Shown here piece after piece: positions 1-64,000 of a stretch of 64,000 bases of DNA. Below the pieces are notes generated by a model. That model made no database searches. It was not told the origin of the DNA and saw only the letters and a list, made by a program, of their open reading frames with translations. Source of the stretch: Octopus vulgaris (taxonomy: Eukaryota); NCBI GenBank assembly GCA_951406725.2, contig OX597820.1, positions 36,332,001 to 36,396,000 on the forward strand. The letters run 5' to 3'. The position numbers and the translations under genes were made by a program. Numbering within the stretch: the first letter of the stretch is position 1; the number at the start of each line of letters is the position of its first letter.

Positions 1-582
1 TGGAACAAGGTGATGAAGCATGATTTTCGAACTTTGAGCCTCACAGAGGCAATGACTTGTGACCAAGACCTTTGGTGAACTTCTATGCTTGAGAGGACCC
101 ATCAAGCCAAGTGCACCTCTGCTGGTAGCACGTAAAGAACATCTTTTGAACATTGGGCCTCACGGAGGTAAAGTGGCTGAGTTTCTGTCAAGCGTTGGGC
201 CTCACAGATTCAAAGTGGCTGACTTCCTTTCAAGCATTGGGCTTCATGGAGGCAAAGACTGAGACCATTGGCATTATGTCATACTTGAAAAGAAGATTCA
301 TCAAGCCGAGCAAAATCACAGTCGTAGCAGATACTGGTGTCACACAAACTGGCACCCATGCTGGTGGAACATAAGCGCTCCCCAGTATCACACAAATAGC
401 ATCCGTGCCGGTGACACATAAAAGCACCTATTACACTCTCAGACTGGTTGGTGTTAGGAAGGGCATCCAGCCATAGAAAACCATGCCAAATCAGACTGGA
501 GTCTGGTGCAGCCTTCCAGCATGCCAACACAGTCAAAGTGTCCAACCCATGCCAGCATGTTAAATGATGATGATGATGTTAA

Positions 583-630
<48 letters not shown>

Positions 631-690
631 GTGATGGTGATGGTGGTGATGATGATGATGATGATGAGGAGGAGGAGGAGGAGGAGGAGG
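1..690 (+). mobile_element. RTE-clade LINE 3' end (ORF C-terminus, 3'UTR, expanded (GAT)n/(GAG)n tail)
   Basis: Bases 1-75 translate WNKVMKHDFRTLSLTEAMTCDQDLW, resembling the RTE C-terminal W.EVV..DL..L...M..DR..W motif. It is followed by the 3'UTR motif ttggtgttaggaagggcatccagc...tccaacccatgccagcatg and a (GAT)n tail shared by many copies in the window. Confidence 0.8.
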
Positions 691-1199
691 AGGAGGGGGG
701 GAGGGGGAGGAGGGGGAGGAGGACATATACACACATGTCAGACTGCTCTGGTAGTGCAACTGTTTGATATGTTAGGGTGTCAAGTATCTTGTTACTGTCT
801 TGCTACATGTCTACGCCCAACAAATTGTAAGCAAGTATCACAGGCTGGTGCAATTTCTAGCTGTAAAAATTGATAGGCAGTTTTTTGGACTTGCAGTGCT
901 GAATTCAGTTCCATGTACTGTAGAAACAGTCTGCAATTAGTAGGTTTCTTATCCAGAAGATTTGTCTCACCATTTACTTAGTACCATAAAAAACAGAGAT
1001 AATTTTAAGCCTTTTTAACAGATGAAATAAATTTGGGAAAGGAATTAATGAATGCTAGTATAGTGGGTTGAATTAACTGACTGTATGCCTTTGCCTATTC
1101 ATGTCAGCCTTTTGACGTGAATAAAGAAAGCAATATTTGATTTTATAAAAGGAAATAATCAAAAGATGTCAAGAAATAAATTCTAAAAACTCACAAAAA

Positions 1200-2037
1200 T
1201 TTGAAGAAAACAACTAACACAGGCACACAAACACATATACTACTCATCACAAAAACACACATTGCTGTTTTATTTAAACATACAAAGAAACACACATGCA
1301 CATATAGCTACACACACACAAGTTTACACAGAAAAAAACATATACATGCATATACACAAAAATGCTTTTACACACTTCCCATTAATGTGCAAATGTATCA
1401 TGTCATACACAAGCCTACACTCATTCACACAAATATACACAGACAAATACTCACTCATACTTCCCATCAACACACATAGACCATGTTATAGAGAAACATA
1501 TACACAAACACAAACACAATTCCCTCCCCTCTTATCACTGCCCAGCAATGCACACACACACACACACACACACACATCACCACCACCAGCCATCACACAA
1601 ATGTACACATCTACATATACACATAATACACTAACTGATACATACACACATATATCTACATTATATCATCAAACACATATATCACAAGTTCATATTAATA
1701 TATATACACACTCCACACCAAACACAGCATTCCTTATAAACAAGGCCTTCTCTAATGGGTTTTTTTTTCTTTTACAGTCTTTAAATAACTCTCGCAAAAC
1801 CTTATAAAGGTCCACCTCATTACACTAATATTATCAGGTTTTATCAAAACAATATGATTTCTTCATCAGTAAATGAATGTAAAATTTCCTGGTTTTAATA
1901 CTTTTAAGTGAGAAAACATGAATGGAGTAGTGTAGTGGACAAAAAGGGGTGTGTTTGACACGTGCTGTCATCCATCTGTGTAGTACTTAGGGTTGGGAGT
2001 TGTAGGGAGCATGAGTGTATAAATATATATGCGTGAG

Positions 2038-2094
<57 letters not shown>

Positions 2095-2200
2095 ATGACT
2101 ATGTTAATGGGCAATGTATGAACTGGTGGGCTGATTGAGACTGCTTGTGAGCATGTACGCATGTCTGTATGAATTAATGGGCAATCAAATAATGATGTGC

Positions 2201-2233
<33 letters not shown>

Positions 2234-2265
2234 TGAGTGCATGCATGAGTGTATCTTTCTGTATA

Positions 2266-2312
<47 letters not shown>

Positions 2313-2829
2313 ATTTATACATATTGATATGAATTGATGGTATGTGTGTGATGATGTCATGTATGAGTAGTGATATATCTTTTGGTGTACAAAGTCTGTG
2401 TATATTTGTATGGTGGTAGTGGTGCTGATGTGTGTGTGTGTGTGTGTGCGTGTGTCTCGATATATTTACATGAGCTTGAGATATGTGTGTGGGATGATGT
2501 AATGCATATATGTGTGTATGTATTTGTCGATATACAACATGTGAGTGTCTTTGTGAATTTGGCTGTGTATATTTGTTTAGTGATGATGGTTACATGTGTG
2601 TCTGTCTATGTGTATGTCTGTGATTGCGTTTGTGTGTGTATGTGTGTATCTGTGTCTTTACGTGTGGGTAATCAATGCATTGAAATGGAATGCAAATGTT
2701 ATAAGTTACTATTATCAGATCAACTATTTTTCACTTAATTTAATTTCAGTATTTAAAAAAGGCATAGGTTTGTTTCACAAACACTCTCATAAAATTTCAC
2801 TTACACACACACACAAACATACAAACACA

Positions 2830-2865
<36 letters not shown>

Positions 2866-3027
2866 AGTATGCATACGTACATAGATACATACTTGAATAC
2901 ATGCATGCATACATAACATACATACATACATACATACATACATACATACATACATACATACATACATGTATATCTACATTTATTTTCAAATCATTTTATA
3001 TGAATGAAAAGTCACTGAGCTCTCTGA

Positions 3028-3118
<91 letters not shown>
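1200..3118. repeat. Low-complexity (CA)n/(TG)n/(TACA)n microsatellite-rich region
   Basis: Direct reading; the ORFs here are HT/CV dipeptide artefacts. Confidence 0.9.
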
Positions 3119-3121
<3 letters not shown>

Positions 3122-3224
3122 CTTGTCATAGCAGCATCATTGTCAACTGCAACAAAGTCAAAAGAAATGCATTAGAGAGAAGAAGATATAGATGTATTGC
3201 AATTGTTACACCAGTTAATGAATG

Positions 3225-4100
3225 GCGCAGAAAGCAATATTGCTATGATTCAATTTATTAGAAAGAGAATTAACCTAGATGAGATGCAGTTCCACTTTGT
3301 GCCAGAAAGGTGTACTATTAATATCATTTTCTTAGTGTGAAATATTTAGCCTGGAGCAAGCCACAGTACCTGGCATATGTGACTCTGGAGAAAGTCCTAG
3401 ACAGGTTGTTGAAGGGGTTTGGGACAGATGAATGGCTTGACAGACAAATGACTGTACAAGCCATGTACAGAGGTGCAGTCAGTAAGGTAAGAATCAGCAA
3501 TGAGTATAGCAACAAATTTAACATGAAGGTAGAGGTCCACCAAGGCTCAGTATTAAGTTTACTTCAATTTATCATTGTCTTTCTGGTCATAACAGAGGTT
3601 TAAGGCCAACTTCCTGTCAAAACTCTGAGCTAAAGACTTAGTAGGTAGAAATTCCATTCACTGTACCAGCATAAAGTATGAATGTATAAGTGATCTTGTG
3701 GAGTCATAGGCAGGCTAACAGAAAAGGAAGATTTTGTATGATGTAGATGTGCTAATAGCACTAACAGCAAATAGGCAATAAATTTTCTCAAATGCCTGGA
3801 AGGTTCCTTAGAAGTAGTTGACGGCTTCTCTTACATAGATGGCCTAATTTACAGTGAAGGTCAAAGCTCTGAAAGTATAGTAGCCAGAGTAAAAACAAGT
3901 TGAAGAAAGTTCAGGGAGTGATTAACACTACTGACAACAAAGAGTTTCCCTCTAAAAATGAAAATCAAATTGTATAATGCTTGTTTACAAACTGTGGAAC
4001 AGCACAATAGTGTGACATAAGTCTTGAATACAGATTTGCAATGACTAGAAATAAATAAATCAAGCATGCTCAACAGGATGTATTATTAGTGAGTGCATGA
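3225..4100 (+). mobile_element. Degenerate RTE LINE reverse-transcriptase fragment
   Basis: ORF 3337-3603 (YLAYVTLEKVLD...EWL...VQAMYRGAVSKVRISNEYS.KF.MKVEVHQGSVLSLLQFIIV) is collinear with the better-preserved RTE at 54100-55466 and has many stops. Confidence 0.85.
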
Positions 4101-4923
4101 ACGATGTTGTAGCTGTTGCTGTTTGAGTTGGCTGAACCTTACACGGATGCATGTACTCACTCTTACATCCTGCACATCATCTTGCTTTCTGATCTATCTA
4201 TAGATTGCCACTTGTCACTTCCTTCTTCTTGAGTCATTTCTATTGTTCTCACCTTCCCCTATCCACACTGATATTTTCCATCAATCATATTTCTACTCTT
4301 GCGAGTGAATGTAACTTCATGAATTCGACACAGGACGTATCTCAGGTATCAGTGGCGAGGCGGGGCTCATGGGGTCCAAATTGAACCCGCCTTCCCACTC
4401 CATCCGTAATGTCTTCCGGTCTGTCCTATCATTCGATTTATTTATATTTTTGTGAATTTTTAATGTCATCTTTATGTTATATAAATCCGTCCATCTGACC
4501 CCAATCAGATTGTATTGTCCTTTATCTATGCCCCCTTGTGGGAAATAAAAAATCACTCACTATATTCACCTTTACTCCAATCTCTAACAATCTGTTACTC
4601 TCCTTTCACACTCTCATGAAATTATCCTCTCTCTTTCTCTCTCTCTCTCTCTTTCTCGTAATTTTTTGTTGTCTACATATAGCTGCAAAAGTTTTGTCCA
4701 GGTAATGAATGACTGAAACCATGTAAGCCACTGAGGAGATATAACAATACCAAAACGTGTATCTGGTAGACTCTGGTAGTCCATTCACATCATCTAGAGA
4801 CCAGCTTGATATAATTTTACACACAAAATCTAGAAGGAGGAATTTTTCTCTAAGACAAGAGCTCACAACATACATGTACAACAGTGTATAAAATTTAAAT
4901 GTAAAATATAAATATACTCATCA

Positions 4924-5779
4924 TCTACTACATATGTGGGAAATTCTGTCTGTGGGTGTGTTTGTGGAGTTGTTAGCTAAATCCTTCTACATCATTTTAT
5001 TGATTTTGATGAAACTTGATACATGAGTAGAACTCATTGTCTGGAAACCACATGGCATATTCAGATTATTGAAAAAATCAATAAAAAGATCCCTGGAAGG
5101 GATCCTTATATATCTCTAATATATTTCATTTTAACAATCAAGGGAAATAGCCCATTAATTTTCCTAAATCATTTGGTATAAATCAAATTGAGTATGCTTA
5201 TTTCTTAGTATTTGAACTATTAGAGTTATTTTCACAATTTATTCAGTACAACCCTTAAACAAGCAAATAGTATTTTCCTAAACAATAGATCCACTTATTT
5301 TGGTTTGTGACTTATTCATGAATATACCAACACTAGCACTGCGGAGGGGAATATTCTCTAGGAATATGCAAAAGCCCTTTTCAAAGTTATTTACTTTGAA
5401 TTGTTATTATCTCATATTTGATTAGCCTGTTATTATGTAACATGATTCATGATTTTAGTATACATACCTTTTTAGTATTTCCTCCTAAGTTCTATATACT
5501 CTGGGAAAGCCATTTAATGCATTATAATATCCTTACTATCGGGTAACTAATTTCATGTTATTACATAACTGACTTCACAATTTGGGTATCCATAACTTAT
5601 TGGGAATTCCTGAAAACAAGATCCTGTGTAAGATAGTTCGGTATTCTCTGTAAATGCACAAAAACAGTTCTAAGGGCTATATACTTTGTATTGTTGTTAT
5701 TGGATTAGCAAAACAATTATGAGAACAGAACCAAGGAATAAACCCCACTTTCCCGGGAATTACCGGGTGTGTCAGCTAG
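4924..5779 (+). mobile_element. Non-autonomous Helitron
   Basis: 5' end A|TCTACTACATAT...aaattctgtctg; 3' GC hairpin cccgg-gaatta-ccggg (5752-5767) followed by CTAG|T (5776-5779). It sits between A and T with no TSD, the canonical Helitron termini. Confidence 0.75.
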
Positions 5780-5920
5780 TTAATATAATATATATGTATG
5801 AGCATATTAATATATATATGTATGTGTATGTATATATGAACACACACATATATATGTATGTAATGTATGTATTGTATGTATGGATGTATGAATACATGTA
5901 TGTATGTATGTATGTATGTA

Positions 5921-6438
5921 CAACAATACCTCACTTTATGAGGACTCTCTTTATGAGACCTCAGGCTTACTAGTTTTATTTTTCAAGCACAAGATTCAAA
6001 TTTTGAATGAAATGCAAAAGTTTCTACAGCCATAACAAATGCTTCTGCATGTTACTGAGAAATTTATAGAGCGTGAAAAAAGCTTCTTCTAAGCAAACAA
6101 CTCTAGACTTGTTTTTTAAAAAGAAATTTACAAGTTTGTCTACAAGTGCTTGTGAATTGGCAATCCTATCTACAAGTGATTATAATAATACAAGATGATT
6201 TCAATAATAATAACATTTTTTATTATAAATGGTCTTGACATTCCTTTTACTTTACATAAAATATTCTTCACCATTCTCCTGTTGTTTTTTATTATAAAAT
6301 TTATAAGTAAAATATTTTTCTGAGAACGAATTATGATTTATAACATTGTTACCATGGGAAATTATTGCTCTGCTTTATGAGTTTTTGCTTTATGAGCAAT
6401 CTCTAGGAACAAATTAACTCGTATTTTGAGGCATTACC

Positions 6439-6439
<1 letters not shown>
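5921..6439. mobile_element. Tigger/pogo-like non-autonomous DNA transposon
   Basis: TA-flanked degenerate TIRs caacaatacctcactttatgag / ctcgtattttgaggcattaccg. Confidence 0.5.
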
Positions 6440-6503
<64 letters not shown>

Positions 6504-6593
6504 TGTGTGTATTATGTATGTATGTAATAATTGTATACATATATAGCTATTTCTCTCTCCTTCCCTCTCTCTCTCTTTCTATATATGTGTGTG

Positions 6594-6633
<40 letters not shown>

Positions 6634-7149
6634 AACTTAACCTTTAAAGGTATTTTTTAATATGCTGGCCATTGATAGAATTTTCGAATTTTTTATTAGA
6701 CATATATATATGCATGTCTGTTTGAATGAACAGATAGGTCAACATGTAATTTTTTTAAAGTCTAACTTTTTCACTGATGATATTTTGCTCATAACTTATA
6801 AATGCAAATTTAATGCACAAATTTGTAATTTATTCAATGAGTGCAAATGGAAACAGCTGTAGAAAGAACTCATTATCAATTTATTAATTGATAAATAGAT
6901 ATTAGCCACTAACTCTCCATTTTCTTCTCTTAATTTGATATGAATTATATACCTAATATATACCTGTTGATTTAGGAAAATTTTATTTCCCAAATACATA
7001 AGGTATGGAACCAATGTTTTCTTGAATGTAATCATCCTTTTAAGGGATTAATATATCCTCTAATTAACTTATATATATATATATATATATATAGCAATAA
7101 TAATTCTCTAAACGAGATATAGACAGTAACTGCTCCAATGGCCAATGTC

Positions 7150-7202
<53 letters not shown>

Positions 7203-7205
<3 letters not shown>

Positions 7206-7414
7206 GAAGGGATGCTGAAAAGTTCCTGGCTTTAAAGACATTGCAAAAGGCCTGGTTGGTACCCCAACTTTCCGAGTTCTTTTACAAGGCTTAGAAAAAC
7301 TGAAGGACTTTGCAAAATGTATGTGAATCTGAGAGAGGAATATGTTGAATTAAATCATAATTAACTGATCCTCTTGTATTTTCTTTTACCTGAAACCAGG
7401 AACTTTTTTAACAT
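7203..7414. mobile_element. Mariner-derived MITE
   Basis: Inverted repeats aaaagttcctgg (7218-7229) and ccaggaactttt (7396-7407), flanked by TA. Confidence 0.6.
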
Positions 7415-7415
7415 A

Positions 7416-8769
7416 TACAAGGGGCACCCAAAAGAAGCTGGAATTTTGCAATATTGTTTTATTCACTTAGATTTACATGTTTACAATTTTATCACCTTCA
7501 AAGTATTCATCCTCTGAAGCAATGCATCAGTCCAGACCTGTTTTCCACCATTCGAAGCAGTTCTGAAACAGTTGTGAATTGATGCCTTTTTTTTTTTTTC
7601 ACCTCTTCCACATCTACAAAACGCTTTCCTTTAAGAACTTTTTTAATTTGGAGGAACAAAAGATGCTGCAGGGGGCAAGATCAGGTGAATAGGGAGGGTG
7701 GGTAAGTGGAGGTCACGCTATTTTTAGTCAAAAACTGTCACACTCAAGGTGGTGTCCACAGGCAAATTGTTGGGATGAAACCACCACTCTCCACTTTGCA
7801 ACAGGTTGTGGCATTTTCATCTCACCACATCCCGCAAACACTTCAGAACTGCTAAGTAAAATGTCAGCTTAACAGTTTGACCAGGAAGAACAAATTCAGT
7901 GTGGACAATTTCTTTTGCATCAATGAAACAAATGAGCATTGTCTTGACAATGGAATTCACTTGACATGCTGTTTTGGGGCATGGTGGCATTGAATGCTTC
8001 CAGTGACTTGATTGCTGCTTTGTTTCTGGGTTGTAGCCATAGCACCACTTTTCACAACCAGTAATGACTTTTGAATAAAGGTCCAGATCAACATCCAACT
8101 GTTCTTTCAGTTCATGACATGCATTCAGTCATGATTGCTTTTGATCTTCCTTGAGCAAGCGGGGCACAATTTTGCAACCACTCAATTCATTTGCAATTCC
8201 TGACTCAAAATTCATTGGCAGGAGCTCCAGGTCATACCAGTCATATCAACAAGGTCATCAATTGCCTGGCGACAGTCCTCCAAAATCAGTTCATGAATTT
8301 TTGTGATGTTTCCATTCATTCAGGATCAGCAAGTGACAAGTGACCATTCCTAAAGCCTGAAAACCATTTGTAAACTTGTGTTTTGCACATGGCAGCATCC
8401 TTGTAAGTTGTTTGAAGCATGAAAACTGTTTTAGCTGCCGTTTTTCCCAGAAGAAAACAAACAGAATTTCATGGAAGCATGCTGCTTCTTCATTTCAGCC
8501 ATTGAAAAAATCGATGAACAGGGGGAGAAGTACTGCAAAACAAAGACACACCACGTGACAGTACAATTTCACATGATGATGCTAGTTGGCAAACTGATAC
8601 CTGAGGGTCACATCAAGTAGCTTGTAGTGGTGGAAGCCTGAATGTATGTACTATATATATCTATATGTGCATGTGTACATGTATAACACACACATACAGT
8701 CCCACCCACTTAGGATTTCGCTTCAAGAATCTTGAAAGACAAATACAAATATAAATACAAGCATGTACA

Positions 8770-8805
<36 letters not shown>

Positions 8806-9102
8806 TATATAGATAGATACACACGCACATACACACACAAAGGCAAATACATTAAAGTATATTTCTATCATTACCCTATCTAACTACACACCCACAGATA
8901 ACACTAATTGATGTTAATATTTTGTATGCGTGCACGCGCGCGCGTGTATGTGTTTGTGTGTGTTTGTCTTTTGATGTATGTATATATGTTCTGTGCTGTA
9001 TACAAGTTTGTAGTTATATGTCTGTATCCACGTTTACATATGAGTACATATATATGTATTCATATCTGTTTGTATGCATATCTATGCATGTGTGCGTGTA
9101 TG

Positions 9103-9145
<43 letters not shown>

Positions 9146-9223
9146 CGACATATATATATAGACATACATATATATATACACGTATATACACAGAGAAGGC
9201 TTCCACTTTTGGATACACCTTCA
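7416..9223 (-). mobile_element. Decayed mariner transposon, interrupted at ~8655-9188 by an inserted duplication
   Basis: ORF 7817-8098 KVITGCEKWCYGYNPETKQQSSHWK...KTMLICFIDAKEIVHTEFVLPGQTV...FYLAVLKCLR is the mariner DDD domain (ITGDE.W..YDPETK.QS.QW). TIR-like ends tacaaggggcacccaaaa (7416) and acttttggatacaccttcata (9203-9223). Confidence 0.85.
8655..9188. repeat. Inverted duplicate of 14298-14772
   Basis: Unique segments match as reverse complements, e.g. cagtcccacccacttaggatttcgcttcaagaatcttgaaagacaaatac versus 14688-14737, and attaaagtatatttctatc.ttaccctatctaactacacacccacagataacactaattgatg versus 14561-14623. Confidence 0.95.
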
Positions 9224-9651
9224 TATATGCATATACATTCACAAGTACACACATGTGTATGTGTGTGTGGGGGGGAGTGTGGATGTGAGGGTGTGTGGAT
9301 GTGAGGGTGTGTGGATGTGGGTGGATGTGGATAGGTGTGTGTGTGTGTGTGTGTATTTGTGCTTGTGTCTCCTTGTCTTGATGATAGTTGTAAACATGCA
9401 TCACCATCATACAAGCAGTCATTCATTTCCCACCTTGCATGAAAATATTTCAAATTACAAGGAATATTACTTTCATTGGAAACCAATACGGATCAACAAA
9501 AGGGCAGCTGGTCATTGAGATTATACCACATGGAAAAGCTGACATTAAAGCAATGAATATATATATATTGTATATATATATATATATATATTGTATAGAT
9601 ATATATATATATATACATACAATATATATATAAAGCAATGAATATATATAT

Positions 9652-9682
<31 letters not shown>

Positions 9683-10728
9683 ACCATCTGATCGTGGCCG
9701 TTCGCCCGCCTCATCTGGCACCTGTGTCGTTGGCACATAAAAACACCATCCGAAGACCCGGCAAGACTAGTCAGGCCTAAACCCGTGGCCCCTACCTGGG
9801 ACGTAGTCAGTCCACCTGTGCATACCTTCCTTCTTGTGACACTTGTGAAGACCTGTTGAGGCAAGTGAAAATCAAAACAAATCAAAATAGATGAACATCA
9901 ATGGAATTTGGTACCAGTGCCGGTGGCACACAAGAAAGCCATCCGAACGTGGCCGTAGCCAGTACTGCACCGACTGGCCTCCATGCTGTGGGCACATAAC
10001 AAACACCATCCGATCGTGGCCGTTCGCCAGCCTCATCTGGCACCTGTGTCGGTGGCACATAAAAACACCATCCGAGCGTAGCCGTCTGCCAGCCTCGTCT
10101 GGCACCTGTGTCGGTGGCACATAAAAAACACCATTCGAGCGTGGCCGTGCATACCTTCCTTCCTTCTTGTGACACTTGTGAAGACCTGTGAAGACCTGTT
10201 GAGGCAAGTGAAAATCAAATCAAATCAAATCAAAACAAATCAAAATAGATGAACATCAATGGAATTTGTATCTTTGTGGTACCAGTGCCGGTGGCACACA
10301 AGAAGACCATCCGAACGTGGCGGTAGCCAGTACCGCATCGACTGGCCTCCGTGCTGTGGGCACGTAACAAACACCATCCGATCATGACCGTTCGCCAGCC
10401 TCATCTGGCACCTGTGTCGGTGGCACATAAAAACACCATCCGAGCGTGGCCGTCTGCCAGCCTCGTCTGGCACCTGTGTCGGCACATAAAAAACACCATC
10501 CGAGCGTGGCCGTTTGCCAGCCTCGTCTGGCACCTGTGTCGGTGGCACATAAAATCACCTACTACACTCTCGGAGTGGTTGGCGTTAGGAAGGGCATCCA
10601 GCTGTAGAAACACTGCCAGATCTGACTGGCCTGGTGCAGCCTTCGGGCTCCCCAGACCCCAGTTGAACCGTCCAACCCATGCTAGCATGGAAACCGGACG
10701 TTAAATGATGATGATGATGATGATGATA
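9683..10728 (+). mobile_element. RTE LINE 3'UTR with internal ~61-bp tandem repeats and (GAT)n tail
   Basis: Units caccatccgagcgtggccgtctgccagcctcgtctggcacctgtgtcggtggcacataaaaa are repeated, with a ~330-bp higher-order duplication. Ends with the RTE tail ggttggcgttaggaagggcatccagc...ggacgttaaatgatgatgat. Confidence 0.8.
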
Positions 10729-10862
10729 TATATATATACATACAATATATATATATTCATTGCTTTAATGTCAGCTTTTCCATGTGGTATAATCTCAATG
10801 ACCAGCTGCCCTTTTGCTGATCCATATTGGTTTCCAATGAAAGTAATATTCCTTGTAATTTG

Positions 10863-10898
<36 letters not shown>

Positions 10899-10899
10899 T

Positions 10900-11056
10900 A
10901 TATTATATTAGAGATAAAACCACTATTAGGCAAATCAAACAGTGAAAAACATAAGCCAATACATAAAATTAATTTAAAAATATAAAAGTTAAAAATTTAA
11001 AAATTATTGAAATAATTTAAACTTATAAATTTTAAATATATATATACAAATATATA

Positions 11057-11095
<39 letters not shown>

Positions 11096-11856
11096 TAAAT
11101 CTATATATGAGGATAATATCGATATTTAAGTATCAAATTATCAAGTGGCCAGCATGAAAAAAATACCTTACAAAGGTAAAAAATTTTTAACCATTAAAAA
11201 TGAGGGTGTCTAAAAGACACCAACATGCCAAAATAGCAGTCGAAATTCTGACTATAAAACCACGTTAAATGTTCATATCGCACCATGGACTAAAAGTCGG
11301 AGGGGGCAGAGGATAAACTACCTGCATGAACTTGCTATAAAAGCAAGTAGTAATTTTACTTTATCCTTATTCTTAGTGCAAGTTTTAAAGACACCCTCAT
11401 TTTTAATTGTTAAAAATTTTTTACCTTTGTAAGGTATTTTTTTCATGCTGGCCACTTGATAATTTGATACTTAAATATCGATATTATCCTCATATATAAA
11501 TTTATATAATTCGTTATTATATTCACTGCGGTGCTTATTTTAACCATATCGTATTTATGCGGTGATTTGGCGGGCAATTCAAATGGCTGTGTCCATATGT
11601 GCATATGTATGTATGTGCGACGCTCGTGTATGTAAGTATATCTGTATTTATGTACCCTTGATATATTCAATTGATGACGGTAAAGCTTATTTAAAGCAGA
11701 ACCAGAAATCCTTGGATCTTGAATTATTCAATAATTTTTGCTTGTATGTTTTGTCCCTCCGCTTTACCTCATGGTGCGATATGAACATTTAACGTGGTTT
11801 TATAGTCAGAATTTCGACTGCTATTTCGGCATGTTGGTGTCTTTTAGACACCCTCA

Positions 11857-11863
<7 letters not shown>
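10900..11863. mobile_element. Penelope-like/retrozyme-like composite: 457-nt hammerhead-containing unit (11391-11863), an inverted partial copy (11102-11287) and a Penelope-type AT-rich piece (10905-11040)
   Basis: acaccctcatttttaat occurs at 11391 and 11848. 11102-11287 is the reverse complement of unit end joined to unit start. 10905-10960 (gagataaaaccactattaggcaaatcaaacagtga) matches 28263-28300. The block is bounded by (TA)n. Confidence 0.65.
11665..11724 (+). ncRNA. Minimal type I hammerhead ribozyme fold (C3U variant, probably decayed)
   Basis: Stem I attcaa(11665-70)/ttgaat(11719-24); core TTGATGA (11671-77, consensus CUGANGA); stem II ggt..gctt-attta-aagc..acc; GAAA (11705-08); short stem III tcc-tt-gga; cleavage triplet AUC (11716-18). 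Confidence 0.65.
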
Positions 11864-11906
<43 letters not shown>

Positions 11907-12224
11907 AATAATATATATATATACATATATATATGTACATACCTACATATATATGTATATATACATGCATATATGGGTACAAGACGTCAATAAAACATGA
12001 ACAAAATGAAGTACCCATATATGCATATATGTATACATATATATGTAGGTATGTACATATATGTATGTATATATGCATTATTATATGTATATATATATAT
12101 ATCATCATACTTGGAAATGGATGCGTGGCGTTCAATAATATAATAATATAAATAATATACATATATGTGTGTGCGTGTATTATTTATATTATTATATGAT
12201 CGAATGCTATGCATCCATTTCCAA

Positions 12225-12297
<73 letters not shown>

Positions 12298-12298
<1 letters not shown>

Positions 12299-13579
12299 TG
12301 GATCATCCCATAAATAATGCGGTTTTTTCAATTGAATGGACTAAAAGTCGGAGGGGGAAGGGGATAAACTACCTGCATGAACTTGCTATAAAAGCAAGTA
12401 GTAATTTTACTTTATCCTTATTCTTAGTGCAAGTTTTAAAGAGTGCAGTTCAATTTGATTTTAACAGTTATTTTTTCAAAGCTATAATGGAAGTGGCAAA
12501 GGAGCATATTTTGCTTTGTGAGTTCAATAAAGGCAATAACGCAATGGAAAGTGTGAGGAATATAAATGCAGTGTATGGGGATCAGACAATAAGCATAAAC
12601 CAGTCTCAACAGTGGTTCCAGAAATTCTGAGCCAGAAACTACAGCCTAGAAGACGAACCGTGTCATGGAAGATCTGTAGCAATCAATGAAGATGTCTGCA
12701 AACCCTGATGGAAAAAAATTCCAGCATAGCTGTTGATGAACTAGCAGAGAATCTTGGATTTGGTCATTCAATCTTTCATCAACACCTGTATACCATCAGA
12801 AAAGTCAGCAAATTGGGTCGATGGGTTCCTCACACATTTTCCAAGTCTAATCGCACACAGAGAGAATGTGTGCTCTTCTTTGCTGTCATGTCTCATGAAT
12901 GAACCCTTTTTGAACTGAATAGTGACTAGTGATGAGAAATAGGTTCTCTATAAAAATGTCAAGCACTGAAAACAGTAGGTAGGGAAAGGAAAAACACCGG
13001 CACCCCGGGCTAAAGAAGGTCTTCACCCATGTAAGGTGTTGCTATCTGTTTGGTGGGATATGAAAGGTTTAATCCGCTTTGAGCTTTTAAACCCAAACCA
13101 TATGATAACAAAGGAGATCTACTGTGAGCAGCTTGAGTGGCTTAAGTCCGCACTAGAAGAAAATGACAATCTTTGGTTTCAAAATGAAAGGTGTTCTTCC
13201 ATCAGGATAATGCTTGGTCACATTCAGAGAGGATGACGTTTGAAAGTCTGGAGCAGTTTCAATGCAAAACGATGCTCCATCCACCATATTCACTGGACAT
13301 TGCCCCATCTGATTAGCATTTATTTTGTAGTCTACAAAATTATTTGGATGGAAAAAAATATGAATTCTGTAGACAAGGTCAGAACAGTATTGGAAGAGTA
13401 TTTTTAATCATGGACAAGTGAATTTTAGAAGAGGGGCCTTACAAGTCTGCTAGATAGACAGAAGAGTATTGTAGAAAATGAAAGAGAGTATATTTTAGAT
13501 TAAAAAAGAACTCTGTTAATATTAATTTTGAAAGATAAACGAAGTATAAAAAAAATGTGTTATCTTTGGGATGACCCAA
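12298..13579 (+). mobile_element. Full-length (1282 bp) decayed mariner transposon
   Basis: TA-flanked TIRs ttggatcatcccataaataatgc / ttatctttgggatgacccaa. Transposase motifs GRWVPH, VTSDEK, LLSVWWDMKGLI.FELL, HPPYSLDIAPSD are present, with several stops and frameshifts. Confidence 0.92.
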
Positions 13580-13581
13580 TA

Positions 13582-13850
13582 TCATCATTATCATCATCAT
13601 CATCATTTAAGGTCCAAAGTCTACAATGGCATGGGTTAGACAGCTTGACCAAGGCTGGCAAGCTGGAAGGCTGCACCACACTCCAGTCTGATTTGGCATG
13701 ATTTCTATAGCTGGATGCCCTTCCTAATGCCAACCACTCCAATAGTGTAATGGGTGCTTTTACATGCCACGAGTGCTATTTACATGACACCAGTACCTGC
13801 TACAACTGTGATTTTACTTGGATTGATGGGTCTTCTTCTCAATACTTGGC
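13582..13850 (-). mobile_element. RTE 3' tail copy
   Basis: (CAT)n then ggcatgggttagacagc...gctggatgcccttcctaatgccaaccactc, the same tail as 1-690. Further copies lie near 19690, 24225, 26700, 29670, 39520, 46200 and 46620. Confidence 0.75.
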
Positions 13851-14772
13851 TTAAAGGTCATGTTCTGAAACACCAAACAGAGAGGCTTGTCAAATAGTAA
13901 TGTCTAGACAATATTTTTATAATCAGTATCACTAAAAAGGTATATCTAAATTTAAGTTACAATATATGGATGTAAATATTCCAGTAGTACTCATGAAAAT
14001 ACTCCTTTGTATGTCATTCTGCAAAACATATAGAATATATAGTACAATACAAAAGAAAACCATTTGTTGTAATACATGAATTTTCCTGTGGTTAAATAGA
14101 TTTCATTTTACTATTTCTCTCATCATTTATAACTTTATGCATTTGTGTGTGTGTGTGTGTGCGTGTGTGCGTGTTTGTGTGTGCGCGTGTGTGTATGTAT
14201 TACACACCCACACACACACTCACAGTCATACACATGCAAATATTTATGCAAATTAAAGCATTTCTTTGTGTACAGTAAGTCATATATATACACACATAAT
14301 ATATACGTGTATATATATATGTATGTCTATATATATATGTCTCTCTCTCTCTATATATATATATATACATACATACACACACACATGCATAGATATGCAT
14401 ACAAACAGATATGAATACATATATATGTACTCATATGTAAACGTGGATACAGACATATAACTACAAACTTGTATACAGCACAGAACATATATACATACAT
14501 CAAAATACAAACACACACAAACACATACGCGCGCGCGCGTGCACGCATTCATAATATATACATCAATTAGTGTTATCTGTGGGTGTGTAGTTAGATAGGG
14601 TAACGATAGAAATATACTTTAATGTGTGTATGTGTGTGTATATATATATATGTATGTATGTATGTATGTACATGCTTGTATTTGTCTTTCAAGATTCTTG
14701 AAGCGAAATCCTAAGTGGGTGGGACTGTATGTGTGTGTTATACATGTACACATGCACATATAGATATATATA

Positions 14773-14806
<34 letters not shown>

Positions 14807-15046
14807 TATATGTATATACACACATATACATATTTGTGTGTGTGTGTGTGCATGTGCGTAGGATGGTGATGAAGAGGAAGTGTTAGAAGCTTCGTTATCA
14901 CACACAGGCCTCCATTCATAGCCAATTCAGTCATGTGAAGAATGGTCAACTATCTTCAGAAGATTTCTTAACTTTCAGTTCAGTATAGTCAAAAGTTGTT
15001 GCGAGGAACACATTCCCTGAGATAGTTTTATCAACCAGCACTCAAG

Positions 15047-15110
15047 ATGATGGTTTATAGGTGCCAACAGTTATCCCTTTTCTTCTTGTTGGTTGTACTA
15101 ACTTCCAACA
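15047..15110 (+). CDS. Orphan secreted/GPI-anchored RD/H-rich protein, coding exon 1 (signal peptide)
   Basis: aagATGATG start; translates MMVYRCQQLSLFFLLVVLTSN plus 1 nt; donor A|GTGAGT at 15111. Its phase 1 matches the acceptor at 31847, giving a continuous signal peptide ...LTSN-M-ISLVTA|N. Confidence 0.7.
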
Positions 15111-15276
15111 GTGAGTAGACTTTTTTTGTTTTTCTTTTTGTCTTCAGCTAATACAATCATCATCATCATTGTTCTCATCAGCATCAACATTATCGTAATT
15201 GCTGTCATCTTAATGTCCATTTTATTTTTCATACTAACATAGGTTAGATATGTTTAAAATTTAATAGATCTTGAAG

Positions 15277-15389
<113 letters not shown>

Positions 15390-15555
15390 GTGAAATATAT
15401 ATATATTTATTGAACTTCAATTATCCGCGCTAAGGCACGGTTGAGACACCCCAAGGTCGTAACTTCAACCGTGTCTTTTCTGTTGTGATTTTTGCTACCC
15501 GGGATCGGTTAAATTTTGAATAATCCTTAACAAGATAATTCATTTATCCATTTCA

Positions 15556-15678
<123 letters not shown>

Positions 15679-15803
15679 TCATATACATATAAATGCATAC
15701 ACATACATACTCACAGTCAGACATGCATACAGAAACATACAAATACACATATCTATATATATATGTATGAATATATTTATGTTCTTATATATACATACAC
15801 ACA

Positions 15804-15849
<46 letters not shown>

Positions 15850-15929
15850 TTGAATTTCTAAATCTCTCGTAGAGACATGTATGGTGGTGGGGCGTTGTAC
15901 AGCGGTGGTGTACCCCCTACTGTCACGTT

Positions 15930-15984
<55 letters not shown>

Positions 15985-16129
15985 CTGTGTGTGTGTGTGT
16001 ATGTATATTTGTATATATATCGCCGTATCACAGAGTTACAGTACTGATCAAAACATCAATTTCTGGTATACACCACTGGTTACAATTTAATTCCAATTCC
16101 ATCTTGATTGCATCATTCTTTTCCATCTT

Positions 16130-16545
16130 GAGAATAAGGGCAGGATGAGAGAGGCATTTAACTCAATAAAAGATGTGCTCAAAAAGCTAGACAATACCAT
16201 ATATGCCAGACACTGCAATAGCACCATCCAACCTTCACTCTTATATGCAAGTGAGACACGAGCTTCTATAAAGGGGATAGAACATTGAATGGCTACAGCA
16301 AAAAGGGCCATAGAAAGATCCATGCTAGGAATATTATTACGAGAACATATTCAAAATAAGATAATTCAAGAACAGAATGGAGTGAATGATGAGATTGCAG
16401 AATATTGAAAGCACAAGTTCTGCTGGGCTGGACACATAGCAAGGTTCACAGACAACTGGTTGAGCCATGCAGTTACCAAGTGGTACCTAAAAGATTGAAA
16501 AAGGACACTTGAAGGCCTCCATGATGATGGGAAAATGATCTAACA
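16130..16545 (+). mobile_element. Decayed RTE (BovB-like) LINE 3' ORF fragment
   Basis: Translates ...AIERSMLGI...EHIQN...GVND.I...KFCWAGHIARFTDNW...W.PKRLKRTL.RPP, the RTE C-terminal motif. Confidence 0.7.
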
Positions 16546-17559
16546 AAGCAATATATATATATATATATACATACATATACACACACACACATACATGCTT
16601 GCATGCACACACATAAGATAGATAGACAGATTAACTGTGTCCATGTTATTTGTGAACACCAGCATGATTTTTTTTTTCTTTTAAAACCTAATATATCAGC
16701 TATAAGAGCTAATAGATCATCTGTAAGGTTTCCTATATCATCTGTGATTTCCATTGTTTCCTAGATATTTTCTTTCCCTCTCTCAATTACAGGAAAATAA
16801 TCCCCATCACTCTTCGCAGAGTGTATATATTTTCAATTCCTATTCTATGTCTATATCATTTGAACAATATTTCCTACATACATTCTAGATATTCCAAAAT
16901 ATCTTCTGTTTTCTGTAATCAATACCTTTATTATCTAGACACCTTTACTAACTTTCACTGGGTCTTTCTTATAAACTAACATTGTTTTGTCAATGAATCA
17001 AACTCAAATATTCTATGTTTATCTGTCCTTATTTTAAACCATCTGATATCTTACAAATTTCATCTTACAAATAACTTCATACAAACATTATAAAATACTT
17101 CATAGTGTCTGCTATTTTGTTCAGCTAGAAAATTCTTTCACCAAATAACCATGTCTGTGATCATTATATTTTCCTCTTGTTTTTTGCACTATCTTCTACA
17201 CTTTTATTTGCAATATACAAATATGACCTTATATTCTCAATTTCTATATTCCCTTCATGGGCTTGATATTTTATCACTACACCCGTATCTATCAGATGTC
17301 TCTAAATTTCTGATTCCCTGTCAGTACACGAGACATCCCACTTCACCTTTCCATGGTTACCTTAATACTATGTACCAAATAAACAACATTAAGATAATAG
17401 TGCTGAACCAATTTAGAAAATGAGGTGCTGAGCTAAGGCTGTATAACAACAAGCAAGGGGAAATTTCTTTGAAATAATGATTGTTTTAAACTAATTTAGT
17501 TTAATTTGTTAATGTTAATTGATATCAATTAGATTAATTAAGTTAACTACAGGTTATAA

Positions 17560-18270
17560 GATCATCAAAAAAAGGTCAAAGGTGTCTAAACAGCATTCAG
17601 TAAGACCTTTATCAATCATTCTCTGGTTAATATAAGCTTTATATAGCTATGGTACATACACACTAAGAGTTTGCACCTCCAGTCTGGAACCCCCATCCTC
17701 TCCAGAATATTGATCTATTGGAAGCTGTTCAGAGATGATGAATACTCTCTATCAGTCACTTACCATATCTTGAATATATTGCTTCTCTGGGTATTGACAC
17801 ACTAAAGCCTTGTTGTCTCGCATCTGACATAGTAGAAGCCCACAAGATTATCCCACCAACTTTCCAAGGACAACTTCAGCCACTTTCATGAATTCAATAC
17901 CTACTACCATTCATCGACATGTTTATAAAATAAAAGAGACAGTGCAACACCTATGACACTTAGAATCATTTTTTTCACACTCAGAATTGTCAAAGTATGG
18001 AATAGACTACCTGCATCAATTGTTAGCTATCAGGGTACTACATCCTTTATTAATTTTATGTTTCCTGTAATTTGCCAACACCACTCATGACACACATCCT
18101 TTCCTCTTTAAGATCCTTTTGTGTATTGTGCATGTACTTTTGGCTATCATTGCTGTCTTTCATCACTTAACTTAGTGCTAATTTTGTCCCCCTTCTTTTA
18201 CCCTTTTCTGTTTAGCAGTAGTACACCTGAACATAGTATACTGTAGGCTCATTAATATTGTTAGTAGTAG
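17560..18270 (+). mobile_element. Decayed CR1/L2-type LINE 3' end
   Basis: Motifs LEFAPPVWNP..LQNIDLLEAVQR and FFTLRIVKVWNRLPASIV; the same 3' end occurs at 43890-44150. Confidence 0.7.
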
Positions 18271-18311
18271 TATAATAAAACTAATTGTTAAAAGCACCTC
18301 TAAGCTTTTGA

Positions 18312-18464
18312 AGCATGGCTGTGTAGTAAGAAGCTTGCTCCCCAACCACATGGTTCCAGGTTCAACCCCACTGTGTGACACCTGGGAAAGTGTCTTCTAC
18401 TATAGCCTTGGGCTGACCAAAGCCTTGTGAGTAGATTTGGTAGAAGGAAATTGAAAGAAACCCA

Positions 18465-18519
<55 letters not shown>

Positions 18520-18740
18520 TGTGTGTGTTTGTGTCTGTGCTTATTCTCACCACCACTTGACAACCAGTGTTAGTGTGTCTATGTCTCTGTAACTTAGTGG
18601 TTTGACAAAAGAGACCAATAGAATAAGTACCAGTTTTTAAAAAAATAAGTATTGGGGTCAATTCATTTGACTAAAAAATTCTTCAAGGTAGTACCCCACC
18701 ATGGCCACAGTCTAATGACTAAAACAAGGAAAAGAAATTA
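18312..18740 (+). mobile_element. tRNA-derived SINE (family A, internal (TG)n)
   Basis: A-box-like catggctgtgtagtaag and B-box ggttcaaccc; collinear with 21546-21980. Confidence 0.8.
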
Positions 18741-20249
18741 TAAAGAAGACTATGAGACTCTAAGACATAGCCTGATTAGTTTTCACCTTAAACCACTCTT
18801 GGATTAATAGGATTTTGTACTCTTCACAGATGACTATTAATACACTAAACTTTATTGTATTAACATTTCATCTTGTTTGATGCTAGTCCAATCTTGAAAT
18901 ATATTGAAAACATTGTCTATTTGAATTGATTCAACCACTTATTCTACTCTCTAATAAAGTTATAACATTGTACTTTGTATCATTATTCTTATTAAACAAT
19001 ATGTAGGGATATAGCAAATAGTTTAGTTCTGGATGTCATGTTTAACATCACATGAAAAAATGTCATTTCACTACATCAACAAACAATGAAATCAGTGCTA
19101 TTAAAGCTTTGTTCCACTGAATATGCCTCACCAATATTGTGAGCCTAATGAAAATATGTAGAGGTGATATACACTAATACTGACAATAAATCAACAACTC
19201 CTGTAGATACTCTAAAATCATTGGGGTTGCAAAATGGGAAGGGATTCAAAAAGTAGAGTGTACTCAATCCCCATGTTTGGAGGTAAATATCCCTTAACAC
19301 AAAAATGTTCTATTACCTGAAACAGGGTGTAGATGCAGGTAGCATGTAGTGGTAAATCAAGAGCAGACTGCAGATGAAATATTATTGATTTCAAATGTTG
19401 GCACAAGGCCAGCAAGTTTGGGGTAGGTGGTCAACTGGTATCCCTTTTATTGATCCTGAAAGGATGAAAGGCAAAGTCAGTCCTGGCAGAATTTGAACTC
19501 AGAGCATGAAGACAGACAAAATGCCCCTGAGCATTTTGTCCTGCATGCTAATGATTCTGTGCTAGCTTGCTACCTTCGCTTCTGACGAAATATTAAAATG
19601 GACATGTCTAAAGTTAGAAGTAATTATTGAGATATCTGATACTTAGAGTAGACAGTGGTAATGAATGTAACCACAAGGTACTCGATAGTCATCATCATCA
19701 TCATCATCATTTTAACACTCCCTTTTCCATGCTTGCATGGGTTGGACAGAGTTTATTAAAGCATATGCTATATGGCTGGGTTCCCTTCCTGTCTCAAGCT
19801 CTCACCTGCTTCCAAGTAAAGTGATATTTCCCCATAACCAGACATGTTTCCATAGAATATTGGTAATTAATGACACTGCTCGTATGATAGTGACACTTAA
19901 TTACAACTATCATGTTATGTCAAGACAAAGAGATACAAACATATACTCACACACACAAACACACATACACGCACACATATATTTGTATAGTATATGAGTG
20001 TGTGTATGTTTTTCATATATATGTATATATATGTGTACACACACACACATAATTATAAATGTTCTAAAATCTTCCCGGCTTTGTTTTTTTTTATCTCATT
20101 CTGAAAAAATTTTTTATATATACGCATGCTGATATATGACCTACGTTATTCGTGTAATCACCAAACCTGGAGCTTAACTATGGTCTATCCATAGCACTTA
20201 GCATTACCTGACACCTTTGGGTCTTACTGACTCCATTACCACTCATAAC

Positions 20250-20293
<44 letters not shown>

Positions 20294-21545
20294 ATATATA
20301 TATATATATATATATAGGCTTTTTCAGTTTCTATTTCCTAAATCCACTTACAAGGCCTTGGTCAGCCTAGGGTTATAGCAAAAGACACTCGCTCAAGCTG
20401 TCATGCAGTGGGGTTGAACCCACAACTTTGTGGTTGTGAAGCAAACGTCTTAACCATGCATCCATACCTGCATCTATAACTTTATTATTCATGTTTAACA
20501 AAAATTATTTTGAATAACATTTTTCATGACACTCAAGCAATAATTCAGACTGTCTAATGCCTTAAATTATACTTTAAAAAATTTTTGCTGCACATGGATA
20601 CCACTTGTGGTGCATCATTAGCAATCCACTAGTTTGTTTTAACAAGGACCATCTGGTCATCCTAGGATGAACGAATGTGTAATACTTCAACCACTGCAAT
20701 AAAAGCTGCTATTTATGGCTCTAAAATGTTCCAGCAGTCGATAACCAATGAAGCCTGCGACTGATATGCACCCCTTCAACATGGTACACAATGAAGTGAA
20801 CCATAAAACAGCTGACCCTCAGAACAACTGGTCTAGGTTTTATACGGCTGACATTTGCATGTAGAAAGTTAAAGAGGAACACTGAAATCTTTGTTGAGCT
20901 TACAGCCGTTTTAAGGCCTGAGCTTATCCTGATTTTCAAGGCATTTAAGCTGACAATTCAAGACTCCTTTTCTTTAATGGAACATCATTTCAGTGCAGGT
21001 TTAACCCTTATAAGCTATTGGTACCTATTTTCAGTTGAGGGTACTGGAGTATCATGAAGGACACAACATACCACTTGATATGAGAATCAAATTTATGACC
21101 CACAAGCCTAATCCATAGGCCATGTACCTTCACTAAAAGGGAGTGAAGACTGCTGTTTTCTGTAAAAGGGTGTTGTATCATTAAAAGATAAAAAGCAGCG
21201 TGAGTGAGTTAAAAGAGTGTAAGGGGAATTTAAAAGAAATTTACAAATAGCTTTGGGGACTTCATTTGCTAACTCAAGTTACATTGAAATTTTATTTAGG
21301 CAGTGACAGTAATACTTTCATTAAGGGATCCACATAGTAGAGCAGAAGGATGTTGGTGCCAGTAAGTCAGTGTTCTGTAGGGACTGGAGCAACTGTCACC
21401 ACTTGGCAAGGTAACAGATTTGATGGTGTCAAGTTACATATTTGTTTATGAGCTGAGTATGGATGCATGATACACATATAGCTGGATGGAAGTAGATCAC
21501 AGTGATAGCATGCTGGAAAGGAAATAATCTTATTGCAGGCAAAAA

Positions 21546-21710
21546 GGCGCAGGAGTGGCAGTGTGGTAAGTAGCTTGCTTACGAACCACATGGTTCCGGT
21601 TTCAGTCCCACTGCGTGGCACCTTGGGCAAGTGTCTTCTACTATAGCCTCGGGCCGACCAAAGCCTTGTGAGTGGATTTGGTAGACGGAAACTGAAAGAA
21701 GCCCGTCGTA

Positions 21711-21755
<45 letters not shown>

Positions 21756-21980
21756 ATGTGCGTGTTTGTGTGTCTGTGTTTGTCCCCCCAACATCGCTTG
21801 ACAACCGATGCTGGTGAGTTTACATCCCCGTAACTTAGTGGTTCGGCAAAAAGAGACCAATAAAATAAGTACTAGGCTTACAAAGAATAAGACCTGGGGT
21901 CGATTTGATCGACTAAAGGCGGTGCTCCAGCATGGCCACAGTCACATGACTGAAACAAGTAAAAGAGAGAAAGAAAGAGA
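21546..21980 (+). mobile_element. tRNA-derived SINE (family A), young copy
   Basis: Pol III head ggcgcaggagtggcagtgtggtaag...ggtttcagtccc, internal (TA)(TG)n, 3' end gactgaaacaagtaaaagag. Partial minus-strand copies lie near 20315-20480, 30030-30195 and 34865-34945. Confidence 0.85.
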
Positions 21981-22593
21981 GATATACCCCAGCAATATAT
22001 TTAGCAATATAAAATAAGGATTGAAGAAATCAATGTGAATACCTCAGTCATCACTCCATGCAAAGAAACCTGGTTAACTGTTATAAATATAGAAATGCAT
22101 ATAGGTTAAATACACCAGGTGATCCATACAAACTGTAAATCCAAGATTATTCACCAATCACTTGGTTTGTGCAGTAATCATAGATATAATAGCAACCAGA
22201 CAATGAATGATGATTATGTTGTTATATACTGTAACTTTAGTTAATGTTACAAACATTTCACCTAGCTAGAAGAACTGTTTCCTCACTATACAGCTACTTC
22301 CACCTTCTTCTTAAATTATCTATGTAACAAGTGCTCCTTTCCTAACTAATTTATAATCATTAATCTATCCTCATCTAGTGCACCAAAATTTTATTCAGTT
22401 AAATAAAATTTAACTGAATCTATTAGCTAATATTTCTTGAAAAGATTACAGAGGTGGATATTTAACTTACAAAATTTTACATACATTTATTATATGCCCA
22501 GTTAACCTTCCTACATTCTCTCTTCTTGTTAATTTAAAATACCACACTTCCAAAGATTAAGGCAATAAATAATAATAATAATTATCATTATTA

Positions 22594-22624
<31 letters not shown>

Positions 22625-23082
22625 GATCTTTTCTACTAAAGATACAAGGCCTGAAATTTGTGGGAAGGGGACTAGTCAATAACATTGACCCAAGTGTTTT
22701 ACTGGTACTTAGTTTGTCGACCCCGAAAGGAGAAAAGGCAAAGTCAACCTCGGTGGAATCTGAACTCAGAATGTAGCAGTAGACAAAATACTTATTTCTT
22801 TACTACCCACAAGGGGCTAAACACAGAGGGAACAAACAAGGACAGACACACGGATTAAGTTGATTACATCGACCCCAGTGCATAACTGGTACTTAATTTA
22901 TCGACCCTGAAAGGATGAAAGGCAAAGTCGACCTCGGTGGAATTTGAACTCAGAATGTAACGGCAGACGAAATATGGCTACTCATTTCGCCCGGTGTGCT
23001 AATGTTTCTGCCAGCTCGCCGCTGTTAAGCATTTTGCCTGGCATGCTAATGATTCTGCCTGCTCACCACCTTAATAATAATG

Positions 23083-23137
<55 letters not shown>

Positions 23138-23360
23138 TAATAATAGTTTCAAATTTTGCCACAAGAGCAGCAATTTTGGTGGAGGGGATGAGTCGATTAC
23201 ATTGCCCCCAATGTTCAACTGGTACTTATTTTATCAACCCCGCAAGGATGAAAGGCAAAGCCAACCTTGGCGGAATTTGAACTCAGAACATAACGATGGG
23301 CGAAATACCACTAGGCATTTCATCCAGCCTGCTAACAATTCTGCCAGCTTGCCATCTTCA
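22625..23360 (-). mobile_element. Cluster of nested tRNA-derived SINEs (family B)
   Basis: Repeated core tcgaccccgaaaggatgaaaggcaaagtcgacctcggtggaatttgaactcagaa (reverse B-box gagttcaaattcc). Other copies lie near 19385, 36845, 38260, 38900, 41250, 48500, 51800, 61640 and 63525. Confidence 0.85.
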
Positions 23361-23798
23361 ATAATTAAAATAATAATAATTATAATAATAATAATTTTTT
23401 CATACTCTGTTCTCACTGACTAGCATACTCTTAAACTCAATGACACCTTGACTTCTTAAGACCGTGAATTTGAAAAGTATATAATCAATCAAAGCAGGTA
23501 ATTTGATATATCAGTTATCCACAGTCCCTATCTATAACACAATACATCCCACTTTCACAAATATGTTTGCTGGAAACTTTGAAAATCTGCCATAATCACT
23601 TTAAGGTCAGAGGAGATTGATTAGGGTCTAAGTGTACCATTAATTTCTCAGTTGAGCTAATGACTGATTAATTCTGAATGCAGACCATTGTATAGCGAGG
23701 GAACAGTTCCTCCAGCCATAACAATGGATAAAGTTATGTAAAAGTATGATCTTCATTTCTTTTATCTGATCTCTCCCTCTCTCCCTCTTACTTTCTGT

Positions 23799-23869
<71 letters not shown>

Positions 23870-24559
23870 CATACATATATATATATATATATTATATATA
23901 TGTGCCCATGTATGTATGTACGTATGTATGTATGTATGTATGTATGTATGTATGTATGTATGTGTGCATGCTTGGTGTTCTCTTATCTTGGCAACACGTG
24001 CCTCAGTTAACTTTGTCTGATCCATGCAAGCGTGGAAGAGTGAATGTTGTTAAAACAATGATAAATAATGAAATGATATATATATATATATATATATATA
24101 CATACAGACACACATACATACATATATATATACATCCATCCATACATACATAGATACATACATACATACATACATACATACATACATACATACATACATA
24201 CATACGTGTGTGTGTGTATGATCTTCACCATCATATTTCTACATCTGCTTCCCATGCTGGCATGGGTTGGGTTGATTTTCATGCGCTAAATAATTTCTTA
24301 TCGGGAACTGCTGCTTCCATGGTCTCGTACTCACACATCTCATTTAGTTTGGTTTGTATGGAGATGCTCTTCCTTTCCCCAATCCCTTTGCAGAATGGGT
24401 AGAGTGCATTCATTTGTAACACTAGCACTAGAGAGGCTGAATAAAAGGACCTCAGAAACTGATGCATTTTCTGCTTATTTGCTAACCATTTTACAGTGTG
24501 TACAGGTTGTGTTTTGTGATACCAGTACAAGAGAGATTGCTTCACCCAACAGTCACTTA

Positions 24560-26690
24560 GAGGGAGCACAATTTACCAGCCTTCTAATGTGGTACCTGTA
24601 CAGGAAAGGATGGTGCCTTGTGCATAGGTACAATATAGAAAGTGATCAGAGAACAAATATATGTAGACCAGGGAAGAGAAATAGTGGGGTGCCATCTCAG
24701 CAGTGAGGTCAAGTATAGTTGAGGGCAACAAATGTACAATTGCCAACCTTGCACAAGTATCAAGAGTACTCAACCATGGGAATTTATATTTACTCAGGTG
24801 GCCAAGGAAGAAATTAGAAGAGAGAGAGAGAGGGGGGGGGAGCAATGATATCAGAAGGATCAGGATGACTAGGTGGAAGAGAAGAAGCAGAAGTATGATG
24901 TAAGCAGCAGGGTTATTTACAATTGAATTGAGTAAGGAGTGATTGACAACAGCAGGGATGAACAAAAGGTGAGGAGGTGGGGGTGATAAGATAAAACATA
25001 GGTTATGGGCGTCAATAGAAGTGACCCTAACTAGGGGAGAATGTGATAGTTGGTAATAGACAAGGGCAAACAGAGTAAGAGAGATACACAATAGAGACGT
25101 TTTAGCAGCATGAGGATGGAACAACACAATCTCTTATACATCAGGAGTTCCTGATAAGTAGGCCTTGAGAAGGGTGAGCAAGTCAGAAGGATAAGATGGT
25201 CCATTGTAGTCTCTTATACATAGGTCTAGTGGAGAAATAAAAGTGGGTTGATGGATGGTGGGCTTTGAGCAATAGAGTATTAGGGGTGTTCAAAGGATTC
25301 AAATGTTGTAAGATGAGGAGGGCAGCAAAACATGCTGTTCAGTTGGTGGAATAAAAGTTATCTCAGCCTCTCATACATAGCCCCATGTCAAAGCATGTTT
25401 CATCACAGTGGTTGAGTCTATTGCAACAGCACATATTGGTTTCAAATTCTGATACAAGGCCAGCAATTTCTGGGGTGGGATTAAGTCAATTGCTTCAACC
25501 CCCCAGTGCTCAACTAGTACTTATTTTTTCATCACTTCATCCAAAATCTTTCTCTTTTCCATGGGTTCATTAACTTGAATTTCACAGCATTTATTTATGC
25601 AGTTATCCTCTATGTGCATCCCATGCCATAACTAGTGCTGTCTTTTTATTTGACTACGATTTTTTTCTACCTATCATGCACCAGAACTTCACAAGTGAAA
25701 TGTTGTACAAACAACTATGGTATATTACAGGTGCAGATTGTCTCCTCAGGTGACTTGTTAAAAAGTACCTCTTATTTTTCAGTGTTTTGCTTATTTCTAT
25801 AACAATACATTTTGGTAGTTGTAGTATACTGCATCTACACAAGTTCTTTGTGTAGATGTGTGGTACACTACAACTATCAAAATATATTATTATAGAAATA
25901 ACAAAAATGGCAAACAAGTCACCCGAAGCAACACATCTGCACCTATGATGCACCACAACTGCTTGTACAACTTCTCACCTGCAAGGTTCCAGTGCATGAT
26001 AGGTGGAAATGATTGTAGTGAATAAATGAATTCCATTTTCTTTTTCTCATATTTTTATAAACTCTATGGACACAAATTCCTGAAATAAATCCAATTGTTT
26101 GTACCTCCATATTGTCTACTGTACCAAGATTACTTTTCTGTTGCACTTCACCCCAACTTTTCTGCACTTTCATTCATCTCCTACTCTCCAACCCATATGT
26201 ATCATTGGTAACCCCCCACCCCTTTTCCATCATTCATTACACCCACCCCTTAACCCTACCCAATCTTTGCAGTTGTCACCTACTCTTCCCTGCCTTCATT
26301 AATCATCATCCCTCAACATTATTTTTCATTTATTATATTCACTCTCTCATCCATTCCACATTTTTAATCACCTCTCACTCTCTAATACTCTCTTGCAACT
26401 TGCACCCAACCCTGTTCTCCTGTCCCCACTCACATCTATTCACCTTATACTTTGAGGATTGACCTTGACACCACATCACTACTACTTTTATCTCTCTCCT
26501 GTTCCACATCTGACACTTCCACCCTCCCTTCTATATTGTGAGTGGCTATGTAGCTCCTCTACAGCAAAAAAACCTGTTCTGATCCTTTCTCTTACATTTT
26601 AACTTCTCCTCTCCTAGCATAAAGCTGCCTCCCTCTTTACCACACCACTTCTCAATTGAAAGGTATCTTACTCTTGCCAACTGCATGGTG
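24560..26690. mobile_element. Old Penelope-like remnants with a purine-rich then pyrimidine-rich arm
   Basis: Strong strand asymmetry: GA-rich 24700-25330, CT-rich 26100-26690. A possible decayed hammerhead-like segment lies near 26535-26580. No clean protein motif. Confidence 0.3.
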
Positions 26691-27530
26691 ATTTCACTAG
26701 TGTTGTACTACTAAAAAAGCACCTAATACATGCTGAAAAGTGATTGACATTAGGAAGAGAGCCCAGTCATAAAAACTGTGCCAAAGCACACATTGGAGTA
26801 TTTTGCAGTTCACAAACCTATCAAGTCTTGATAAACCATCCAACACATGCCAGCATGGAATATGGACAAGATGATATATTAGCTCAGATTTAGGGAAGAT
26901 TGAATTTTCCCTTTTGGTTTTATATTGCATGTAGCTGCCTATGTCCTTTTGTAATTTTCACATCAGCATTTTCTAACTCAGCCATGAATTTATATGGTAA
27001 ATATATATATACTGACAATCTGGATTTAGCCAAACCATTCAGCGATGGAGTAGTCACTGTTGATGAGTCTGCAATTTTACAAATAAAACTCATCTAGTCC
27101 AGTGATCTAGCCTTGCTTATGGGATGGTTATCTCCCCTATCACTATATAAAAATGTGCTTCCTTGCAGTTCTAAGGGTTTTAACTCTTATAGCATCTTCA
27201 GTCACATTTAGTGACAATTGAATCTTCCTTGTTGGTTTTATATTACATATGGCTATCTACATTTTACATATATATATATATATATATATCACATATATAT
27301 CATCAGTTGTTCGTATATCTTCTATCTGAAAAAGAAGCACACTCTAGGAATATTTGATTCTGAGTTGCCTTTACTACTAAACACTTTATAAGTCACTCCA
27401 GTCACATATATACGAGTGAGTGGACAAATGAAAGAAGGGCACTCAACAATTTATTGGGAGTTTCATGTATGGATCAAAACAGTCTGATTCAAATTCATTG
27501 GTACTCTTGAGTATGAACGAATTTGAATCG

Positions 27531-28103
27531 TCAGCCATTTTGAATTTGAATGACAGAAGTTGATTGTTATTACTGTAAGGTGGGCTGTGATTGATCAAGA
27601 AAGGTCATGCAGTGTTGTGGTTTGATGTTGATACATGGGTACATGCATGTGAATATAAATATGTACATATGAACGAATATGCATGTGTGTGTGTGCGTAT
27701 GCATGTATGAGTGCATGTGTGTATATGCATGTGTATGTTTGTGCGTGTGTATGCATGTGTATTCATTTAATTGTGTGTGTGTGTGCAGACATGTGCATGC
27801 ATGCTCATATACAGATGTGCACACTCACATCAATATACACATATAAGCGCATCTACACACCCACATATAGAATTATATACTTGCACATGCCGCCCATTCC
27901 TACTTCCACCCCCAACAACCTGGCTGATTTTCTGAACACCACGTAGTCTATTTCCTGTTCACACTATATGGTATTTTCCAATTAACTGTTATGCATATAC
28001 CAACATCAGACCACAACATCATGTGACCTTCTGTGACCAATCACAGCCCACCTTATGGTAATAACAATCAACTTCTGTCATTCAAATTCAAAATGGCTGA
28101 TGA
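27531..28103. repeat. ~110-bp inverted repeat pair (27531-27638 / 27994-28103)
   Basis: tcagccattttgaatttgaatgacagaagttgattgttattac...gtgggctgtgattg versus caatcacagcccacc...gtaataacaatcaacttctgtcattcaaattcaaaatggctga. Confidence 0.9.
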
Positions 28104-28113
28104 CTGTTTTGAT

Positions 28114-28159
<46 letters not shown>

Positions 28160-28174
28160 TTATATATAATAATA

Positions 28175-29337
28175 ATATTAGGGAGTATAACTCCAAACTG
28201 ACAGGGCAAAATTCAATTTAGTATTAAATCAAATTTCACAATATAAATATATAAAATATAAATTAGAGATAAAGCCACTATTATGCAACTCAAACAGTGA
28301 TAGACATAAACTAAAACATAAATAACAAATAAAAAATATTTTTATAAAACATATAACTAGATCTCAAAAAGTATAAAAATGAATAATCAATATATAATAA
28401 GTAAAAAACTACATACGTTTCATGGCTACAATTAAATTCGAATTACAATTAAATTTAAATTTGATTGAAATAGATTCAATTTAAAATTATAGTCAATCTA
28501 TGAATAATAATAGTTAAATAAATAAGCAAATAGAGTTAAACAATATTTATTTTAAAAATAAATAAAATATTTTTTTCTTATAGAAAAAACTCCATTAACT
28601 AAAATTGAAACTTAAAACATTAGGATTATTTCCTACAACACATTTATTATGTTAAATATTTAATATTTAAGGTAAAAAAAAAAAGAAAGAAAGAAAGAAA
28701 GAAAGAGTAAATAGATAGAAATATGTATTTATCTGTGAGGATATAATTTAGCTTAAAAAACATTAATAAACTATCGGATATCTTTAACTCAGTTATACTC
28801 CAATATTTAATTACCAAATTATTTAACAAAATAATCACTATTAATATTTTTAGATTTTAGCATGCATATAATAATTATAGAATAATAAATACATAAAAAT
28901 AAGTATCTAAATTATAATCAACAAATATAGTAATTAAAAATCTAAAATTTTTTCTGTCAATAAATGTATAAACATATAACCAAAAATAAATTAGTCCATT
29001 ATTACTTACATAAATATTATAGATATCTATAGAAAATATTTATGAAATACAATTTAAGAATTGAAAAATTCAAATTAAAAATGTATAACCTATCTTTATA
29101 AAATACTTATTATTATTATCATCACTATTATCATCACTATTATCAAAAACATTTTACGATCTATATCGCAAAGTGACTAACTAATATCTTAAAATTTATG
29201 TTCAGATATAATAATTATATACTAATAATAATTAAATAAATGTACATATCTAAATTATCATTAACAAATAAAAACATTATAAATTCAAATTTAACAATCA
29301 ATAGTTATATAGAATACAATAATATTTCTTAAATAAA
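28175..29337 (-). mobile_element. Extremely AT-rich Penelope-like remnant
   Basis: Shares gagataaa.ccactatta.gcaa.tcaaacagtga with 10905-10950. The minus strand has stem II tgactataatt/aattgtagcca followed by GAAACgtatGTA (~28408-28495), a decayed hammerhead. Confidence 0.5.
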
Positions 29338-29405
29338 AAAGTTTACTTATCTCTTGAAAAGCATGTCATTTTAATGACACACTTTTCGAGAGATAAGTAA
29401 ACTTT
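29338..29405. repeat. ~33-bp-arm palindrome
   Basis: aaagtttacttatctcttgaaaagcatgtcatt-tt-aatgacacacttttcgagagataagtaaacttt. Confidence 0.9.
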
Positions 29406-30232
29406 CATATATTATATCTTGACATATCATATTATAACATTTTATCGTAACATATTTTTTTATTCAGCCATATTCTCTCTTTCTAGTCATGTCATATATA
29501 TTTTACGATGTCACATCATGTCTGGCTATATCCTACCATATTTTATGATCATTCATCATCAAATATGCTTGCTTGTTCTTGTTTGTTTTTAAACATATTT
29601 AACCATACCATAATTCTTGTTGTGTTACCTTTAACATTATGTATTTTAATGCCATACATAATGTATCAACATCATCATCATCATCATCATTGTCTTAATG
29701 TCCACCTTTCTATGCTTGAATGGGTCAAATGAAATTCATTGAGGAAGATTTTCTATGGTTGGATGCCTTTCCTGTTAACAACCCTAACTTGTTCCCAAGC
29801 AACATAATATTTCCTCATGGCAGGACATGTTTTCAGGAATAATTGGAATTGACATCACTTGTATGACAGAGACACTCACAAGTATTACATAATGTCAAGA
29901 CAAGGGGACACAAACACATGCATACATACATACATTCATACTTGCATGCATGTATACACACACGCACGCACACACACACACACACACATGCACATGCACG
30001 CACACGCATGCACACAAATGTGTGTGACGACCTTCTTTCAGTTTCTGCCTACCAAATCCAGTACACATCTCATAAGGCTTTGGTTGATTCAGGGCTATAG
30101 TAGTGGACTCTCGCCCAAATTGTCATGCAATGGGAATGAACCTGAAACCATGTGGTTTGGAAGCAAACCTCTTAGTCACTCAGTCATGCCTGTGTCTATA
30201 ATATCATATATATATATATATATATATATATG

Positions 30233-30274
<42 letters not shown>

Positions 30275-30275
<1 letters not shown>

Positions 30276-30439
30276 TATTTAAAACAGTTTGATTTGGTCC
30301 CATGCTACTTCAAGTTTTGCAAGCCCCTAATAGGAGCCCAACTCCTTCAGGCATTTCAGGGGCTTGAAGGAATTGGGCTCCTGTTAGGGGCCTGTGAAAC
30401 TTGAAGTAGCATGGAACCAAATCAAACTGTTTTAAATAA
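30275..30439. repeat. ~78-bp-arm hairpin; each arm carries a degenerate hammerhead motif
   Basis: ttatttaaaacagtttgatttggtcccatgctacttcaag...ccttcaggc versus gcttgaagg...cttgaagtagcatggaaccaaatcaaactgttttaaataa. Confidence 0.9.
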
Positions 30440-30522
30440 ACCATGTAACTCCTACTAAATGTGCTGAGTACCCTTTTCTTTCATTTGTCCACTCACTGAT
30501 ATATATATATATATATGTATAT

Positions 30523-31540
30523 ATCATCATCATCATCATCATCATCATCATCGTTTAACGTCTGCTTTCCTTGCTGGCACGCGTTGGACAGTTTGATATG
30601 GAGCTGGTCAGCTGGGATCTGTCCAGGCTCCAATTGTCTCTTGTGACATAGTCTCTATGGCTGGATGCCCTTCCTAATGCCAGCCACTTAACAGAATGTG
30701 CTTGGTGCTATTTACGTGTCACCAGTATGGGTATATTTACACAACAGCCGCATGGGTACAGTTATGCAGCATCAGTATGAGTGCCTTTTATATGGCACCA
30801 AAACCTGAAAGGACCAGCCTGTATGTGTGGAAGACAGTGATTTTATTTAGCGTGATGCATCTTATCAAGTACAGCAAATCGTCACACCTCCCAGTCCCTT
30901 GTCATTCCCTCAGTGAGGACCAGTGTCTGAAGATCCTTTCATACCACTTTGTGCTACATCTTCCTGGGTCTACCTCTTCTACACATACCCTCAATAATTA
31001 GAGCTCAACACTTCTTTACACTGCTGTCCTTATTCATACACATCACATGACTAAACCAGCTCTGTCTTCTCTCTTATACATAGCATCTGATGCCTATTAT
31101 ACCAAGTTTTCCTCTTAAATCATTTACAATCTGTCATGTATTCACACTGACATTACCCATCCAGTGGAGCATGCTAACTTCATTTCTTTCAATCCTTTAC
31201 AAGTCCTCAGTAATGAAAGCATCATACAATCTGCCTTTCACTCTGAGGGAGAGGCCCTTAGTTTCCAACAAAGGTAGAAGCTCTCTGAACTTTACCCAAC
31301 ACGTTCATATTCTAGCAACTACACTTTCAGAACTTTCTCCACCACTGCTAACTTAGTTTCCATTCTCCATTAATCTTCTTGTGATACCATTACACCTCTT
31401 ATGTTTCCAAAGCTTGTACTGGGTACAACATATGGAGTTTCTACCAACATCCTTCTTACATACTGAGCAGAGTAATCTCCCAGAAGGTACTTGGGATTTG
31501 ACTGTTTTCCTATTTACTAGGACTTAAGTTTTTTCTAAAT
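30523..31540 (-). mobile_element. RTE LINE 3' portion (ORF end, 3'UTR, (GAT)n tail)
   Basis: Reverse complement of the segments seen at 55100-55460 (plus strand agcatcatacaatctgcctttcactctgagggagagg), followed by the RTE tail. Confidence 0.8.
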
Positions 31541-31847
31541 TATATATATATATATATATATATTGCAACATCATACCTTGTTTTGTTGAACCATTTCTTA
31601 TATTTTATGAGTGATGAAATAGCAAAATCAGGAGAGTACTTGATTAAATGCCTTGCAGTATTAAGTTAAAGCTGTTCTGAGTTCAATTCCTGCCAAAATC
31701 AAATTTCTTTCATCATCATCATCATCATCGTTTCATGTATTGATTAAATAAATACCAGTCATATATGGATGGAGAGTGTAGATATAATTGACTGTTCTCA
31801 TCCTCAAACTTTTTCATGTCATAATGTCAGTTCTCTCTCTGTTTCAG

Positions 31848-32335
31848 TGATCTCCCTTGTCACAGCCAACAGACAATCCGATGGTCGGAATCCATCGCGG
31901 TACAATGAACTTGGAGGACGTGACCGTTCAGATGACAGAAGTCGAATGAGTAACACACATGATGACAGAGATCGAAGAGGCAATGCACGAGATGATCGTG
32001 GCGATCGTGGTGATCGAGTTGACCGAGACCGAGACCGAGACCGAGACCGTGGGAGCCGTGATGACCGTCATGATCGCATGGATCACAGTGACATGGATGA
32101 CCACAACGACCGTGACATTGTCTATAACTCCATTGTCAATCCCAATGAGCGTGGCATCAGCCATAGTCCAGATGATGGTCATAACCATGGATATACTCAT
32201 AACTCTGACCATGAGGACAACACCCGGGCCAACAAACATGGTAAGGAGAATGGTGGTGCTTCAATTGGATCCCAACTCTCTTGGTTCCAAAGGATTGTGT
32301 TGGCTGGAACATCACTACTGATGGTTGTTATGTAA
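31848..32335 (+). CDS. Orphan secreted/GPI-anchored RD/H-rich protein, terminal coding exon
   Basis: Acceptor ttctctctctgtttcAG| at 31847; a 488-nt stop-free, GC- and CpG-rich frame in an AT-rich background. Encodes ISLVTA-NRQSDGR...RDDRGDRGDRVDRDRDRDRDR...HSPDDGHNHGYTHNSDHED...ENGGASIGSQLSWFQRIVLAGTSLLMVVM*. Confidence 0.8.
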
Positions 32336-32422
32336 GGGAATGATTTCCACCACCACCATCATCCCCACCACAACATACACATAGTGAACAGTAGGGAGTG
32401 CATAATATACATATATACATAC

Positions 32423-32476
<54 letters not shown>

Positions 32477-32863
32477 ATACATGTATGTGTATATATAAGA
32501 GACAGGTCCTTTATTGGATCATATGTAACCGGGGAAGCTACCATTTTAAAGTTTCCTCATTAGTGGACTGTTTGTAGGAAATCATAGATTTGAGTGTTAG
32601 TTTTGTATAGAACATCGTTTCCTCCTGCCCCCTCTTCTCTGATCCTCTGTGCAGGTCACTTTTTCAGATCAACTCAGTGTTTAATACATGAGTATTAGTG
32701 TGTACAGTAATGTGTTATCGTGTTTAATGTATACCACTGTGTTTTAGCTCATCTATGTTAGGGTATATAATTCTGAATATTATTATGTATTAAAGATTTT
32801 AATAATTATTGTGTAGCTGTAATCTTACAATGTACTAGTATATAACCTGTACACCAAAGGACT

Positions 32864-32869
32864 ATTAAA
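32864..32869 (+). terminator. Candidate polyadenylation signal of the orphan gene
   Basis: ATTAAA followed ~25 nt later by a U/GU-rich tract (ggcttttgttcttttttgttcttc); a second ATTAAA sits at 32789. Confidence 0.45.
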
Positions 32870-33538
32870 GAATCCATCAAATTTAACAGAATGGCTTTTG
32901 TTCTTTTTTGTTCTTCTTTTAATTCTTTCTGTCTTTGTTCCTTGGAGGTTTTTTTTTTTTTTTTTTTTTAACAGAGAAAGCCTTTAAGTGGCTTTGGATA
33001 AAGAAGGCAGACCAATGGTTTGCTGCTACTTGGTTGCAAGCTGGGATTTGATAAAAACCAGCTCGGTTAACTAGGTAAGGGGGTTCTGATGCTGAAAGAT
33101 CTTTACCACCTAGGACTCCAGGAATATCACTGACAATGCATGTCATAGTATCTGTAAGATGTATCTTAAAACCAAACATGATTCTCATTCAGATTAACAA
33201 CAAACTTAACCAAAAATAATAATGTTAATAACAAAAAGAGCAAGAACATTGACAACAACAATGACAACAACCACAACAGAGGGACTTAAATTTAGGTCTG
33301 CCATCAGCCTTATGATTCTTAAGACCAAAGTTTGACCTGGTTTGCATGGCATTTAAGTTACTCAGATTGCAACCACTTTCACTGGTTTGTTTGGGAATTA
33401 ACTTCCTGGCAATTGGTGGAACTCATTTACAGCTGAATGAACTGATGCAACATGAAATGAAATGTTTCACTCAAGAGTACAACTCACTGCCCAGTCTGAG
33501 AATTGAAACCCAATTTTATGATAGTGAGTACATCTTAG

Positions 33539-35554
33539 GGTTAACCACCAGTTTCTGACCTGGCAAAAAAATGAAAAAAAAATTGTGTAATAGGTGTAAA
33601 ACAATATGTAGTAAATGAATATACAAACGAAGAATGTGTGCTGGTGAATAAGGGGGAGACGACTCGGAATGGGAGAGATGACTCAGAGAGATGACTCAGA
33701 ATGGGAGAGATGACTCAGAATGGGAGAGACAACTTGGAGAGACGACTTGGAATGGTAGAGACGACTCGGAGAGATGATTCAGAATGGGAGAGACAACTCA
33801 GAGGGATGACTCAGAATGGGAGAGACGACTTGGAATGGGAGAGATGACTCAGAATGGGAGAGACAACTTGGAGAGACGACTTGGAATGGGAGAGACGACT
33901 CAGAAAGATGATTCAGAATGGGAGAGGCAACTCAGAGAGATGACTCGGAATGGGAGAGATGACTCAGAATGGGAGAGACAACTCAGAATGGGAGAGATGA
34001 CTTGGAAAAATCACATCGGGAATGTTCCAAGTCCTCTCACCACTTCTCTGTTTGTCGGTGCTAATTTTTTTCTTCATATTCATTTACTACGCATTATTTT
34101 ATACCTAGTACATTATTTTTTTTCAATTTTTGTGATGGGGGTGGGTGGGATGCGGACCCAGATAATTCACATGATCCAGTAACCCGAATTTGACACCCAG
34201 CCACCAAAAGAAAAAAGAAAAAGTGCAATAGGTGTAAAATAATGTGTACTAAATGATGATGAAAAAAAATGTGCACTGGCAAACAGCGGGGTAAGGACAA
34301 GACTCAGAAAATTCACACAATCAAACTCACAGGATCCAGAAACTCAATGTTAACACCCAGTCACAAAAATGAAAAGCAGTGGAAAGTTTTGTAATTAGGG
34401 GCAGAGTAGGGGTGAATATTTAAAAGAATTTGCAGTGCGTAAGATGTTTGTAAGCAATTCCAGAACAACAAAAACCATTAGTTTCACTACAACATTTAAA
34501 TTTCATTTGTGTCTAAATATTTTCGTTCTTTGAAACCACAACAAAACCCTGACAAAAATTCGTGCTACATCTGTTTTGTCTGTGAACAAGTTGCGGTTTC
34601 AAAGCAACAAAAATATTTAGACACAAATGAGATTTAAAAAGTTGCAGTGAAACTAACGGTTTTTGCTTTTTTTTTGTTTTTCTTTTTTTGTTTTTTCTTG
34701 TTCTTCAATGGTTTACAAACATCTATGCTGCAATTGTTTCTGTTAATACCATTATACAGAAGACAGAATTGAAAACATTTTGTGTGCATATTTTTGTTTT
34801 CATCTTTGTTTACAGCATAGATAATTTTTCCTCTGAAATGCCTCCTTTGGCCTCCAGGACACATTTGTCAGCCCGAGGCTATAGTTGAAGATATTTGCCC
34901 AAGGTGCCATGCAGTGAGACTGAACCCAGAACCATGTGGTTGGGAAGAATATCCATTTTCTTGAGGGAAAAAATCAGATTGTGTGAATTTTCCTGGTCCT
35001 CTCCCCACTCTTGTTCGCCAGCACAGACTTTTTTTCATATTCGTTTACTACATGTTGCTTTACACCTATTACACTATCTTCTTTTCATTTTTGTGACCGA
35101 GTGTTAACTTCGAGTTTTCGGATCCTGTGAGTTTTAACACGTGAATTTTCTGTGAGTGCTGTCCTCACCCCACCCCATTTGCCAGCGCACATGTTTTTCA
35201 TAATCGTTTAGTACACATTATTTTACACCTATTGCACTTTTTTTTTTTGGTGGGTCATGTGAATTATCTGAATCTGCACCCCACCCACCCTCATCACAAA
35301 AATTGTACTAGGAATAAAATAATGTGTTGTAAACAAAGATGAAGAAAAAAATTGCACTGACAAACAGGGAAGTGGTGAGAGGACTTGGAACATTCCCAAA
35401 GTGAATTTTCTAAGTCGTCTTTCTCCCCAACCCCATTCGCTAGCGTGCATTTTTTTTTTTTCTTTTTGCATATTCATTTACTACATGTTGTTTTACACCT
35501 ATTACACTATTTAAAAAAATTTTTTTTGCCCGGGTCAGAAATTGGAGATTAACC
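33539..35554. mobile_element. Foldback-type DNA transposon with long modular TIRs and 8-bp TSD
   Basis: TSD CATCTTAG at 33531-33538 and 35555-35562; ends GGTTAA...TTAACC. Arms ~33539-34380 and ~34975-35554 are reverse complements. The element splits a SINE tail. Confidence 0.85.
33655..34005. repeat. Minisatellite of ~20-bp and ~13-bp units (gggagagatgactcagaat) in the left foldback arm
   Basis: Direct reading; only about one unit is present in the right arm. Confidence 0.9.
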
Positions 35555-35859
35555 CATCTTAGCCACTAGGCAACAAGCCTTCACAGTATCAAACAGTGAG
35601 AACAGCCAAAAAAAAGAAAAATACAATGAGAATATCGAAATCAACAAGAACAAAAAGCATGAGAATATCAATAACAATAACAACAATAATAACAACAAAA
35701 AGAAGATAAAAAAACAGCAATGAATCTTTGGAGCAGACTTAATTTGAAAAAAATATTTTGATATCAGTGATGAAACTTAAGCTAAGAACAGTTGTACTAA
35801 AGATAACAGTTGAATTAATGTGAGTTACACAAATGTCTATGATGTAAAGCTGTTACAAA

Positions 35860-36295
35860 GACACCATTAAGGGCTTTTTTGGACGACCTTACTCTTTTAT
35901 CAGAAAGTAGGAAAGCAGCAGAGAGAACGTTAGAGCAGTTGGACGAAGTGATAGGATGGGCAAGAATGAAATTCAAAGCCAAAAAACCTCGCTGGGGCTG
36001 CCTGCTGGAGCTTAGCAGCAGGTATTCAAAGGGAAATTTGACAAGACACTCAGTCGCCCACTAACACTCGTTGACGCTACATCGAAGAGGCCAGGGAACA
36101 GAAGAAAGAAGGAGAAAGAAGACATGCACCCAACACCAGAGCTGAAGACACCTCCAAAAGGTGGGGGTGCCATGTCAAAACGGTAGAGGAGTAGGGGCCG
36201 AAACTGGACGTGGTTCCTCCTGATGATGTCTTGAGCTAACTGGATCCTATAAAGGAGCTGTTGTGGTAGCAGACCACGAAACACGGTTGAAATGC
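35860..36295 (+). mobile_element. R2-superfamily (Hero/NeSL-like) LINE fragment
   Basis: PLRAFLDDLTLLSESRKAAERTLEQLDEVIGWARMKFKAKK resembles the RT core F(M/L)DD plus the W.RMKFK..K motif. It is joined directly to a GC-richer segment that may be the element's 3' end. Confidence 0.55.
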
Positions 36296-36297
36296 CT

Positions 36298-36835
36298 ATG
36301 TGTCAGTGGTGTGAGATGTGTGTCGGTGGAGTGTGATGAATGTGTCAGAGGTGTGTGTTGTGTGTGTCATGGGATTTATATTGTGGCATGTGATGTATGT
36401 GTGTAGCATGTGATGTATGCGCTGGTTGTGTGTGATATATGTATCGGTGTTGTATGATATGTATGTGTGTGACATGGATATCAATTGTATGTGATGTATA
36501 TTACAGTGGTATGAAATGTGTTTATCAGCTGTGCTGATGTGTGTTTCAGTGATGTGTGACATATGTATCAGTTGTGTGTTATGTGTGTCAATGTTGTGAG
36601 ATGTGTGAGTTGTGTGTGATGTGAGTTTCAGTGGTGTGAGATGTGTGTGTCAGTAGCGTGTAGTATGTGTGTTAGTGGTGTGTGATGTATGTGTTAGTTT
36701 TGTGTTATGTGTGTGTCAATTGTGTATGTGTGTGACAGTTGTATGAGATGTGTGTGTCAGTTTTGTGTGATGTGTGTGTCAGTGATGTGTGATATAAGTG
36801 TCAACTGTGTGTGACAATGGTGTGTATGAAATTGT
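36298..36835. repeat. Degenerate GT-rich minisatellite (gtgtgtcagtggtgtgtgat-like)
   Basis: Direct reading. Confidence 0.8.
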
Positions 36836-39224
36836 GTAATATATTTCTTTATTACCCACAAGGGGCTAAACATAGAGAGGACAGACAAAGGGATTAAGTC
36901 GATTACATCGACCCCAGTGCGAAACTGGTACTTTATTTATCGACCCCGAAAGGATGAAAGGCAAAGTCGGTGGAATTTGAACTCAGAACATAACGACAGA
37001 CGAAATACCACTAAGCATTTCGCCCAGCGTGCTGTGTCAATTGTGTATGATGGGTCAGCTGTGTATGACATATATGTAGATTGTCTTTGATGTATATGTC
37101 AGTGGCATGTGATGTATATGAGCAACAGTAGTACCTGGCATCCTATTCAGGGTGGAGTTGAGTCATGTACTCTGAGCCTAAACACTCTGAGAATCCAGCT
37201 AAGCTCCAGCTTCATGACATTGTAAGCTCAAGGTTTAATTTTGGTTACCCAACGCCATGATAACGCCTCACCCAAAGTGCTGACAGTGCAATAGGACATG
37301 AAACCACATAGTTGCAAAGGGAATTTCTTAACTACACAGACATACCTGCAATCTGTATTTGACTTTCATTATCATTAGCAGCCGCAGTCTTTTGCTTCTA
37401 TTCCATGCTGGCATGGGTTGGACAATTTTGCTGGAGTATGTTTAACAGCCAGATGCTCTTCTTGTTGCCAACCCTTTTTGTCACCTCTTATGATGACACA
37501 GGGTCACAGAGTACCTATTCTAAAACTAGAATACACATGGTGCATGTATGTGACCTTCAGAAATATAAATATTTTAAATTAGTCATGGAGCAGATGGAAT
37601 ATAATGATTGCCAAGTGGGAAACATCAGCAAGAGTGTAGTTGTTTAGCCCAGGTTAGCACGGGCAAGTAGAATTATAATTAAACTTATTCCAGCTATATC
37701 CATCTTGCTCTTATTTTTATTCTCATGCTTCATTTTATAAAGGCAATATGGTATGATTTCTGGAAGATTTTGGCTGCTATTTCTAGCAGGTTGAGCAACT
37801 ATGTAGCAGCGCCCTTAGTTTTGTTGTTGTTTAACCCCAGATCAACCCTGACTGATCAAAGCTATGACCAAAGTCATTCTGACAATTATCTTCTTGTCTT
37901 TTACTTTCATGTCCTTCCTTCATTATTTTAAGACAATGCAAAAGCTAACAGAACCACTGGGAAAATACATTGCTATATTTCTTCCAGCTGTTTCCATTTT
38001 ATCTCAAATCCCCTGCAATCAATCTTGCTCTTCATCCCTCCAAGGTCAATAAAATAAAGTACTTGTCATGTACTGAGGTCATGGCATCAGCTTACTCCTT
38101 CTCCTCAAATTTGCCGGTCTTGTTCCAAAATTTGAAACTATTATTTAAAGACAAGACAGTGGTGGGATTATAGGAAGATTTGATTGCTATTTCTAGAGGC
38201 TCCCAAGCTGGCTCATTAGCAGGTTTGGAGTAAATAACTCTAAATATCTTTTAGAACAAAAGTGGTGAGCTGGCAGAATCATTAGCACACCAGGGGAAAT
38301 GCTTAGTGGTATTTTATTTGTCTTCATGTTCTAGGTCCTAATTCTGCTGAGGTTGACTTTGCCTTTCATTCTTTTGGGGTTGATGAGATAAGTACCAGTT
38401 GAGTACTAGGGTCAATGTAATCAACTAATCCCGCACCCAGAATTGCTGGCCTTGTTCCAGGAATGGGTTAAGTCGGGGCTGGATAGCTGATGGTTATGTC
38501 TAAAAAATAAAATTATTTGATTATAAGTTGGCTGGAGCATGTCTGTGAGTGACTCTTTTAGGTGGCTCTTTCTGGATGCAGTCCAAGATGTATGCAAGTT
38601 CAGAGCAATTCTGTCCCATATATGGAAGAAATACACTATTGTGGGCTTCACTTTAACTTTGTAGGGTGCCAATAATTGTTGAGAGTTGAAGTAATTTCTT
38701 GCCCTGAAGAGACGGGCTAGTTGTTGAGCCTGCTATGTTGAGAATTTGCTTTTGCCAGGACAAGTCCTTGATAATAGCAAAACACAAAATTTGGAGTAAT
38801 CTTGAGGGCCTTACTTGCATGCTACTCCTTGTGATTAAGAGGACTGTGTTGCAATGATGCTTTCTTGATATGAGTAGCATTTGTATTTTCCTGCTGTAGG
38901 TTTCAAATTTTGTCATAAGGTCAGCAATTTTGGAGGTGAGGAAAATCAATTACATCAACTCCAGTACTCAGCTGGAACTTATTTTAAGCACCCTGAAGTG
39001 ATGAAAGACAAAATCAACCTCAGCAGAATTTTAAATCACAACATGAATATGGATAAAATACTGCTAAGCATTTTGCCCAGTGTACAAATGATTCTGCCAG
39101 CTCACCTCCCTTGAAAGAGATAATATTGGCATATCCTCATTAGAGAATAGTTATTAGATCATTGAGTCACTGCAGGCTTGGTATATGATCTCAAGATTAC
39201 ATGATTGGAGAATGCTCAAGAAGA

Positions 39225-39500
39225 ATGAAGTGGAGTGTCAAAAGCTTTGCTGATGTCAAGAGTGACAAACTTTACTGCTGCCAAATTTCTCCATGGCAAA
39301 ATCACACTGGTAACTAACAGAGAAGAGTAGGTTGACAATACATCTGGCTTTATGGAAACTGTATTGATAGTCATTAAGGAAAGAGATTCAAGTTGTTGGA
39401 GGACATCACTGCAAATGACTGTTTCTATTACCTTAGAACTATTAGAAAAGAATACTTTAGGATGACAGCAGGCAGGGTAAGAGAGGTTGTCTTTCTTGAA
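39225..39500 (-). mobile_element. Jockey/CR1-group RT fragment
   Basis: ORF 39216-39746 ends SKVIETVI...STYSSLL...VTLDISKAFD. Related pieces lie at 41040-41240 (QGSV motif) and 41465-41740 (KGNPSHPTNYHPISL). Confidence 0.6.
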
Positions 39501-40073
39501 AGTGGATGCACTGTATTCATCATCATCATCATTTAACATCTGTTTTCCATACTGGCAAGGGCTGATCAGTTTGACTGGAGATGACCAGACAATTGGAACC
39601 CATTTGTCTATTTTGGCTTGGTTTCTATGGCTAGATGCCCTTCCTAACACCAAACACTTGACAGAGTGTACTGGATGCATTTTATGTGGCACTGGCATGA
39701 GTGTTTTTACATGGAACCTGCACAGGTGCCTTTTACATGGTACCAAAACAGTTTTATGTGGTGGTGCTTTTTACCTGAAGAATGAGGGGAATGTTTTTTA
39801 TTTTTTTTTTAGGATACATTCCAGTAAGGAGGAAGAAATTCAAAAGTTTGGTGAGTAAAGGGTTTAGCTGTGAAGGCATTAATGTTGGTTATGTGGGATA
39901 CCCATAAGGAGTTGTGAATAGTGAAGATATTGAGGATAATAACTTCAGACAGAAGCAAGATGTAGGTCCTCAATGTAGGAGAAAATATAGCTGAAGAGTT
40001 GCTGGTTATTGCAGGTTTTTGAGGTGTCATAGAGAATATTATACTATCTAGATGTTCCTGAAGCAGTTATACA

Positions 40074-40452
40074 TCTATCATAATAAATGCAAAATTCTGT
40101 CTGTCCATCCATCCTGGACCCTCATATCCAGGCTACATTTGCTCTACATAAACATATTATACCTTTTTGGAATCAGGATTATCCCAGGATTGAAATTCTG
40201 CCCTTCATTTGGTTCTTGGCCATACAGCATTGGGATCAAGTCTGGATGAGGATTTGTTACATGCCAGCAGTTGAAAATTCAAATTTTAAAAGAACTCCAA
40301 AAATTTGTGAACTTAAAAGTTTTCCATTTAAACTGAATTTAAAGTAATACCATATTGGCAGGGTGCCAATAAATGCTTTATTATAATTGCTCTGTTTAGT
40401 TTGGGGTTGCAGACCCAAGTAGCCCTTTACAGGAGTGTGGCTTTTAAGCTAG
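40074..40452 (+). mobile_element. Short non-autonomous Helitron
   Basis: The 5' end A|TCTATCATAATAAATGCAAAATTCTGTCTG resembles that of 4924. A weak hairpin agcc...ggct precedes CTAG|T at 40449-40452. Confidence 0.5.
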
Positions 40453-41763
40453 TATCCTTTCAAATAAATCCTACATTATACAAGATCAAATACATCGATC
40501 TATAATCCAATAAATCCTTGAATAGTATTATTTCAGACATGATCAAGGATGCATGTGTGTGTAGCTGTGGTACTATTGCCACAGATGTGGGGAAGAACCA
40601 CACTGTGTGTCTCACCTAAACTATGCAGAGGATTAGTGATTGTTAGAAATATTTTCTGATCCAGAAGATGGTCAATCTTTATAATGGAGTCTTTGCTTTA
40701 TTAACGATGTGTTTGCCAGAAGAGATCCATAGTGGTGATGATATCTAGTACTTGCAATGACCTTGAGGGTTCTAGTAGGGTACTTTTCATGTCTAAGGGG
40801 AGGCAGGATGTGATGTTTTTATGATATGTGAAGTGAAGAAGGGAAGATTGGCAAGATACTTTTGGAGGTGGTTTTGGGGGATCTGTTCATGGAGTCAGAT
40901 TTTGAGAAAAGTTGTCTAAATTACATATGGATGAAATTTGAAATGTAGGTTAGGGATGTATCAGAGGTGATATCATCTATGTAGGAGTGACATGGATGGA
41001 GGTGATAGCAAGTAAGTTGTTGGTATATAGGAGAAAGTATGTACAAAAAAACGGAACCTTGTCAAACACTAGAGTTGGTAGAGTGTGGGTCAGAAAAAGT
41101 CCCAACAGGACACACCATGATAATGTAATCTGACAGGATGCTACTAATCCAAGAGATGGAAGATGATAGAGCCCAGGGTCAGGTAATTTTGACTGAAAAT
41201 TTGCTGGTTAGACACAATCAAATGCTTTATTAATATTGAGTAACAACTTAAGGCAGCAAGCTACAGAATCATTAGCAAACCACAAAAAATGTTTTGCGGG
41301 ATTTCATCCATCTTTATATTTTGAGCTTAAATTCCACCAAGATCAGCTTTGCCTTTCATCCTTTCAGAGTCAATAAAATAAGTACCAGTTGATGACTGGG
41401 GTCATGTAAATGGTTTAGCCATCCTCTGAACTTGCTGGCCTTGTGCCAAAATTTGAAACCAATATTGAGTGACAATACTGCTTTCACTAAATTTTTTGAG
41501 GGAAAAAGTCCACTAGTGAGTGGCGTAAAACAGCAAATGTCCAGTAGATCTGACTTTATGAAAGATGTACAGGGGAAGGAGGGGAAGAGAGAATCAAGGC
41601 ATTGAAGAAAGCCATTGTTAATAACTATTTCCATCATCTTTGAAATAGTGAAAGTGAAATAGGATGGTAGTTGGTAGGGTGAGAAGGGTTACCCTTTTCT
41701 TGAGAATAGGGTACCCTGCAGTTTGTTTCCAAAGACTGGAATATATTCAGAGAGAGGGGGCCA

Positions 41764-41799
<36 letters not shown>

Positions 41800-42359
41800 C
41801 ATTTGACAAGGAAAGTTGAGTTCTGGGGCATATTATTTAAAGGTAATATTCCCAATGGGTCAGATGTAAGGACATGTGCTGTTGATGATAAACCAGCTGA
41901 CTTGAAGTGCTATAGAGCCCTGAAAATGGGTGGGAGCATTGCATAAGCAGATGTGTGATGAGCAACCACTATAAGGTCTCAACCTGTGAATTACAGAAAC
42001 AGCAATAATTTAGCAGAAGCTGAGTCTGAATGTAAGAAAGATATCAAGTGTTTGAATTGTTTGTGTGTCACTCATGGATGCATGCAGGGAATGAAACTAT
42101 ATGAAGAACATTGGAATCTGTTGAGATTCTTGATAAACCAAATTTAGTCTTCTTGTACACAAAAAATGAATGTTGTCATTACTACGAACAACAAAACACC
42201 AAGAGAGTTTTGAATGTTATTGTTCTTGGTGCTGTTGTAGCAGCAGATAAAGTGTTGTTAGTTGCTTGCTGACCACTGACTTCCAATGTTGTTCATCCTC
42301 CAGCTGTGTATTGCCTTTATGTTGTCAGCTGCTGTCCACTGTCTCTGTTGACCAACTCT

Positions 42360-42960
42360 ATCACCATCATCGTCATCATTTAGCACCCATTTTCTATGCT
42401 ATAATGGGTAAGATAGTTGCTGGTAAGCTGGAGAGCTGCACCAAGCCCCAGTCCATTTTGGCTTGGCTTCTACACTTAGATGCCCTTCCTAATGCCTACC
42501 TCCCCATAGAGTGTACTGGGTGTCTTTTACATGGGCACCTTTTACATGACACCAGCATGGATGCCTTTTAAATGTCACTGGCATGAATGTCAGTGGTACA
42601 GGTGCCTTTCACATGTCACCAACACTGGCCACGACTATAATTTCACTTAGCTTGATATATCTTCTCAAGCACAGCAAATCACCAAAAGTCTCAGTCACTT
42701 GCCATCACCTCCATGAGACTCAACATCTGAAGATCATATTTCACATCCCACATCTTTCTGGGTCTAACTCTTCCACGGGTTCCTTCCACAGTTAGAGATC
42801 GGTACTTCTTTATGCAGCTGTCATCTATGCACATCACATGACCATACCAGTGTAGTCTTCTCTCTTGCACACTATATCTGATGCCTTTTATACCCAATAT
42901 TTCTCTTAAGATGCTTACACTCTGTCATACAAGCACACTGACATTGCATATCCAGCAGAG
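42360..42960 (-). mobile_element. RTE LINE 3' portion
   Basis: ORF 42691-42897 GIKGIRYSVQERRLHWYGHV...VEGTRGRVRPRKMW plus the RTE tail. Confidence 0.8.
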
Positions 42961-43512
42961 TTTCAACTACTATCATTAGAGTTATCTTCCTTTCTAAAGG
43001 GAGGTTTATCTATTAATTGAATGCATAACTTCAGATGATTGACATTTTTCAACTCCCAATATACGTGAGACCCTACCATAAATGTATTTAGTATTCTGAA
43101 CCCTCCCATAAGATGTTTTCCTCAGTCATATTGTTGAGGCATAACTTTTCTCAACAAATGATCATAGCTTTGTTAGTGAAGCATACACCATATATGCCAA
43201 CATACAAGTTGATGTAGTACACATATTTTCAGGTATATTTTTCAGTCAAAATATCAATGTTTAAGTCTATACTCATCATATAAGTCAACCCGCTTTCTCC
43301 CAAATAATCAATCTGCCCAAGATTTTTCTATGCAGCTATTGAGAAATCAGGACATCATCAGGATTAGAATGGATTGGATCATCAGAGCTTGCACAAGGAA
43401 TGACAAATGGCAGATTTCGCAACAGGATGAAAAAAAGACATAATGGGGAAAATAGTTTCCATTTGAAATAATGTTTAATCATTTAATTTTTGATATTTGC
43501 CTTTATTTATGA

Positions 43513-44166
43513 CTAGCAGTATAGCCCAGCATTGCTCGGGCTTGTTTTCTTTTCGCCCTTTTAGAATTGGGATTTTTGAAAAGTAAAAATTTTGCATTAT
43601 GTAGCTTGTTATTCTCTTTAAGTGAACATTTTTCTGGTTGAAATACACCGAAAAATGGTGCCACAGCAGTAAAAAAATCGTTAAAAATAGGGATTTTCAG
43701 AGAAAAAAGCACCTTTTTGATGTAAATAATTTTTGGTGTTAACATGGTCCGATTTGAATTTTTTCTTCTACGGAAGGAAGAGCAAGCCTTCTTCTATCAT
43801 ACTCTCAATTTTTGTCAACTTGCGCCACAGGGTCTCAGAGGAGATAGCGTTAGTTGAAGGCTACCAAACCTGCCATACACAGACAACTTCAGCTGAAGCA
43901 TGGAACAAACTGCCAGCATCAGTTGTTAGTTGTCGGAGCACTGCATCCTTCAAAACTTCCATGCTTTCTGAGATTTGCCAACACTACACCTGATTTTCTC
44001 CCCTCCACACACACACACAAGCATGTATCTGACTCATACATTGTTCGCTTTCCAGACATTTGTACATTACTGCATATACTTTATATGCACTTTCTGACAA
44101 GTTGTGGTGCACCTGAGCACTGTATACAAAAATTTCATTATTATTATTATTATATAGAGAGAGAGA
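43513..44166 (-). mobile_element. Non-autonomous Helitron containing a CR1-type LINE 3' tail
   Basis: Minus-strand 3' end gcccgagcaatgctgggc hairpin + atactgCTAG|T; 5' end A|TCTCTC...TATATAATAAT near 44166. Internal plus-strand 43890-44150 encodes AWNKLPASVVSCRSTASFK and ends in (ATT)n. Confidence 0.65.
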
Positions 44167-44942
44167 TTACAATCACACATCAATATGAAAACAAAGTATG
44201 TATAAAGAGAATTAACAGGTAACTAAAATTTTTGTTATATGCTGTCAAAATGGCCCTGAATTGTGTACATTCAGACATCGTCACTATCTTTCCAAATTCT
44301 GCTGCATTTCACATGGAATTTTTTGGTTCTCAAAAGTTGTCTTGGTGCAGAAGTAGACCTACCATTTTTGATTGTAAATTTTATTCTGAAAAATTCAACT
44401 TGTGCGCTGAAAAATACAATAATTGGTTTAGTCAATGTTCAGGTTTTGCTTATATGCAATCTATCATCTACAGCAAAACAATGTCGCCTTCTGAATGTTT
44501 GAACACTGAATGTAACAGCTTGTAACTAAATACTGAAAGGTGTTTTGTCTGACACTGTACACCATTCTATATGTGCAATATCAGTCATCTACATATATAG
44601 GAATCAATATTCATCTGTCTTGTAGCAACATTAGCATTTCTCAATGAATGTTTTCCAAACTTTGCACTCAAATCTAAAATCATTCTGTAATAATGCATGG
44701 AAAACAAAACAATTCATCGAGTCTGAGTTTCCTGAACATAAATCAAAGAGGATTCAAGAATTGTGGTGGCTTAAGACTAATAGTTGTAATGGAGTGATTA
44801 CCTCTCTTTTTTCTCTCTAACTTAGACTAATTCTTTCTTTCTCATACATACAGAACACATGCAATACAAAATGACATACAATAAACTTACACACTTTTTT
44901 TACCCCACCTTCCTCTTAAACAATGCTCTATATACAGAAAAT

Positions 44943-45758
44943 ATTGGTTTCAAATTTTGGCCCAAGGCCAGCAACTTCTAGGGAGGGTTAAGTTGACTAC
45001 ACTGACCCCAGTACTCAACTGGTGCTTATTTTATTGACCCCAAAAGAATGAAAGACAAAGCTGACTTCAGCGAAATTTGAATTCAGAATATAAAGACAGA
45101 TGAAATACTTATTTCTTTACTAAACACAGAGGGAACAAACAAGCACAGACAAACGGATTAAGTTGATTATATCGACCCCTGTGCGTAACTGGTACTTATT
45201 TAATCGACCCCAAAGGATGAAAGGCAAATTCGACCTCGGTGGAATTTGAACTCAGAATGTAGCGACAGACGAAATACTGCTAAGCATTTCGCCTGGCGTG
45301 CTAACATTTCTGCCAGCTCGCCACCTTAGACAGATGAAATACCTATTTCTTTACTACCCACAAGGGGCTAAACACAGAGGGGACAAACAAGGACAGACAA
45401 ACGGATTAAATCAATTACATTGACCCCAGTGTGTAACTGGTACTTAATTTATCAGCCCCGAAAGGATGAAAGGCAAAGCCGACCTTGGCGGAATTTGAAC
45501 TCACAACGTAAAGGCAGATAAAATACCTATTTCTTTATTACCCACAAGGGGCTAAACACAGAGGGGACAAACAAGGACAGACATAGGTATTAAGTCGACT
45601 ACATCGACCCCAGCGCGTAACTGGTACTTAATTTATCGACCCCGAAAGGATGAAAGGCAAAGTCGACCTCGGCGGAATTTGAACTCACAACGTAACGCAG
45701 ACAAAATACCGCTAGGCATTTCATCCGGCGTGCTAACGATTCTGCCAGCTCACCGCCT
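44943..45758 (-). mobile_element. Nested array of four family-B SINE copies
   Basis: Four cores joined at gaaatac|(c/t)tatttcttt. The copy at 45109-45327 is flanked by a 15-bp direct repeat agacagatgaaatac (45094-45108, 45328-45342). Confidence 0.9.
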
Positions 45759-48700
45759 ACACAGAAAATATTGAATTGGTGAAATTCTTAAAATTCTTAA
45801 TCTTAAAATCATATCTTCAAAAAGTCAGTGTGTAGTTTCAAATACTATGGAAGGTAGAACATAATTTAATCTTTTATTGCTATACATCTAAATTTGTTTT
45901 ATTTATAAAATATTCAGATCTTATGCTCTATGAATTAGACTGTTAATTTTTTTAATGTTTATAAAGTATACTAAAGTGTTACTCATGAAATGACTGGTGA
46001 CTATAGAAATATACTTTTACCACTATGGATTATTTTACAAAAGTTGCGTTATTATTACTATATAGTGGTGAGCTGACAGAATTGTTAGCATGCCAGGCAA
46101 AATGCCTTTCATCCTTTTGGGGGCCAATAAATTAAGTATCAGTCAAGTACTGGGGTTGATGTGATCGACTTTCCCCCTCCACGAAAATTTCAGACTTTGT
46201 GCCTATAGTAGAAATGATTCCATGCTAACCGTCCAACCCATGCTAGCATGGAAAATGGACGCTAAATGATGATGATGATGATGATGTATACAATATTTTC
46301 TGACAGAACTCATTATGGCAAAAGTGTGTTGTCTGAGTGTGTGTTATGTTGAAACAATGTTGCTGGAAAGGATTATTGGTTAATTTGAAGATTATGTAAT
46401 AATAATTTAATAACACCAAGCAAACATTTAAACATGATTTATTATTACTGTAAGAGTCATATAAAGTTGGTCATGCATTGCAAATAAACATGTAAAGTCA
46501 GCAAGATGAAAGAAATATAATAATGCAACATGCAAAGTGGCAGGATATCAAAATAACCACTGGGGTTGAATTAAACGCAAGAAATGTATGTGTGTGTGTG
46601 TGTGTGCACTTCACTTCTGCTATCATCATCATTTAGCATCCGCTCTCCATGCTAGCATGGGTTGGACGGTTCAACTGGGGTCTGGGAAGCCAGAAGGCTG
46701 AACCAGGCCCAGTCTGATCTGGCAATGTTTCTATGGCTGGATGCCCTTCCTAACGCCAACCACTCATAAGTTGTATATTGATTTAAGCATGTGGTCATTA
46801 AAATGACAAAAATTGTGTATTTTGTACCATGGCCACGGACATACTGGAGCTTGGTAAGAGTGGTTACAACATTCTGGCCTAATGTCTACAATCTACAACA
46901 CTCTACCAAATGGTTTTAAAAATCAACTCTATTTATAATCATTGGAGGTAAAAGTTCCAGGGCCTTCCATAATCTTTCATGTGATGTCTGGCTTCAGATT
47001 AGACAATAACTTTGCTGCACATATGATCAAGCTGTTGGTATATTGTGACTTGAAATCCACAATGTGGCAATGCAAGTTTGCATCCTGCTACAAGTGTTTT
47101 AATATTATTGTGGCAGTTGTAGTGATAAATCCATTTGGAACAGTTTGCTATAAATTGTACTGGTAGCAAATACTCTAGTGATTAATGCTAAGAAAATTTA
47201 CTCTGCTAATAAGCAGCTTACTTGAAAGTCATCTAAGGAAAATATTCAACACAATATAAACTATTGCAGAATCTTTTTCAGCAACAGCCAACCACTGAGT
47301 CATTTACTCCTCATACTCTCTTTCAATGATTCTTTGTGTGTGTAAGTAATGTTCCTTTACTTATTGCTTGCCACCAAGCCTAGTATGTGCACTCATCCTG
47401 CATCTCTTATGTTAGCTCACTCTTTATCTCTCTTTTACTCTCTATATGATGCAAAATATGACTGGAAAATCAACCAACCAACTAATCAACTAACAAACCA
47501 ACCAACCAACCAACATTTATCATTATATGGAGAAAATGTATATGAAACACAACCCCAACTTTCAGAAGACCACATGTGATTCTATAGACTTTGTGCAAAA
47601 AGAAGGATGGATGCTAACTCTTAAAGTCAGAGAAAAGATTTACTCTTCAGCTGGTTCTCTTTTGCTCCACTTCGTAAAAAGCCAAATTTAAGCACTAAGT
47701 CTTGGATAGGTTGTGTTTTAAAAGAAAATGTTACTTTTGTATGTTATTTTGTTTAGCTCCAGGTCAACCTAGATTGAGCAAATCTATGATCAAAGGACTT
47801 TTACATCTGAGTATTCTGTGGGGGAGGGGTTCTAGATATATCTTAGACTACATTATTACCATCATCATTATTAAAGGCCCATGTTTCAAGCTAGCACGAG
47901 TTGGATGGTTTGACAGTCTAAGGACTGCATCATACCCCAGTTTCTGCTTTGGCATGGTTCGTATGGCCAAATACCCTTCATGACACCAACCACTTTACAA
48001 AATATACTGTGTGCTTTTTTTATGGCATCAACACTAATGGAGTTGCAATATTGCTTGCAATACTATGAACCCCTAAGGAAGTTGTTTTATATAAGGAGAT
48101 GGGGGGTTAAAGTATGAAAGAAAAGGTAGAGTAGAACAGATTTCTTGCTGTTGAGGAGCAGCATAACCACCTACATTTTAGAAGAGAGGGTGGGAGTAAT
48201 CAGGTGGAGCAATAACCAATATATCCTACTATGTTTTAATGTGTTATGAAAGGGAGGTTGGACTGCTTACAGCAGGTCAAGTCCCCTTATTGACTTTAGG
48301 TATATTTGAATGTGTTTGTGATTAATATAGACCAGAGGTTCTCTATTTATTTGTAGCTTAGTAAGTAGAATTTTAAGACAATCCCACCACTCAATAAGAA
48401 AATGCCAACACTTTCTTTTCAGTTTATTCATGGCCATCCTATATTTAGTCACAGGAAATCAATACTTAATAATTGTTTCTAATTTAAGTATAAGGCTAAG
48501 GCAGTGAGCTGGCAGAATCATTAGCACACCAGACAAAATGTTTAGCAGCATTTCGTCTGTCTTTACATTCTGTGTTCAAACACTCCAGGGTCAGCTTTGC
48601 CTTTCATCCTTTCGGAGTTAATAAATTAAGTACCAGTTCAGCACTGGGGTCAATGGAATCAACTTGCCCCTCCCAGAAATTGTTGGCCTTGAGCCAAAAT

Positions 48701-49679
48701 TTGAAACCAGTTTATGTATAAAGCTAGCATTTTTAAGGGGATGGGATTAGTTGATTACATCATCTCCAATACTTAACTGCTACTTTGTTTTATTCATCCT
48801 CAAAAGGATAGCAGGTAAATTTGCTCTGAATTCAAATCCTAGGGAGGTCAAATTTAAAGTGTCAGACATGGCGGGACAAATACAGCAAAGTGATTTAATT
48901 TATAACACTTCATAATTTTTGGGGTTTTTTTGCACAAGTCCAGCTGTTTTGAGGGAAGGAGACAAAAGCAGAAAATGTTTGTCTGAGCCCTTTTTTGTTA
49001 ATAAATAGCATGAGGATTTTTTATTTTAATTCAGAGGCAAGACTTTGTTTTCAGGAACCTATGCCACAATATTTTTGTTGGTGTTGAAGCACATGTAACC
49101 AAGTTTGACTGAGGTGAAAAGACAGCATTCTTTGTCATGTATTAATGATTTGCTGCATAATTTTATTTAGCGGAAGAATAGTGTTGCTGTTAATTGAAAG
49201 CTCATTCCTAGTATTATTCCCGCCATTTTATATGCAACACATGAGAAGCAAGAATTTGTATTAAGAGACATCTCCTTCCAGCAATAAACTCAGAATGTAA
49301 AGTCTGAAGAAAGGTTGCTAAGCATTTTTCCTGGCATAGTAACAATTCTGCTAGCTCACTGCCTTATATGTAAGAATAATATTGATAAAAGAATTCTAAA
49401 ATTTGAAACAATAAAACAAAACGTTTTATATCTTTTGTTTCAATTTCAATAAATAAAATCCTTTGAAAAAGAAGGATGCTTACTAATTTAAATTTTAAAA
49501 TAAATTAGAAATATTGGATTTTAGTACATCATGTCATTTATTTCACTCACTGATAATACAATATATATGGCATAACAGAATGTATAATTCAATGCAGATA
49601 TATATTTTACATAATAAAAAAAAAAGTAAAATATTTTAATGCAGCACTTAGTGCCTTAATTGCTTGCACACCACAAGGT

Positions 49680-49908
49680 TCAAAGGAAGCTACAGAAGCA
49701 AGCCAACACACTCGCGGCATTACCATGGGCGATGGCGTGGTTAAGGTGTTGGAAAAGCCAAGTAGAGTCACAGGCATCAACTGACAACTCGGTAAGGCGA
49801 GCTGTCAAAGACGACAAGAACTTCGCCGTTAGCGACGAACCCTCTAAACGTCTCAAAAGTTACAGGCTGGAAGAGGTAGTTCACTGTCAGGTCTCGATAT
49901 TTCAGGGA
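49680..49908 (-). mobile_element. CRE/NeSL-like non-LTR retrotransposon C-terminal (restriction-like endonuclease) fragment
   Basis: With one frameshift it reads KYRDLTVNYLFQPVTFET..GSSLTAKFLSSLTARLTELSVDACDSTWLFQHLNHAIAHGNAASVLAC*, matching the KY..L...Y.F.P..ET.G and WLFQRLS.A..RGNAASV end motifs. Confidence 0.7.
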
Positions 49909-50187
49909 CACAGTATAACACAATACACTACTCAAATTCTGGTATTGACAAAGATTTTCCTTGAAAATGAGTTAGAAATATTAATAATGCACTTGATTTC
50001 AAATATTTTAAATGCACCTCCACCACAACTAACACCAAACTCGCAGCATTGCTCCAGCTTTGACATATGCTGCCACCTCGTGAGTTTACAACGGTCTCAA
50101 AGGGGCGCAACTGTGAAGAAGTACAAGGCGAAGCGATACAAGGGAGGTAAGTACGTTTCACCTTCACACTTAGGTCGTGGATACACG

Positions 50188-50204
50188 ATGGCGGTTTTTC
50201 TTCG
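50188..50204 (+). CDS. MRPL55: Mitochondrial ribosomal protein L55 (mL55/bL31m), coding exon 1
   Basis: acgATGGCG start, MAVFL(R), donor CG|GTAAGT; phase 2 matches exon 2; lies in a CpG-richer promoter-like region. Confidence 0.8.
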
Positions 50205-52279
50205 GTAAGTTCGTGTGTATTTTGTTAATTAAAGAATAATATTTTGGTATATAAGCATTAAATCTCAGCGATTTGTTTTTCAGCCTTCTATTCTGCTGCT
50301 TACAGTAGTGAGGAAATTTGGGTAATTGTTGTGATTGCGTAAAAGCACTGTATACAATAATTTCATTATTATTATATATTCCTGAAGATCGTCGGAGTTT
50401 CGGAATAGCTACTTTATGGGAAAGAAAAAGGGCAATTTTTGTGGAAAAAATTCTTTCAGAATCATAATCCCCGTTTTACGAAACACAGGAATACTAAAAA
50501 CTAAAGAGGGAAAAATCACTTAATTCCTTGACCCTTTCCTTCCACATGAGGTAAGGATAGCTGTTCCGAATCACCAAGAAAATATAACAAGGTTTGACAC
50601 AAATGAAGGTTGCCGATGTATTTTATATAAGTTGTGAGTGACATTATTGCAGACATATTTTTGACACAAAAGTGTTTTATTACACCGGAGTGTAATCTAT
50701 CACTTAGGTTTTGTGAAAGTATAGCAGCTGGAAATGTTCTTGTAAAAGCATGAACGGCACAAATCTTTCATCTTCGACAAGTATAACACCTACACGCCGC
50801 CGCGACGACTCATGTATATATATATATAGACTGAACATTCACCGAATACTAAAAGCTGATCTTAGGAAAGTCCGTTTTATATGTCGATCTTCAGATCAAC
50901 ATATAGAGGATGATATAAACTACGTTGAATTTCTTATCCGTCCGTAAATTCTTTGGATATTCTTTATAAATGAGTAAAACCTTGCTCGAGAGGTCATCAC
51001 AGTGGAGCATCATGGATTGAATCCGATGGCGTTTACGATTTTATGATTGGATTTGCTTGTTTCACCTGTGTAAAATGGCCTTTTCTTATATATATTTTTC
51101 TTTAATGGAGAGTCTTTGGAGATTAAGTAGCGGAGGTGGGGTCGTTATAGCTAACTATTGTAGGAAAAGCACGAGCAGGTAGGGAATTCTTGAGGATTGG
51201 CATCTGGATAGAAAGAACTGAGAAAACCGATTAATGCACAGGACCTGGAAGAAAAGCAGGCTCAATGTAGGTTCACATGAGGAGGGAGGCAGGTGGGCCT
51301 TACTGAAAGTGGCACATGACAAGCAAAGGCCATTGTCAAAACAGTAGAAAAGATTTCTTAAGGTAAATCCACGCCACACATTATAAGGGAGTGGAATATA
51401 ATCAGCTAATATTGTCACAGGACATAACTGATACTTATTGCATTGTTCATTCAGATGGAGGCACATGGCTCAATGGTTAGAGCATCAGGTCCATAATCAT
51501 GAGGTAGTGAGTTTGATTCCCAAGCTGGGCTGTGTGTTGTGTTCTTGAGCAAGACACTTTATTTCACATTGCTCCAGTTGTGGTGAGGCGAGGTTGGTAT
51601 GCATATGCAGCTGCTGGTCTTCCATAAACAACCTTGCCTGAACTTGTGATTCTGAGGGGAACTTTCTAGGTGCAATACAATGGTCATTCATGACCGAAGA
51701 GGATTTTTACCCATTTAGATGGAAGGCTGTTGAGCAAAGTCAATCCCAGCAAGATTTGAACTCAAAATGTAAAGGAATGCATTACAGCAGACAAAGGTTT
51801 TAAGTCAATTTCATCGACCCCAGTGCGTAACTGGTACTTATTTAATTGACCCCAAAAGAATGAAAGGCAAAGTCAACCTCAGTGCAGTTTGAACTTAGAA
51901 CATAATGGCAGATGAAATATCACTAAGCATTTCGCCTGCCATGGTGATGATTCTGCCAGCTCAACGCCCTAATGCAGTTAAATTTAGCTACAAACAGAGT
52001 AATCTATGCACAATCGTTTCTGTTTCATGTGCATATACTGATTAAGTTCCAGCTTGACACCTCCACACACATCAGCATATATTTGCTATTTCTATGGTCA
52101 AGTGTGCAGGAATGTGTTATATATAGATGTACACATCATTATTATATCAAATTTCTTTATTCTTTTTTGACATCATTTAAATATAAATGAAAATCATTGC
52201 AACAAATCACTAAATTCAGAGACAATGGGAAATATTTTCAGCACTTTAACAATTGTCAAACCACTTCACTTAATAATAA

Positions 52280-53050
52280 TTTGTTCTAATTCTGGCACAA
52301 GGCCAATTTTGAAGTGCAGGGCAAGTTAATTATATTGATCTCAGTACTTGACTGGTACTTACATCATTGATCCCCAGAAAGATGGAAAGTAAAGTTGACC
52401 ATAGCAGAATTTGAACACAGAACTTCAAGCTAGAAAAAACACTGCTAAAAATTTTGTCTGACACAGTAATGGTTCTACTAGTTCATTATCTTAGTAATAA
52501 TAATAATAATAATCCTTTCTACTACAGGCACAAGGCCTGAAATTTGGAGGGAGAGGGCAGTTGATTAGATTGACCTAGTATGCAACTGGTACTTGATTTA
52601 TCGACACCCCCTTCCCACCCCCATAAAAGGATGAAAAGCAAAATCAACCTCGGCAGAATTTGAACTCAGAACATAAAGACAGACAAAATACTGCTAAGCA
52701 TTTCGCCTGGAGTGCTAATGATTCTGCCAACTCACCACATTAGTAATAATAATAATAATAATAATTCTTTCTAATGTTGGCACAAGGCTAGCAATTTTTA
52801 GGGGAAGGGAGTTAGTCAATTACATCAATCCCAGTACTTGTCTAGTACTTATTTCATCAACACTGAAAGGATGAAAGAACAAATTGATCTTGTCCGAATT
52901 AGAGCTCAAAATGTTAAGAGTGGGGGAAAATGCTTGTAAGTATTTTTCCCAATGCACTGATTTGGGCTCAAGCCCAGCAATTTTTAGCAAGAGGTGGTTA
53001 GTTGAATAAATTGACCCCAGTACTTGACCAGTATTTTATTTTACTTATCC
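52280..53050 (-). mobile_element. Cluster of family-B SINE copies with (AAT)n spacers in MRPL55 intron 1
   Basis: Repeated ggcacaaggcc...gacc(c)cagtacttgactggtactt...aaggatgaaa.gcaaa cores. Confidence 0.75.
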
Positions 53051-53216
53051 CAGCATATGAAATGGTGATGTCGGTTAGAACCAGATTTAATTTTATTCAG
53101 CATGTAAAGGGACATAATTACATGATTTGAAGGAATGATGTAATTTTTGGTCCAAACCCATAACCATACTTAATTTTTCTTTCTGATATTTTTCTCATTT
53201 TATTTTTCATATATAT

Positions 53217-53404
53217 ATTAATCAAAGGACATACTAAGTACGTCTACCTGCTGCAAATAACAATAAAAACTCTTAGATCACCTAAATACACTGATAATAA
53301 CTACAGAAATCTATAGTTGCTATCAGTGTGTTTTGGTAATTTAAATAAGAGTTTTGACTGTTATTTCCAGCAGGTAGACATACTTAGTATGTCTTTTGAT
53401 TAAT
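53217..53404. repeat. ~90-bp-arm palindrome (MITE-like, TTAA ends)
   Basis: ttaatcaaaggacatactaagtacgtctacctgctgcaaataaca... versus ...tgttatttccagcaggtagacatacttagtatgtcttttgattaa. Confidence 0.85.
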
Positions 53405-53601
53405 TTTAATCCTTCAGCTATTTAGTGCTTTTTGCGGGATTTCCAATCGCCTGTATTATTGATTCTGTTATTATCGTGTTTTTAAATTGTTACACTAGAT
53501 AATAACAGAGTCAATGGTATCTTCGCAAATTATTTTTTCTCATGAATTATTTGCTCCACATATATATAAAATTCATTTAGTGTTTTGTTTTCTCTTTCTA
53601 G

Positions 53602-53776
53602 CCCCAGTCTGCTGGGCAGCATTTATGGCAGAACTTGCGTCCGGTGGAACTCCAACCGAACCTCAATGTGTAAAATTAACCGATCCATCTATAAACGGAT
53701 GTACCCTGTCACACTTGTCCAGCCTGATGGATCCACCATTGTAATCCGCTACAAAGAGCCTCGACGAATTATCACA
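53602..53776 (+). CDS. MRPL55: Mitochondrial ribosomal protein L55, coding exon 2
   Basis: Acceptor tttctctttctAG, donor ACA|GTAAGA. PSLLGSIYGRTCVRWNSNRTSMCKINRSIYKRMYPVTLVQPDGSTIVIRYKEPRRIIT matches the human MRPL55 motif R..Y.RLYPV.LV..DGSTI.IRY.EPRR as I recall it. Confidence 0.95.
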
Positions 53777-54099
53777 GTAAGAATTAATTTCAGTAATTTC
53801 ATTTTCACATCTAGAATAACATGTGTGTGAGTAAAGTTGTCAGGCAAGCTTGAGGATCCAAAATTTCCTAGATTACTATAAAAGACCTCCTTCAGTCATG
53901 AATGACCATAAGATTGTTCCTAGAAAGTTCCCCTCCTACAAGTTTGGGTAAGTTTATTTGTGGAAAACCAGTCGTTGTCCATGCATACCAGCCTCCCCTC
54001 TCTGTGCCACCAGTGTTGTCTAAGGGAAAAGCAAAAGCTGATACAGGCAACTCATTTCTACAGCTACATGAACTGGAATGTCACTGGTGTCAAGCTATA

Positions 54100-55466
54100 T
54101 CAGTCTTTGCCATTCCCTTGGACAACATCGATGGTATCGGATGGTGTGGGTTATGGCCTTGTCACCTGCATCATAAATCAGGTAGTTCATGAAGGAGTCA
54201 TACCCAATGCCTGGTGTAGCAGCACCATAGTCAACTGCTATAAGGGTAAATGTGATGCTTTAGATACAAGTAACTACAGGGGTATCAAATTATTGGATCA
54301 GGTGATGAAAGTTACAGGGAGGCTCATAGCCCAACTAATTAGGGAGAGAGTTAGCCTAGATGAGATGCAGTTTGGTTTTGTGTCAGGCAGAAGCACCACT
54401 GATGCTATATTTCTGGTAAGGCAACTGCAGGAGAAATATCTAGCCAAAGATAAACCTCTGTACTTGGCTTTTGTTTACTTGGAGAAAGCCTTTGACAAGG
54501 TCCCCCAATCCCTTATCTGGTGGTCAATGCAGAAACTGGGGATAGACGAGTGGTTGGTAAGAGCTGTACAGGGATGCTGTCAGTAAGGTGAGGGTTGGCA
54601 ATGAGTACAGTGAAGAATACCAAGTAGAAGTAGGAGTTTCCCAAGGATCAGTCCTCAGCCCCCTCTTATTCATTATAGTCCTCCAGGCAATAACAGAGGA
54701 ATTCAAGACAGGCTGCCCCTGGGAACTTCTTTATGCTGATGACCTTGCTCTAATAGCCAAGTTACTGCCAGACCTAGAGACAAAGTTTAGGGTGTGGAGG
54801 CAAGGTATAGAATCGAAGGGCCTTAGGGTTAACCTAGCAAAAACCAAAGTCTTAGTTAGTGAGAAAGCTGTCAAATCACAAACCCCTTCAGTTAGATGGC
54901 CCTGCTCGATCTGTAGAAATGGCGAGGATAGAAACTCCATACGATGTACCTGGTGTAAGCTATGGACACATAAAAGGTGCAGCAATATCAAAGGAAGGTT
55001 AACCGGAAAGACAGTTTTTGTGTATGACAGATGCACAGGGTCAATAAACACTGAAGATTCCATTACATGCCAGGGGGAGAAACTAGAAGTAGTTGATAGC
55101 TTCCGCTACCTAGGTGACCAAGTCTGTTGTTGGGGTGGTTGCTCTGAGAGTGTAGTGGATAGAATAAGAATAGCCTGGGCAAATTTCAGGGAGCTCCTAC
55201 CTCTGCTGGCAACTAAGAGCCTCTCACTCAGGATGAAGGGTAGACTGTATGATGCATGTGTATGAACTGCCATGCTACATGGCAGAGAAAGATAGGCCAT
55301 GACTGCTGAGGACATGCATAGGCTTGAAAGAAATGAAGCGAGTATGATCCGCTGGTTGTGTAATGTCACTGCATACACAACAGAGTGTAAGCGCTCTGAG
55401 AGAAGAGTTGGGCATAAGAAGCATCAAATGTGGTGGACAAGCGAGACGACTGCGCTGATATGGTTC
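54100..55466 (+). mobile_element. RTE LINE RT region (few disablements) in MRPL55 intron 2
   Basis: YKGK.DALD.SNYRGIKLL, QFGF..GRSTTDAIF..RQLQEK, AFV.LEKAFD, GVSQGSVLSPLLF, LLYADD, FRYLGD. Confidence 0.95.
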
Positions 55467-55479
55467 TGGGTGATATTAA

Positions 55480-58400
55480 GAACTCTTTAGATGTAATCAT
55501 ATACTGTCATAATGGACATGTTCAGCAAATAAACTCTGTCCATTGATCATACAATCCACTGCATTATGTTCTGCTGCCACTGAAGGGAACAGGCGGTTGG
55601 CAACTCAATATGAAGAAATCAAATGAACAAACATTAACAGCTATGAATTTTTATGCTTACCAACTGCAGGTAAGAACTAATTATGTGAAATAGAAGACTT
55701 TTACAGTAATATGATGTAGAACAGTGGGTGAAAGTAGTACGGAGCAGGCTAAGGTGCCAGAAAACACTCAGGGTTGCTTGATCCTGTCAACCAAACTAAT
55801 ACAGTAAAACCAGGAAGAAGAATTATTCTCCCACCAACCATCACCTGTAGTCCAAGATTTTACAGTGAGGCCTTCCAAAACACCATGGTAATACTGGGAG
55901 CAATGGGAAAACCAGATTACTTCATCACATTTACGACAAATCCAAAATGGACAGAGATACAGACCACCTTATTTCCAGGGGAGCATGCACAGGACTGACC
56001 TGATATTCCTGCCGAGTATTCAAAATCAAGTTCAACACATTTCTCCATGATCTACTGAAAAAACACTTTCTGGAAAAAGTTAATACCTATACACTAATGA
56101 TTGAATGGCAAAAACGTGGCCTTACACATACATTTATAATGGTTAATTGTCTTAAACCAACTTCCAGAAATCATAGACAAAGTAGTTAGTGCCAAAATAC
56201 CCAACAAAGACCGCATCCCAGAGCTATCCAACTCAGTAATAGCACATAATGTTCATGGTCAATGCAGTGCTATCAACCTCCAAAGTCCATTTATGGAAAC
56301 CAGGTGAGATGGAGCTCGATGTACTAAGGAGTTTCTGAAACCCTTCGAGTCAGCCACCTATACATCAAGAAATAGCTACTTGACGTATCACAGAAGAAGT
56401 CTAGCATATAGTGGAAGAACCAATAAAATTTACGTTAAGGGTCAGACAGATTTTGTGGTAAGATTTTTCTTCAACTTATACTGACAAATTTTTGATATAG
56501 AAAATTTATCATTATGTTTCAAATCTCATAATTTTAAGTCCAATTTTAACAAACCCATATCAACTGGTTCTGGCTTTACACTCAACTGCATCTACCAAAA
56601 CCATGTCCATGGACAAATATAGCAATATATACTATTTACTTACGTTTAATATTTTCTTCGCAGGTTGACAATTCTTGGATAGACCATACAATCTGTATCT
56701 GACAATTAAATACTACACCCACATCAGCATCGAGGTCGTACATACCATCCAAGCAGTAAAGTACTTATACAAATACATTACAAAAGGGCAAGATCGAATC
56801 ATCTTAACATCGGAAACAGGACAGCCAATTCCCGTATTAAACGATAAAGAAAACTTGATAAATGCTTCATACATCTCTGCAAGTGAAGCATTCTGGAAGT
56901 TGTATGAATTTTTCATACACCAAAAGCATCATGCAGTTGAAAAGCTACTCTGTCGTTTACCTGATGAACAGACTGTACAATTCGACCCGACTTCTGTCGC
57001 TGTGGTTGTGGAATGTAGACCATCGATAACTAAATTGACAGCTTATTTTCAAACAAACAAACTTGACGAAAAAGCTCGAGAGATTTTATACCCAGATTTT
57101 CCTAAATATTTCACCTGGAACAATAAAACCAAGTCGTGACAAAAATGAAAACGAGGTACAACCGATGATAATGGTGATGTTAAAACTGAGACTATCAAAC
57201 AAATCCCAACCATATCATATAGTGCTCATCAGAGTCAGAACTGTTTCACCTTCAGATACTCCTTCACCATATTAAAGGTGCAACTAGCTTTGATGAACTG
57301 AAGACTGGAGGGAAATGTATGTTCAACATTTCAGCAATCATGCATGAAAACTGGACTGATATTGGACGACCAAGAAATACACTGTGCAATGGAGGAAGCA
57401 GCCAGTGTTTGCTTTGGAGATTCACTGCATGACTTCTTCACTGACATGTTAATTTACTGCCGGCTGCTTGATCTGATGAACTTTTGGGGAGAGTGTAAAA
57501 CGAGACTTCATGCAAAGAAACAACATTGGAGGTCTTACCCCTCGCATTGAAAATGAAATATTGATTCGTCTGCAGGAGCAACTTCAAAGGGATGAACTTG
57601 ACCTAGTTTGAGATTTCCAGCTTCCTCAACCTGAATATAACGAAACCAGTCAATTGATGCCAAAGATTATTACAGACTGTCTTCGAATAGTGTCTACTGA
57701 CATTTACAATACTCTGACCAGAAGCACGTTTTTGATATGGTTGTAAACTCAGTTTTACAACAGGAAAACAAGGTTTTCACCTTGAGTGCAAATGGTCGAA
57801 CTGGCAAAACATATCTTATCAATGCAATCATGGATTTTCTACATTTGGAGAAAAAAATCATACTCACTACAGCTCTATCTGGGATTGCGGCAACATTGCT
57901 GCACAATGGCCGGACATTTTATTCTCAGTTCAAAGTACCCATAAACATAACACCAGGGTTCTGCTGCAATGTGTCATCTCAGGATGCAACTACACAACTC
58001 TTCAGAATGACCTGTCTAATAATAGTTGATGAAGTCAGCCAAGGCAACAAGCTCATACAACTGCTTGGATCATTCCCTATGTGATATCAGAGCGAACAAA
58101 TCCCTGTTTGGAGGAGTATGTGTTATTTTTTTTTAGGTGACTGATAGATTCTACTGGTTATTAAACGTGGTAGTCAAGCTCAAATAGTGCAAACCACCTT
58201 GAAAACATCGTACATCTGGAGGTCTGTGACGGAGTTGAGTCTAAAGAAAAACATGAGGGTACGGAATTCTTCATATACAACTTTCGCAACTTGTTGGTTA
58301 CAAGATTGGTTCAAGACAATGCTCGTTCTCTGAGCCACTGAGGAATGTGATTCAAATTAGGCCAGATCTTATACTCAAAATATCATCTATTTCTGAATTA

Positions 58401-59468
58401 TGCAAATTCGTCTTTAATGATTTAAGTGAAAACTACAAAAACACATCATGGTTGTGTTCACAAGCTGTCATCGCCTCAACCAATGAAGTAATAAACAGTG
58501 TGAATGAGCACCTGGTTAGCAACTTCTCTGGAGTAAATCAAGAGTACTGTAGTTCAAATACAATAGATGACGGAAACTACCACCAGTACCCACAGGATTT
58601 CTGAACAACTTAAATCCATTGGGATTGCCAGTCTATAAAATCAAATTGAAAAAGAACTGTGAAATAATGCTCTTTAGGAATTTCGATCCAGCCAATGGAC
58701 ACTTCAATGAAACAAGATACATGGTAACTGGACTAAATTCCAGTGTTATCAAAGCAGTGATTGCAACTGGCCCACACAATGGTAAACGCTTGTTCTTTCA
58801 ATGGATACTGTTTACACCAACCAATAACCAGTTTCTGTTCCTATTAAGACGCAGGCACTTTCCTATAAAACCGGCATTCTCATTCGCAGCAAACAAGGCA
58901 CAGTGCCAGACTTTAGATTGTGTTGGTGTATTTTACCCACTCCAATGTTTACACACGTCCAGTTATACCTCACTATGAGTAGAGCAATGGACTCGAGTAA
59001 TTTGAAAATTAGTGTCAACCAAGCAGAAAGTATTCATCTACAAAGAAGTTTTGACTATATTGTATAATTCACAATTTTAATAAGGAAGTTTGTGAACTTT
59101 GAATGTGTAAGAGTATAAACAAGCATAAAATAGTGCAAACAGCTAAAATAAAAGTATATCTAAATAACATTTTTTCTTAATGCTTTTTTATGCAGTGGTT
59201 GAAGGAAGCTCTGATTTTCATTAGGAGTGGTCCACATAACCATTCATGATACAGAGGCTGGGAGCCTATTTCAGTTTGGGAGTGAATCGTTATCACATGT
59301 CACTTAGTTGCAAACACATGTCATATAGCTGCAATAGAATGCTGTATCACCAACAATAATGTGCTTTCTCTAAGACATCACCCAGTAATCTATCAAATCC
59401 ATTTGCACATTTTTCAATACATCCTGCTGTTATGATTTGCCTCCATCATAGATGGGTAGATTTACTAG
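55480..59468 (+). mobile_element. Decayed autonomous Helitron (Rep-PIF1 helicase), 5'-truncated, in MRPL55 intron 2
   Basis: Rep motifs GKPDYFITFTTNPKW, IEWQKRGLTH, KYLYKYITKG. PIF1 motifs GRTGKTYLIN, ATLL.NGRT, LIIVDEVS, KNMRV, FPIKPAF..AANKAQCQTL. 3' hairpin ccatc-ata-gatgg and CTAG|T at 59465-59468. Confidence 0.92.
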
Positions 59469-59588
59469 TAAAAATAATTAGCAAAGCAAAAGTTTGGAAA
59501 ATAAATCATATCTCCATCCCACAGAAATAAAGTTTTCTTCATTTTTATTTTCAAACATTGCTTACCCAATTATCTTTCTTTCTTTCAG

Positions 59589-59732
59589 CTTCCTATAGAT
59601 ATTGAAACTCTGACTCCAGAACAGAAGAAATTGCAGCTACAGAAACGAAAACCTAAACGAATCATTCAAGTAGTAGAAGATTTTGAAGACGATTTTGATA
59701 TTGGCCGATACAGGCATCTCTGGAAGAAGTAA
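59589..59732 (+). CDS. MRPL55: Mitochondrial ribosomal protein L55, coding exon 3
   Basis: Acceptor tctttctttctttcAG, phase 0. LPIDIETLTPEQKKLQLQKRKPKRIIQVVEDFEDDFDIGRYRHLWKK* parallels human MPIDLDTLSPEE...DDL..ERYRQFW. ATTAAA at 59774. Total 111 aa. Confidence 0.95.
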   Translation, partial: LPIDIETLTPEQKKLQLQKRKPKRIIQVVEDFEDDFDIGRYRHLWKK

Positions 59733-59989
59733 TCCCCTCTCCATCATCCTGTTTTACACTATTTCATATTTAAATTAAATCAAAATAGATGTTATTCTAT
59801 GATCTTTTTTTACTTTATTTTGTGTGATTTGATTAACTCAGCCAATTGTTATGTTAATTTAACCTTCCTTGTACTCTCCACTACCAGGAGAATCTTGGCT
59901 TCCTTGACACACCCACTTCTGTTTCACCATCACTACACTGATGATGACATGTTCATATGCATTTGAATGCTTTTATGTCTGTTTTTGCC

Positions 59990-60570
59990 AATGTAGCATG
60001 GGTTAGATCTGCTTGTGATCCAATTGTAGAGTGCTTGAAACTTCTCAGCATTCAGGTCTTTCTGCAGTTTTAGGGTATCGTCAAAGTTCTTGACCACCTG
60101 GGATACTTTTGTATCATCAGCGTAGCTGGTGAGAGTAACTGACTATAACTGAGGGCCTGTCTGAGAGAGCCACCACAAACAATAGTGGTTCCTGTACAAT
60201 TCCCCGAGAGACTCCACTGAAAATTAAAGTTTCCCCACAGAGAGTGCCATTGGCTGGAGTTGTTTTAATCATAGTTTTTAAAAAATTATGCAGTCGCTCC
60301 TCTAGTTTTCCAGTGATACCAAGGTCATGAAATTTCTGACATATCCTCCCATGATCAACTTTGTTGAAGGCCTTAGCAAAACTGAATATATCACATCTAC
60401 ATTCAAGAGATCGAGAAGTTGCTGGTAGTAGCTGTGTGAGGCAGCAGCTTCTTGGACAGAAGCCATGTTGCATGTTTGAGCACAAGCTATTATCTTCCAG
60501 GAATGCCATCATTCTCCTTCTGACAATGCATTCCATGACTTTGCTAATTTGTGAGGTGAGAGATAGGCTT
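59990..60570 (-). mobile_element. CR1-type LINE RT fragment
   Basis: ORF 60117-60584: SLTSQISKVMECIV...QHGF..RSCCLTQLL...FAKAFNKVDH...SGVSRG...PLLF; ADDTK lies in an adjacent frame. Confidence 0.85.
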
Positions 60571-60845
60571 GTAATTGTTAGCATTTACTCTGCTTCTTCC
60601 TTTAATATTTTGGGAAGTTTGCCACATGCAAAGAAACTTAGGAAAACTATCTGCATTTAGCTTCATTATCCCATTTAGCCATTTTTTATTTCAGGATTTA
60701 GTTATCTAGCCATGTATTTATCTATATCTATCAATTATATATATGTACATATCTATGAACATATATGCATGTGTGTATGCATATACACAAACACACAAGA
60801 ACATATGCAAGTGTGTATGCATATATACACACACATATATATGTA

Positions 60846-60889
<44 letters not shown>

Positions 60890-60904
60890 TATATACATAT
60901 ATAT

Positions 60905-62190
60905 ATCATTCACACACAGTAGTGTGTGAATAATAATCTTAAGGTTAACATTTACACACTTGTGACCACTTCTAGGTTTTGTCACTACCTCAGTTTTTAA
61001 CCAAAGTAGATTGTGCTTACATTTCTAGATAGGTAACATCCTAAGCTACATTTAAAAACTGCTTTGATAGAAAAAAAGTTTCAGGAAAGCATGTGAGTTC
61101 AAAAACAGGAAAGTAATTCCTGAAATCCACTTTGAGTCTTTTTTTCTTTTTTTTCAAGAAATCTAAATTTTATTTTAGCTTATATGATAGATATCAGCGA
61201 GAGGAATCTATCCATATTAGTTATTCAAAAATGTTCAGTAAGTACTGAGGTAAAAACCAACGAAAATATTAGATTAATTCCTGAAATCGACTTCGACTCC
61301 AAATATTTTTCTTTCAAAAGAAAGCTATATTTAAATTTAACTTTTCTGACAGATCTCAACTACAGGAATCCCATGATACTAATTATATATAAGAAAAATT
61401 TTATTAAAAAACTGCTGGGGCCAGATGTGCCGAAAACAGTGGTAACACCTCAAAGCCAATTCAAAACCTAAACGTTTTGTTTTTGTTTAGTTCATGTGAT
61501 AGAACTCAAGATGAATGTCATGGTGCTAATCTTTTCAAAACATATTCAAAATTTTAAAAGTTATTATATAAGCTAAATGTGCCAAAAGTACATAAAACAA
61601 TTTTCAAGTAATACTATTACTTATTACAGTACTAAGATGACCAGCTGGTGGAATCATTAACACACAGGGTGAAAGCTTCGCGACATTTTGTCTGTCTTTA
61701 CGTTCTGAGTTCAAATTCTGCCAAGGTCATCTTTGCCTTTTATCTTTTCGGTACTTGATAAAATGAGTATCAGCTGAGCACTGAGGTTGACGTAATCAAC
61801 TTCCTTCCCCACTGGATTTGATGGCCTTCTGCCAAAATTGGAAACCAATATAGCAAAATGTTTTATTCAATTCAGTATTTAGGTATCTTGCAAAGATCTA
61901 CCTCTATTCATAGAATACACTATATTGTAGTAAATATATATAGTAATAAATATCATTCACACACAGCAGTGTGTGAATAATATTTTTAACATTAACATTT
62001 ACTCACCCACAACCACTTCTAGGCTTTGTCACTAATTCAGTTTTTTACCAAATTTGATGATGTTTATACATTTTTAAGCTACATTTTCAGCTACAAAATT
62101 TGAAATTTAGTTCAGTAGAAAAAAAAGTTGAAATTTCAAACATGTGAGGTCAAAAAGGGGAGAATAACATCTGAAATCGACTTCAGGGAT
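60905..62190. repeat. Two diverged direct copies (60905-61140, 61952-62190) of an element starting with a small hairpin
   Basis: atcattcacacacag(t/c)agtgtgtgaataata...gaccacttctagg.tttgtcacta..tcagttttt.accaaa occurs in both. Confidence 0.7.
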
Positions 62191-64000
62191 ATACAGGCAA
62201 CACTGCATACATATTTTTGTAAACACGTGCGCACACATGTGCACATACTCATAAGTAACTTTTAAAACACCCATGAAGGGAAACAAAGGTGAGTGTAATG
62301 AATATGTAGCTTTAAGGAGAGAGGGGGTAAGTTGACAACAATTGATGATAAGTGGACTCTTTTCTGCTGTCCATTGTAAATAAACATTCACACATACACA
62401 CATACATACATACTTCTTGCAGAAAAATGTTACTGAGGTTTAAAGTTTAATAATTTTTACCTAATCTGAAAACAGGATGTAGAAGCTGGCATTTTCTGCA
62501 TGGTAGTTGTCTATCACAAAATGAAAGCAAAATCATTATACAAGGAGGAATTTTTATTAAACAACCAAAAGCAAAGCATGACAAAGACCAAAGTTGTAAG
62601 AACTTTTGCAGTCTTATTAAGTTTTTTGTTTGCTTTTAAACTTTAATTCAGTATTAAGAGTAGCAGAATTTAGATTATTATTTCTTAGGGTAAATTGACA
62701 AGGTTTTTGCTTTCAGATGGTATGATTGGATTTTCAGAGTAACAGGATTCAGATTTTTTATTTTCAGGCAAGTTGACAAGAACAGTAGCTGAATTGCTGA
62801 CTTTATTTTTATATTGCATGAATTTCAACTAACAAACTAAATTTGCCCTAACAAGGGCAGGTGCAAAACTAGCCAATGCATCCCATCACAAAAAATAAAA
62901 TATTGATTCTACATTAAAAAAAAAATTAATCTGACAAATAAATCATAAGTAAAATTTATTAGTTAGCATTAATACAGTAGAATTAACCTAATTCATTACT
63001 TCACCTAATTCATCACTTTCAATTTTCTCCTAGGGATGACTAACTAGGCAAATTCTTTTTTTAAAACATTTATTTTATTTCATTTTTAAAATACTGCTTT
63101 TTTCCAAATATAAGCCCATGGGCTTAAATGCAGAGTTAAATAATTTTGCTTAAATGATTTTCTTCTGAAAATAATGAAAATTCTTGGGGTTATACATGAA
63201 AAGAGTTTCAGAATATAAGCCCATAGGCATAAAATTGGATGATCTTATTTTTGGAAAAAAAACCAGTAATGTTTTTAATTTTTGTTTTAATAAAATATAG
63301 TAAATTGTTTAAATGTTATTCTTGGTGGCAATATTTTAAGTACAGTAGAATTTTAATTTTAAGTACTTTTCATTTTCCTTTAGAGGTGATGAATTCGCCC
63401 GATTCTACTGTAGAAATCTTCTTCTGTACTTTTCCAGGTGTAATAACTTAAGAATATTAATATGCATGCACCCACATTTTTCATTGTAATATATGTATAT
63501 ATACTGATATGCACACATATAAGGAAGCAAGCTAACAGAATGATTAGTACATAGGACAAAGTGCTTAGTGGCATTTCTTCTATTTAAATCCTACAAGGGT
63601 TGACTTTGCCTTTCATCCCTTCAAGATTGATACAATGAAATATGGTGGATTGGAGGTGTCAATATAATCAACTTCCACCACCCCTCAAAATTTCTGGCCT
63701 TGAACCCTGCCTTAAATTTCTATTTAGTATTGATTTTTTACATTGGCTCAAGTTTAACCCTTCCTTCCCAAGCCCCACACAAATCTATAACTCCAATTCT
63801 TCTTCCTTGTAATGTCATCTCTCTGAAGTTTTTTTCACATCCATGTTTTTCCTACAAACATCAAGCTTTTTTTATGTTTATTGGAAAGGATCAGGGCTCA
63901 TGGTTTCACAGACCCTCCAAGAAGAGTGAGATCAATGTGGTCAATGTCTCAACTGAAAAGCAGGAGTGAAAGAATTCCAAAAATTCATCATTGTGAGGAG

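Follow-up and report, generated by a model that had tools for sequence, protein, structure and literature searches.

Hammerhead ribozymes with a short stem III have reportedly been described in Penelope elements, in a paper of 2017. Non-LTR retrozymes are known from coral, mussel and axolotl (PMC7229834). A preprint of 2026 makes the case that they derive from Penelope elements and lack autonomy, and in it eight of nine predicted Xenopus retrozyme dimers remained uncut in vitro (bioRxiv 10.64898/2026.07.22.740005). Most Penelope hammerheads are single motifs in truncated copies, and it has been proposed that they make circular templates (PMC4209133). Insertions of Penelope-like elements leave a footprint comprising a head-to-head inverted copy, an optional tail and an AT-microsatellite target (PMC8557442, PMC3846280), and rotifer Penelopes are described as capturing host DNA and as being joined through microhomology (PMC3846280). 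The Naiads of Octopus target (TA)n, and Naiads spread without canonical hammerheads (PMC8557442). In vitro, an anole element nicks AT-rich DNA and begins reverse transcription internally, at two sites that lie downstream of its hammerhead, and insertion of its hammerhead mutants was unimpaired in vitro (PMC11167929). The role proposed for the hammerhead in Penelope-like elements and retrozymes, the supply of circular templates (PMC4209133), thus stands beside its dispensability for insertion in vitro (PMC11167929). For cephalopods, no paper on retrozymes was found as judged by title or the start of the abstract, and the word 'ribozyme' is absent from the main text of a 2026 repeat annotation of Octopus vulgaris (PMC13282606).

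The locus described here lies in a 64,000-nt stretch of Octopus vulgaris DNA (the window), where two (TA)n tracts enclose an inverted partial copy, a 107-nt spacer and a main copy of a short unit. Its features in window coordinates are as follows.

11060-11091 (start approximate), no strand: (TA)n sequence, left flank of the target
11092-11287, minus strand: inverted partial copy of 196 nt, corresponding to unit positions 11770-11847 and then 11391-11508
11285-11391, plus strand: spacer of 107 nt, a copy of 12336-12442 (105 of 107 identical)
11389-11864, plus strand: main copy, one 457-nt unit plus 19 nt
11389-11407, plus strand: first copy of the 19-nt terminal redundancy, the second being 11846-11864 at a spacing of 457
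11545-11783, plus strand: predicted long-range helix of 30 pairs (11545-11581 with 11747-11783) that encloses the hammerhead domain
11665-11724, plus strand: type I hammerhead-like motif with a near-palindromic short stem III
11865-11900, no strand: (TA)n sequence, right flank of the target
12336-12442, plus strand: likely spacer donor, directly upstream of a broken mariner-type transposase fragment

The main copy begins and ends with the same 19 nt, which bears out the terminal direct repeat at 457 spacing that a sequence-only reading of this DNA had reported. The inverted copy, slightly longer than that reading had it, was 193/196 identical to the main copy and ran without a gap from the last 78 nt of the unit into the first 118. 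Because it is gapless over the end-to-start junction, its template crossed that junction, as had been claimed; a tandem transcript or a circle explains such a template equally well. The two copies face each other head to head, each with its 3' end in (TA)n, that of the inverted copy (equivalent to 11508) abutting the repeat, and the inverted copy is without the hammerhead. No further copies of the unit were found within the 64-kb window. That the terminal repeat might start with telomeric letters was considered and discarded, such a feature being known from bdelloids and having no support at this locus.

The unit, with 457 nt and a G+C content of 33%, agrees with the non-coding, few-hundred-nucleotide and low-G+C (<45%) character of retrozymes. 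No ORF was found inside it, and when it was read as a circle the longest stop-free runs were 82 codons on the plus strand and 94 codons on the minus strand. Its length lies within the 51-972 bp range given in the preprint (10.64898/2026.07.22.740005) and exceeds that of the 170-400 nt retrozymes of PMC7229834. As described in the relevant parts of these two sources, metazoan non-LTR retrozymes share with this unit the absence of coding capacity, the low G+C content, the dispersed monomers, one type I hammerhead shape per unit, a strong predicted self-pairing and a likely dependence on Penelope; they differ from it in that the unit has a non-canonical core and, at this locus, no second hammerhead in tandem.

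The spacer between the two copies had been overlooked in the sequence-only reading. The sequence that it matches lies about 1 kb downstream in the same orientation, and its ends overlap the inverted copy (11285-11287) and the main copy (11389-11391) by 3 nt each. On these alignments, the spacer is likely to be captured local DNA that was joined via the 3-nt microhomologies, and the donor is likely to be the local copy at 12336-12442 rather than another member of the mariner family. The divergence of the spacer (2/107) and that of the inverted copy (3/196) would fit a single event. The capture of host DNA as a spacer resembles what is described for Pen1_Av, whereas a spacer between inverted and direct copies with a donor identifiable 1 kb away departs from the Penelope-like footprint as set out in the sources at hand. 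With its likely local donor and its microhomologies, the spacer shows clearly in what way the two parts of such an insertion were brought together.

Several other repeats were observed in the neighborhood. The transposase fragment beside the donor (12445-12627, plus strand) contains HTH_48 (Pfam PF17906, E 1e-14), and the broken mariner-type fragments (HTH_48, Transposase_1) at 12445-12627 (plus strand) and 7820-8128 (minus strand) are the two that were noted. Between the element and the spacer donor lie AT-rich fold-back pairs (11917-11980 with 12011-12074, 95%; 12037-12160 with 12175-12298, 81%), which produce miRNA look-alike matches in Rfam. On the other side of the element and close beside it, a second inverted duplication, a 143-nt inverted repeat with 98% complementarity (9445-9587 and 10726-10868), flanks a 1.1-kb cluster of short tandem repeats with periods of about 62 and 368 nt, a cluster that we take to be SINE-like from its appearance.

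An inverted truncated copy, a tail and an AT-microsatellite target, the marks of a Penelope-type insertion, are all present at the locus. The likeness to the footprint in PMC8557442, PMC3846280 and PMC11167929, as far as it is described there, extends to the inverted 5'-truncated copy placed head to head, the two alternative 3' ends downstream of the hammerhead, the AT-rich or (TA)n target and the microhomology joins. The differences are that the optional tail measures about 100 nt here against 30-40 nt in those elements and that neither a reverse transcriptase nor a GIY-YIG domain is present. The geometry, the flanks and the absent ORF support the earlier proposal of a non-autonomous, non-coding Penelope-type element inserting at (TA)n.

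An ORF with reverse transcriptase and GIY-YIG between pLTRs, which marks an autonomous Penelope-like element, was not found, as the unit contains no ORF. A motif scan of the window for reverse transcriptase and GIY-YIG returned only an RVT_1 fragment near 54.7 kb, 43 kb away. Five unit probes of 11-12 letters were absent from the supplement of PMC8557442, and for a link to Naiads, two shorter probes matched only unrelated places in the passages of that paper. Elsewhere in the window, a reverse transcriptase fragment with RVT_1 occupies 53924-55265 (plus strand), and fragments at 56669-58978 (plus strand) carry a Pif1 helicase 2B domain and would be Helitron-like. A 195-codon open frame at 31748-32335 (plus strand) encodes many Asp, Arg and His residues and has a hydrophobic end; it gave no Pfam match and is possibly a host exon.

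The motif at 11665-11724 has three helices around a core in type I order, and the topology announced by the sequence-only reading could be confirmed pair by pair. Stem I consists of six Watson-Crick pairs, stem II of three pairs plus an inner hairpin of four pairs, and stem III of three pairs. The core occupies 11671-11677, with a U at position 3 facing G8, and is completed by GAAA at 11705-11708; the predicted cut falls after C11718. In dinucleotide shuffles of the unit, a relaxed descriptor of this shape was matched in 1/3000 and a stricter one in 0/3000, both descriptors having been composed after the motif was seen. On both strands of the 64-kb window, the relaxed descriptor gave two matches and the stricter one gave one, both counts including the motif itself, and neither found a better hammerhead elsewhere in the unit or on its minus strand. 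The only other relaxed match, at 54658 on the minus strand, is antisense within the reverse transcriptase fragment, has weak stems and is probably due to chance.

Rfam returned no hammerhead family at E<=10 among 72 and 7 matches, and the matches consisted only of microsatellite-driven miRNA look-alikes, all under their gathering scores. The isolated 71-nt motif stretch folded no better than its shuffles (z -0.19). The hammerhead fold was predicted at -5.2 kcal/mol, which is 3.4 kcal/mol above the predicted minimum of -8.6, with a probability of stem III near 0. The stem III strand paired with that of a second copy was predicted to form a self-duplex of -8.9 kcal/mol, and dimeric activity through such self-pairing of stem III is described in PMC4209133.

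The whole unit RNA is predicted to be highly self-paired, as is characteristic of retrozymes. Compared with shuffles, the plus strand gave z-scores of -5.6 (linear), -5.4 (circular) and -4.0 on repeat, and the minus strand gave -1.3; because 5 of 24 background stretches of the window also reached -4.0 or lower, such a score by itself is not specific. The signal is long-range, as no significant folding was obtained for any of five 150-nt pieces of the unit. In the long-range helix, 28 of the 30 pairs were predicted with a probability above 0.8, and 7 of the 9 variants listed at its paired places preserve the pair. Changes at 11580 and 11748 would jointly turn a C-G pair into U-A, and their shares were similar in two sequencing runs (X1 and X3, introduced below), compared run-wise. 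Of the 40 variants across the unit, 10 disrupt a predicted pair, where the null mean is 12.8; the difference is not significant (P 0.18).

These data bear on the view that the unit is a DNA-level repeat, such as a rolling-circle element, a MITE-like element or a dispersed satellite monomer, and that its likeness to a hammerhead is incidental. The lack of an Rfam hammerhead match is consistent with it, as is the (TA)n context, in which no target duplication is readable. However, the rarity of the motif in shuffles (1/3000), the preference of folding for the same strand as the motif and the fixed 3' ends with head-to-head inversions that match the Penelope footprint argue against a DNA-level origin, which we regard as very improbable.

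The core was compared with the canonical sequence (C3 U4 G5 A6 N7 G8 A9 / G12 A13 A14 A15.1 / U16.1 H17), for which a Watson-Crick pair between 3 and 8 is required in PMC3088659, and it deviated in having U3 with G8. A pair 10.1-11.1 directly adjoining G12 was also not found, this place holding either a C-A mismatch or a G-C pair followed by an extra A11704. The latter appears to be the better parse: C11678 after A9 would be the usual extra base, G11679-C11703 the conserved pair 10.1-11.1, and A11704 an additional base before G12. Parsed as the Penelope hammerheads of PMC4209133 are, the motif is thus left with two real deviations, namely a U3 opposite G8 and an additional A that precedes G12. 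Unexplained core changes are as a rule rejected in PMC3088659, and by that published strict test the motif is not a canonical hammerhead. The same source reports U3-A8 covariation, U-U at 10.1-11.1 and some slow active variants, and neither U3-G8 nor an extra A before G12 occurs in its pertinent passages, section 8 included. Among the papers found, as far as their available text goes, none deals with hammerheads combining C3U and G8A, and one deals with C3U.

The motif shares with the pLTR hammerheads of PMC4209133, as presented in the parts of that paper concerned with structure, the extra base between 9 and 10.1, the G10.1-C11.1 pair, the extended helix II and a short near-palindromic helix III suited to dimers. 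In contrast, the variant described there is U3-A8, where U3 faces G8 here, and the extra A before G12 and the lack of an attached ORF are further differences at this locus.

Part of the unit was present in 20 of 24 listed sequencing runs, which bear five organism labels and one feces label. Four of the 24, all of them contig data and not including the feces-labelled X20 (share 0.13), were analyzed in detail, namely X1, X2 and X4 from one organism (A), X4 being RNA by guess, and X3 from another (B). The four runs gave 948, 837, 1045 and 15 matching contigs, with 177, 192, 340 and 0, respectively, at least 99% alike. Depth over the motif summed to 44,000-604,000 in X1-X3, whereas most of the single contigs listed had about 20-100; the sum does not represent copy number and is read here only as a sign that the family is very abundant and has young members. 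A 23-letter unit probe gave 0 matches in metagenome contigs.

The ends and closure of copies were read from 24 of 285 loose ends and 32 of 2875 pieces that were listed. The end-to-start junction was seen in other copies, running from 11864 to 11418 in X1 and from 11862 to 11444 in X3 with unit-start letters between, and at least four opposite-strand joints occurred in the four runs. In X1, 29 loose ends at 11508 led into (TA)n, as did one X4 contig at 11412, and an X4 contig of 432 nt stopped at 11864, as the window copy does. Relative to the predicted cut, the two preferred copy ends thus lie about 146 and 247 nt downstream. Several records contain about 22 nt at 11636 that are absent from the window copy, so the family unit is probably near 480 nt in length. 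As for tandem units, this locus has one hammerhead, and no listed contig piece spans two.

Position 11508 was bridged in 3 of the 32 listed records, from two runs, under a rule of 31 letters, and three more records cross it with 24-25 letters on the short side. Two of the three bridging records have 9-11 other letters and therefore represent other copies. Since these records bridge 11508, the tail leads back into the unit in those copies and no ORF lies there. This bears on the explanation by which an autonomous Penelope-like element left truncated ends (pLTR plus tail) as copies and this locus arose by a one-off rearrangement. Such an explanation would agree with the single hammerheads in truncated copies reported as the usual case in PMC4209133, and also with the depth in X1, which peaks at 11470-11503 and 11759-11809, with loose ends near 11800 leading into different sequence; these two blocks seem to be common to several repeat families. 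However, besides the bridging records, the tail of the main copy itself (11408-11508) continues into the region preceding the hammerhead without an ORF, and truncated ends are in our view improbable. The possibility raised by the sequence-only reading that copies are ORF-attached Penelope ends receives little support from the bridging records, although a minority of copies may be linked to an ORF, and the unit is likely, judging from its copies, to be a retrozyme-like, non-autonomous Penelope-type element rather than the broken-off tail of a coding element.

That reading had left the choice between retrozyme and pLTR undecided. Closure of the unit and the lack of an ORF, in the window copy as in other copies, tip the balance toward a retrozyme. 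The element works like one, but as two defining features of the hammerhead were looked for and not found, it is not counted as a retrozyme member.

The state of the core across the family was assessed from changes of at least 8% in contigs at least 82% alike in the four runs, which gave 40 listed variants in the unit up to 11815. Among these variants, none affected 11671, 11678 or 11704 in any of the four runs, no indel occurred there, and a T-to-C change of at least 8% at 11671 was not among them. As no such change is listed at the three positions, most contigs at least 82% alike probably have U3 and the extra A. The sequence-only reading had taken C3U and a mismatch at the end of stem II as possible inactivating defects of this copy, a view that the four runs do not bear out, and private decay of the core was rejected as the main reading, the variants listed leaving 11671, 11678 and 11704 untouched.

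The variants listed within the motif were loop substitutions at 11691 and 11699, changes at 11701 and 11703 that yield G-U pairs in stem II, and the loss of one base at 11713 in loop 3; in the 432-nt X4 contig, all five listed substitutions lie upstream of the motif. None of the 29 places in the core, stem I and stem III carried a listed variant, which is not significant (P about 0.06-0.08). The motif changes fit a conserved fold, if weakly, and no two-sided compensatory change within one molecule was seen.

These observations can also be explained if the unit is the same Penelope passenger but carries a dead hammerhead, a relic already fixed in its founder; the template would then be an uncut tandem or read-through RNA, and no circle would form. 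Two core defects that appear to be the majority state would be expected of such a relic, the active fold is disfavoured, and the conservation of the core is not significant; furthermore, the in vitro insertion by hammerhead mutants of the anole element (PMC11167929) and the spread of Naiads without canonical hammerheads (PMC8557442) speak for it as well. On the other hand, the five listed motif changes all avoid the core and the pairs of stem I and stem III, both of these pairings are intact, and some natural core variants cut slowly (PMC3088659, section 8). A dead relic is a real possibility, though a minority one.

The explanation that we prefer, with about even confidence, is that the unit is a non-coding passenger, some 460-480 nt long, of an endonuclease-bearing Penelope-like element, and that its hammerhead, as modeled, would cut weakly and as a dimer. 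The plus strand would be transcribed as an RNA longer than one unit, in which two hammerheads could pair via the near-palindromic stem III and cut slowly, and the monomers might then close into circles. A Penelope-type GIY-YIG/RT protein would nick (TA)n, and reverse transcription would start inside the RNA at either preferred site, so that the cDNA crosses the junction. At this locus, two cDNAs of 476 and 196 nt would have started from the two sides of the target and been joined through 107 nt copied from nearby DNA via the 3-nt microhomologies.

The class of element is known, and the odd core that appears to prevail in the family is the point worth a bench test. It is unlikely that a high-copy family with a U-G wobble at 3-8 and an extra helix II junction base on each side still cuts as a dimer; if it does, its core would be a naturally occurring active variant that current descriptors and Rfam models miss, self-cleaving elements would be more numerous in animal genomes than present counts suggest, and the core consensus would widen. 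If the odd core does not cut, the family would represent a natural Penelope-driven spread without cleavage, and cleavage would be unneeded for spread in vivo. Having amplified with two core deviations, the family offers an inexpensive test, whichever way the result falls.

As a minor observation, the plus strand of the unit contains one 6-letter word three times, at 11395, 11488 and 11767, against 0.23 per kb in the window. Two of these occurrences precede the two preferred copy ends by 7-15 nt, and the third falls in a high-depth block that other repeats seem to share; the word, noticed post hoc, is a possible recognition signal.
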